A DNA stretch of 64,000 bases, taken from the NCBI GenBank assembly GCA_951406725.2, contig OX597830.1, positions 31,062,001 to 31,126,000 on the forward strand, given 5' to 3'. A program made the translations under genes and the position numbers. Below the pieces are notes generated by a model. The model had not been told where the DNA came from and ran no database searches. It was given only the letters and a program-made list of their open reading frames with translations. The stretch's first letter is position 1. Each line of letters begins with the position of its first letter. Of this stretch, positions 1 to 64,000 are shown in pieces. This DNA is from Octopus vulgaris (lineage: Eukaryota).

Positions 1-2101
1 CAAGCATCAGTGTAAACTATATAAGGGTTTGGTCAATGTTTTGAATGAATTAAGTAGGAAAAAAAAAAAGCATAAAAAGAAAAATCAAGGGCTCATTACA
101 CTGGACACAGTGAAGTAAATCTATATTGCAGCATCATGTGATGGCTTAGCAACAAGATTGTGTTACAGGAATCTCCCAGATCAGATATGACTCCTTACCA
201 CTATCTCGTATCATGGCTTTGTGAAAAGGTGGAAGGAAAACTTCTCTGTATGTGTGGCTTACTTGACCACTAACACACACACATACATCATCATTTAACA
301 TATGTTGTCCATGTTCCTCAGAATAATTTTATGGCTTGAATTTCCAGGATTTTCTGTTACATGGACACTTGATGTATCGCTACTTTGTGGACTGACAGCT
401 GAGTCCTGTAAGAGGAGCTTACTGTGAAAGCCACACAATGCTCTGAAGCTACATCTTAAATCTCTCATTTATTTATACAAAAACACACACACACACAATG
501 TTGATAGATAGATAGATTACAATTAACAAACATTAACCAGGTGTGGAAATTTTAGTTGATGGAGTTTAAGGGGTCAAAGTTAGGCCAAGGTAAAAGGGTC
601 CATAAGTCATCTCTCCCTTTCACACATAGACATAAACGGATCTAATTAAATAGAAGCTTCCCCAGTGGGTCAGGGAGGAAGAGTGAGAGGCAAAGGGAAA
701 GGGGTAGAGACAGGCGGACAGACAGAGGAGACAGTAATTTACTAGAAACTAGTAGCTAGTGTTAGTGTGTTAGTATTAGCAATTTGTAGAAGATACTACT
801 ACAACAAAAATATTAATTACTACTACTACTACTACTTGTGAAGATCCTGATATAAGCACATACCCATATTGGTCCTATACAACATGTACTTTTATGCATG
901 GATGTTTGTGTATGTGTGTGTTACACACACACACTCACATAAAGAGAGCCTGAGAAGAATGGATAAAATATAAAAATGCACCATCAATAACATCTTCAAC
1001 ACTAAATGTGTTAAGAGCTTCTTTCTCTCAATTGTTCACCTTTTAATGTGTGAGTGTGCACTCACACATACATGGTGACATATAGAGATACTAATAAAGG
1101 CTAGATATCAATGTGTAATGAGATTAATTCCATATCTACACACACACACACACACATAGAAAGGAAAAAAAAAACTTTGGAAAGAGAACTTTTGGATAAG
1201 TGGATGAGACAGGAAGAGCAGTTTGATTAATACAGAGTGAAAATCCTTCCAGTGCATGACCAGATAGGGTTAGAAACTCGTTCAGAAAATCAAACTGTCA
1301 CACACAAACACTTATTCAAGGCCATGACCCAATGAAGGAAGCATCGATGCAGTTCTGTGGCTTGCTAGAAAAAGCAACCAAATCACCTTACAGTCTTTAA
1401 AAAGATGGAAAAGGCACATTGGATAATGTTATCTTGCTTAGTCTTATCACAACAGTTTCATCACATCAAGAATATCTTTGATTATATGCTAGTTGAATCA
1501 GGGTTGGCAGTGGACGTAAACATCAACAAACTGTATACTCAGTATATTACACATGCACACACCACTGAACAGGAGAGTGAACTAGCAATATTTCATTTAG
1601 CTTTATATTTAATAGTCTAAAATATTTAGTACTTGAAAACAAATTATTACAGCCACTTTATCAATGAAATTGTATGTGTAATTAACAAGTAAAATATATA
1701 CATCTAAAAAGCAAAATCTATAGAAGAATGATATACTGATCATGGTAGAGGTACTTTACTATAAATATCTAAAACTTAACTAAAATCACAGACACACAAA
1801 AAGCATCAGCTTCATCCCCAATGATACCTGTGTCAAAATATCACCATCCTTACAACCACAACACCACCACTACCAAAAAAAGCAATTCAGGTTGAACTAA
1901 TTAGTCATCTCATCACACTCCGATATTTTACCAGCAAACTAAACTGTATTAATTCGACACAACATGACAGATGGTGATGCTGATATTGCAGTTGTGAAAA
2001 TCAAGAAAAGCAGCAGGAGTGTGTCTGTAGACAATGTAAGCTAGAGCAGGTACTTCCAGTAGAAGGTTTAATTAATACACCTCTCACAAAGGCCTTTGAA
2101 A

Positions 2102-2138
2102 AAAGGTCCCTTGAATTTGTAGAATTCAAGGGACCTTT
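2102..2138. repeat. Perfect 16-bp inverted repeat (hairpin, 5-nt loop)
   Basis: AAAGGTCCCTTGAATT (2102-2117), loop TGTAG, then AATTCAAGGGACCTTT (2123-2138), the exact reverse complement. Confidence 0.9.
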
Positions 2139-2889
2139 ATAAACATATGCATGCACATGCATACACACAGGTGTGTGTGTGTGTATATATATATATACAT
2201 GGATATATCTGTATAGATAAATATGAGTATGTGGTGTGTGTGTGTGTGCGCACGCATGCATAGATAAGTACAAATACATTTATATATGTGTCTGTATATA
2301 TAGTGGAAAATACCTTTATACAAATATGTGTAAATTCTTGTATGCATGTATTCAACATCTTTAAGAAGTCTTTGCCGTTTATTCCTTTGGGAGACAGTAC
2401 AAGAAATACATTTGCACCTCTCTGAAAAAATAGGTTTGTGCCGAGCCATTTAAAAAGAAAATCTTGTTACCACCATCAGTTAAAAAAGCATTAGTTTAAT
2501 ACCTGTTTGTGTGTGTGTGTGTGTGCGTGCGTGTGGACGTTTGCAAACTTGTGTTAAACAGTATACACACACACACACACATCATCATCATCATTTAATG
2601 TCTGCTTTCCATGGCATGGGTGTATACACATATATATATATATATATAATATCTGTGCATGCGCATGTGAGCATGCATGTGAGAGTCCTGCTCAACATAT
2701 AAATATATGCTAGTATGTATGTGTTTGAGTTATGTGAAAATGATAATATTGAATGTGAAAAATCTAGTTTGCTAATTCCACCGGCTCAATAAAAAGAAAA
2801 ATAATAAATAAATTCTATGCGAATCTAAATTTGTAGAACAGTCACTGCATGTTTGTAAGTGTGTTGTGCTCATATATACATACATTCAT

Positions 2890-2932
<43 letters not shown>

Positions 2933-3665
2933 CACACACACTGAATTGAGCAAGTCTGCACACACATCACACTCACATACACACAGATAGACACCAACTT
3001 TTCACAAAGCCTACAAATATATCTGTCTATGTATCCAAGAATGATTCTAGCCACAAGTACATTCCATTAGTGGAATTGAGATTAAAAAAGAAAATAATAA
3101 AAAAAAAAAAAGCAAGAAATTGCAAAAAAGAAAAGAAAAAAAAACATGAACTCAGAAATTAAATAAATAAAATCTCTAATCGAATGAGATGAAAATTCTG
3201 AAAGAAACTTTAACAATTTCTTTCTTAATTTCTCCATCCATTCATTCATTCATTCAGTTATTGATTTTTTTTTTTTTTTTTTTACATAGATATTTGAAGA
3301 GAGAAAGAGTAAAAGAGCAAAAACAAAAAAAAGCAAGAAAAAACACACACACACAAAAACACAAATACATTCTCCCCCAAGAAATTAAAGGTGGATTGTG
3401 GGAGGAGTAACTAACAATTTATAGAATTATGTTTTTTGGCTTAGTCTTGTTTTAACATTTTTTTTTTTTGTATTAAATTTTATCCTATTTAGGGTTTGTG
3501 TTTTTTATTTTTTATTTTTCATATGTTTTTGCAGAGAAGTTATAAGTAGTGTGGTGGTTGGGGAGGAGGAGGAGGGGGGGGTTTATTGAAATGCTTGATG
3601 CCACTGGAAAATGGTAAGCAACTCTGAGAAGCAGGGTGGGTGGTTACTGAACAAGCAACAAACAT

Positions 3666-3697
<32 letters not shown>

Positions 3698-4649
3698 AAT
3701 AGAAGTGGAAATAAGATTACAAGAAGAAAGAAAAAGAAAAGAAGAATCAATGGAGAAAATAATAATAATAACTATAGAGAGAGAGACTTGCATTGCACAC
3801 ATAAAAGTGCAAACTTTCATGTTTTAAAATGTAATTTTGGCAAATGAGGAAGGAGCAGGAAACAGAGTTTGTATGGTAAGGCGAACAAGAAGACAAGTAT
3901 GTTGCAGAACGCAAAAAGTTATCAAGCAATAATAATAATAATAATAATCACGATGATGATGATGATATTAATAACAGGGATAATATTAATACTAGAAAAT
4001 AAAAACAAGGGAGTAACAACAAAATTCTTAATAATGATCAGATGTAGGAAGATGGAAGAAAAAAAACAAAATTAAGGATGGAGAAGAGAAGAAAGGGAAA
4101 TAAAATAATAAAACAAAAGAATGAACTAAGTTAAATCATATTTGAAAAGATAAAAAGAACAAAAAATGAAATGAAAGAAATAAAGTAAAAAAAAAAATGA
4201 AAGAAATCTAGAAAAGAGGAAGGAATAACTAGCAAGAAATGTATAAGAAATTTAAATAATAAAAATTAGCCGAAATGGTTTTAAAAAATTAGCTGTAGTA
4301 ATAGCTATAAAGTGAAAGAAAAAGAGGAAAAAAAATAACCTATAGTGGGGGAGACTTCAGGATAAAGGCATTTAAGAGAAATAAGCTCAATAATTTTGCA
4401 TCAGAATTGGAACATAATCCCTTGTAAAAAAATTATTAAGAATAGCCACCTTTTTGAGTCTTAATATTTCCATCTCTATAGACCATTAACTAAAGAATAT
4501 TTTATAGTTTAGAACTTGGAAAGACTTGCTGCAGGTAACGAAACAAATCCACAATTGACGAACATGCTTACTTTATTCCAGTTATTTACGGTTGTTGCTG
4601 ACTAATAACAACTACAGCTATAAAAGGAAAATAAACATTATCTTATGCT

Positions 4650-4862
4650 AGATGGGAGAATTGGTTGAGTGGGGGACAAAATACTTTGCAAAACTTAGTT
4701 GCTTCCCTTTTTTGCATTTTGCGTTTGAATTCCACCAAGGTCAGGTTTGTTTCTCAATGCTCCGAGAGTTTCATAAATAAGTATCAGGCAAGGACTGATG
4801 CAGATTTAATCAACCACATCTTTCGAACAACTCTGAGGCCTTTTCTTAGTGTTAAAAATTTA
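4650..4862 (+). mobile_element. Highly degenerate SINE family A copy
   Basis: Residual colinear similarity to the 54466 copy (GTTTGAATTCCACCAAGGTC, ATAAATAAGTATCAG, GGCCTTTTCTTAGTG tail). Confidence 0.5.
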
Positions 4863-5229
4863 TTATTTTGAAGGTAGCAGTAATGACTAAGACTACAAAA
4901 GGGTTCATTTCTGAAACTAGTCTCAGCCAGGTCAGACTCACCCACACAGTCAATGCAAGTAAGGAAAACCTATATAATTGTTCAACCTACAAGAAACAGT
5001 ATCCTACAACCCTTCAAATGCTACCATCACATCATAAAATTTTTTTTTAAATCGTCTTGAGCATATATAAATATGGGGGAAATAACTAATAGGAATGTTT
5101 AATCTGCTAAGTTATTAACAAATTCCAAGAACTTCGGGTTAAATTTTAGACCAATAGTAAATTATGGAGTGTTAAACAGTAAAAGTTAGAGATGAATTAG
5201 AAGATTATGAAATTTCGTTGAATGAAAAG

Positions 5230-6600
5230 TTGTGAAATTATATGAAATGAGTTAGGCTACAGTAGACATCAAAGGAATCGTTAAAGTTATCGTATCTGTT
5301 GTATAAGTAAAGACAGATTAGGAAAAATAATCATAAAGAATAGCAATATATAAACTGGAGCTGAGAAGGAAACTATAACTGTGAAAATAATAATAGTTTG
5401 CGAAGAGGGCAAATTAGGTTAAATGGGTATATAACAGAACTCGTTAAATTGAGGATATTACAATAGAGTCTAAGAAAAACATAAATATTCATTAAATGTG
5501 ATGATGTTGAAAAAGAGTAGAAAAGAGTGAAAAATGCACTTTAGTCTTGATATGTGAACTATCCGAGTGCTGGGAGCTTAGACAAAAAGGGACATAACTA
5601 AGATAGGTAAGAACATAAAAATACAAAAGAAATAAGAGATTGGAAGACAGAAGGCCCATTTAAGTGGAAGTGCATTAAGATAGGACAATATGTAATCATG
5701 TAATGAAAACAATTAAAATAGGGTAACAAATTTGAGCATTGAATAGAAACCCTTAAGAGTACATCTGCAAACTATAAGAAGCAGCAGAAATATACATGAA
5801 AGAAATATGATGAATATTACATAATGCTTATAGAAATGCAAATCTCCAAAAATGTATTCTAAAAATCACAAACAGTTTAGATATATATATATATATATAT
5901 ATATATAAATGTAGGTGAAAGAACATGTATAAATGTGTACAAGACGAATTAAGTGTTAGGATTATACATTAATAACTGAAAGATTGCAAGTTAGAAGAAT
6001 TGCAAATAGAGACACATTTGCACATGTTCTTACAGAGGAAGAAACAAAAGGAATGATAGGCTTAATTTAGATGAGAAGAGAATTTTATTAACTTTATACG
6101 AGTGAAGGAAAGAAAAATGTGAAGCTGGAGTAAGAAGCAGAAGTTGTCCTCAATGTGTGAAGTTTAGAACTTTTTATACAATAGGTTTATGAGATTATAG
6201 TGTAATTTTATCTATTTGTACACCGAATGGGTCTAAATTGTCTAAAAGTCATATGAAAGGTGTTTGCAAGATGATATTTTATGAGAGTATTTGTTAAGAC
6301 TGGGCTCAGGGTTCTGGTGGTTGTTAAACTAGTATCATTGTAGGTCAGAAGAACTATAACTTTGTATTACCTACTTGGACATGCAAATGGCATAGAAATA
6401 TCTAAAATTCAAACAAATTTCATCTTGGTAAGAAGAGATTCATATTGGGTGCTAGCAAAGAATGGATGCATAGGCAAAAAAGATTTGGAGTCTCTCAGAT
6501 GCGTGAAGGTTGCAGAGTCTTATTTACCTGAGTATGAGTTTTCTTCATAAAAATGTTACATTTTAAATTATATAGTTTACTTTTAGCAGAAAATAGATAG
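5230..6600 (+). mobile_element. Very degenerate non-LTR retrotransposon ORF2 remnant, possibly L1/Tx1 clade
   Basis: A-rich stretch with few microsatellites. Frame-broken peptides occur in L1/Tx1 order: GQIRLNGYITE (~5407), TIRVLGA (~5558), ETKGMIGL resembling GGLGL (~6040), an eroded zinc-knuckle-like ERCLQDD (~6255), and a KKIWSLR-like segment (~6475). Pattern recognition only. Confidence 0.35.
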
Positions 6601-7379
6601 ACACTGAATGTAAAAAGTACAATTGTTTGCAGTTGCATGTATGCATATATATAGCCACACACATATATATATGTATGCATGTGTGTGTGTGTGTGTGTGT
6701 GTGAAAATTATACATATATACATATGCATAACACACAGCACATTCTCCAAGAACTTATTCCCAACTTTGAATATTAGACCTAGAGATAGATATCAAGTTA
6801 ACACGTTCTTTACACTTAACATATTTTTGTCAGGAGGATGTTTCTGGTAATGCTCACAGGTTTGTGCTTGTGTGAGTGGAAAAAAGAATAGAGTGTTGAG
6901 AGATTTGTTATTTTAGGCAAAATGAATCAGATTAGAGTGATACCTAGAATTTGCTAGTATGGAAATACATTTGAAATCATTTTTTTTTCTTTTTTTTCCA
7001 TTGGTAGGAAATGAGTATTGCTTTACATCCACAAAGATATAGTGTGAGGGTATGTGTACACATAAGTGTAAATAAGAAAGGAGAAATGATACTCTGCATT
7101 TTCCTGGAAAGCTTTACTCCTCATTTGGTTGTCAATCAATTGGTTAGATTCCCATTTGGGTAGTTTGAGGCTTCACTTATAGTGGTTTATGATTGATATG
7201 GGCTTCATACATACACGCACGATGTGCTACTGTAGTTTACATCTGCCAAATTTCATGAACATGGGATCAAGCATAAAGGGGATAGATAGAATTTCCTTTA
7301 GATAGTGAGGAAACAGTGAATTTAAAACACTAAATTGAAATTAAAATCATAAATTAATAAGGATTTTTGAAGTTTTTGA

Positions 7380-7790
7380 AGACCACAAATTGGAATGTGA
7401 GAAGTGTGGTTGATTCAATTCCAGTATTCAATTGCTGTTTGTTGTATCAAAGCCCAAAGGAATAATGGGCAAATTAACTCTGGTGGGATTTGAACGTAAA
7501 GGTGTAACTATATATCCCAAAATATTATATATCTAGTAATCTATCATTTTTAGCTTTCTCCAATTTCAGAGTAAATAATAACAATCAAAATAATCTGTTT
7601 ATTAATAATGATATTTCACACTTGCACAAGACCTCACATTTGGCAGAATATTCAATGAAATAAATATTGTGATACAAATAAGTATTTTGACTACAAGCAG
7701 ATGAAATGCTACGTGTCCCTCAGTCAAATTTGAACTCAGAAAAGAGCTACTACTGCCAAACTAGAAAATATAGTGCATATATCTCCTATA
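7380..7790 (-). mobile_element. Two eroded SINE family A fragments
   Basis: Remnants CCCAAAGGAATAATGGGCAAATTAACTCTGGTGGGATTTGAAC and CAAATTTGAACTCAGA match the family A core. Confidence 0.45.
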
Positions 7791-8497
7791 GCTATATTTC
7801 ACATTTACAGAAATCATGTAATGGTTGCAGGAATATACAGTTAATATCATTTTACTTTAAATTAAATATATATATATGTGTATATATATATAAAGCCTTG
7901 TGCTTAGTTAAAGAGATAGGTAGATCCCCTTCCTACCAACAACATCGCAATATGTATGCCATACATACATACACATACATGCATACATAAAATCAACAGG
8001 TGCCCAAAGCCTTTAATTGATTACACAAACACCTACCCAACCAATGTAATATTTGGTTCATCAACCATGAAACCTATTTCTAAGCCTACATAGAGGTAAC
8101 AAATTCACTAACTATTCTAATCAGGGATGAGAAATGGTTTGCAGTGGTTATGTTGCAAAAATAGATGCTTTTGCTTTGCAGCGATTAAATGTGGATAGTG
8201 CGATCAGATAAAGGACAAAACCTGCTAATTTGGAAAACCTCAAAAGCTGACCACTTTCATTGAAGATCGCCAATATCTACATATACATATCTAGCTCTCT
8301 CTCTTTCTATATATATATATATATATATACAAAACTGTCTCCAATAGTAAGAACAAGGTATATAAAGAATCAAAATGAACAAATATTAGTCTTTTGTTTT
8401 ATCACAAAGCAAGGAGTGCATCTAGTCAAATTAAACCACAATTACAGTATCTTAAACCACAATTATAATATCTTAATATTTCATCTGTCTGGAAAAC

Positions 8498-8708
8498 AGT
8501 GAACTGGCAGAAGTGTTAGCACACCAGGCAAAATGCTTAGTGGCATTTAATCATTTTTTGAGTGCTGGGTTCAAATCCCACTGAAGTTGACTTTGCTTTC
8601 ATCCTTTCAGGGTCAATAAATTAGAACCAGTTTTGTACTGGTGCTGATGTAATTGGCTTACCGCTCCTTCAAAATTGCTGGCCTTGTGCCAAAATTCGAA
8701 ACCAATAT
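8498..8708 (+). mobile_element. SINE family A (tRNA-derived, Nin/Deu-like core), near full length, CpG-deaminated
   Basis: Colinear with the 54466 copy: A-box-like CTGGCAGAAGTGTTAG, B-box GGGTTCAAATCCC, core GACTTTGCTTTCATCCTTTCAGGGTCAATAAA, tail GGCCTTGTGCCAAAATTCGAAACC. Confidence 0.85.
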
Positions 8709-9094
8709 TTTATCTGTCTGAGTTCTTTAAAATTAGTAAACTCTGTTGTCTTACACAGCAGACTCCCACTGTTACCACTACCACCACCACCATCACCAAT
8801 GTAGTCAAAACTTCAGAGCCCTACTAAAATACTATGATAGGTTTAGTTTAGTACTCACCAAAACGAAGCTAGTTCCACAACTCTTAATTAATAACAATAA
8901 TAATAATATTGATGATAATCTCTTATTTCTGTATTTAATAATAGCAATGTCAGTGGCACAGAGACTGATGGTAAGATATACAGAGATAGATAACAGCCAG
9001 AGAACAAAAAGATATACAACAATGTGAAGAGTAAAATAGAGATTAAAGTCTATTGCTGAGCAGATCTAACCAAAGTGTATCCTGCCACATAGCA

Positions 9095-9140
<46 letters not shown>

Positions 9141-9349
9141 TATAGGAAAGTAGAGAGAAAAGTAATTTTGCTATTTACCCAGTATTAGGCAGCGAGCAGT
9201 GTTCTTTATAGATATGAATATTCTAATGGAAGTAACTAATTTGCTTCACTATACTGACAATGCTAATGGCAAAATTGATCTAATTCTTTTTTATGATCTC
9301 TTTTCAACTATCCTCTTTAGTAGTTAATTTTTGTGTGTGTGTCTCTATG

Positions 9350-9389
<40 letters not shown>

Positions 9390-9409
9390 CATACATACTA
9401 GTTTTTGCA

Positions 9410-10460
9410 ATAGATGGACTTAGAAAGAAGGCAATCTAGAGAAGGAAGATGTGGAAGCTGGAAGATCCTTCAGTCAGATGTAGCATGGAAGACTTATTAG
9501 TCGACACATAAGAGAAGGAAAGAGGACAGCGATGTACAACATAGAGGATAACTAAGAATTTATAGATGATGACAACCTGTCGTAAATCATAGACCAGATA
9601 TGTAGATAGAGTAAGATTGCAAAGGTGGAACTATAACAGTTAAAAGACAAGCTTGTAAAGATTGGGCAAAAGAAACGCAAGCATACAATATCTTGTAGCC
9701 AAAAGAGAACCTATATTTCAAGTATTCACAGTAAGGGAGAAATTGAAGGTAAAAGGTTTGCTGAAGTTTTGCAACTAAGGATCACTGTTGTAAGGTATGC
9801 TGACTACAAAGTGTAAATAAAGACAGGGGAGCATGGCAGCAGCCCCCTTGCCTTCCCAGATAGTGAGAAAAATATAAAAAATCTGAAATGTTACTTGGAA
9901 AGGAGATTAGTCCACGTAGACCCCCACCAAAAAAGAGCTGTTGAAAACTGCAATTAAAGGAAATCAGTTGGACCATCTGGGAAAGCAGTGAGATACTGAA
10001 AATAACCAGTAAAATTGAGAACACAAATGTTCATTTAGCACAAAACGTCATACCCAAAGAGTAGCGTAGAAGTATGACCATCTGTTGCTTCAAAGACAAA
10101 GGAAATACTCTATAAAGAAGCAACTAGTGATATTAAATCAATGAACCAAGCTATTAATGTAACAGGAAGAGTTTGAGCAAAATGGATTAGGAAGAGATTT
10201 AGCTTAAATGATATTGACTTGGGTTCTGGGCTTGAAAAAGATACTACTGATGTTCTTTCTGAAGTGAAGCAACTGTCTAAGAAAATGCGTTAGCAAACAA
10301 CAAGCCATTATATCTAGCATTTGTCAACCTGGAGAAGAGCTTTGATACAGTACCCTACTCTATTAGTTAAGAAGTCACAAAGAAAAGGTATATGAATGGA
10401 TTGTCTGAGCCAAACAAGCTATTCACAAGGAGGCTGTGAGTGTGAATTAGTAACAGGCTG
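9410..10460 (+). mobile_element. Degenerate RTE-clade LINE fragment (reverse transcriptase region)
   Basis: ~10240-10355 translates, with a frameshift, to DTTDVLSEVKQL...KPLYLAFVNLEKSFDTVP, matching the RTE RT motif STTDAIF.VRQLQEK...KPLYLAFVDLEKAFDRVP. An upstream WKLEDP-like segment lies at ~9450. Multiple stops and frameshifts. Confidence 0.8.
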
Positions 10461-11239
10461 AATTTAATAAAGAGCTTCTGATTTTCTTAGTTCCAAAGGG
10501 TTTTTAAACCCAGGATTTACATGTTTTTATTATTTCATGTGCTTTGAGATCCACTGTTCCAAAAAAACTATGTTATGGAGCAAGGTTGAACAAGTTGTTC
10601 TTAGAGAAACAGCCAGAAGTAAATCTATATTGTTAAATCTACTCCTAAAGTCCAGAGTACTTTATTTCAGCAATGCGAAAGCCTTCGCTCCTCCACAGTG
10701 TGTGTGTGTGTATGTGTGTGCACATGTGTGAGAATGAGAGAAAGAGAGAATATGTATGTATGTATGTGTGTGTTGTGTATATGAGTATATGATAAAGAAA
10801 ACAACCTATCACAAGAAAAAGCATTTATTTGAAAAAAAAAACCAAAAATAAAGGCAGAACAGAAAAGTATCCGTTTCATACACAACAAATTATAAATTGC
10901 CAAAATATACACACACATGCACACACACACACATATATGTGCGTGCATGCATGCACACACACACACATACATACACAGACTCACAAAAATAGTTGTTATC
11001 AAACGTGGACTGTTAAGATATTTTATATTGTTGCTTTTAGAGTGGGGCAGTTTTTTTTTTCTTTTAGGTTATTTTAGGCAAAGGAATGGCTTAGGGTGGA
11101 AAATAAGAATTACTAACAGACAAATTATGGAATGAGAACAAAAATAGTGAGGATGGGAGGTGGAGGTAAAGGGAGGAAGCTGTTTTTTGAATCTTGGGGA
11201 GTAAAGATGGATAGTGTGTGTGTGTGTATGTGTGTGCAC

Positions 11240-11800
11240 TAATTGAAATATTTTGCCACAGTCCTTAAGAGGATGATGATGATGATAGTGGCTGTGATTG
11301 TTGTTTTATTTGTAGCGATGGTAGCAGTAATGATGGCAGTTAGTGGTAGAATTGACAGAGGTGCAGATAGTATTAGTTGTAATGGTGATAATTGTTGTAG
11401 AGGTGCTAGTTTTAGCAGTTGTGGTTTCAAATGCACTGGTGGTGTTAGAGTCATTATTATTACTATTATTATTATTAGTAGTAGTAGTAGTAGCACCAGT
11501 AGTGAAGATAATGGAAGGATGAAGCTGTACTAGGAGTAGTAGTTATGGTGGTGGTGGTGGTAGTCGTTGCTTTGTTGGTATATTGATTGCGAGAATAATG
11601 TTTGGTGTTAGCTGGTGGCAACATCAGTGGAACATGTAACATGGTGGTGTGTAGTTGTGATGGCCATAGGTTTGTGAGGGGCTGTTTTGGCAACTAGTGG
11701 TAGTTATGGTCATGTTTGTGACTATAGATGTCGCAATAGCAGACATGATGAGGGTGGTGACTTTATTATTATTATCATCATCATCATCATCATTATTATG
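11240..11800. repeat. Low-complexity trinucleotide mosaic (GAT/GGT/AGT/ATT)
   Basis: Direct reading; it produces poly-M/V/I/S/T pseudo-ORFs. Confidence 0.8.
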
Positions 11801-13199
11801 TGTGTGGTAAATGTAGTAATGGAAGAAGTGAAACAGAATTAACAAATCTTTTATTGCCTGAAGAACTTTGAGAAAGAAGTACAAAAATAGATCTCTACTA
11901 CAACTGCTACTGTTGTTTTTCTTAATTTCTTTAGCAAATTCTATGGAAAGGGCAAATACCTACACAAGTCTTTCCTTCTAAATCTATTTTTAATGCATTT
12001 TCAATCAGTTTTATTTTAATATTTTATTGATGTTGTTGTTATTATTATTATTATTCTTTCTTAGTTCAAATATTTATTTATATCCATGTTGTGTATGTTG
12101 TGTGTGTGTGTGTACACAAACATACGAATACACTAACTTTGTGGGTATGTATGTGCATGTGTAAATGTATGTATAATCGCTTAAGAAAGATAGGGAAATG
12201 ATAGCAGAAAGAATTCAAAATCGGTTTATGCAAATTTCTACATCCTTGAATGAACAAGATGAGAAGAGGTGAGATGAGACGAAATGAACTGAGTCAAATT
12301 AGGGGGTCGAGGGAGGTAAGGGAAAATTCTGAGATTTTATTTATTTATATCTCAATTTCATATTATTTTGCTTTCTTTTTATTTATAAGGGATGTTTTTT
12401 TTTTTAAAACTTTTTAAAACACATCACTCCCCAACCAAATTTCAAATATTAAAGTATAAAAGAGGAAGAGACAATTAAATATCAAAAAATAATATAAACA
12501 AAGGGAGAAAGAGTAAGGGAAGCAAGTCAAGTGAATCTGAAATGATGGTTTGGTCTGCTTTATCAAACATCCGAAACTAGCAGCTTAATTTCACTCCACA
12601 TATAGGAAATCTCCTACACACACTTTCATAAACAGACACACACATTAACAACTATTTAAGAAGGAATAACTCAACCACAGTACACAAGGAAAGCAATCAT
12701 TAGTGTTTGATAATGCTTAATAACAGTAGCGTCAACAATTATTAAAATTTTTCTTTCTTGTTTTTTTCCATATAGGCACAAGGCTGAGGCAGCAAACTAT
12801 TCTGTTGTTTGTACTGACCCCTAAATTTCTCAGATAATTACTTTAGTAAACCAACCTTGCCAGGATTTGAACTCACTAAACACTGCAATGCATTGAGTAT
12901 GGTACTCAAATCTATAATAAATAAACTGCTGTGTCAATAAATAGCAAGAAATAACTTCATTTGCTATGGAACTGCATGAATACCATATCTTCATGTGTTC
13001 ATCGTGTGAAGTTGTCTCTAATACTTAGAGTTAATGTAAATTAAAAGAAAAAAAACCCTATAAATATATTCGAGCAAATTTTTGCTTTTTAAATGATGTT
13101 TATTTACAAAACAAAAATAGAGTGCATATATATACACACACACACACACACAAATATATATGTATGTATGTGCATATGTATGTACATAAACGTGTATCT

Positions 13200-13520
13200 A
13201 TTGCAGTTACGCTGAACTATCTATCAGGACAACACTGGAGGAAAAACTTTAACGAATAGGGTGTTGGCTTAAGGCTTTAGTAGAATGAGAAAGTGTCTTA
13301 ACATTTAATGTCCAAGTCCAATCACAGAGTCTAGGTATGGTGTCTTTTTGGCTGAAAGTCAGGGATTAGGTTTCTAATGTTATCAGATGTTGTTCAAACA
13401 CCAAATGCAGTAATCAAATAGTTTCTGAGGTATGTCAGTAGTGAAGGTAGGTCATCACCCATTGAATCAGACCCTAGAAATCAAACTGTAGCTATCTACA
13501 AACTAGTCTCTCAAGGCGTA
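13200..13520 (-). mobile_element. Possible RTE LINE 5' (endonuclease start) remnant
   Basis: Minus-strand peptide PRLCDWTWTLNVKTL resembles the endonuclease N-terminal motif L.IGTWNVRTL. Weak. Confidence 0.25.
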
Positions 13521-14857
13521 AAGAAAAATTACCAGCATATAGAAACTGGACATGCAATAGCAAATACAACAAAGTTACTCTAAAACAAATACTATATAAC
13601 ACACAATGGAGACTAGATGCATAGCATTTCAGGAGAAACACACACACACATATATTCATATAAACATACACATATCTATCTATCTATCTATCAATCCATC
13701 TATCTATACATACATATATTGATACACACACGTGTGTATGTATATATATATACACATATATATATATATATCTTTATATATGTGTGTGGGTGGGTGTGAG
13801 AAATATTTAATCCACATTAGTCCAACAAAATGTATTCTCTTTTTGCCTATGGTGAAATACTTTTAAAGTATTTCAAAAATACTCATCTCTGAGTAATTTA
13901 TTCTAAGTGACTGGACATAGTTTCTTTTCGAACTTGTTACCCACCATCACCGCTGGAAAATATACATACATATACACACAAAAGCATACACATATATATA
14001 TATATATATATTTGGGCATGTGTGTGTGTGTATGCATGTACACACTCATGTAATGATATTGCATAGTAAACGATTATAATACTGTTTCTATTCATGAATG
14101 TGCATTTCACTAGAGGTTTTAATAGTCCTTACATCACTGAAGTGCTATCTTAACAAATATCAGTGATTTATACCACCTGTATGAATAACATTATGTCCAT
14201 ACCTTAGAGGTTGATATCCAACAGTGTTAGTCTTAATAATCTCTTAACACAATTTGCACACACCATCTGTCCAGGGTGCTTAGACTGTTGGAGACATGCA
14301 AGTATCATATTTAGTAAGACAGAATTTGTGTTAAAAGCAAATTGGAATGACTAAGATTGGAATATAATACAGCATACACACCCATATACATAGACACAGA
14401 TATGCATATAACTATATAAACATACTTAGATATGTATAATTCTTTCCGTCTCTCTCCCTCTCGCATACACACAGCAGATACAAACATACATACACATATG
14501 AAGGCAAACATATTATATTATATATATATATATAACAAAGATAATTAGATATTTCATAACTAAGTTTCTATATTAATTCACTTATGCATGAATACACACA
14601 CACAACTGTTTCACAGACATAATAGATGTACATATGTGTGTGTGTGTAAAGTCATGATTGGCTAACCAGACACACACACACACATACATACATACATGTA
14701 TATGTAAACAAATATATACATAAGGATATAGGTGTGTGTGTTTGTGTATACATAAGAAAATATTTGTGCATGTGTGTTTATATACATGCATGTATATATA
14801 TATATTTATATACAAACGTATACATCTCTCTCTCTCTGCATATATATATATATATGC

Positions 14858-15106
14858 AGCATAACTGGCCGAGTAAGAAGCCTCCTTTGCAGGTACATGA
14901 CTTCAGGTTCAATCCCAGTGTGAAACCTTAGCCAAAACTCTGGTATCATAGCTCCAGATTAACCAAAGTCTTGAGTGGATCCTGCAAAACAGTAATTGAA
15001 AGATGCCCATTGCAGATGTACACATATATATATATATACATATACACATATATATAGATATATACATCTGCAATGGGCATCTTTCGATTTCTGTTTTACA
15101 GGATCC

Positions 15107-15139
<33 letters not shown>

Positions 15140-15385
15140 TATATGTATGTATGTATGTATGAGTGTTTACAAACACATAATGATTGTAAAGAAGCATCTC
15201 TGTCATAGAATTGATGTGATGACGTTCCTTCCCAATTTTCTGTAAGCAGAAATCAAGGCTGGTTAAGGGTAAATATTTTACTTGGAAACAAAGTGGCAGC
15301 TCAGTGAGGACAGGATGGGCATCAGGCGTGCCTCATCGACTTCCATCTGTGCCATGGAACAGTGGATGGTAAAACGATGGTGATG
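14858..15385 (+). mobile_element. Old SINE family B copy with internal microsatellite and RTE-like 3' tail
   Basis: Head AGTAAGAAGCC...AGGTTCAATCCCAGTGTG and core ACCAAAGTCTTGAGTGGATC...GAAAGATGCCC are colinear with the 44641 copy. Ends CCATGGAACAGTGGATGGTAAAACGATGGTGATG. Confidence 0.6.
14976..15107. repeat. 45-bp inverted duplication flanking a (TA)-rich spacer
   Basis: Arm 14976-15020 versus arm 15063-15107: reverse complement with 3 mismatches; 42-nt spacer. Confidence 0.9.
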
Positions 15386-16159
15386 TGTATACATACATAT
15401 CCATACTTACATATATATGTGTGTGTCTGTGTGTATATATATATATTATATATATCCACACACTCACTGATATACCTTGCAACCAAGAGTAACTTAGTAG
15501 CATGTATTATACTTCTGGTACCCATGAAACTGTGAGCAGACCCATCATAACATCAGGTATCTTATAGTGAGAGAGGGTGGGGAAGTGTTGGTTATGTAAG
15601 CAGCTGGAGCAGCCCCAAAGGGTAAACTTGACCACACCAGTTATTTCAATTCAAGATACATCTAATAAACAAGAAAACATGAAAACACATATACACACAC
15701 AAACTTAGAGATGCACAAAACAAATCAAGTCACCCATGCAGAAATATATATATATATATATATACACTACATAGAAAATTTTGAGTTTGAAATGGAAGTA
15801 CAGGTTCTTAGCTCAGGACAATGACCTGACATAACAGAGTTCATGACATAAATTTTATATCACTTCATCTAATAGGATAATAATCAGGATTTGAACTGAT
15901 ATGTAAATTCTCTTAATGTGTGTGGTGCATGAATGAGTATATCTGTCTATCTACCTATCTATCAATACACACACACACACACACACAAGCATTTGTGTTG
16001 GTTATTAGAGATGGATATAATAGTGATAATTATTATAATTTTGATATTTCCTTTGTTGGTAGGAACACATATATACACACACATATACATATGTGTATAT
16101 ACATATACATGCATATGCACATATATACATATAAACATACTCACATAGACATATACATA

Positions 16160-16204
<45 letters not shown>

Positions 16205-16804
16205 TTACACATGTATAAATACATACATATGAAGACATACACACTAATGCGTGTGTGTGCTTGTGGCTAAGCTACCGCAACATATACTTACACAAAATAC
16301 ACAATTCCTTTCCATAATTGCTCCCTCTAGAAACAATATTAAATTTGACTTAGTTTTCTAAGTGTGTACAATATCTAAATCCATTCATCGTATTCAAGTA
16401 CATATATATATATACATATACATATGCACACACATTCATATGTAAAGTCACAAAAATAACTTGTGATTGTATACATATATATATACTTACACGTTTGATA
16501 ATTATCTTCCTCGTAATTATGCGCTAGTTCCAATTATAATATATAATCAGTTACATCAATATAATGAACAATAAAGCAGCTCTCTCGTACACACACACAT
16601 CCCTACACGTACATATAGATATAAATCTTTACATGCATGTGTATATGAATATATACATATATATGTGTGTGTGTGTGTATTCACAGACATATATGCACTT
16701 ATATTTATAAAATACATACGTAAAATAAAAACGAGTTCGTGTATACCTGCATATATAAGTATATATATGTACACGCAGGCGCGCACATACACACACAGAC
16801 ATGG

Positions 16805-16849
<45 letters not shown>

Positions 16850-17004
16850 AACACACTCGGAAGCATTACACTCACACAAGAAGACAGACCACCCTTACTC
16901 TTTAAATTCATCTCTAGAGGCAACTTCTGAGATTTCGAAATAATTTGTTTCCGAAATAATTAACATCAGATTACGAACGTACATACGTACACATAATATT
17001 TTGC

Positions 17005-17104
<100 letters not shown>

Positions 17105-17490
17105 CGTGTAGCAATAACAACGTCAAGGAATAATCCATACAACGTTAATTCATCCAGTTCTCTCCCTGGCTACCTCCTACGGAAGCATCCGAAAAATATA
17201 TATATATATATATATACACTCATACATATTTACACATATTCGAGCGTATATGGAGAGGCTGATAGAAGAATAAAGAAAAAAAAAAAAATATTCCCGTTGG
17301 CCCTTGGAGCAGCTAGCTTAAGATTAAAATAAGTAGTAGTGTCAGTTTTGAAACTATTTTCACAGAATGATATGGGTGAGGGGTCGGAGAGAAAGTAGCG
17401 GAGTAAATTTGTTTAGAGGTTGCTTGCTGAACGAGGAAGGGAGAACACATTTTCAAGGATCGAAATAGCTCCCTAAAAGTATTCACTAGC

Positions 17491-17538
<48 letters not shown>

Positions 17539-18457
17539 AGTAACAGTTTGGACTTGTTCGAAGGTGCAATATGCAATGCAGTAAGAAAGACAGTCTTTTC
17601 CAATTTACTTCGAGTCAGTAGAGAGAATATATGCAAAAGTATGAGATGAGTAAATGTAAAAGCTAGTTTTAAAAAATAAAAGGGAGAAAAATAACATTGA
17701 GAGACGGCATTGGAGTGCATGGCGGAAACCGGAGAGAACGGAGCTGTAAACACGGGACAGTATTTTTTCTCTCCAGAGAGAGATTGATAGTGTTGTTTAT
17801 TTGGAAACATTGCGGACAAAAGATATATAGTTATGATGTGGATGTTGATTACAGGGTTCGATATTAAAGTGAAATTTATAGATATATAATAGAGTGTCGA
17901 TGATGTTCAATAAAGATAGTGTGAAACGGAACGAGTGTCTATCGAAAAGTGATCACAACTGTCTTTCTTTCTGTTTGTTTGCCTTTTTCTTAGAGAGAGA
18001 GAGAGAGAGGGAGAGAGAGTGAGAGAGACGGGGGAAAACGTAAGAGAATAGAATGCGTAAATTGTGAGCGGGAGTATGTCAAGTAATTACAAGAGATTAG
18101 ATACAGAGTGACTGCAAGAGAGAGAGAGAGAGAGAGAAACGACAGACAGATAGAATAGGAAGCGTGAGAAAAGATGGATCGAGAGAGAGAGAGATCGAAA
18201 GAGAGAGAGAGAGAGAGAGAGTGATGTTTCATGTAAAACATTAGATATGCACTGTAAGAAGAAAATACGGCAGAGGGGAAAAGGTGGATTAATTAAAAGA
18301 AGTTGAAATATGAGTCATCATCAACGGGCATACAGACACACAAACACACGTTTCTATTAACGTACACAAATGTATGTATACCGATGTATCTACAATAAAT
18401 ACATATGAAGATGGGGAATATATTCTGATCATGAGATATAGATGTATTGATCGATCG

Positions 18458-18489
<32 letters not shown>

Positions 18490-18599
18490 ATATATACGCG
18501 CACACGCAAAGGCATTGAAGCTGTAATAGAATAAAATCAAATGCAGTAGGTATCCTCCTCATCATAATCATCATCGTCATTAGTCGAATTACGTATACA

Positions 18600-21229
18600 A
18601 TATTTATATATATATTATATATATACATATACATGTATGTATAATGTATTCCTAAAGAACTGTTTATCTATCTTCGTTGACATGTGATTTTGGCAGTAGT
18701 GGTGGTAATAGTGAAACGTGAGGAAAATAACATGTCTGTTACTGATGACGAGTGGTTTGCCCACAGTTCCGGCTTCTGCTTTATCGATGATGACGGGTGT
18801 GATGATGATGATGATGCTGACGGTGGAGATGGTGGCGGTGGTGGCGATCCATGTAAATAAACATAACCAACACGAGGTGTATGTATGTGTATGGGGGATC
18901 GTTTTTTTTTCTCTCTTCCGCTGCACAAAGTGCCAAGGGAGGTAACTCTGATACAGCATCCTTCTCCGTCCCCACAATAACATGTTATCTGCTATCTTCA
19001 TCAAACAACTACATCTCATGTGTTTGGACAACACATATATATCTATATGTATTGTTTGTATATTTATATACATTCTCTCAGTCACCACCACAACAACAAC
19101 CAACAGAGCCAGTAAGCAATGATCATAATTATTCTAATTCAAACATAGTTCTACGAACACGCGCACACACGCGCGCGCAAACACGTCGAAAGTGAATGAA
19201 GGAGAGAGAGAGAGAGAGAAGCAGACAGTGGTCACCCGTTTTCACTTCTTTAACCCATTGAAATAACCTAAATTTTGTTAATTGGTACCGAAACACGATC
19301 GATCATACATACAACATACGAAAAAAAAAAAAAAAAAAGAGAGAGAGAGAGGAGACAAGGACAAAAATATAAGTGTTAAAATGATTAATAAATACCAAAT
19401 AAATACCAAGTTAATGACTTGTAAAGAGTGAAGTAAAAAAGTTAATATAAATGTAATTAATGTTTTAGAAAATGTAAAAAAATAATAAGAAAGAGAAAAC
19501 AACAAAAAAAGACAAGTGATAATAAGGTAAAACAAATGTAAGATATATAACAAACTACACACAAACAGAGGTGCGAAACAAAAAAAAACAAAAAATAGAA
19601 AGAAAGAGAAAGGAAGAACGGTAGAAATAAAGAATCACCTCTATGAAATAATAGTTCTCTTCAGAGCCGAGTCAACCATTTAAAAATACAAATTAAGGTA
19701 CGATCTTCACGTTGTGTGGGTATATATAGATTAAGGTTCCGTGGATGTTCTAACAATAACAATACCTTGCAATTGTTATTGTTATTATTATTATTATTAT
19801 TATTAATTTCATAGACGGGGTTCACGTCGTCGGTGTGTGTTTTTTTTTTTACTTATAACTATATTTATGTTATATAAATAGAATAAAAGAAAATCCGAAA
19901 AAGTAAATCCTTTTCATACGTGTGTATACATACATTTATATATATATATATACATATATATATAGATATATGTATATATATATATATACAAAGATGTGGA
20001 TGATGTGTCTGTAACGTGTGGCTTGCTTGTTCAAGCGGTGACGAGAAGCATGGTATTAAAAAGAAACACCAAACAAGCACAACATACAGTAGCAGTTTGT
20101 ATGCGAGCGAAAAAGCTTTGCCAAGCTCTAGCTCTTTCTCTCTCTCGTTCTCATTAGACACACACACACACACACAAACACAGACACTCCTTCTCTATCT
20201 CTATTCTGTCTTTTTCCTTCTTCATTTATTAATCTCAGAGAACAAGGTCAGACTACTGAAAGAGAGTGACAGATTGTATTAAAGAGAAACAAAGAGAGGG
20301 TGAGTAAATGAGCAGAGAGAGAGAGAGAGAGAGAAAGAGAAAGAATTAAAAGGCAGTGGGAGGCGGTTAATGAGAGGCAAAGGGAAGGAGTGTGGGAATT
20401 TAGACACCTTGATATGTGACCTTTTTCTCTTTCTCTCTATCGTCTCATCTTTTAATTTTCTTCTTCTTCTTCTTTCTCCTCCTCTCTATCTTCTTCATTC
20501 TCCCGTCTTCTAACTACTACTACTACTACTACTGCTGCTTCGTAGATTGAACCTCCTAATATCTCCTCCTCCCTCTACAGTCTCCCTTTTCTTGCCGTCG
20601 TTGCGCTGAGGATTTTCCGCCTTCGTACACATACATACATTTATATACACATCTCTCTCTCTCTCACTATACATATATATATATATATATATATTCTTTT
20701 AGATGTTCATACACAAACAGGAACCCCACGATTTTGACTATCAACAACACCACAAACAATTATCAACAACTAAAAAAAAAAAACCTACAACCTACACTAC
20801 AAAACAAAACAAAGACAATTTGACTTTTACTTTTTGTTCAGTTTTTTTTAATATATATATATATATAGAAAAGATAGGAGTTTTTAAACTTAACCAAAAA
20901 ACTGAAGAGGCTGCAAAAAAAAAAAAAAGAGAGAGAGAGAGGAAGATGATCATTTACATTTGTGTTCTAGCACCACTCTCCCTTGCTGGTCTCGTCTGTT
21001 AGAGGCTCCGTTCGTATAGCCACTAGCTATACAACCAGCCGGCCACTGCGGCTTCTTAGCTCGTGTCTACCCCACCCAGATACAATTTTTTTTTTCTATA
21101 TGTTCGGGTAGCTGAATTTAGATTTGATTTCTCGTTTGTTGTTGCTAGCTGGAGGGGGCGGACAAAAAAAAAAAACGAAAAAACGAAGTAGTTTAACAAA
21201 TACGTAGACCCACGATATTTGTCTGCAAG

Positions 21230-21230
<1 letters not shown>
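18600..21230 (-). promoter_or_regulatory. Putative promoter / 5'UTR region of the gene extending leftwards
   Basis: CpG-rich unique sequence just right of the CpG-depleted domain, with (GA)n/(CT)n tracts, GC box GGGGCGG (~21155) and short uORF-like frames. No CDS found; strand inferred from the CpG asymmetry. Confidence 0.35.
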
Positions 21231-21284
<54 letters not shown>

Positions 21285-21325
21285 AGAGAGGGAGGAGCAC
21301 AATGTAAAAAAAACATAATTGCAAA

Positions 21326-21600
21326 GTGGCAATAGTAAATAGCTTATTAGCCGGAAGAAAAACAACAGAACTTCCACGTAAATCCCTAGAAAAAAAATGG
21401 CTTTGGATTGGAACTGCTGGCACAGATATGACATATGACCGTTTATATCCATATTGTTTGTGCATGTGGAAAAAACATGACTCAATCCCGATGGTGTATA
21501 TTATGCATGAAAAAATACATCTACACAACTTACTATGCAAGCTAAAGAGGTTCGTGCGGAAGCGTGGATGGAGAAGTATTTTTGGCGCATAGATATATGA
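21326..21600 (+). pseudogene. Possible degenerate transposase-like fragment
   Basis: 21541-21600 reads AKEVRAEAWMEKYFWRID, preceded in another frame by YCLCMWKKH. It recalls the C..AW...YG / A.AWM..YF...GD.MP pattern of uncharacterised invertebrate transposase-like proteins (from memory, unverified). Confidence 0.3.
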
Positions 21601-22177
21601 TTAATAATGACTGTGTTAATAATTAGAACCGGGGTAAATGTATAGTTTCTCCACTTTCTTAATTTATCGGTTTAAAATTTATCTCTTCGATCTCTTTGCA
21701 AATATAGACCACCACCTCTTAGACTGCGTATTTCTTTTTAAAATATAAGTAGCTTTTTACAGATAGAATGGGAAAAGATTTCAAACATTGACCGGACGCT
21801 CCAAGACACTGATCGACTACACGCATCTGTTTTCATTACAGCCGCATTTCTTTTTGGATTACCTCTGTGAACATGTGACTCGTTCGAGCACAACTTGACC
21901 AGGACACTTCAACATTTTTATCAACAACAGAAATATATTGCTAATGGCAACGTTATCTAATGTGACATTCTGAGAAGCTAATTTTATAAATGCAAAGTCA
22001 AAATCAGGTGTGGCTTACGTAAGTAAGTCGGGAGCTTCCCGTGTGTTATGTAAAACTGAAATAAAAGTCCCCCCCCCATAAACATTTTCCATCCTAGTTT
22101 AGCTTTTCAGACCTGATCCAACACAAACAGCTATGATATCCCGTCTTTTTTATTTAGAGCTACGGTTATCTAATAAT

Positions 22178-22294
22178 AAGGCACAAGGCTTGAAATTTGT
22201 GGGGAAGGAGCCAGTCTACCTCGGCGGAATTTGAAGTCTGTACGTAAAGGCGGGCCAAAATGTTGCTAACGATTCTGCTAAGCTAGCTGCCTTA
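22178..22294 (-). mobile_element. SINE family A, internally deleted
   Basis: GGCACAAGGC..AAATTTGTGGGGAAGG..ACCTCGGCGGAATTTGAA..GCTAACGATTCTGC. Confidence 0.75.
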
Positions 22295-23486
22295 ACGTTG
22301 TCTAATAATTCCATACTCTTTGAAATGGTCTACCAAGTTGGTCCCTTAAACTCTGAATAAGTTCTAATATCTGTTGTCTTTTATCGACTCCACGAAGAAA
22401 TGTCCATAACATTGTATATTAGAAGCAGCAAGGGTTAAAAAACGTGGGAGAAGGGAGGGTTGTTCCAGTCCATACTCATATTTATTCTTCTCTTTCCCCT
22501 ATTCCTCAATGACTTTATTCTTCAACGAATTTACAGAGAGGGTTTCGGGTTCACCACCCAAGTTAGATGGAGGAGAAAGTTACAAGAAATACAGCCACAA
22601 AATGTGTAGAAAGAATAAAAGATAAACTAGAGAACCGCAGCAAATAATTGTTTGACAACGGCACCTATAATTATGACTCCTTAGCATCTCTTTATGAACT
22701 AGAGGAGATAAACACCCGTAATTTTTGATAACTGAAATTACAACTCTAATAAATGAAATAATTTTCATTAATGAACGTTTTCTTTCAGATAAAGCAACAG
22801 AGAATTCTCGAAACTTCAATCAAACAAAAATTAAATTTAAATGAAGTTCATTAACCACAATACTAATTCAGGCTGTTTCGGTCTTATTCGACTTCCTCAA
22901 CTACTAAAGCTCTCAGATCAGCAACAAAATATTGTGTGAACACTCAATTGATTAGACAAGTTAATAAAGGGCATTTGAAGTTTCAAGTGCACCCTCCGCA
23001 AAGTGAATATATAGTTAAGTGCGAGCTATCATCATTGTAGTACGGAGCGAAAAGTAATTAGGGTTCATGACAATTTTCTCTCAGAAATCACCTAATCACC
23101 AAAGTTTAAGCTTGGGTTGATTTCAGGGAGTTTCCTCCCCTATCATTCTGAGAATAAATGTGCATTAAAGCTACTGTTTTTTTGTTTTTCCCTCCTTGGA
23201 CCGCCTATATCAATCCAACAAAAATTATTTTCAGCTCATCACCACAAGTATAGTAACCAGCACTTTGCAAAAGGCAACTTGAAGAAATCTTCTAGTATCG
23301 TTATTTCATTATGTGCGTGTTTGTGTATGTATGTAAGTAGCAATATCAAAGAAGACCCAAAACAAGGACAGAAGCTACCACCCGTCACGCCATAGGGAGA
23401 TACCCGAAGGACCTGCAAAATTAGCACAATTATGCATATAGTCTGTGTTTGCGTGTGTATATTTATCATAGATACGTAAATACATG

Positions 23487-23520
<34 letters not shown>

Positions 23521-24319
23521 AAAATACACACACACATATACTTAGAACTTAGCCGAACTGAGACTGGCCGCGGCCATTACTGGCCCAGGCCATGTCTAAC
23601 TGTACCACCTGGTGAACTTACACACACGTGTGTGTGTGTGTGTGTATGCGTATGTATATATATATATATATATATTAGTGTATCACCTATGCAACATTTG
23701 TGCTGTGAAACAACTGTGTTTGTGTGTCAGTCATTTTTGGTTTCCTCCTTCGATATTTCATAACTGACTTCAGCTGACTAAAGCTATCAGTCCATGTCTC
23801 TTCTCTGTTGATTACACGCGCCGCGCGCGTACACACCGACACATACATATACAAGAACCACACACACACACACGCGCGATCACCCTATGTGTCTGTGTGT
23901 CTGTGTAATGATATCAGCTTGCTTGCTTGCGCGTGTGTATGTGTGCGTGACTGTATAAAACAAAAATTTCCGGGGGGGGGGGGGAGTGTGATTTTTTTTT
24001 TTTTGGTACACTTTACGGAGAATTTTTTTTTTTTTAAAGGAACAAAACAGAAAATGAAACAAGAGTAGTGTATCTGTGTATGTTTGTGCGTCTAGTCGTG
24101 TAAACAGAGACACATAGAGAGAGAAAGACTGTTCGGGATGTGTGAAGACGGTTAAGATGCCACGTTGAGGTCACTCTAAAACAATATTACTATACATACA
24201 TTCAGAGTTCGGTTCATTAGTATACACACAGTTGTCTCTGCTATTAGCTCAACTTCCCGTAACCCTTCCAGGGTTTCTCACCTTCTGTTGTTTTTCAAGC
24301 TGCTGGTAATAATAATTCC

Positions 24320-24512
24320 TTCAACTATAGGCAAAAGGCCGAAAATTTTGGGGGAGAAGGGTTAGTTAGTTTATCAAATCTACCTCCAGTGCTCGACTGG
24401 TACTTATTTTATCGACCCCGAAAGAATAAAAATCAAAGTTCATCTTCAGCGGAATTGAACTCAGAAGAAATAAAGCAGTTTGTCCGGCACGCTAACGATT
24501 CGGCCAGCTCGA
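24320..24512 (-). mobile_element. SINE family A
   Basis: CTGGTACTTATTTTATCGACCCCGAAAG..GAACTCAGAA..GCTAACGATTCGGCCAGCTCG. Confidence 0.85.
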
Positions 24513-24537
24513 TATCAATAACGATTAATAAATAAGA

Positions 24538-24762
24538 GTTTCTTTATTTGCCACGAAAGCAACGAACGAGGAGATATTACAACGACTAACAGCAAAAACT
24601 GGCGGAGTTTTACGTAGAATCATGTATAAGAAAAAACAAGAAGCATAAAATACGGCATCAAACGTCTTAAGGAGACAACCACCTGAGCAAAACAGGGAAC
24701 CCCACAAGATTGCCCTTACCTTAAAGGGCATCCAGTTCCTTTTTAGTTCTCTTCCCACGTCT
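24538..24762 (-). mobile_element. Putative LINE 3' end fragment
   Basis: Minus strand ends TTGTAATATCTCCTCGTTCGTTGCTTTCGTGGCAAATAAAGAAA. This is similar to the tails at 41748-41790 and 48346-48390 and to the tail of the SINE at 54466. Confidence 0.45.
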
Positions 24763-24779
24763 AATAATAATAATAATAA

Positions 24780-24990
24780 TGGTTTTAACTGTTGGCACAT
24801 GACCAATAGTTTTAACGGAGGGAGTTTAATTGATGCCATCGACCACAGAACTTCATTCTATCAACCCCGAGGCGATGAAAGGCAACACAATTTTGATGAT
24901 AGGTAGTAATCGATATTACTCAATTATTTTCGATGACTCCGAGAGGATAAAAAGTGAAGTAGCTCTTAACAGAAAAATTTAAACTCACAA
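24780..24990 (-). mobile_element. Degenerate SINE family A fragments
   Basis: GGCACATGACC, CATCGACC, TATCAACCCCGAGGCGATGAAAGGCAA. Confidence 0.55.
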
Positions 24991-25829
24991 TATTCCTATT
25001 TACGAGCAAGGAGCACGATCGCTTTATTTTTAAAGATTAAAGATGAGATGGGGGGGGGGGGACCGACATTATCGTTTTCCGTATAGAGAGGACTTAAGCT
25101 AAAATAAATAAAGGACTGGAACTGAAGTCGGGTCCCTGATTCTGAATAAATGGAGCGTATCGCACGAATCTGGAGGATTATATGGTCAAGCAGAAAAGTT
25201 TTGAAATTCATGTTCTGTCGAGCGGCAGTAGGTCACTAGAGTAATAATATGTCCCAGTTCTAAGAACTCATGCTGCTTCTCTCTCTTTCATGGCTAGAGA
25301 GACGACGAATCAGCATTCTGGTTTCGATTTCTGTGTTAGTGCATTCGGTTTCACGTTTTTGACACCAATAATAGTTATTACAATAATATAAAAAGAGAAC
25401 AACACGAACGATTTAACTTCACTATTGATCTGATGTGGAAAAAAGCTAACGAGACCACAACACTTGCCACACTGATTTATCATCTCCGACCAGGGACTTC
25501 CGTGTTTGACGGCTTCCACAACCACTCACGCTTCATAAATATGCTTGGAAATCCGTTTTCCAACAGCGTACTTTTGAAATAGTGTCATGTGTGTATATTA
25601 TTCTTTAACCGTTTCCCATTTTTAGCACTATTCTTCACAAACACACAAACTGATATTTAAATGCAAAACTATGTAGAAAGTAAGTACGTGTGTGTGGTGA
25701 AAGCATATATACTTATGTGAGTGGAATCTAAGCAACTACAAGATCCGATTCCGGTCAACAGTTCTGTGTGTGTGTGTGTGAGTATGCGATACATATGAAG
25801 TTTACAGTTACAGATATAAATATAAACAT

Positions 25830-26040
25830 CGGTTGTTGTTGCATATAGTCCTGGGTCAGTTCCGATTCAGAAGGCCTATGACCAGAGGCGCTTCTGCTGT
25901 GACAATCCCATCAGCAATCTGATAACATAACAACAATCAGCCAATGAGTGCATCATCTCTTTTTTAAAGATAGGATGTGGTTTGACGGAAGTTTTTGCTT
26001 CTGTTTCTAACAAGTCAAGCGATCCCGCAGAGGCTACATA
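25830..26040 (-). mobile_element. Interspersed repeat family C (SINE-like, (CAA)n-type tail)
   Basis: Shares blocks such as GCCTATGACCAGAGG and TTTCTAACAAGTCAAGCGATC with copies at ~1350, 28590, 30870, 31070, 37590, 46820, 47510, 55800 and 63020. Confidence 0.65.
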
Positions 26041-26163
26041 CAACAACCTTGAAAAGATTGATAGTTAATTTAAAAGAAAACACACACACATGATATGTAT
26101 GTATGAATGTGAGTGTGAGTGTGTGTCTGTGTATGTATATTTGTATGTATGTATGTATGTATG

Positions 26164-26194
<31 letters not shown>

Positions 26195-26628
26195 GTATGT
26201 ATGTATGTATAAATCCACACACAAAAATAGACAAGATGAGATAGAGAAAACATAAAAAAGATAAATAAGAGATAAAAAAAAAGGCCTTTGTTGATAATAT
26301 TTTACAAATTTGAGAGAGAAGATTGAATGTGAAAATTGAATAAATAAATAAATTACCCCAGAAGCTGATGAATCGGTTTGTCTCAAATATATATTTTATA
26401 CGGTAGTAGTCTCCGCCTGTATTAATCTTAAATCATAAACGAATTTTAGAAAAGTGTTATTCATTGATAAACTTAAAATGTTAACCAATCAAACTTGACT
26501 TCAGACACACACACACACACACAGACACGCAACAAACACATGTATATAGACAGTTTAATTAATTTATATTACATACTGTATGTGAGTGTGGTGTGGATGT
26601 GTGTGTGTGTGCACGCAAGAGTGTGTGA

Positions 26629-26672
<44 letters not shown>

Positions 26673-27004
26673 CAAGATGCATGTAACATGTACAATAGGA
26701 ATTGTTATATATGAATGTGTGTGTGTGAAATGCATAACTATAGATTGCGTTGCATGCGCATACAATATTATACAATATAATAATATTGTGTGTGTGTATG
26801 ATCTACTATTGTTAAAGCCTGTAATCCTCCACTCTCGTGTCATATCCTTATATATATATATAAACATCCCTTACAGAATTATAGGTCCTTTGCATAATTA
26901 ATTCATATACATACATACATACAAACATATATATATATATATATATATAGGGGAAATAGCTAGACGTAGTTTGATATACCTTGCATCGTATGAGGAAATA
27001 AGGG

Positions 27005-27200
27005 GTTCAAAATTTGGCACAAGGCTAACAATTTATTTTTGGGGGTGAGCTGCCAGTCACTACATCGATCTCAATATTTGTAATGGTGCTTAAAAAGTAA
27101 CTGTGTCGAAAGGGATGAAAAAGCAAAAGCTGACCTCGGCGGTACTTGAACTCAGAAACATAAATAGCCAGAAGAAATGCCGCTAAGTATTTTATTGGGA
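27005..27200 (-). mobile_element. SINE family A
   Basis: TTTGGCACAAGGC..GAAAGGGATGAAA..GACCTCGGCGG..GAACTCAGAA..GAAATGCCGCTAAG. Confidence 0.8.
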
Positions 27201-28199
27201 CTAATAACGAGGAAATAATCCAAAACAGAATACTTTCCAGACGTAAATCAAACTACAGCACGGTGCCTGAAACCAACTTAATATTAAGGACATTATGCTT
27301 AACTTTAGGAAAACCATGGTTTTTACAAAATGTATTATTTTCATAAGCACGCATAAAAAAAAAGATATGCACAGACTGACGAACGAGCAAAAACACTCGT
27401 GTTTCTCGGACAGGCCAGCAGCAAAAATGTAGCAGTCGTTAGCCATATAATTTAAACCAATTGCAGGTGGTTTTTGCCTCGTTTATTATCATCTATCAGT
27501 TGTCCTCCATGAGAAAATATATATGTATATCTGAATGCATCTATATAACGCGAGCGAGTGTGTCCAACAGTGCAGTGTGTTTATCATAGAGTATGAGTGT
27601 TTGTGTTTTTAAAGTATGCTTGTAGGAAATACTGATATTTTTTTTTTAAACAACAGATTGATTTATAATAATCTTATGAGCAAAAAACTTTTCAAATTCC
27701 ACTTCAAAAGTTAGTGAGCACCGACTTGTATTAAAGAAGACTTTAAACCATACAGAAATATCCAAACAGACACATGAAAGCAAGTTTACAAACGGCAACA
27801 GTCATGGCTGGCATGTTATTTAGATCTCGATTTACTGTCACAAATTACCTAGAGGCTAAATCCACAACAGTTTTAAGTTTTCGGGCCCGAGTGATACATT
27901 TCGCTGAGCCGAATGTGGTTTTGACTCCCGATATGAACTGTATGTCTGTTTTGATTCGAGATGATCTTTCCTTTTTATTTTTTATTTCTTTAATTTTTTT
28001 TCTGCTTTAACGAATTATGACATACATGAAACATCCCATATATCTCGCTCACTCCAACATTCTCAACTTTTTTTCATGCCTTACGTCACAATAACTATTA
28101 AAGACATGGATTGCTTCTTTTTCTAACTTTATTTTCTTAAACCACAAGTCATTCCACGTTCTTTTTCCCTTCCTGACTAACAATTCAAAGGACTTTTAT

Positions 28200-28268
<69 letters not shown>

Positions 28269-28779
28269 CGGTGATTGCTAACTGACAAACGGAAGCAAAT
28301 GCTCTTTTTCTCAGATTTCATGGCAGATGCATCTCAAGTGGGATTCAGAGTGAAAAAAAGTTTAGACTGACCATACCATCTTAATACCATTACCATCCAT
28401 TGCGACAAATACCATTACTATCACTCATCTAAAAATGCTATATTTTCTTCACTTAACACTTTTTCTTAAATTTTTTTTTCTATTCTGATTTTACCCATTT
28501 TGTCAGATCACATAAAACTTCCTTGTCCATTTTAAAAAAGAATCAACATACTACTACTACTACTACTACTACATAATAATAATATTGTAGTTTTTGTCCC
28601 ATGTTAGCCCTGAATGAGCAGGCCTATGGACAAAGGCATTCCAGCCATAGCTATCCAGTTCTTTTTCATTTCCTCTTTTTTTTGAGGATTAATGTGTCAT
28701 CATCCAAAGTGTCTTTCCAAACATCAAAAACCAAAAAAAAAAAAGAAGTAAAGAAAAAAACAAATGACTGTCTTTTGAT

Positions 28780-29070
28780 ATGAGGGAGGGAATGAGCGAG
28801 CGACCACGCACAGAGAGAGAGGTTCTCTCTGCTGGCTGTGCGTGAAGCCCGCGCTTGAGTAGTTTGTGTTCTCGCGACCGACAGCTCGTGTGTGTGTGTG
28901 TGTGTGTGCTCGTGTGCACAAAACCGTGTGTAGACATTGTTTTCCGCAGCAACGTTCCGGGTTAGAGCGAAGAAGCAGAAGAAGAAGAAGAAGTGATGGC
29001 TAGAGGAAGAGGAGGAGGAGGGAGGAGGAGCGAGAGTAGAAAAAAAAGCAGCAACGGCATCTGCATACCT
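28780..29070 (+). promoter_or_regulatory. GC/CpG-rich promoter-like island
   Basis: Locally high GC and CpG, a hairpin at 28805-28844, Inr-like TGAGTAGTT (~28856), then purine-rich (GAA/GGA)n resembling a 5'UTR. Confidence 0.35.
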
Positions 29071-29510
29071 TCATATTAAATACACACACATAAGTACACA
29101 CATACATACATACATACATACATACATACATACATACATACATACATACAACAGTGCATTAACGTAGACACGCACACACTAACACACATAAACATACGCA
29201 TACATATATATATATATGTGTGTATACAGGCGCACAGATTTCGTAAGAAGAAATACAGTACACAAAACAAGAACAAGATCGAAAACTCGCCGTGTAAGAC
29301 AAATAATAGTCATTAATTTATTTGTGTGTGTGTGTGTGTGTGTGCGAATAAAAATACAAATCGGAAAAAAAAATCGCGAGGCTAGTCTAGGAATCGAAAC
29401 TACATTCAAAGTTAGAAAAAATCAACGGTTTCATACTACTCGTTCTGTTTGCATTCTTTAAAGTTCTGAAGTCTAGTCGCAAAGCAATTCCTATCACCAT
29501 CATCATCATC

Positions 29511-29575
<65 letters not shown>

Positions 29576-30859
29576 AAGATATTTCTCAATAGTAACGTCA
29601 GCACCACGATGTAAATACTTACACTTTTGAGTCTGTATATTACGTACATTTCCTCGCGTGAAGTAAAAATTTATCCCATTTAGTAGCAGAGGCAATGATT
29701 AATAATACATCAAACCTACCTGCGCCAAGTCTCGTATGAAGAGTAAGACATATATTAAAATACAGAGCAAAAAAAAAAAAGAAAAAAAAGAAAAACGGCG
29801 AGTAGGTTTTTTAATGAGTTGAATGAAGAGAGAGTGAGAGAGAAAGAGAAAGGAGAACGAGGGGAGAGAAGGAGGAGGAGGAGAGCAAGAAGATAAACTA
29901 GGAAGCTAAATAGAGATAGAGTTGAGATTGAAAAGAAACTGATCAATTTATTAAAATAAATGAGAGAAGCTATTGAAATCAGTCAGATAGGGAGAGGAGG
30001 TAAAAAAAATATTAAATAGATTAAAAATCTAAGGAAAAGGATTAAAGATCATGTGTGTGTGTGTGTGTTTCCATTTGTGGACGGGATTAGATTTAGCTAG
30101 TTTGTTTCGGATTGTTATTTTTTTTTTTGTTATCAATAATAAAATCAGTTCTTTATTTTCCTACACACACGCTCACGCAGATGTGTTAATGTGAGTACAC
30201 AAACACACACACACACACATATATATAAGCACACGCTATGCGTACACATATGGAAAAAGAAATGTTAGCACAGTCGGACAGGATACAACGGTAAAGGAAA
30301 AGCGAAAACAGACGGACGTAAACATGTAAAAGTCCCTTCGTCAGCAGCCGCCGAACGCATATTATTCGCACACACACACACACCTCGAGTTCGATGAGGT
30401 TTGAACTCGGATCTTTCCACAACAACAATTACTTGCGGCATGTAACAACAATTAAAACAGATTTCTCATAGTCCTTATCTACCTGTCTATCTTATATCGA
30501 GCTCGCTAGCAGACACAGTAAGATAACGATAGACCAATACCCAACGATTTTTATTAAAGCCACGTACAACTTAATGCATTATAAAATTATTATTTAATTT
30601 CGTCATTGTTGTTGATAGCCACCAATAAATAGAGTCAACCTCTGTGGACATTACAAAACAAGAACAAACGTTACAAATCAATAGATTTCTCCAAATGCAT
30701 CAAAGAGAAGCACCTCGATTGAAACGGCTCCTCCATGTGGTTAGAAATCAGAGAACTTTGGAGAGCAACTTTACAACGCTTCCTCGTAAAGATTAAGGAG
30801 TCGGGGGAGAAGTATAATTCGAAGACGGAGCGATTAATTAGCGATGTGGTTTTCGTATC

Positions 30860-30945
30860 AGATAAAGACGAAAGCGTCTTAAGAGAGATTGGACTAGTAT
30901 TTCTAGCAGGTCGAACGACCACGTAGCGGTTCCTGATTAGCTTGT
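30860..30945 (-). mobile_element. Repeat family C fragment
   Basis: GAGAGATTGG..TATTTCTAGCAGGTCGAACGACCACGTAG. Confidence 0.7.
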
Positions 30946-31064
30946 GTATAATAAAAAGGTGAATTTAACTGTGCTGTTCGTGTTTTTTTTTTTTTACCAA
31001 ACAGACCGACTACGTGAAACTTCGCCGATGTAATTTATATTATACCTATTACAAATACGAGCTA

Positions 31065-31275
31065 GAAAGGAAACTGCATGATCGCTCTGGCCGCTAGAAA
31101 TAGATACTGAATTCCCTCAGATCAAACCCAATCATGTTAAAAAGAAAGGAAAGATACTTTGTATAATCTACCACTATATATATAAATATACATAGATAAA
31201 CACACACACAGAAAGACGGGATGGTCACACCTGGAACACTTTGTCGGAGATTTTACTCAGACTTGTGGGTAACAA
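31065..31275 (+). mobile_element. Repeat family C
   Basis: GCTAGAAATAG..TTCCCTCAGATCAAACCC..GACGGGATGGTCACACCTGGAA. Confidence 0.7.
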
Positions 31276-31639
31276 CCAGTATAATTATATATTACACACA
31301 CACACACGCACAACGCGCGCGCACACATACATAACATGTAATGTGTGTATGGATATGCATATGTACACTGTGTATTGTATATGCAGCTTCACACACTTTC
31401 ATATAGATCTTTACACCTACTCCCACTACTCCTCCCAATTTCGTTCCGGCTGCTGCAATTTTGCCTCATTAAAGGTATTAATAGCAGCAGCAGCAGTAGT
31501 AGTATTAGCAACAGCAGTAGTGGGTGGTGTCTTTCTCCACTCCCCCTGTCATTATAATCTTTACACATTACACACACACACACACACATACATACACATA
31601 CATATACACCAGCACGAAGCGATACGAGCACACACACAT

Positions 31640-31685
<46 letters not shown>

Positions 31686-32605
31686 GTCAGCATTGATTTG
31701 GCCAGACAAGCAAAGCAATTATATTGGCAGTGAACACAACCTCCTCTTCCTCCTCTTTTTACTCCACCTCTTACTTCACCTCACTGCTGCTGCACCTCGC
31801 TAGTGCTTCAATTCTTCCGCCTTACTTTCTCTTCCTCTCCTCTCTTCCTTCTCCTCCTCCTCCTCGTCGAAGACTCTTCCAGCTTTGCTCTCATCTTCAC
31901 TTCACATCTCACACACACACGCACACACACACACACACAACAATCAACTGCAACTACCACTACTGTTGCGACGTCCTCCTCGTCATCCTTCGACGACACC
32001 ACTTAACCACTAAATCTAGTACAACTCCTCCTTCCTGTCACCTCTGCCTGCCCCTCCCAATACACACACACTCACACACACACACGTATATATATATGTG
32101 TGTGTGTGTGTCAGTTATGTTTCCCCCCCTTCCTTACTTAGTGTAACATTAGTTTCCTATGTCATTTACCTCTCCACTAATGTTATTTTTCGTCATAGTT
32201 CTCTCTCTCTCTCTGCCCTCATCTCTCGCCTTCCGCTATGCAATGAGCGGCTAACAAATGCGATGTAGTGATGTTTATGCGTGTCTCCCCCCCCCCACCA
32301 TAGTTATATTTGGCGATATACACCTAAGTAAAAGAATAACGAACCCTCGTAATTCATATAAATCGCGAAGTGAAATTCGTGGATAACAAAGGATCCTGGA
32401 TTTCTTGGCAAATTCGGCCCACCAAGACTTATCCATCGGATCCCCCTCTCTATCTCTCCTCGACTGTCATTAAAACTCCAAGAGACTTGCTGCTTTTTTT
32501 TACGGATTCAATATGTATCGTTCTAGATTTTCCCAAGTCTGTTATTATTATTATTTATGTAGACTGCACGAAGTTCAATCTTATAGCAACTGAGAAATAT
32601 TTATG

Positions 32606-32925
<320 letters not shown>

Positions 32926-33179
32926 ATCTTCCATACACCCAATCGCTCTTATTTGTCTAGCGCCACCCTCCCTCCAACTCTGTTCATCTACAATACCACC
33001 CCACTTCTGAATTTCTCTTACTACCCCCCTTTCCCCTCCGTGTCATTCACAATTCATTCCCTTGCTCAGCACTCATACCAACCCTCCACTCACTGTTATA
33101 TCGAAATCACGCAAGCGTATCCAGATTCAGACAGTGTTCGCCGTCTTGTTGGGTGGAAGTATTCGTTCCTTATATACAT

Positions 33180-33266
<87 letters not shown>

Positions 33267-33399
33267 TGTATGTATATGTATGTATACACACACACGTGTG
33301 TGGTAGCATGGCTTTTAATTTCACCCATGTCTTATATAATTTAGTTTGTCCTCATCTCAATAGTATCATTCTTTTTTTCCTTTTGTTTCCACCCTCTTG

Positions 33400-33448
<49 letters not shown>

Positions 33449-33527
33449 CACAACTCTCTCTCTCTCTCATTCAATGTTTCCTCATTGTTTCTTTCCCTCA
33501 TGCCTTTCTCTCCAACATTGCGCGTTC

Positions 33528-33532
33528 ATCTA

Positions 33533-33604
<72 letters not shown>

Positions 33605-33660
33605 ATCTATCTATCATCTATCTATCTATCTATCTGCTTGCCTGTTTATCTGCCTGTCTA
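33528..33660. repeat. (TATC)n/(TGTC)-like array
   Basis: Direct reading. Confidence 0.95.
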
Positions 33661-34611
33661 AATCTACATATTTGAATGCATTGAACAAGATTGATTTCCT
33701 TCGACTAAAGGGGACAGCACCCGTCTTACGACATATACCCAAGGGCCGGGGCCTATTCTGATCTATGTATGTTGTGGTTTGCTGTCAAAAAGTACTACTA
33801 TGATAATACAATAAGGCCTAGTACATTTATTTGCGCAAAGGCCTGTAAGACTGCGAAGATAGTTCTGCATGAAGGGCCGAGACATTTAGAGATTTAAGGA
33901 GGGAAGAAGTTAGAAAACTGCTACCTTCATGACTTTCTCATGAGCATTTAAAGCAACGGAAACCGTAGAGAGAGACACAATAAGAAGACGAGGCCGGGAA
34001 TAACATTTGTTGTCAATAAGTTGTCATACCAGCGCATGTAACTATATTAAATATAGCTACCTACCGCCTATCTCTTCTGTCAGGTAAACGTCCTATCCTA
34101 TCAGTCGCTTTGACATAACAGCATTTCGTAAAAGTGTATACGGTCAGATTAACAGCCCCGAATGCAATTTTGGTATCAACCAAAGGTGAATTAAAACCAA
34201 TGGCAGTGAGCTATACTTTAAAATGTGATATAACACAGTTGTAATTCATACAACACGATCAATGCAAATTATCTAATTCTTTTTTTTTTGTTGTTTATTC
34301 TTTAGTTCATGCACACACACACACACACACAACTATTAGTGTAGATTCTCTTTCAATTTTCTTTTTCTATCTTTTCACAATTATCTCTTTAAGTTAGTCC
34401 CAAGTGAGCTGAAAAGTCTGTGGTCAGGAGACAGCCTGGATCCTGTTACGCGATGCACTTAGCTTCTAAAGATAAGCACACACAAACACACACACACACA
34501 CACAAACCAGATGTTATTACATATTCAATCAGAGATGACCATATAGAAAAGTTTGTTTCTATCTTAAACAAAAGTTCATGAATACAACTCATAGACACTA
34601 GATACATACAC

Positions 34612-34642
<31 letters not shown>

Positions 34643-34792
34643 TGTATATATGTACGTATGTTTGTGATTTCGTTCCGTTCTCATATCAATGAAATATACT
34701 AGTACTTAGATTACAACTGCGGATTACGAAAAATAATCGTACCTAAAGGAACTGTTGTAAACGTTTGTGAGCAGAAGCACACACACACACAG

Positions 34793-34868
<76 letters not shown>

Positions 34869-35509
34869 CAAGGCCGGATTAAGGTCAACTGATACCTGAA
34901 GCAGAGCCCAACAATGGTGCACCCCCTCAACTTTGTCCATTGTCTGGGTGACATGCAATTAAGGCATGAGTGCTGTATAATGTGATATAATAGATTAAAA
35001 CCCCAATATTCTTCCCTGACACCCTTTCAACGCAGACCTCACAACGAAATCAAATATGACGTGATCATTTTTTTTCTTTTCATTAAGACTAAAATGCAGT
35101 AAGCATCGCAAGGAAATTATTACTTATAATTAATGCAACAGAAAAAAAGAAAACGCATATTTTCGACATTTTTTTAAAACGGGGACATAGTTCAGCTGCA
35201 CCGTATGCTGCATGGGAAATTCCGATACACATGTGGCGCTCCTACCATTGATTTCATAAACACGTGCTGCTTGTTTTACTTAAAACTGAATCCAGTCCTC
35301 AAATATGTATATATAACTTATTTTAAATTCATGCCAGTAGCCCAATTTACGTTTTAATTGCGTAAATTTTTCACTGACCTTTGCGACTATTATATTTAAG
35401 AAAGAAGTTTCAATATTGATCAAAGCAAGTTTTGAGTAGACGATAATATTTTGATGAAGTTAAATAGGAATTTTTAAAAAAAACCGTGTCCATTAAAGTC
35501 TCCTTGGCC

Positions 35510-35671
35510 CACTAGCGTAGATAGAGTGTTTGCTGCTCAGGGCGGCCCTTCAGTCCCCCACTCCACCTCGCCAAATACATATTGCCTACAGCAGATCCAG
35601 AAGTGATGCCGCCCTCATAAAAGTGCCGCCGGGGTTGGGCCACCCCTTCACTCCCTTTAGTTACGCTAGTG
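35510..35671. mobile_element. hAT-type MITE (162 bp)
   Basis: Perfect 10-bp TIRs CACTAGCGTA (35510-35519) and TACGCTAGTG (35662-35671). Flanking 8-mers CCTTGGCC and CCTTAGCT (6/8) fit an aged 8-bp hAT TSD. GC-rich interior. Confidence 0.7.
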
Positions 35672-35909
35672 CCTTAGCTAGCGAAACAAGATATGATTTT
35701 CTCCGAGACAATATTAAATTAGTGAAATCAATTTTTAATTTCTCGAAATAATCCCCCCCTTTTGTTTTTGAGAGTGTAAACAAATACCGCTAGGTTTTTC
35801 TTTTCCTTAACTAAGGGAAATTTTAAATAATTGATTTCTTTTCTTGTTTTTGCATAAATCATCCTGTATAACAAGTAAATCATGTTGCTTTTTCACTTGA
35901 GTGAAAACT

Positions 35910-36250
35910 TTTGTGGCTGCGTAAATAAGAAGTTTACTTCCCAAATACATGGTTGCAGGTTCAGTCCCACTGTGTGGTACCTTCGGCAAGTGTCTTCTAC
36001 TATAGCCTTGGGCCGACCAAATTCTTCTGCGTGGATCTGGTAGATGGAAACTGAAAGAAATCCGTCGCATACGCTCATGTATCTGCGCTTGTTTGTCACC
36101 CCACAATCGCGAGATCTAGTGGTTCGGCAAAAGAGGCCGATACAATACATACCAGTCTTTAATATAGTGAATAAGTTGTGGAATCGATTTGTTCGACTAA
36201 AACCCTCCAACACGTTGCAATCAATCCAATGATTGAAACACGTGAAAGAT
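35910..36250 (+). mobile_element. SINE family B
   Basis: GGTTCAGTCCCACTGTGTGGTACCTTCGGCAAGTGTCTTCTACTATAGCC..GGAAACTGAAAGAA..GGTTCGGCAAAAGAG. Confidence 0.85.
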
Positions 36251-36874
36251 ACGATCATCTGCCACGTCGTCGGCAAAACTCAGTACATAAAATAAGAGAC
36301 GAGTGTCAAGGAGAAGAAGGAAATTTAACTTTTCGTTAAGTTCTCCTTTGCCATGTGGTCAGAGTTTGGTGCATATACAATGTAGACCAACAGACACCTC
36401 GCCGCAATCATTGATAAATCGTGTAAGAGATATGGTTGATGCCGACTGTTTTACATAATTACAAAATCATATTGTGTGACATTCGTTGCTAATTTTCTGA
36501 AGACTATAAGGGCAGACATGACATGAAACTGCTTTCACTATCTAACATACTAACTGGCGCGCGCACTCACTCACTCACATACACGAGAAGCCACGAGACA
36601 CTGTATACATACATACCCACCCTGACTTCTCTTATAGCCGGCCACCCTTTACGCCGTGGAATTGGCCCCCTCCTGTCTCAGTTCGAATCATTTGAGCGCT
36701 ACAAAGTGTTTTCTATTCTGAGAATCTCTGGATCTCATCTGTTGACTATATACATACATACATACATACATACATGCACACCTACATTCAGGTACATACA
36801 TACATACATACATACATACATACATACATACATACATACGAGGAACCATGAGACAATGTATACATGGCGATATA

Positions 36875-36980
36875 TGTCATTGTTCAGTTTTAATTCAAGA
36901 TTTCTTGCCAATAGAGAAAGAGTCGGTTTCTAACCTAGATTCAAGGATCCTCCATTGGAATTTCAACATCAACAACATGG
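36875..36980 (-). mobile_element. Short interspersed fragment resembling a Penelope-like terminus
   Basis: Minus strand TTGTTGATGTTGAAATTCCAATGGAGGATCCTTGAATCTAGGTTAGAAACCG..AAGAAATCTTGAATTAAAACTGAAC embedded in (TACA)n. Recognised from memory of octopus repeats. Confidence 0.35.
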
Positions 36981-37453
36981 TATGTATGTAGGTATGTATG
37001 TATGTATATATGTATGTATGTATGTGCAGATTTGTACGTTTTTCTTTATCTATGTATTCTCATGCATATAGTTGCATGTCTAGACATACTCATATATATC
37101 TAAACGAGAAAACAGACACACAGAAGCACGCACAGACAAACTGCCGTTTATATATATAGAGATGATAAACATATGTATGCATGTATGTATGTATATATAC
37201 TTATGCAGAAACATACAAATCCCGTATGCATACATATAATTACACATTTCTAGTGTGAAGTTCTGGGTGCAATAGCAGAGAAAAATATAAAAGAGAAAAA
37301 GAGAATTACAATGACCTTTACTGTGGATGTTTACAACTTAAACATGGCTCGCCTGTCAACTAAACTCATCACCCAGGGCGCTTCACCTCCCCTTACCACT
37401 TCTCCAGCACAACCACGTCGGTCGCCCACCTCAACTAAAACCACACAGGCGCG

Positions 37454-37508
<55 letters not shown>

Positions 37509-38489
37509 GCAGGACCATCAATAACGAAGATGTCTCGAAACTTACACTAATGACATCACCAATAATATAATGGAAGTTTTTACACAGTCACTGAACTTGC
37601 TAGAACTAGCAACCAAATCTTCAATCTCATTCTGCTATCTTTTTTTTTAAATAAAAGAAAAAGAACGAAACAAACAAAAAAGGTGACATCCGATATAGGA
37701 GTCCTATTATACAAAGAGATTAAGTGGAACTCGGGTGGCATGCCTTTGATCACAGATCTGCTTAAACAAGGATCTCCTAGCTTGTGACAATACAATAACT
37801 CTATCTCTACTTGGACGCACCAGCCAACCTCCCACTTCGTATAATCACACTACACCACGCATAACTTGCTACCGAAAACTAGGTAGACACCCATTCAAGT
37901 ACTACATATATAGCTCCGTCAAAATATATCTCAGTGTGGGAGGTCTTAAGCCACGAATAGAGTTGTCATCATAAAAAGTCCTCAAAGAATGCTCATATTC
38001 GCTTTTGATTCATTTTTATTAAATATAAAATCCAGGGTTGTCTCCCCTGCCTCGTTTGACCATTATGCTAACGAGTTTCTCCCTCGCTACGGTTGTAATT
38101 TTAATTAAAATTTTCTTGGCTGTCCCCCACTTTCCCAGTCCCACATTTACAAATTCTACAGCTTAATTGAATTTATCTACCTCATAAATATCTCAAATCT
38201 CATCCCACTCACTCGCACACATACACCACACTGCATATATATTACTTCCAAAACAATGCTTACAAGCTCTTTTACACCAGACCATCGCAGCTATCCCGTA
38301 CAATTACACGAACATATGCTCATATTTGCGAGCGCAAGTAAGTACTTCTATGCGCAGTCTGTGTTATATATGTCATTATGCTTCATAAATGATATCAAAA
38401 ACCACAAAAATTATATCATGCGATAGAGATTTAGAGATGTTCATAGAGTAATACGAGTAAACAGTGTTAGCTACCTTAGGTTTCACGCC

Positions 38490-38715
38490 TTCAAGAAGAC
38501 ATACAAATGCAAGAATCCAAATACATTCCTACAGAACAAATCTTACTACATAGAGGCGATAATTTAGAGATGACTATTAAGAATTAGATAATTAGAGATG
38601 ACTATAAAGAAGTCATCTCTGTAAAACCCAACCTAAAAGTAACACGGAAACGTTACATAGGCATGGCAGAAGGAAGTTTTAAGGAAAGACTTTATAATCA
38701 CCGTTATATTACTCA
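38490..38715 (+). mobile_element. Penelope-like element fragment (GIY-YIG endonuclease)
   Basis: 38648-38707 encodes KRYIGMAEGSFKERLYNHRY (PLE consensus YIG.TEG.FK.R..NH). Upstream YKCKNPNTFLQNKSYYIEAII resembles the eroded CNC...CPL...C...IIY linker. Confidence 0.8.
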
Positions 38716-39778
38716 TTACATATTATGAAAGAGAGGGATACACTAGATAATATGGAATTAGATATACTGTGCTATAAAAAAATAGATGGTCGTGGTTAGG
38801 ATACTTTTGCTCATGTGTAGAGTTGGTGCTAACCAACAGCATACTTAGGAGTAGACGCAAACAATATTCAGCGCTTTTTTTTTACGGTAGCATTGAAACT
38901 GCCGGTGGATTAGAACAGGCAAACTCTACTCCACCAACGAAAAAGATGGTGATTTTAAAACCCAACAGAAATGAAGAATTACATAATCGACAATTGAATG
39001 TAGGTCACCCCCCAGCAACCAAACTTTGAATGCTGGAGTTGGAAATGCACTCGGATTAAAAGAAAGGTCTTAAGGGACTTACAGCCTACAGATATGTGAA
39101 CGATGATTTAAAGTATAATTGTACTCAAATTATCTATTCAAAAAAAATAATTAAAAAATTCAAGAACGACTAAACGGACCTCTTTTCAATGCATTTCAAA
39201 TCAATGTTCGTAACAACTTTCAGACGAATTACTGACGCTGAGTGGGGGTGGGGAATTTGATTTCAAGAAATTGCAAGCAATTGCTTAAATTTTAATTTGG
39301 GGGCCTCATTGTGCTCTGGTAACAAAGTAGCGGTGAAGGATGAAGCAGTTAGGGTTTTCCGCGCGGTTCCCCCAACAAAACCCTACATAACATATGTGAC
39401 GTTACCGCCTCTTCGAGTATAGAAGGTTTCTTTTAGCGATATTGCAGAATATTATATATACAAAAAATGAATAAATAAATAAATAAATAAATAAATAGTT
39501 GCAATAATTGACAGTGGAGAAATTAAACTCCGATAAAATATTCATAGAGTCAAAGAAAAAAACCTCAAGGCACTCAACAGAAGCAGTTTGTGTAGTGTAA
39601 TAAATAAATAAATAAATAAAACAAATAAAGAAATAAACCAGGTAAGAAAGACTAACAAGAAATACACAAAGCAGCATGAATCGATAACCGCTAAGCTACG
39701 ACGACACCCTTAACATATTGACAACAATGAAAACTAGCACAACAGATGCAAACGCGAGCAACCGCGAAGTGGTACGCA

Positions 39779-39822
<44 letters not shown>

Positions 39823-39906
39823 GCCTAGGTAATTTCTGTTGTTAATGACATCAGGAAACTGCTGGGGAGACGCTATGAACTAGTTTAACTCAGACAGACA
39901 GCTCCT

Positions 39907-40029
<123 letters not shown>

Positions 40030-40183
40030 CATACATACGTGTATAACAATCCATACTGACATATATTTGTTTTTGTGTAATGTGTGTACACACAAATACA
40101 TACACGAACAGAACCATGTCTATACGTATGCATATCTTACGCAGCAGCACCACCAGTAGTAGTAGTAGTGGTAGTAGTAGTAA

Positions 40184-40230
<47 letters not shown>

Positions 40231-40514
40231 AACGACAGTGATAAAAGACGCTACTAAATAAAATACTTGCTGTGGCACCAAAATAAAAACAGACATAAAA
40301 AAAAAAACCTCCACCAACAACAAATACAATCGCTCATCACACCTGTCTGTCCCATTCACCATTAATCATCAAAGACCAGAAAACAATTGCTGCTGCTTGT
40401 TGTTGTTGTTGTTGCCATTGTAGATATTTTGTTGTTTATTATTAATTTTTTTGTTCCTCGGCTGTATTGCAAAAAAAAAAAAATAAATAAAAGATGCAAT
40501 AGAACAATAATTGT

Positions 40515-41699
40515 TCTTAATTTATAGGCACGAGGCCAGCAATTGCGAGGGGAAGAGGATAGACGATATGCCACCGAACCCAGAAAACTTAATTTGTACT
40601 TTATTTTATCGACCGCGAAAGGGCGGAAAGGGTAAAAGCTGACCTCGGCAGGATTTCAACTCAGAATATAAAGAGCAAGAGAGAATGAATAACACAAGGC
40701 ATTTTCCATTCCGGCGCTTTGAGGATTCTGCCACTGCCACAACAACAATAATGATAATAATAATTCTTCCTTTTTTACTTTAGGCACAAGGCTGGAAATT
40801 TTAAGGGAGGAGGCACTACTAGTCAATTGCATCGACCCCAGTGCTCAACTGGTGCTTATTTCATCGACCCCCGAAAGGAATGAAAGGAAAAATCGACCTC
40901 AGCGAAATTTGAACTCAGGGAGTGAAGAAGACGAACGAAATGCCGCAAAAAGCATTTTGTCCGGTATTCTGACGAATCTACCAGCTCGCTGCCTGAACAA
41001 CAACAACAACAACAATAATGATTTCAAATTTTGGCACAAGGCCAACAGCTTTGGAGGAGGGGGTTAAACAGATTACACCGACTCCCAGTGCTCGACTGAT
41101 ACTTATTTTATCGACCGCGAAAGGATGAAAGGCAAAGTCGACATCGGCGGAATTTGAACTCAGAACATAGCAGCAGACAAAATACCTATTTCTTTATTAC
41201 CCACAAGGGGCTAAACACAGAGGGGACAAACAAGGACAGACATAGGTATTAAGTCGATTACATCGACCCCAGTGCGTAACTGGTACTTAATTTATCGACT
41301 GCGAAAGGATGAAAGGCAAAGTCGACATCGGCGGAATTTGAACTCAGAACATAGCAGCAGACAAAATACCGCTAAACATTTCGCCGGCCTGCTAACGATA
41401 CTGTCAGCTCGCCGCCTTAAATAATAATAATAATAATAATAATCCTTTCTACGATAGACACAAGGGCTGGATTTTTGTAGGGAAGGGGAATAATCGATCA
41501 TATCGACCCCAGTAATTAATTTTTGTAGGGAAGGGGAATAATCGATTATATCGACCCCTGGTACTTAATTCATCGACCCCGAAAGAATGAAAGGTAAAAT
41601 CGACTTGGGCGGAATTTGAACTCAGAACACGAAGATGGCTGAAATACTGCTAAGCCTTTTTTACCTGGCGTGCTAACGATTCTGCCAACCCGCCGCCTT
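40515..41699 (-). mobile_element. Head-to-tail array of SINE family A copies separated by (AAC)/(AAT)n
   Basis: Copies at ~40515-40740, 40768-40994, 41020-41418 (composite) and 41443-41699, all in the same orientation. Confidence 0.9.
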
Positions 41700-41700
41700 A

Positions 41701-41745
<45 letters not shown>

Positions 41746-42169
41746 CGTCTTATTAATTGCCACAAGGGCGACAGAAGAGAGGACATTACATGTTAATGAT
41801 AATTAAACAAACAAAAACAAACAATAATAATGAACGTAAAAATAAAAAAAAAAATAGAACCAGAAACAAAAAAAAAAAAAGTAACGACAAAAAACACGAG
41901 CAAAACAATGAAATAAAAAAGAAAAAACAGGTTAATAGTTGTGTGTTAGTAATTAAGTAGTGTTTAATTGGATTTTTCTCCGCTACATCTTCCCCGCCCT
42001 CCAACAAACCCCGCCGCCAAACTACTGTAGCAAAGCTTCTTTGCTTCACTAGAGTCGATGTTTTTCATAGAAATAACACAAGCTAGTCTTGTTTCACACT
42101 TTATTTCTCAGACAAGCCAACATAATTACAAACTGTTCTCTCTCTCTCTCTTCTGTGTGTGTGTGAGAG

Positions 42170-42201
<32 letters not shown>

Positions 42202-42557
42202 ACACATGTATGTATGCGTTTGTGTGTATACCTATCAACCCCCGCCGTCTCTCAATGGGGCATTGTTTTGTTGTTTTTGTTTTTGTTTCTTTTTTTGCTT
42301 TTTATATATTTTTTTTTCCTAGTGTGTGTTGTTGTATTATATTTTTTATACTAATTATCTTTTAGTTTCTGTTTCTCGTCTGTTGTTGTTCCTTTGTTCA
42401 CTTTACCTTAATTATTATTTTATTTTGTTATTCAAGTCTGCGAATTTTTCTTTACCTTTCTTCATTAATTTTTTCCCCCTCTGCCTCTGTCTCTCTGTCT
42501 CTCTCTCCGCCAGTCTTACATAGACACATGCATAAGTGATATATAGTTCGTTTGTGC

Positions 42558-42619
<62 letters not shown>

Positions 42620-42699
42620 ACATACACACATACACATACAGACGTATACATAATATATTATAAACGTAATGTGTGTGTGTATATAACATACATACATAT

Positions 42700-42870
42700 T
42701 GTTTATTTAAGAAGTTCTCTTTACAACCATGCGGTACCAGGATCGATTCCAGTCAGCGGAACCCCCAGCAAATGCCTTCCTTCTTACTATAGATCTGGGG
42801 TTGACAAACATCTCTGGGGCAGAATTTCAAAGAGATTCTGAACTCGTTCAAGAATGTCATCGTATACGTT
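42700..42870 (+). mobile_element. Degenerate SINE family B 5' part
   Basis: TAAGAAGTT..CAACCATGCGG..GGATCGATTCCAG..CAAATGCCTTC..TACTATAG. Confidence 0.6.
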
Positions 42871-43479
42871 ATGTTTCTAAGGGGGTTGTTTAAAAATCAA
42901 AACGACAAAAAAAAAAAAAAAAATTGTGATATTTCGCTATGTTCCTTACTTATGTTCAGTAACCTAGCGGTTCGACAATCATATATCGAAAAAATATGTG
43001 CCAGGCTAAACCCAAAACCAAATTCGAAGCTGGTAACCTCCGTGCGCGCGCGCGCGTATGTGTACAAGCACACACCTTTATGCTTACGTGGGTATGTGTT
43101 CGTGTCAGGTTGTCTGCCGTTTTTTTTTCTTAGATTCTCGTATTTCTTTTTATTTAATTATATATATTTTTTTGAGGGTGGGCGAAGACAATTGTACTTT
43201 TTATACGCTTATCTGAAGATTTAAACTGGTATTATAATCTATGTGTGTGTGTGTGTGTGTGTATGCATGTGTGTATCTGTTAGTAGTAGTGTGAATATGT
43301 GAATGAGGTAGGTGGGTGTATGTGGTATGTGGTATGTGATCAAATGTTTGCCAAATGAAGAGTCTAGATTGAAACAAAAGAAAAGACAATTAATTGTGTG
43401 TGTGTGTGTTTGTAAGTGTGTGTTTGTGAATGTGCGTGTATGCGCAACTATGTTTTCAGGTGAGAGCACATAACATTCT

Positions 43480-43541
<62 letters not shown>

Positions 43542-43719
43542 GTGTGTGTTGGTATGGATTTACGAACGTACGTGTTTTTATTAAACAAATTAGACAAAAA
43601 TGATACCTGCTCGCCACCCCGGAATTGTTAACATAGCAACGAAGGTAGGGCTCTTTTGTTTCAGTGTACTTTGATACCAAGCCGTCTCACATTTTTGCTA
43701 CACACTCACATACACATAT

Positions 43720-43782
<63 letters not shown>

Positions 43783-44049
43783 GAGAGAGAGAGAGAAGGA
43801 GAGAGATAGTTGATTTTCTTGGAACCGATTCATTTAATATGTATGTACGTGTGTAAGGGGGGGGGGGAGCGATGAAGAGACAGTGATGCATAGATTTGTA
43901 AGTAGGTCCATATATATAAGAGAGTAATTAATATACGACGGACATGTACGCAGAAAACAAATCTAAACACACGACTAAAAAAAAAATAAAGAAACAAAGA
44001 AGAAAGACAATACTAGGCAAAGTACTCCTGTAGAAGTTTCTCTTACAGT

Positions 44050-44325
44050 GTGTGTTACATATGTTTCGGCACAGTTCCCATCTGCCAAATTGCGTTCACC
44101 GGGCATTTTTCGACCCAAAGTTTTAGTGGAAGACACCCAGTCAGAGGGACTGCATTGGCAGTGAGAGAACCCGAAACTAAAGACTTCCGAAGCGAACTTC
44201 TTGACTGAAACCCTGACCGTGGTTATTAATATATATATATATATATATGGAGAGAGAAAGGGAGAGAAAGAGTTCCTTGACTAGTTCTGTTGCATCCCTG
44301 GAGACTTAATCAGAATTCAGACACA

Positions 44326-44378
<53 letters not shown>

Positions 44379-44630
44379 CTTTTACTCGTACTCTCAGGAT
44401 GGGGCCACGCTGGAGCACCGCCAGTTATACACAAGGCGGTTTCATTTACAGGACTTCGGTCGGTCTGCAGCTATAGGTACAACACAGTAGGGCTACATGC
44501 CCGAAAGTGCTACCGCAGCAGGACCGCGAGCCCGAAGGTGCCGCGCAACAGGACTGAATCTGGAGTCAAGTGGATGGGAAGTAAGTTTTATTTTCCCCTC
44601 CACTTACACAACCATGCCAACACCTGCAGT
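44050..44630 (-). mobile_element. Two degenerate SINE family B fragments
   Basis: CCATCTGCCAAATT..GAAGACACCC (44080-44225) and GGCCACGCTGGAGCACCGCC..GGTGCCGCGCAACAGGACTGAA..CACCTGC (44380-44628). Confidence 0.6.
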
Positions 44631-44640
44631 AAACGTATCA

Positions 44641-45021
44641 GGCGCAGGTGTGGCTGTGTGGTAAGTAGCTTGCTAATCAACCACATGGTTCCGGGTTCAG
44701 TCGCACTGTGTGGCATCTTGGGCAAGTGTCTTCTGCTATAGCCTTGTGAGTGGATTTGGTAGACGAAAACTGAAAGAAGCCCGTCGTATATATGTATATA
44801 TATATATGTGTGTATGTTTGAGTGTCTGTGTTTGTCCCCCTAGCATTGCTTGACAACCGATGCTGGTGTGTTTACGTCCTCGTCACTTAGCGGTTCGGCA
44901 AAAGAGACCGATAGAATAAGTACCGGGCTTACAAAAAGAATAAGTCCCGGGGGGTCGATTTGCTCGACTAAAGGCGGTGCTCCAGCATGGCCGCAGTCAA
45001 ATGACTGAAACAAGTAAAAGA

Positions 45022-45022
<1 letters not shown>
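44641..45022 (+). mobile_element. SINE family B, near full length, young
   Basis: tRNA-like head GGCGCAGGTGTGGCTGTGTGGTAAG (A box) and GGTTCAGTC (B-box-like), internal (TA)/(TG) tract, 3' GGCGGTGCTCCAGCATGGCCGCAGTCAAATGACTGAAACAAGTAAAAGAG. Nearly identical to the 61030-61428 copy. Confidence 0.92.
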
Positions 45023-45119
<97 letters not shown>

Positions 45120-45498
45120 TGATGAAATGAGAAATGAGGAAGGTTAAGATGAAGAAGTAAAAGATGCCGCGACAGACTTTGAAGGAGTTGGGTGGGATGG
45201 GAAAGGGAAGGGGAGGTTGGGGAAGTACCAGTGGAGACAGACTACCTATCTGTACAGAACGAAGACAAGCACCACTTCCATGCAGCGCTTCCCCAACACA
45301 TTTACCTCCAGTCTTTCGCTTTCTTTCATCTGATTCCACTTGTGGTGGTTAAACGTTGCTGCTGCTGTTGTTGTTGTTGTTGCTGTTGCAGTTGTTACTT
45401 GCATGTGGTGCACAGTTCGTTAACAAAGATGTTGGTTCTGTTGGTTCTGCTGCTGTTTTTTTTTTTTCAGTTCTTTTTTTTGTGGGGGGGGGGAGGGG

Positions 45499-45542
<44 letters not shown>

Positions 45543-46819
45543 GATGTCAGTTGTTTCTGGCCCTTTTTTTTGTTTGTTTTTTTAGTTTATTTGTTATTTA
45601 ATATCGAGACCCGATACTGCTATATTGCTTTTTGTTTTAATCTACAGGTCTTTTATTTATTTTATTTTAATTGAGAAGGGTGAGAGAGGGGGCGGGGCTG
45701 GGGGAAGAAACATCATAAAAGAGATCAGAATACTAAAGCACTCTACGAGAGCTATAGGGGTGGTCGTGGTGGTGGTGGTGGTGGTGGCGAAAGGGTGCCG
45801 GATTGGTCGGTCGGTGGGTGAGTGAATGAGCGAGTTGACAGGCGGTTAAGTTTACCTAGTTGTGCTACTTCTTCATAGTACACCTCCACCCCGATCCCCC
45901 ACCCCGACCCCCCACCCAGCCTATCATGCTACCAACAGACAGGTATGTAGGTAAACAGAAAGGGTAGAGAAGGTTACGGTAGGTGAGTAATTACGTTGTC
46001 ACTGATTCGCCTTCCTTCCACTGTCAAGATTTTTAATAAAGGAAGCGACTTGAGAGGGTCAGATGTACTTAGGGTAAAAAAAAAAAATAAAAAATAAAAA
46101 CTTGGATTGCTACACCTGACAGAAAAAAATGGTTAGCATTAAAATAGCGACAAGGGATATTAGAACCAGTGGAAGAATGGGCTGTCTTTCTCACACAATC
46201 AACACAGAATGTCTAATTGCGATTCTGGCCAGCAGCCCTCCTCTCGAATTTCAGGCCTTGTGCCTACAGCAGAAAATGTTATTTATCAACGAGAGAATAC
46301 CGCTCGCAAATACCAACCATATATTTCATTTCGCTTAACCGCGTAATTATTTCTATTTAGCTTTTCGATAATTACAGTATTGAATAGGCTATCACTAACC
46401 TAACTATTGTTTTTCACAGCAGATGTCGTCTCTGGGTAGTTCCGATTCCGTGATACGTCTGTTGTTTGTAGGCTAAGTTACACCAGACACCGCAGAATGA
46501 CACCAATGCCTAAAATACTCTTCCGTTTCGCGCACACAAGCAGTCAACCGAACGATTTAAGTGCAATCCACAGATCCAGATATATCACACTTCCGCCTAT
46601 TCAGGCGACCGAAGTTGATGATCTGATCTAGTTAGTTAATCAGATCTTCCCTAGAGATAGACTACAACAGCTATAGCTATAATGCAGTTTTCTGTTTTGT
46701 CACTGAGAAATATATATATATATATATTCACATAAAGGTAAACGACCGGTGCACTAAAGTCAGGGTTGTTGTCACAACAAAAGCAGGAAGCTTTCTATTT
46801 GCTAAAGACATAGAATTAA

Positions 46820-47005
46820 TGTTACTGGTGTTTAGCCCCGGGCCAGACTTGATCAAGCAGACGATTCAGTGAGGACCATCCTGTTTTATAGTGGTGTATA
46901 AGAATGCGTAAATAAGTGTTTTCCTTCTTCAAAATAGTGTAGTGTGGTGTGGTCCGAGGGAGATTTGGCTGTTCTTTCTAGCATGTCGAGCGACCGCAGA
47001 AAGGC
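46820..47005 (-). mobile_element. Repeat family C
   Basis: GTTTAGCCCCGGGCCAG..TGATCAAGCAGAC..GGAGATTTGGCTGTTCTTTCTAGCATGTCGAGCGACC. Confidence 0.75.
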
Positions 47006-47499
47006 TAAGGTTGTTACACAAAGAAAGTTGTTACGCAAGGTCGTTACACAAACACCACACGCAGTGTTTGATTGATGCAAAGACACGCGTCTGATGGGGG
47101 CCAAAACATAAAGCTGTTGTTACACAAATTATTCAACTCTACTACACAGCACAAAACAAAATAAAAAGGAAAAAGAATTACAGTGTTGGTAAGAAAAATC
47201 ACAAGGGGTTTGACAGAAAGGCTGTCACACAAATATACAATATTGTTACACAAACATGCAAAAGTTGTTTTAGATAAAGACACGTGCTCGGTGTACTAGA
47301 GCCCATAAAAACGCGAGGATGTCGTCACACAACTATCAGCGCCTGCTTCACAAAACCATACGAAAAGGCGCAAGAGTTTTGACAGAAAGACATAAAAACG
47401 AAGGCTGTTCCAGTAACAAAAAAGAAAAAGATGGCGGAACTTATACATTCAAAGACGATGAACAAAGGGCGAGATTGTTATGTCAGACGCATAACGAGC

Positions 47500-47698
47500 T
47501 AAGGAGAAAGCCTCTACACGTAACTCGACCTATTAGAAACAGTAGCTATATCTCCCCCCCAAATCACTCTCAAACATCGTGTGAAAGAAAACATTGAATA
47601 ACGTAGCGCCTAATATAACATCGAGGTCATGGCTGGAAGGCTCTTGATCATAGCGATCATCAAATTGTGTTGGCCTGGGGCTAAACGATAACATCAAT
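47500..47698 (+). mobile_element. Repeat family C
   Basis: GCCTCTAC..CTCGACCTATTAGAAACAG..CAAATCAC..TTGATCATAG..GGCCTGGGGCTAAAC. Confidence 0.75.
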
Positions 47699-47926
47699 AC
47701 ACTATTATAGAAACAAACAATGTTTTCTTTGACGATTTTTTCTCATGTCATTAATTTTGATTTAGCTTGTTTTATTATACCCAGAGTTCACTTATCGATT
47801 AACTCCCCTGTCACTGGTTTTCAAGAAAAAAAAACTACCCAACCCTACGAGAATTTAATGGGTGAGTTGACTACTGACCAATTATGATATAACGTAAATA
47901 TTGACTAATTGAGTGGAAATCAATAC

Positions 47927-47963
<37 letters not shown>

Positions 47964-47973
47964 TGATGATGAT

Positions 47974-48270
47974 AAAAGTCGAGAGATATGACAGGTTAGC
48001 TTGGGAAGTTAAGCAGTTGTGGTCGATGAAAAAGGTAGCAGTAGTACCAATAATTGTCGGAGCCCTGGGTACAGTGAGCAAAAATCTCGAGAAGTACGTG
48101 GAACAAATAGGGGCTGCAATAAGGGTAGAGCACTTGCAGAAAACAGCACTGCTTGGAACCGCTCGAATACTATGGAAGGTCCTCGAAAAATAAGAGGTGT
48201 TATCTGAGTTCACTGGTAGTGAACAACTGACACTGTAATACATCTCCAGCGTTAGAAGCTGTGCAAAGGC
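47974..48270 (+). mobile_element. 5'-truncated R4/Dong-clade (RLE-endonuclease) non-LTR retrotransposon inserted in (AAT)n
   Basis: Uninterrupted C-terminus KVERYDRLAWEVKQLWSMKKVAVVPIIVGALGTVSKNLEKYVEQIGAAIRVEHLQKTALLGTARILWKVLEK* (stop at 48193) matches K..KY..L..E...LW.....VVP.VVGALG...LQK..LLGTARILR.VL. It has a 77-nt 3'UTR and (AAT)n on both flanks. Confidence 0.88.
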
Positions 48271-48331
<61 letters not shown>

Positions 48332-48744
48332 TAACGATAATAATACTTTCCTTATTGGCTACAAGGGCCAAACACAAAAATAGGGATAAAAATAATAATA
48401 ATGGTTTCAAATATTATTATTATTATTATTATTGATGTTGTTGTTGTTATACATCTAAAGCAAAGCGATTTGCATTGAACACTGTGCCTGCACTATACGC
48501 ACGCACACACACACACACACACAAATAATACATAGTGTTCTGTGTTCCTTGAAGACACGCTTGTAAATGCATTGTATAATTAACAAGTGTACCTACAACC
48601 AGTAGACATTCAACCCACACAGGACCTACGCAAGCATACATGGTTTCCGATAAAAAGATTTAAAAGGTGGGAAAAGGCTGCTTTTGGGCGATAGGAAAGG
48701 AAAGGATCTCTCAGAATTCAAAATGAGGTTTGATGGGCATCTTT

Positions 48745-48886
48745 AATTATGTATTTCGCCCGTGGCTACGTTCTGAGTTCAAATTCCGTCGAGGTTGACT
48801 TTGCCTTTCACCTTTTCGAGGTCGATAAATTATATACCAGTGAAACACTGGGGTCCATGTAATCGACAAGACCCCTCCCCGAAAGG
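48745..48886 (+). mobile_element. SINE family A, partial
   Basis: CGTTCTGAGTTCAAATTCCGTCGAGGTTGACTTTGCCTTTCACC..GTCGATAAA, followed by (ATT)n. Confidence 0.85.
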
Positions 48887-48905
48887 ATTATTATTATTAT
48901 TATTA

Positions 48906-48956
<51 letters not shown>

Positions 48957-49051
48957 GGGGAGGTCCCAGCAGATAGTCATGAACCCCTCTTTGGATGTCC
49001 GGGATCTGGAAGGACCCACGCCTAGTGCACGGAAACTGAAAGAAGCCTACG

Positions 49052-49347
49052 TGGAGACGTGTAGCATAGTCATCAGGATGTTGCACTCACGATTGCCCGA
49101 TGGTGGGTTCGATTCGTGAATCGGGCGGTGTGTTGTGTTCTTGAGTAAAGCGCTTCATTTCACGTTGCTCCGGTCTACTCAGCTGGTAAATGGGTAACCC
49201 AGCGACGGAAGGGTCTTCCAATCACGGGTAATTGTTGGCCTGTTCACCCACCCAGCGGGGTGGCAACAGCCCGAGACTAAAAATAATGCCAAGCGTATTG
49301 TGACCAGCGATGTATAACAACATCCGATAGTCTGGTCAATACCGTGC
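49052..49347 (+). mobile_element. tRNA-derived SINE family D (V/Meta-like central domain)
   Basis: A-box-like TAGCATAGTC, B-box GGTTCGATTCG, core GTGTTGTGTTCTTGAGTAAAGCGCTTCATTTCACGTTGCTCCGGTCTACTCAGCTG. Domain name assigned from memory. Confidence 0.65.
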
Positions 49348-49386
<39 letters not shown>

Positions 49387-50837
49387 ATAAATGTGTTTGC
49401 GAGTGTGTGTTGGTGTATGTGTGGGTGCGTGCGCAAATGCCTACCTACGCTGATAAACACACACATACACGAAACAAAACTAACAATTATGACACCTACA
49501 CACCGAACACCAAACACACGTTCCTCACAAACAACAAAATGAGGTTGCAGCAAATTCAATGATTTTTTTTTCTTCCTTTTTTCAGAGCCAAACAAATAAA
49601 ATGAATTTAACTGTAAAAAAAAAAAAAAAATTTCAAACACAATAAGAAAACAACACACACACACACACACACAGCATCAAACCTCAACCACTTTCAATAG
49701 CGGGTGTGGTTAAACTAAAAATTAAAAGATATTGATTGTATGTAACAATATATATTTTCGACAAAAAGAAAACAAAACAGAGGAAAAAGTCTAAACGGTG
49801 CCTTTTTTATATTTTATTTTTTTCAACTTCACACGGATTAGACGCCAACTTCTAAACTATAGGCGACTGCAAGCAAGACTGGAAGTCTATAGATTCTGAG
49901 CTGACTCTGTGTACTGCATATCTCACATATGAGCACATACATAACAAGCGTGTGTATATATATATATAATATATATATATTATATGTATATGCTCACATG
50001 TCTATACACACAGTCGCACATATAAATATATATACCGCATATAAGAAGATCGCACACACACATGCGCGCGCGTGTGAATATGTCTGGGAGTAAGGCTGTT
50101 AATGGGTCTCTATTAACCGCCCCCTTTTTAACTAACAGCATTACAGGATCTGGCACCTTAACAGTCGTACCACCTGTGTACGTGTGTTTCTATGTTTTTT
50201 CCTGGTATATCTTCAGCACCTTCATTCTGTCTCTGTGAGAAATACACCCACAAACACACACACACACTCTTCTCTCTCTGTATGAGTGTGTGTATGTGTG
50301 TGTGTGTGTGTAACGAAAGTGCGTTTGAGAGGCAGCAAGACTTGGGGTACCTCATCTTCTTCCACATGTAATGTACCTCCACACCCGCAGCAATAAATGC
50401 AATTGGTAATAAACGTCTGCCTTCTAACTCGACGCTGAAACAACCTAACACCTGTCACCTCACCAACCAACTACCATCACCAATTATCGTCTGGACCGAC
50501 CAACGAACGGCGCTATGGAGACGCTCGGCGTGCTAGAAGTAGTAGCCAAACCTTCTTCATGTTGAAGAACAAAGAAAAAAAAAAGAAAAAGAAACAAAAG
50601 GAGGAACACATTAGACAATGCAGAGCATAGATAATACATGATCAATGCTAATCTAGAGTTAATCAACAACAACAGCCAGCATCGTTTAGACGTTTATTCA
50701 TTATATGCGTCTGTCATTAATGGGACCCTACACCTCCGTACTATCTCCCCCACCTTCATCTTCACCATTCAAACCAGCCGATGTACTTTCGTGTTCTTCA
50801 TTTTGCTATGCCACCTTCGATGTCAATTCTCCTTGTG

Positions 50838-50984
50838 GGGCGTATGGGTAAGTACTTTGTTTCCAAACCACATGGATTTTGAGTTCAGTTCCATTACGTG
50901 ACACTTTGACCAAGTGTCTTCGATAACCCATTGGCCTTGTGAGTGGATTTGGTGGACGGAAATTGAAAGAAGCCCGTTGTAAAC

Positions 50985-51030
<46 letters not shown>

Positions 51031-51237
51031 ATGTGTGGATTTGTGTTTGACCCACACCACCACCGCTTGACGACCGGTGCTGGTTTGTTTACGCCATGTA
51101 GCTTAGCGGTTCGGTTCGAAATAGACCGATATGATAAAATACCAGGGTTAAACAAATATGTAGTGGGGTTGATTTCTTCGCCAAAACTCTTCAAGGCGGT
51201 GCTCCGGCATGGTTGAAATCCACTGACAGAAAGAAGT

Positions 51238-51240
<3 letters not shown>
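50838..51240 (+). mobile_element. SINE family B
   Basis: Colinear with the 44641 copy, including the internal (TG)n and AAGGCGGTGCTCCGGCATGG. Confidence 0.9.
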
Positions 51241-51323
<83 letters not shown>

Positions 51324-51568
51324 TATATGTATATTATTTTAATTTCTTTGCCTTGATTTATTTTCAGTTTATACCATTCATATACGCATGTACGCATTCA
51401 TAGAATGTGCCTTTATAAACGCATTCATATATACACATGTACATATATACACAATGTGCCTCATAAATTTCTCAGATTTTTAATTACAGTCCAATATCAC
51501 ATGCTGATTTACTCATCGGTGTGTGTGTGTGTGTGTGTGTGTAATACGTATAGCAACATTATAAATAT

Positions 51569-51608
<40 letters not shown>

Positions 51609-52463
51609 TCACATACACACACACACTCACAGAATGAAATTTGGTCGGTCAGGGAAGAAATGCCAGTTAATTACATCTTACTAAGACAAAGTCTGCAGCA
51701 TTCAAATCTATCTGCCAGTCTATATATCGATCAGGCTGTGCGTGATCGGAAGATGTTAATCGATATCTACGAAAGTGACCGACAAAGAAGATAGAGGAGA
51801 GAGTTAGATTCATTGAGACGGTTTGATGAGGTATAAGGGGGGAAAGAATAACAAAAGCTAACAAAAAGAACAGTTATAGAAAGGTGAAAGAAAGAAAGTG
51901 AGTTCTGTTGAGGAGAGAGTAAAAAGAGAAGTAGATATAGAGATAAGGAAGATGTGAGTGGTGGTGGTGGTGGTGGTAGAAGTGGATGATAAGGGGTTGC
52001 CAGCGAAAAATCTGAGAAGTGAAATGTAACCAAAGTGAAGAGAAAGGAGACAAAGAACATAAACGGCAAATACAACAACGAACGAACGTGTGTTTGTGTG
52101 TTTGTATGTGTGTGTGTGTGTGTGTCCGTCCGAGAGAAATTCGTCAGAGATATAAAAGAATATTGACTACTTTTAAGAATCTGGAAGGAGAGGCCTGGAA
52201 AATAAATTCAGTGGGCCCGATATGTGGTTTATTTTTAGGATGAAACCCCTGAAATACGTCTCGGGCCCATGGACAAATTAGAAAACTTCTTAGCATATAT
52301 ATATATGTGTGTGTGTGTGTGGTGCGTGGGATGGATGGATGGATGGATGGATGGATGGATGGATGGACGGACGGACGGACGGACGGACGGACGGAATGAG
52401 AGAGAGAGAGAGAGAGGTAGTAACATCGACATGAAAACGTATTTAATAATAATAATAATAGCA

Positions 52464-52876
52464 ATCCTTTCTACTATTGACACAAGGCCTGGAATTTTGT
52501 AGGTGGGGGATAATCGATTACATCAACTACAGTGCGTAACTAGTACCTCATTTATCAACCCCCGAAAGGATGAAAGGTAAAGTAGAGACCTTGACAGAAA
52601 TTGCACTCAGAACATAGCGACGAGCAAAATACTGCTACCCATTTCGTCCAGCGTGCTAACGATTCTGCCAGCTCGCCGCCTTTTTAGTAATAATAATAAT
52701 AATAATAATGATAATAATAATCCTTCAGTGTTTCACTGGTAGTTAATTTATCGACTCCGAAAGAATGAAAGGTAAAGTCAACCTCAACGGAATTTGAACT
52801 CAGAAAGGTAACCTCGGGCGGAATACCGCTAAGTATTTCGTCCAGCGTGCTAACGATTCTACCAGCTCGCCGACTT
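52464..52876 (-). mobile_element. Two tandem SINE family A copies in (AAT)n
   Basis: 52464-52682 and ~52722-52876, each ending GCTAACGATTCT(G/A)CCAGCTCGCCG and flanked by (AAT)n. Confidence 0.9.
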
Positions 52877-52880
52877 TTAA

Positions 52881-52915
<35 letters not shown>

Positions 52916-53835
52916 GCTAAATAAAAGAGGTACTGTGGCACGTATGCAACTAAAATTACTTGATCTAATATCCCAAACACACTATCGTTTTATTTAATGT
53001 TACACGTTGTATAATTAGTGTGTTGCGATATAATTAGTGTTGTTGAGCGGTAGTTCGTGTATTTAGTTTTTTTAAAGCATTTTGAATTAAACGCAAATAT
53101 TTCTCATCTTCCTCTATTATTAGCATTCTTCCTTTCTAATTCATCTCTCTTATTTAATCCTCCTCTCTCTCTCTCTCGATACATTTTCGCCAACAAGAAC
53201 CGTCAAACAATGAAAGAATATGTAAAGGTGTTTTTTTTTCGTCTTTTTTTACACTTCAAAACTCCACCAAGCATTTTAATAATCGCTAACCACCAATACG
53301 AACCAATAATATATACCGTAACCAATACTATCACTACAACCATGACGACGACCACCGCCACCACCACCACTACTACTAGAACCGCTGCTGCTGCCGTCAA
53401 CACCATTGCCAACTGTGCAAGTAAACTTTCAAACTAGTTGACAGTAAAGAAAGAAAAGAAAAAAAAGAAAAAAAGAAGAAGGCAAATAATGAATGAATGA
53501 AAGCGAAATAGACAGAGAAAAGAAAGAAAGGCGAATTAACCTTCTCCTCCCCTCAACACCATAACAAATCACTACTGTAATTTATCATGAAGACAATGGT
53601 TGCTAAGATACGCCGCTTTTTGGTCAGTTATCTCCGCCATTTTGTCTTATTTCCCTTTCTCTCTCTCTATCTCTCACTCTCTCTCCCTCGCTCGCTCTCC
53701 TTCCGTCTCTCTCTCTCTCTTACGCTTTCTCTCTACATTTATTTTCACCATCAGATTTTTCTTCTTTCTTCAGAAAAAAACAAAAAAGAAAGGGAAGGAA
53801 GATAACCGAACTAAAAATAACAAAAACAAAATAAC

Positions 53836-53867
<32 letters not shown>

Positions 53868-54465
53868 TGAAAAAAATAACTTTAACAGAAAACCAAGCAA
53901 CTTTGTTTTCCTGTCAATTTTGTTCGGTTCAATAAGACGAAATGCGGGTTGTTTTGTAAAGTGAGAGCCGGATGTTACGAATGGTGATGATGCAATTCTC
54001 TCTCTCTCTCTCTCTCTCTACTCTCTCGCACACACCCTCCTATTTCTTGTATTGTTTCAATGTAAATTACTTTGCTTGCTTATTCGACGATAAACACCGT
54101 AACTGATAGACACACACACACACACATACACATTCGAGTAAAGTATATAATTGCACGTAAGTCCACGAACATATATGCCTAGATATTTTGAAACTCACAC
54201 AAGAAACTGAAGTTCAGAAGTTCAGTTCCAGCTAAGCGCCTCTCGTAATCAAATTCACCAAAGTCACTGGAAGCAGAACAGGTTTTGTTGAAGCTACACA
54301 CGTGGTTTGGTGAGACCAGTGTTGTTGTTGCTGTTGGAGGCGATGTTAGGGTGTTATATACACACTTAGAGATGGTGTCAGTGTATATAAGCTCTTAGTG
54401 ACGATGTTGCAGTTACCAATGTGCAATGGATTCAAGTACTGATGTTGTTATTGCTACCATTGGTA

Positions 54466-54698
54466 AAGGCGGCAAGCTGGCAGAACCGTTAGCACGCCGG
54501 GCGAAATGCCTAGCCGTATTTCGTATGGCGTTACGTTCTGAGTTCAAATTCCGCCGAGGTTGACTTTGCCTTTCATCCTTTCGGGGTCGATAAATAAAGT
54601 ACCAGTTTCGCACTGGGGGCGATGTAATCAACTTAATCCCTTTGTCTGTCCTTGTTTGTCCCCTCTGTGTTTAGCCCCTTGTGGGTAATAAAGAAACA
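54466..54698 (+). mobile_element. Full-length SINE family A (tail type 2) with target-site duplication
   Basis: GGCGGCAAGCTGGCAGAACCGTTAG..GAGTTCAAATTCC..GCCTTTCATCCTTTCGGGGTCGATAAA..GCCCCTTGTGGGTAATAAAGAAA. TSD TATTGCTACCATT at 54449-54461 and 54699-54711. Confidence 0.92.
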
Positions 54699-55799
54699 TA
54701 TTGCTACCATTAGTAGTAGTAGTAGTAGTATTTATTTATTTTTATTTATTCTCTCTATTACCACAGGGCTGCATGTACGTAAGAGGAAAAGTACTGCGGT
54801 TGAACCGACTACAAGTACATGATAGGTACTCGATTTATGGAACCTCACAACGAATGATATGTTCAGTTCACATCGAGCAGAATTTGAATGAGGCAATTTA
54901 GTTCTGGTTGGCACTTTGGCCCTATTCCGTTACTTCGCAACCAACTACTTCCATTTCTTATACTGGGCACAGGACACAAAATTTTTTATCGACCCTGGAA
55001 AGATGAAGGACAAAATCAAGCCAACCGGATATGAAACTCACAAAGTAAAATGATCGGCATTACTTCGTTTTGGTGCGTTTTCTTAATCTATCTGTGTTTT
55101 TTATATCTGTCTATCTATTTCTTTCTATATTTTCTGATGCATACCATTAAGTAAATGGTTGTGGACTCGAACGTAGAATACGTAAGTCCGTAATTGGGAA
55201 GTGTTGACCTTACTGCCTACCTACCATCCCACCATATCGATCACCTACGTAGTCATTTTTCCTTTCGCAAAAAATAATTCCAAAAAGCAACCGGAAACAA
55301 CTCTGCTTTAAGAAAATAAAGAACATGGAATAAAAACGGAATAAAACAAAACAAAATTTTAAATAAAAGACAAAAGGCAACGAACAAAATTTAGTAGCAA
55401 TTCTCGTTTTGTTTTATTTATTAGTGTTTTGCACGTTTACTAATTACAATTATTGCTGTTTGTTATTTACAAAAAAAAAAAAAAAATTGTTTGTCTGATG
55501 GTGAATTTGCCATACAATAACCGAAATGGTTCGATTGAAAAGCATAAAACCACACACACACACAAAAAAAGAAACTATTTATAAATGCTATGGATAAGCA
55601 GTCAATCTAATAATTAATCAGAGACTAAAGGTAATTTAGCAGTTGTTGTGGAGAGGGGGTAAGTTTTCGTTGTTCTTGTTGGTAGTTGATTGGGTTAAAT
55701 CTATTGTTGTTGTTGTTGGTGGTGGTGGTGGTGACGGTGGAAAAGAAGGTTGTGTCTGCCGTTGGTGTTATTGTAAGTGTTGTTACTGTTACTCGAAAG

Positions 55800-55980
55800 T
55801 CAACCTTCAAGAACACGTGATCAATTCTCGGTGGTGACAAACCCATCGTTTTATCAGAGGATTACATTATCCAATGTGTCCAGCCTTTTCCTCCAAGCTG
55901 ATGGGGTGTAATTTCAAGGAAATGTGGCTGTAATTTCCAGCAAGTCGAGCGATCACGATGAGGCGATCTCGTTATTAATG
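55800..55980 (-). mobile_element. Repeat family C
   Basis: TACATTATCCAATGTGTCC..GGGTGTAATTTC..TTTCCAGCAAGTCGAGCGATCACG. Confidence 0.75.
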
Positions 55981-56142
55981 GTTAAGGTTAGAAGTGGAGA
56001 TCAGTCTCCAGTGGTGATGGCTTCATGATGGCAGACCTAGTGTTGGAAGTTGATGGTTAAATTCGAAGTAGGATCACAATGTGAACTGTGGCGAGAGAGA
56101 GAGAGTGGAAAGGAAGTATAGGGTGGTATGTGTGTGTGTGAA

Positions 56143-56173
<31 letters not shown>

Positions 56174-57015
56174 CGGGTAAGAAGTATGTGTGTGAGAGAT
56201 GGAAGGAGGTAGAAACGTGAGTGTATAGGTATCAGTGTGTGAGAGCGAGAGAAGGTGGTGGTAGTGGGTCCTAATTAAAATGCTACGGGCATTTAACAAA
56301 TCAACATTTAAACAGCTCGTTGAAGAGTTTAATGAGAAGATTTGCTGTGAAGTGTAAAGTAATCCAACGTTTCAGACAGTTTTCCTTCTTCGAATTGAGA
56401 GAGAGAGAGGAGCGGAGGATCTTACTATTTGGGTTGCAGAATTGCGAACGGGAATATACAAAACAAGGACTGACATGGAAGAACTGATATAGAAAGAGAA
56501 GAGGGAAATCAATAAGAGATGCTGTTAGTAATGTGGAAGAGTGTGGGAGCTGCATGATTGAGAAAGTCAGATATGAAAGAAAGGCGGTCAAAGTTTGTAG
56601 CAGGTTTTGAGTCAGGGGTTTTAGATTTACATTCAACAATTTAATAGTATTGCAAGCATATATAAGCTATTGGGTGTGAAGAAAACCAGCATTGTAGAAT
56701 GAATAGGGATCATTGGCATTAACAGTCTATTTGCTTTAAAGTATTTAGTGGCGTCCTGAGTTCAAATCTCGCTACGGTCGATAAAATAAAGACCAATTAA
56801 GCACTGTAGTCGATTTAATTGTTCAGACCCATGCTTGCGTATGCGCGCGTGTGTGTATGTGTGTAGTATATATGCAAATGCGGTGTCACACTCTAGAGGC
56901 GGTTAATCTGAAGTGATGCGCGTGAAAGATGTTCATCAATGCGTGGATGGGTGATATCAGGTGCACACGTGCCGAACTTTTGTGTATGTGCGTATGTGTG
57001 TGTATGTGTGACGGG

Positions 57016-57051
<36 letters not shown>

Positions 57052-57774
57052 TCTATCTGTGCTAAATTAACACAATATATGACTGTTAAATATGTCGTCA
57101 CCTAAGAGTGAGAGAGAGAGAGAAGGAGGGTGTGTGTGTAAGTGTGTACATTCAAGTAAGTGTCTATATGTAAGCGAAGAAGAGAATGAAGAAAGTCCCA
57201 AGTTTGTATGAACGTGCACTCAACTGTATAAAATGTAAGTATTCGTACGGGTCTCTTAGAGAATGTGGTGATGATGATGTGTGTGTTTTATATACCTACA
57301 TAATTTTCCTTTCTCACCCCCCCACCACTCTCTCAGTCACACACACACACACGCACGCACATTTTCCCTAATATATACAGCCGTTCAACTAACACAGCAC
57401 TTTTGTTGAATGGCTGTGCTATATATATAAAACTATTTCGAACTGAAACACCGATAAAAAGTATGTGAAAGTGAGTTATGTGCCTTTACATTGTGAGGTC
57501 AAATCCTGCCTCGTTCATCAAGCATTCAAGTATTAATGAAGAGCTGTACGCTGGATATTTGTAACGGTGTTGCAAACCCCCCAATTGAATACATTAATAG
57601 TATTAGACAGGATGGTGTATCGGTTTGGAAACCTCATGTAGACAGGTAGATAGAGAAACAGACTGATGGTAGACGGGCAAAGAGACAGGTAGAAACCAAA
57701 GTCAAATTAATCGCGCCTCATTCTTAGTCTTCAATTAGAATTTGTTTCACATCCAGAATGCTGTAGATGAATAC

Positions 57775-58050
57775 TGGTTTCAAATTTGGTATACGGCCAG
57801 TAATTTCGGTGAAGGGATTAAGTCGATTACATCGACTCCCAGTATGATGAAAGGCCCCCGTGGTATTTGAACTCAGAACACAAGGACGGACGAAATGTCG
57901 CTAAGCATTTTGCCTGGCGTGCTAACGATTCTGCCAGCAAGCCGCCACTATAGATGGCGATTCAGTGCTTGACTGGTGCTATAATTTTTAAGGACTCCGA
58001 AGGCATGAAAGGTTAAGTTGACCTCGGTGGGATCTGAACTCAGTACATAA
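57775..58050 (-). mobile_element. SINE family A copy plus adjacent fragment
   Basis: AAGTCGATTACATCGAC..GAACTCAGAAC..GCTAAGCATTTTGCCTGGCGTGCTAACGATTCTGCCAGC. Confidence 0.85.
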
Positions 58051-58967
58051 AGGGGATTGTAAAGAAAAGGTGATTGACACTAGCAACTGCGTCAACCCAA
58101 CTTGGTTTACTGATTTGCAAATCTTTAGATGGATGGATGCATGGAGAGAGGGACAGTACGCAGTTTTGTTGATCTCGTTGTACAATATTCGCGCTTGAGT
58201 GTTGATTTAACGCATGAGGTAAATGGCCTGTTTAACCCATGCATTAGCAACTGTGTGTTAAGATATCATTCATCGACAGGTGATCAGCTTTCTTTTTTAT
58301 ATTTCAGATGCCAAGGGGTTTTGAAGATGTGTGTGTTTGTGTGTAGGTCCTGTTGAGACAGTAGTGGGAAAATTAAGAACTCTGATGTTTTACCATTTCC
58401 TAAAAAAGTTCATCAGTATCGCAAAGTAAAGTAACTGCCACCAAATTCGAGCCTGTGTCTAAAAGTCTGTGTGTGTGTGTATGTGTGCATATATGTATAA
58501 AATCATTATCGACATGATTCAACAGTAAAGCTACACAAGTGCCTACAGATTAATGCCAAAGTGCAAGGCACCAAATTCTAGGTCCTTGGGTAACTTATGC
58601 AGCTAACTTTACAGTTAAATAGTAAAGAAATACGTATGCTCTATGTTACGCGTGTTGAGTTCTATTTTCCCTGCTTGTACCACAAACATTCACACATATA
58701 TACATACAAAAACAACAGAACGTATAGTAAAAAGCATGCAAAAAAAAAAAAAAAAGACAAAAGAAAATATAAAACGAAAAAGAATGAATCAATGAATAAT
58801 AGAAGTCCTAACAGATTCGGTTAATTGCTACCCCAACAAACAGTCCAATCTCGTAGTTTTGTAATTAGTACTTCCCCCGGCAACAATAAAACATTTCTGA
58901 GCTTCGACGTTAAACACAACTTGACACACCGACTGGTTTGTTGATATGTACTGTGTGCTTATTACAC

Positions 58968-59004
<37 letters not shown>

Positions 59005-59201
59005 CACACACACACACACAGAGTGTGCATGGAAAAGTGAAGTTAACGTCGAGATATTCATGGCATGGCCGAAAACGCTTGAAGCCACCACATCACACGC
59101 ATGCACACATGCATGCTCCCAGCCAGGTATGAAGGAAGACACAGTTACAACACAGTCAACAGACTAATTGAATGGAGGTGTGGGGTGAGGGTAGGGGTGG
59201 C

Positions 59202-59233
<32 letters not shown>

Positions 59234-59734
59234 GAAGGAAGAAAGGAAGGAGAGAGACAACGGCGACAGTGACAGCAATGAGGCATAGCTTAAACTGGCT
59301 GCATCAGTTAATTACATGGATTCGAAACCACAACTATTAACAAACAGATATAGCAAAACAAACTATTTACCAATAACCAACCGACTAATTATCTACATAC
59401 ATGTCGGTTTAACTACAATCAATCACGTCGTCTCACTGTGTCTACTTGGCTGTCTGTCTGTCTGTATGTCTGGCTGTCTGTCTGGCTGGCTTTGTGCTGT
59501 CTGTCTGTCTGTCTGCGTGTGTGTCTGTGTCTGCCAGTCGGTTTGACAAAGTCTGCCTTAGACGTCTCTGCGAATCTTTAACTCACTACCAGACTATACA
59601 CACATATGTACGTACTTACATACACACATACATACATACATAATACATACGTACTTACATACATACATACATACACACATACATACATACATACATACAT
59701 GCATACATACATACATGTGTGTGCGTGCGCGCAT

Positions 59735-60200
59735 CTTTTATTTGTCAGTCATTAGACTGCGGCCATGCTGGGGCACCAACTCAAAGAATTTTTTAGTCGT
59801 ATGAATCGACCCGAATATTTAAATCCTTTTTTTTAAAGCCTGGTACTTATTCTATTGACCACTTTTGCCGAACCGCTAAGTTACAAGGGTGTAAACACAC
59901 CAATACCAGTTGTCAAGCGGAGGTGTGTGGGTGGGGGAAACATAGACAGAATGACACACGCCCACGCACACACGACGGGCTGTCTCTGTCTACCAAATTC
60001 ACTCACAAGGCTTTGGTCGACCCGAGGCCATAGTAGAAGACACTTGCTCAAGATGCCACGCAATGGGACTGAACCCGCAACGATGTTGTTGAGAAGCACA
60101 CGGCCACTCCTGCGCCCGTTATTTTTGCCGAGTTGGTAATGACAGGGACGTAAACAAACCAACAACCAGTTGTCAAGCGATGGTAAACAAACACACACAC
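59735..60200 (-). mobile_element. SINE family B plus partial second copy
   Basis: GACTGCGGCCATGCTGGGGCACC..TTTGCCGAACCGCTAAG..GAAGACACTTGCTCAAGATGCCACGC; the internal block recurs at 60120-60200. Confidence 0.88.
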
Positions 60201-60224
60201 ACACACATACTCACAGGCACACGT

Positions 60225-60575
60225 ACATGTGTGCCTGTATGTATGTGTGTATGTATGTATGTGTGTATGTATGTATGTATGTATGTATGTATGTATGTAT
60301 GTATGTATGTATGTATGTATGTGTGTATGTATGTATGTATGTATATATGTATGTGTGTGTGTATGTATGTATGTATGTATGTATGTATGTGTGAATGTAT
60401 GTATGATTGTATGTATGTATGTATGTATGTGTGTATGTATGTGTGTATGTATGTATGTATGTGTGTATGTATGTGTGTATGTATGTATGTGTGAATGTAT
60501 GTATGATTGTATGTATGTATGTATGTATGTATGTATGTATGATTGTATGTATGTATGTATGTGTGTGTGTGTCTG
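60225..60575. repeat. Compound (TATG)n array with ~100-bp higher-order repetition
   Basis: The variant block GTGAATGTATGTATGATTGT occurs at both 60391 and 60491. Confidence 0.9.
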
Positions 60576-60960
60576 CCTCTCTTTGTGAGTGTGTGTGTAA
60601 ATGTGTGTGCGAGTGCATGAAAATAAAGCTGTCGCCCCCCCCCGTTCAATAATAGCAAGTAAAATAAAGTACTAAAAAAGGAAAAAAAAAAAAAAAAAGA
60701 AAACCACAGCGTTGATGGGTTGCTAAACATAAATATAATACTGCTAGGTGACAAGGAATTCCGTTGTTATTTGCATGTTGCAGCTCGGCAGTTCTTATCC
60801 CTTAACATCAAACAACGATATTTTAGGCGATGGTGTGATGCGCAGCAAGTAGTTGTGGTGCACCTGCACTGTACACACACACAGAGCAGAGCTAAGAGGA
60901 AGTGCAGTGGGAAGTGAGACACGCATGGATGGCAGCTAGCAGTCTCACATCTTCTCCAGA

Positions 60961-61010
<50 letters not shown>

Positions 61011-61029
61011 CTGCATATACTGTGAGATA

Positions 61030-61232
61030 CTCTTTTACTCTTTTTACTTGTTTCAGTCACTTGACTGCGGCCATGCTGGAGCACCGCCTTTAGTCGAGCA
61101 AATCGACCCCCGGGACTTATTCTTTGTAAGCCCAGTACTTATTCTATCGGTTTTTTTTGCCGAACCGCTTAGTGACGGGGACGTAAACACACCAGCATCG
61201 GTTGTCAAGCAATGCTAGGGTGACAAACACAG

Positions 61233-61279
<47 letters not shown>

Positions 61280-61428
61280 TACGACAGGCTTCTTTCAGTT
61301 TCCGTCTACCAAATCCACTCACAAGGCATTGGTCGGCCCGGGGCTATAGCAGAAGACACTTGCCCAAGATGCCACGCAGTGGGACTGAACCCGGAACCAT
61401 GTGGTTGGTTAGCAAGCTACTTACCACA
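61030..61428 (-). mobile_element. SINE family B, young
   Basis: Reverse complement of the 44641 copy with few differences. Confidence 0.92.
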
Positions 61429-61538
61429 TGAATAATTATAACACACATCGATAAACTACTGGAAAATATATTACTATATAATACAGAGAGTACTTGAAAA
61501 TTATGCAGATTATACAATTATTGAGAAACAACCTAATC

Positions 61539-61569
<31 letters not shown>

Positions 61570-61895
61570 TCCAGAAAATGAGAGGTGGGGCTCGAAACCC
61601 TCGAAACGCGTTTCCACAAATGCAAACCCCAAAACAGAGGGTGTGATAGCTCCTCTATAAACATGCTACCCCTATAGCTATTACAGGTCGAGATTTATAA
61701 TGCACATATATAGCTACATGGAAAAAAAAGTCAGTGAGTTGTATATCACTGGGTCAACCCCGATGTCGACCTAGTTCTGGATCTGACCGAGAAGGAAACC
61801 CCTACGATCAAAGAATTGCAGCCAAAAGCTACACCCTATATTACTATTATTTTCTTGTCTACGGCTACAATATCTATAGTGTATTCTTTCCCGAA

Positions 61896-61949
<54 letters not shown>

Positions 61950-61993
61950 TGATGGGGACGCTTCGAAAGAAGTTTGGCTGTTTGGCACCTGAA

Positions 61994-62041
<48 letters not shown>

Positions 62042-62539
62042 TATGTATGTAAGTGCTTCTACACGCTTACACAGCTAGGTATGTGTGAAAAATAAAGTGA
62101 GAAAAGGTTTTTTTTTTCTTTGTATGTTCTAACGTAGGCATGTAATGAACGTATTATCCAGCAGTGTGTGCGTTCACAAGCACACACACACACACACACA
62201 TACACACATACACACATACACACACTCACTCACTCACACACACATAATGAGAGAAAAAGCTGAGCTGTCGGTGTGTGTGGGAGCTGTTTGAAGTGGAGGT
62301 AATAGATGATGAGGAAGCAAGCAGTACGATAAGAAAGGTGCAGACAGCTCTTTCTACCGAAAATCCCTACAATCCACCACCACAGAAATGCTCTTTTTTT
62401 TTTCCTTTTTGCAGACGATGAATGAGAGTCAGCTGTGTAGCCATCACATCGACCTGTAGAAGGAGCAAGTGAAGGAAGAGGCAAGGAGGAGCGAATAAAT
62501 GAAAGATAGCAATGGCATGTAGTGTAATACGGTAGCGTA

Positions 62540-62596
<57 letters not shown>

Positions 62597-62747
62597 TGTA
62601 CGTGTGTGTGTGTGTGTGTGTATGTATGTATATGTGTGTGGCGGGACGGGAGGAGGAAGAGGAGCTGCTGGAGTATATGGGACAGAGTAGTTTTCTAAGC
62701 TCCCCGATTCTACAATTCTGGGTTTGTCCCTCTATCAATTCTCTTCA

Positions 62748-62748
62748 T

Positions 62749-62808
<60 letters not shown>
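62748..62808. repeat. (GATA)n
   Basis: Direct reading. Confidence 0.95.
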
Positions 62809-62809
<1 letters not shown>

Positions 62810-63371
62810 GAGGGAGGGAGGGAGACCTAGTTTTTCAGCAAGAAAATTTAGAAGTCGGTGTGTGCATTGTATAGGAAGGGCAGAAGGAGATAGCTAACCG
62901 GGTTAGCGGAATGAAGGAACAAGATGCAACAACAGGACATATAAAGGACGTGAGTAGAAGAGATTCCATAGCACTATTCACAACGGCAACTGCAAGCCAA
63001 CATCATGACCTGGTCTACGCTGTGGGGCTCGTTTTGCTAGAAACAGCAACCGAATCTTCATCAAATTACACCTTGCTATCGAAAGGAACTACCGTCAATC
63101 GATAGAACACATTGTGTCATAAGTCGGCTAGGTTTTCTTCTACGTGATCGATCCACTGTGAGACTGTGGAAGTTCTGTGCTTTTAGCAAAATAGGGATGT
63201 GTAACCTGTCTACTTATACATCTGAGGAGACGGAAGTCGTAACATCTGGCCATGTTGTATGTAAGGCAATAAACACAGAAAGTTAAATTTGCATTCAAGC
63301 GCCGGTAAAATTTCTTAATTACATATCTGTGTACACGTACACATACATAGAACGAACATTATGGATGTTCT

Positions 63372-63372
63372 A

Positions 63373-63465
<93 letters not shown>
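63372..63465. repeat. (TATC)n
   Basis: Direct reading. Confidence 0.95.
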
Positions 63466-63730
63466 CATATATCTTGCACATACTGATAAGTGTGTGTGTG
63501 TGTACGTGTGTACTTGCAAATGTGTGTGTGTATGTGTGAGCGTGTGTGTGTGTGCGCGTGTGTGTGTGAATCTAGTAATTCATACAAAAGCAGGTCTAAG
63601 ATAAAAAGGAGAGACTTTCAGGTGTGGAAGTATAAACTCTGTTTACCGTGAATGGAGAGTGGGGTGTAATAAATGTGTATGTGTGTGTGTATATATATAT
63701 ACATACATATATATATATATACATACATAC

Positions 63731-63824
<94 letters not shown>

Positions 63825-64000
63825 AGTGTGCAACTATGCAGTTATGCATGTATGCAAATGTGTTTTGTCAGCAGAGATTCCACCGAAAGTCTCAGCAACA
63901 AAAGCAAGTAATAATGAGCAACAACGAAATTAATTAAATAACTTCAGATCTTTTTTTTCTTTTTTGTTGTTGTTGTTGCCCGTTTTTTTTTTCTTTTTAG

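Follow-up and report, generated by a model that had tools for sequence, protein, structure and literature searches.

Insertion of a young octopus SINE at a fixed site in older copies of its own family and the probable origin of a 70-bp duplication

How SINEs swap their heads and tails is an open question, and homology in the common body acting as a recombination hotspot is one of three hypotheses for this module exchange, none of them demonstrated according to the part of the source compared (PMC5804259). In the closest described system, the crocodilian SINEU elements, the target preference is held in common with Tx1-Mar LINEs and tandem copies arise by sequential insertion; in the sections compared of the same paper an element counts as target-specific when more than 20% of its copies lie in one target (Kojima 2015, PMC4494074). 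The octopus SINE described here likewise has the same target as an L1/Tx1-type LINE, but unlike SINEU, for which those sections give a Mariner DNA transposon target and a short TSD between the tandem copies, its target is the SINE itself. Donor and target are therefore homologous, and the 5' end can be resolved in register.

In the "Anneal" 5' junctions of R2 a seamless junction results when the 3' end of the cDNA anneals to target DNA homologous to it; as described in the portion compared (PMC11331408), R2 anneals upstream of the nick without any duplication, whereas in the octopus the pairing would be downstream and would duplicate 38-91 bp. In L1 templated insertions the growing cDNA detaches from its RNA template, anneals to homologous DNA close by and causes a duplication of less than 250 bp (bioRxiv 10.1101/2024.08.27.596794). 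In the parts of that report used here these events are rare, come from tumours or cultured cells and lie at unrelated sites, while the octopus loci form a fixed and repeated germ-line class in which SINE modules appear to be exchanged. For the TSD1-(SINE)n-TSD1 arrays of the blood clam (PMC11481361) and the SINE-derived sSats of squamates (PMC10702118) unequal recombination was invoked in the passages compared. The octopus arrays resemble them in having one full head followed by head-less units within one TSD, but in those passages a self-targeted site or a partner LINE was not shown, and the octopus has both. The octopus elements OR1/OR2 (Ohshima and Okada 1994) also have a tRNA-like head and are abundant, a likeness that goes by their description in the part of the literature compared. 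A self-targeted SINE insertion with a homology-resolved long duplication was not found in narrow literature searches, made mostly without subscription papers, and this is a weak absence. Since tens of thousands of octopus insertions combine a homologous donor and target with a fixed cut site and subfamilies separable base by base, the 5'-junction step of non-LTR retrotransposition (end-joining, annealing or switching to resident DNA) becomes countable in a natural germ line.

Structure of the nested element

The DNA analysed, called the window throughout, is a stretch of 64,000 nucleotides of Octopus vulgaris (contig OX597830.1, positions 31,062,001 to 31,126,000). Comparison of the window with itself confirmed the predicted exact duplication: 41117-41186 and 41301-41370 are identical, and their 70 bp are the longest exact match, with no possible extension. 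The variants described as peculiar to this pair were also found as stated, GACATCGG having its only two occurrences in the window at 41140 and 41324. Read along the minus strand, the parts are head (41418-41371), duplicated segment D, 114 bp of a tail-2 3' half, D again and the older tail 1, in agreement with the original prediction as to the origin of the middle piece and of the outer tail. D consists of one junction G plus body 1-69, and the G, which is common to both junctions (GCG|GTATTT and ATAG|GTATTT), is counted within its 70 bp.

41371..41418, minus strand: SINE head, tRNA-like, belonging to the outer (resident) copy; divergence about 12%, allele at head position 20 of the old type
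41301..41370, minus strand: first copy of D (junction G and body 1-69), with a B-box-like GTTCAAATTCC at 41333-41343
41290..41300, minus strand: putative switch zone from resident-type to tail-2-type sequence, body 70-80; the shared variants stop at body 69 and tail-2 alleles set in at body 80
41187..41300, minus strand: 3' half (114 bp) from a young tail-2 SINE, covering body 71-184 and equal to the subfamily majority
41117..41186, minus strand: second copy of D, with the fixed landing site (G|GTATTT, between element positions 49 and 50) as its start
41020..41116, minus strand: by sequence reading, the remaining resident body and the older tail 1b, then an (ATT/GTT)n run
54449..54715, plus strand: for comparison, an ordinary full-length tail-2 copy (54466-54698) within its TSD of 13-17 bp

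An L1/Tx1-type LINE has homology at its 3' end to the last 42 columns of the 41187..41300 segment. In the ordinary copy the TSD comprises 13 bases exactly and 17 if one mismatch is allowed, as had been noted earlier for this insertion. The tail-2 SINE is short and non-coding, it has variable TSDs and it is present in very high copy number (94,572 exact genome matches of a tail-2 26-mer); the sequence contains the B-box-like motif, and neither an ARAGORN tRNA gene nor an Rfam tRNA match was obtained. A non-LTR retrozyme or rolling-circle element was rejected, as no Rfam ribozyme match was found at E<=1 in 40500-41900.

The haplotype of D is private to this locus. A 46-mer of it has three matches in 2.8 Gb, two of them here and the third in an unrelated monomer whose sequence departs right after the match, and the shared variants do not recur in many unlinked dimers; such a recurrence was what the original prediction had named as decisive against it. 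A looser 48-mer of D gave 8 further genome matches, all without C69 and none with the heterodimer structure of the window. No progeny of the window chimaera was found by the genome search for the D haplotype, and the chimaera carries two changes in its A-box region. An old resident with a young tail is supported, but a role of this chimaera as a new source element would be conjectural.

A fixed landing site in common with a LINE

The junction 19-mer gave 11,989 exact genome matches and its reversed control none, while the wider junction pattern, tail 2 joined to element position 50, gave 33,613. The insertion point in the head, whose constancy the original prediction proposed to test, is fixed, and a minor site exists besides it: a second fixed junction, tail 2 at head position 17, has 1,738 exact genome matches and belongs mostly to the GGGCA tail subfamily (examples are L076, L081, L217 and L219). 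Among 122 sampled tail-2 ends (the window, together with loci from contig C1 within its first 2.6 Mb, each centred on an exact match of the tail), 55 joined element position 50, 4 were at position 17, 2 had small indels and 61 were scored as non-nested, one of which (L224) appears nested by eye. Older tails at position 50 were seen in 2 matches with one fixed-spacer pattern and at 0 of 174 body starts. A TSD could be detected in 34 of the 61 non-nested copies (median 15 bp), and 21 of the 61 continue with xxGGT. In L204, L208 and L220 GGT/TGT letters stand beyond the tail and are missing from the 5' copy of the TSD, which suggests a short extension on the 3' end of the SINE RNA that would aid priming. 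At L021 a different tRNA-headed SINE family was inserted 14 bases into the downstream body (junction +14).

No LINE was found among the 174 body starts; one was found later, via L131 and L296. In the survey of 331 junction-like sites 5 were without a SINE body upstream, and at L131 a different tail was present. The element found is the following.

L296:4529-9845 (G000:C4): near full-length young L1/Tx1-type LINE (about 5.3 kb), inside a SINE at the fixed site

Its ORF1 has a zinc-knuckle and its ORF2 (endonuclease/RT/zf-RVT) is split across three frames. The domains are zf-CCHC, endonuclease, RVT_1 and zf-RVT, and the best PDB match is human L1 ORF2p (E 1e-52). The Tx1 label is provisional and goes by the ORF layout. 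The LINE is flanked by a TSD of about 15 bp at the SINE landing site, and in 30 of the 30 LINE 3' ends read (the best of 40 scored among 292 candidates) the SINE body at the landing site comes next, nearly always at the CGTATTT variant, versus GGTATTT at the window locus, a difference that weighs against the mechanism favoured below. Many of the LINE copies have 99-100% identical 3' ends. By manual count 34 of the last 42 columns match between the LINE 3' end and tail 2, while tail 1b is without most of this LINE-homologous segment.

The pair has several of the properties expected of a target-specific Tx1 LINE and its SINE: the LINE encodes an APE endonuclease and an L1-group RT, the SINE has the 3' tail of its partner, and both have more than 20% of the copies in one target, all 30 of those best LINE copies and 55/122 of the SINE ends. 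The targeting of the SINE is looser than that of the LINE, about half of the SINE copies being elsewhere. Since the LINE sits at the same site and Tx1 elements choose their targets in this manner, at least in the sections compared (PMC4494074), it is likely that its sequence-specific endonuclease sets the target for the SINE too, and the LINE may also mobilise the tail-2 SINE. Of the earlier view that the SINE targets itself, the self-site stands, but the targeting most likely belongs to the LINE. The 3' end of the SINE RNA as the sole target setter was rejected, as L131 and L296 proved to hold a LINE there. The possibility that a LINE with a poly-A tail uses the site was rejected as well, all 20 loci read (of 59 matches) being A-rich tail-2 variants. 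An array with at least 23 A-rich junctions and a period of about 186 bp lies at G000:C22:10031042-10035335 and could be the seed of a SINE-derived satellite.

Ages of the units, 5' ends and duplicated tracts

The pattern tail 2, body and tail 1b has 155 genome matches, of which 90 were fetched and 65 left out. With the window these made 91 loci, and after removal of L120, L170 and L189, in which the upstream unit was deleted or misaligned, 88 heterodimers were scored. Over body 1-119 the divergence was 12.5% in the downstream and 4.0% in the upstream unit, the downstream (resident) unit was the more diverged one in 86/88, and the two divergences were uncorrelated (rho -0.03). The residents do not cluster, their nearest neighbours being at a median of 15% and under 8% in 2/88 only. 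Tail-1a residents are older than the insert in 15/17 cases, and residents at 41/113 junctions are not of the tail-2 type. These heterodimers are independent insertions into unrelated old residents and not copies of a dimeric master.

In dimeric SINEs of the Alu/Bov-A2 kind the units are co-inserted, of the same age and common across loci. This class was rejected for the octopus element on account of the private haplotype, the age gap in 86/88 and the unclustered residents. Pairs of two tail-2 units have no age polarity (22 vs 16 of 43), and variants common to such neighbours extend through the unit as far as about position 140, so that DNA-level exchange does act on these arrays; both observations weigh against insertion-time copying.

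A head immediately precedes the upstream unit at 63 loci, of which 7 were two-headed (a full-length insert with a short TSD) and 56 single-headed. The single heads are mosaic, with the old allele at head position 20 in 33/56 against 7/37 of the tail-2 monomers (p 0.0002). The divergence of old-type heads was only marginally above that of young-type ones (0.085 vs 0.052, p 0.06). No relation was seen between the divergence of the head and that of the resident (rho 0.12), and both results weigh against insertion-time copying. The single-head class would be equally compatible with annealing at insertion and with later loss of one head, and it is uninformative between them because either needs only the head and a 15-bp TSD. 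The usual outcomes are a TSD of about 15 bp or one seamless head, and long in-register copying of the resident is a recurring minority class, to which the 70-bp duplication belongs.

This class was detected as long runs of rare variants shared between the two units, at LLR>=10 in 5/88 loci and in 0/3000 cross-locus pairs. All 5 strong tracts begin at the first informative site. Since a 15-bp TSD is too short, the long-tract class needs another origin. Where the resident has an old-type start, the upstream unit had an old-type start in 35 matches and a young-type start in 152, and none of the 37 tail-2 monomers had an old-type start. From the 35, some of which lie in arrays, 30 were fetched and 5 left out; 10 of the 30 consisted of a head, a unit and a non-tail-2 resident, and 6 of these 10 share resident alleles over at least 38 bp, a proportion which, unlike 5/88, comes from a set enriched for old-type starts. 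Stretches of 38-91 bp with resident alleles repeatedly precede young tails, and the direction of copying, resident to insert, is clear at L268, L270, L277, L280, L285 and L291, of which L280 is a near twin of the window structure. In 16 pooled tracts the difference between the two copies amounts to 0.029 per copy, and the private changes of the tails to 0.033; locus by locus the correlation of the two clocks was not significant (rho 0.30, p 0.26, n 16, the doubtful tracts L272 and L295 included). L187, where 91 bp are duplicated exactly and the tail is pristine, is without the private variants of its upstream neighbour and would fit a fresh insertion. From the 33,613 junctions, about one third with non-tail-2 residents and about 5% with long tracts, the number of long-tract loci in the genome may roughly be put at several hundred.

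L138, one of the 5 strong tracts, has a recombinant middle unit that is better explained by unequal crossover, and L148 is an exact unit duplication; as judged from these, some arrays grow by unequal exchange. The suggestion that nested insertion produces 184-bp-period arrays does not extend to L138 and L148. At L178 the upstream unit has the old-type and the resident the young-type start, reciprocal to the usual pattern, which suggests a read-through RNA priming deeper in the body.

Origin of the duplication and surroundings of the element

We favour, with somewhat better than even confidence, the explanation that a young tail-2 SINE entered the fixed site of an older copy and that 70 resident-type bases were duplicated by an in-register switch of the cDNA. 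The LINE protein would nick the bottom strand at resident position 49/50, a GGU(AUUU) extension on the SINE RNA 3' end may assist this endonuclease step, and reverse transcription of the tail-2 RNA would then start at the 3' end. In-register pairing of the cDNA with the resident top strand, or alternatively with a top-strand end cut equally far downstream, would follow at body 70-80, and synthesis would recopy the resident D. The product would be old head, resident D and new tail, followed by a regenerated landing site, the duplication having formed at insertion by a strand-annealing switch. SDSA-like switching of L1 cDNA was reportedly described earlier, by Gilbert et al. in 2005. Chimaeras of an old head and a new tail could seed new subfamilies.

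As for the self-targeted, homology-assisted insertion originally predicted, the fixed self-target, the independence of the events, the old residents under young tails and the recurring copying of residents all speak for it, and what weakens it at the window is the possibility of later gene conversion. An ordinary tail-2 insertion with a short TSD and a seamless or later collapsed head, its D copies 184 bp apart being homogenised afterwards by gene conversion or unequal exchange, is in our estimate rather unlikely. Its best argument is that body 11-16 of D in the window carries alleles of the tail-2 type (present in just 15/88 residents and 2/30 tail-1b monomers), which make the copying direction less sure and keep later conversion the main rival at this locus; the recombinant unit of L138, the duplicated unit of L148, the variants common to tail2-tail2 neighbours along most of the unit, and L126, which could be an insert-to-resident conversion, point the same way. 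However, a single unequal crossover would presumably yield a trimer and not the dimer of the window, each of the 5 strong tracts is tied to the junction, and the pooled tract age is near the tail age. Furthermore, D is far more mutated than its own tail: compared with the subfamily majority the upstream unit of the window has 7 differences in body 1-70 and 0 in 71-184, and a contrast of this kind (7/70 vs 0/114; Fisher p 0.001) was found in 0/42 subfamily units, though a stricter count of the private variants gives p 0.05.

Both copies of D could also derive from the read-through RNA of one dimeric source (head-D-tail2-D), primed by the long homology at resident body ~70. RNA extensions past the tail (L204, L208, L220) and the old prefix upstream of a young one in L178 would agree with this, but the genome search gave no source or sibling with the window D haplotype and the 8 looser 48-mer matches lack C69 and the window heterodimer, so we regard it as improbable. 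An assembly artefact is very unlikely, although no spanning read or contig was obtained: at 90% likeness the Logan contigs were swamped by family copies, and at 99% the yield was 0, 2 and 0 reads from three raw runs and short pieces only from one contig set. The same architecture, however, is present at other loci, several with post-duplication mismatches (L129/L270, L268, L277, L291), and the middle segment is of a different subfamily and not a repeat of the flank. That the whole structure was copied from a dimeric master element is hardly credible; many multimers do lie within one outer TSD, but the window variants are private and the residents are older and mutually unrelated.

With the in-register switch as the preferred reading, a wider one may be put forward tentatively, as possible rather than probable: a SINE with a captured LINE tail would be aimed at its own head, and target-primed insertion would act as module exchange. 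Its cDNA would pair with the very resident that had been cut, so that at hundreds of loci old promoters would acquire an active tail and the landing site would be regenerated each time. If this is true, old copies become potential new source elements and array seeds, and a concrete route is offered from a SINE to head-less tandem arrays.

At 40590-41745 on the minus strand the nested element lies within a series of five or more older family copies arranged head to tail. Tracts of (ATT)n/(GTT)n lie between them, as though tail-1 copies had entered the microsatellite tails of one another. The AATACCTAT variant of the tail-2 subfamily of the window is complementary to the junction ATAGGTATT (41176-41193 and 41238-41255); the two pair in a predicted RNA fold, which would fit an RNA running beyond the tail, the fold having a z of -1.16, not significant. 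The adjoining old copy carries a 48-bp internal tandem duplication at 41471-41570, and a tandem pair of family copies with a period of 194 and (TAA)n spacers is found at 52468-52913.
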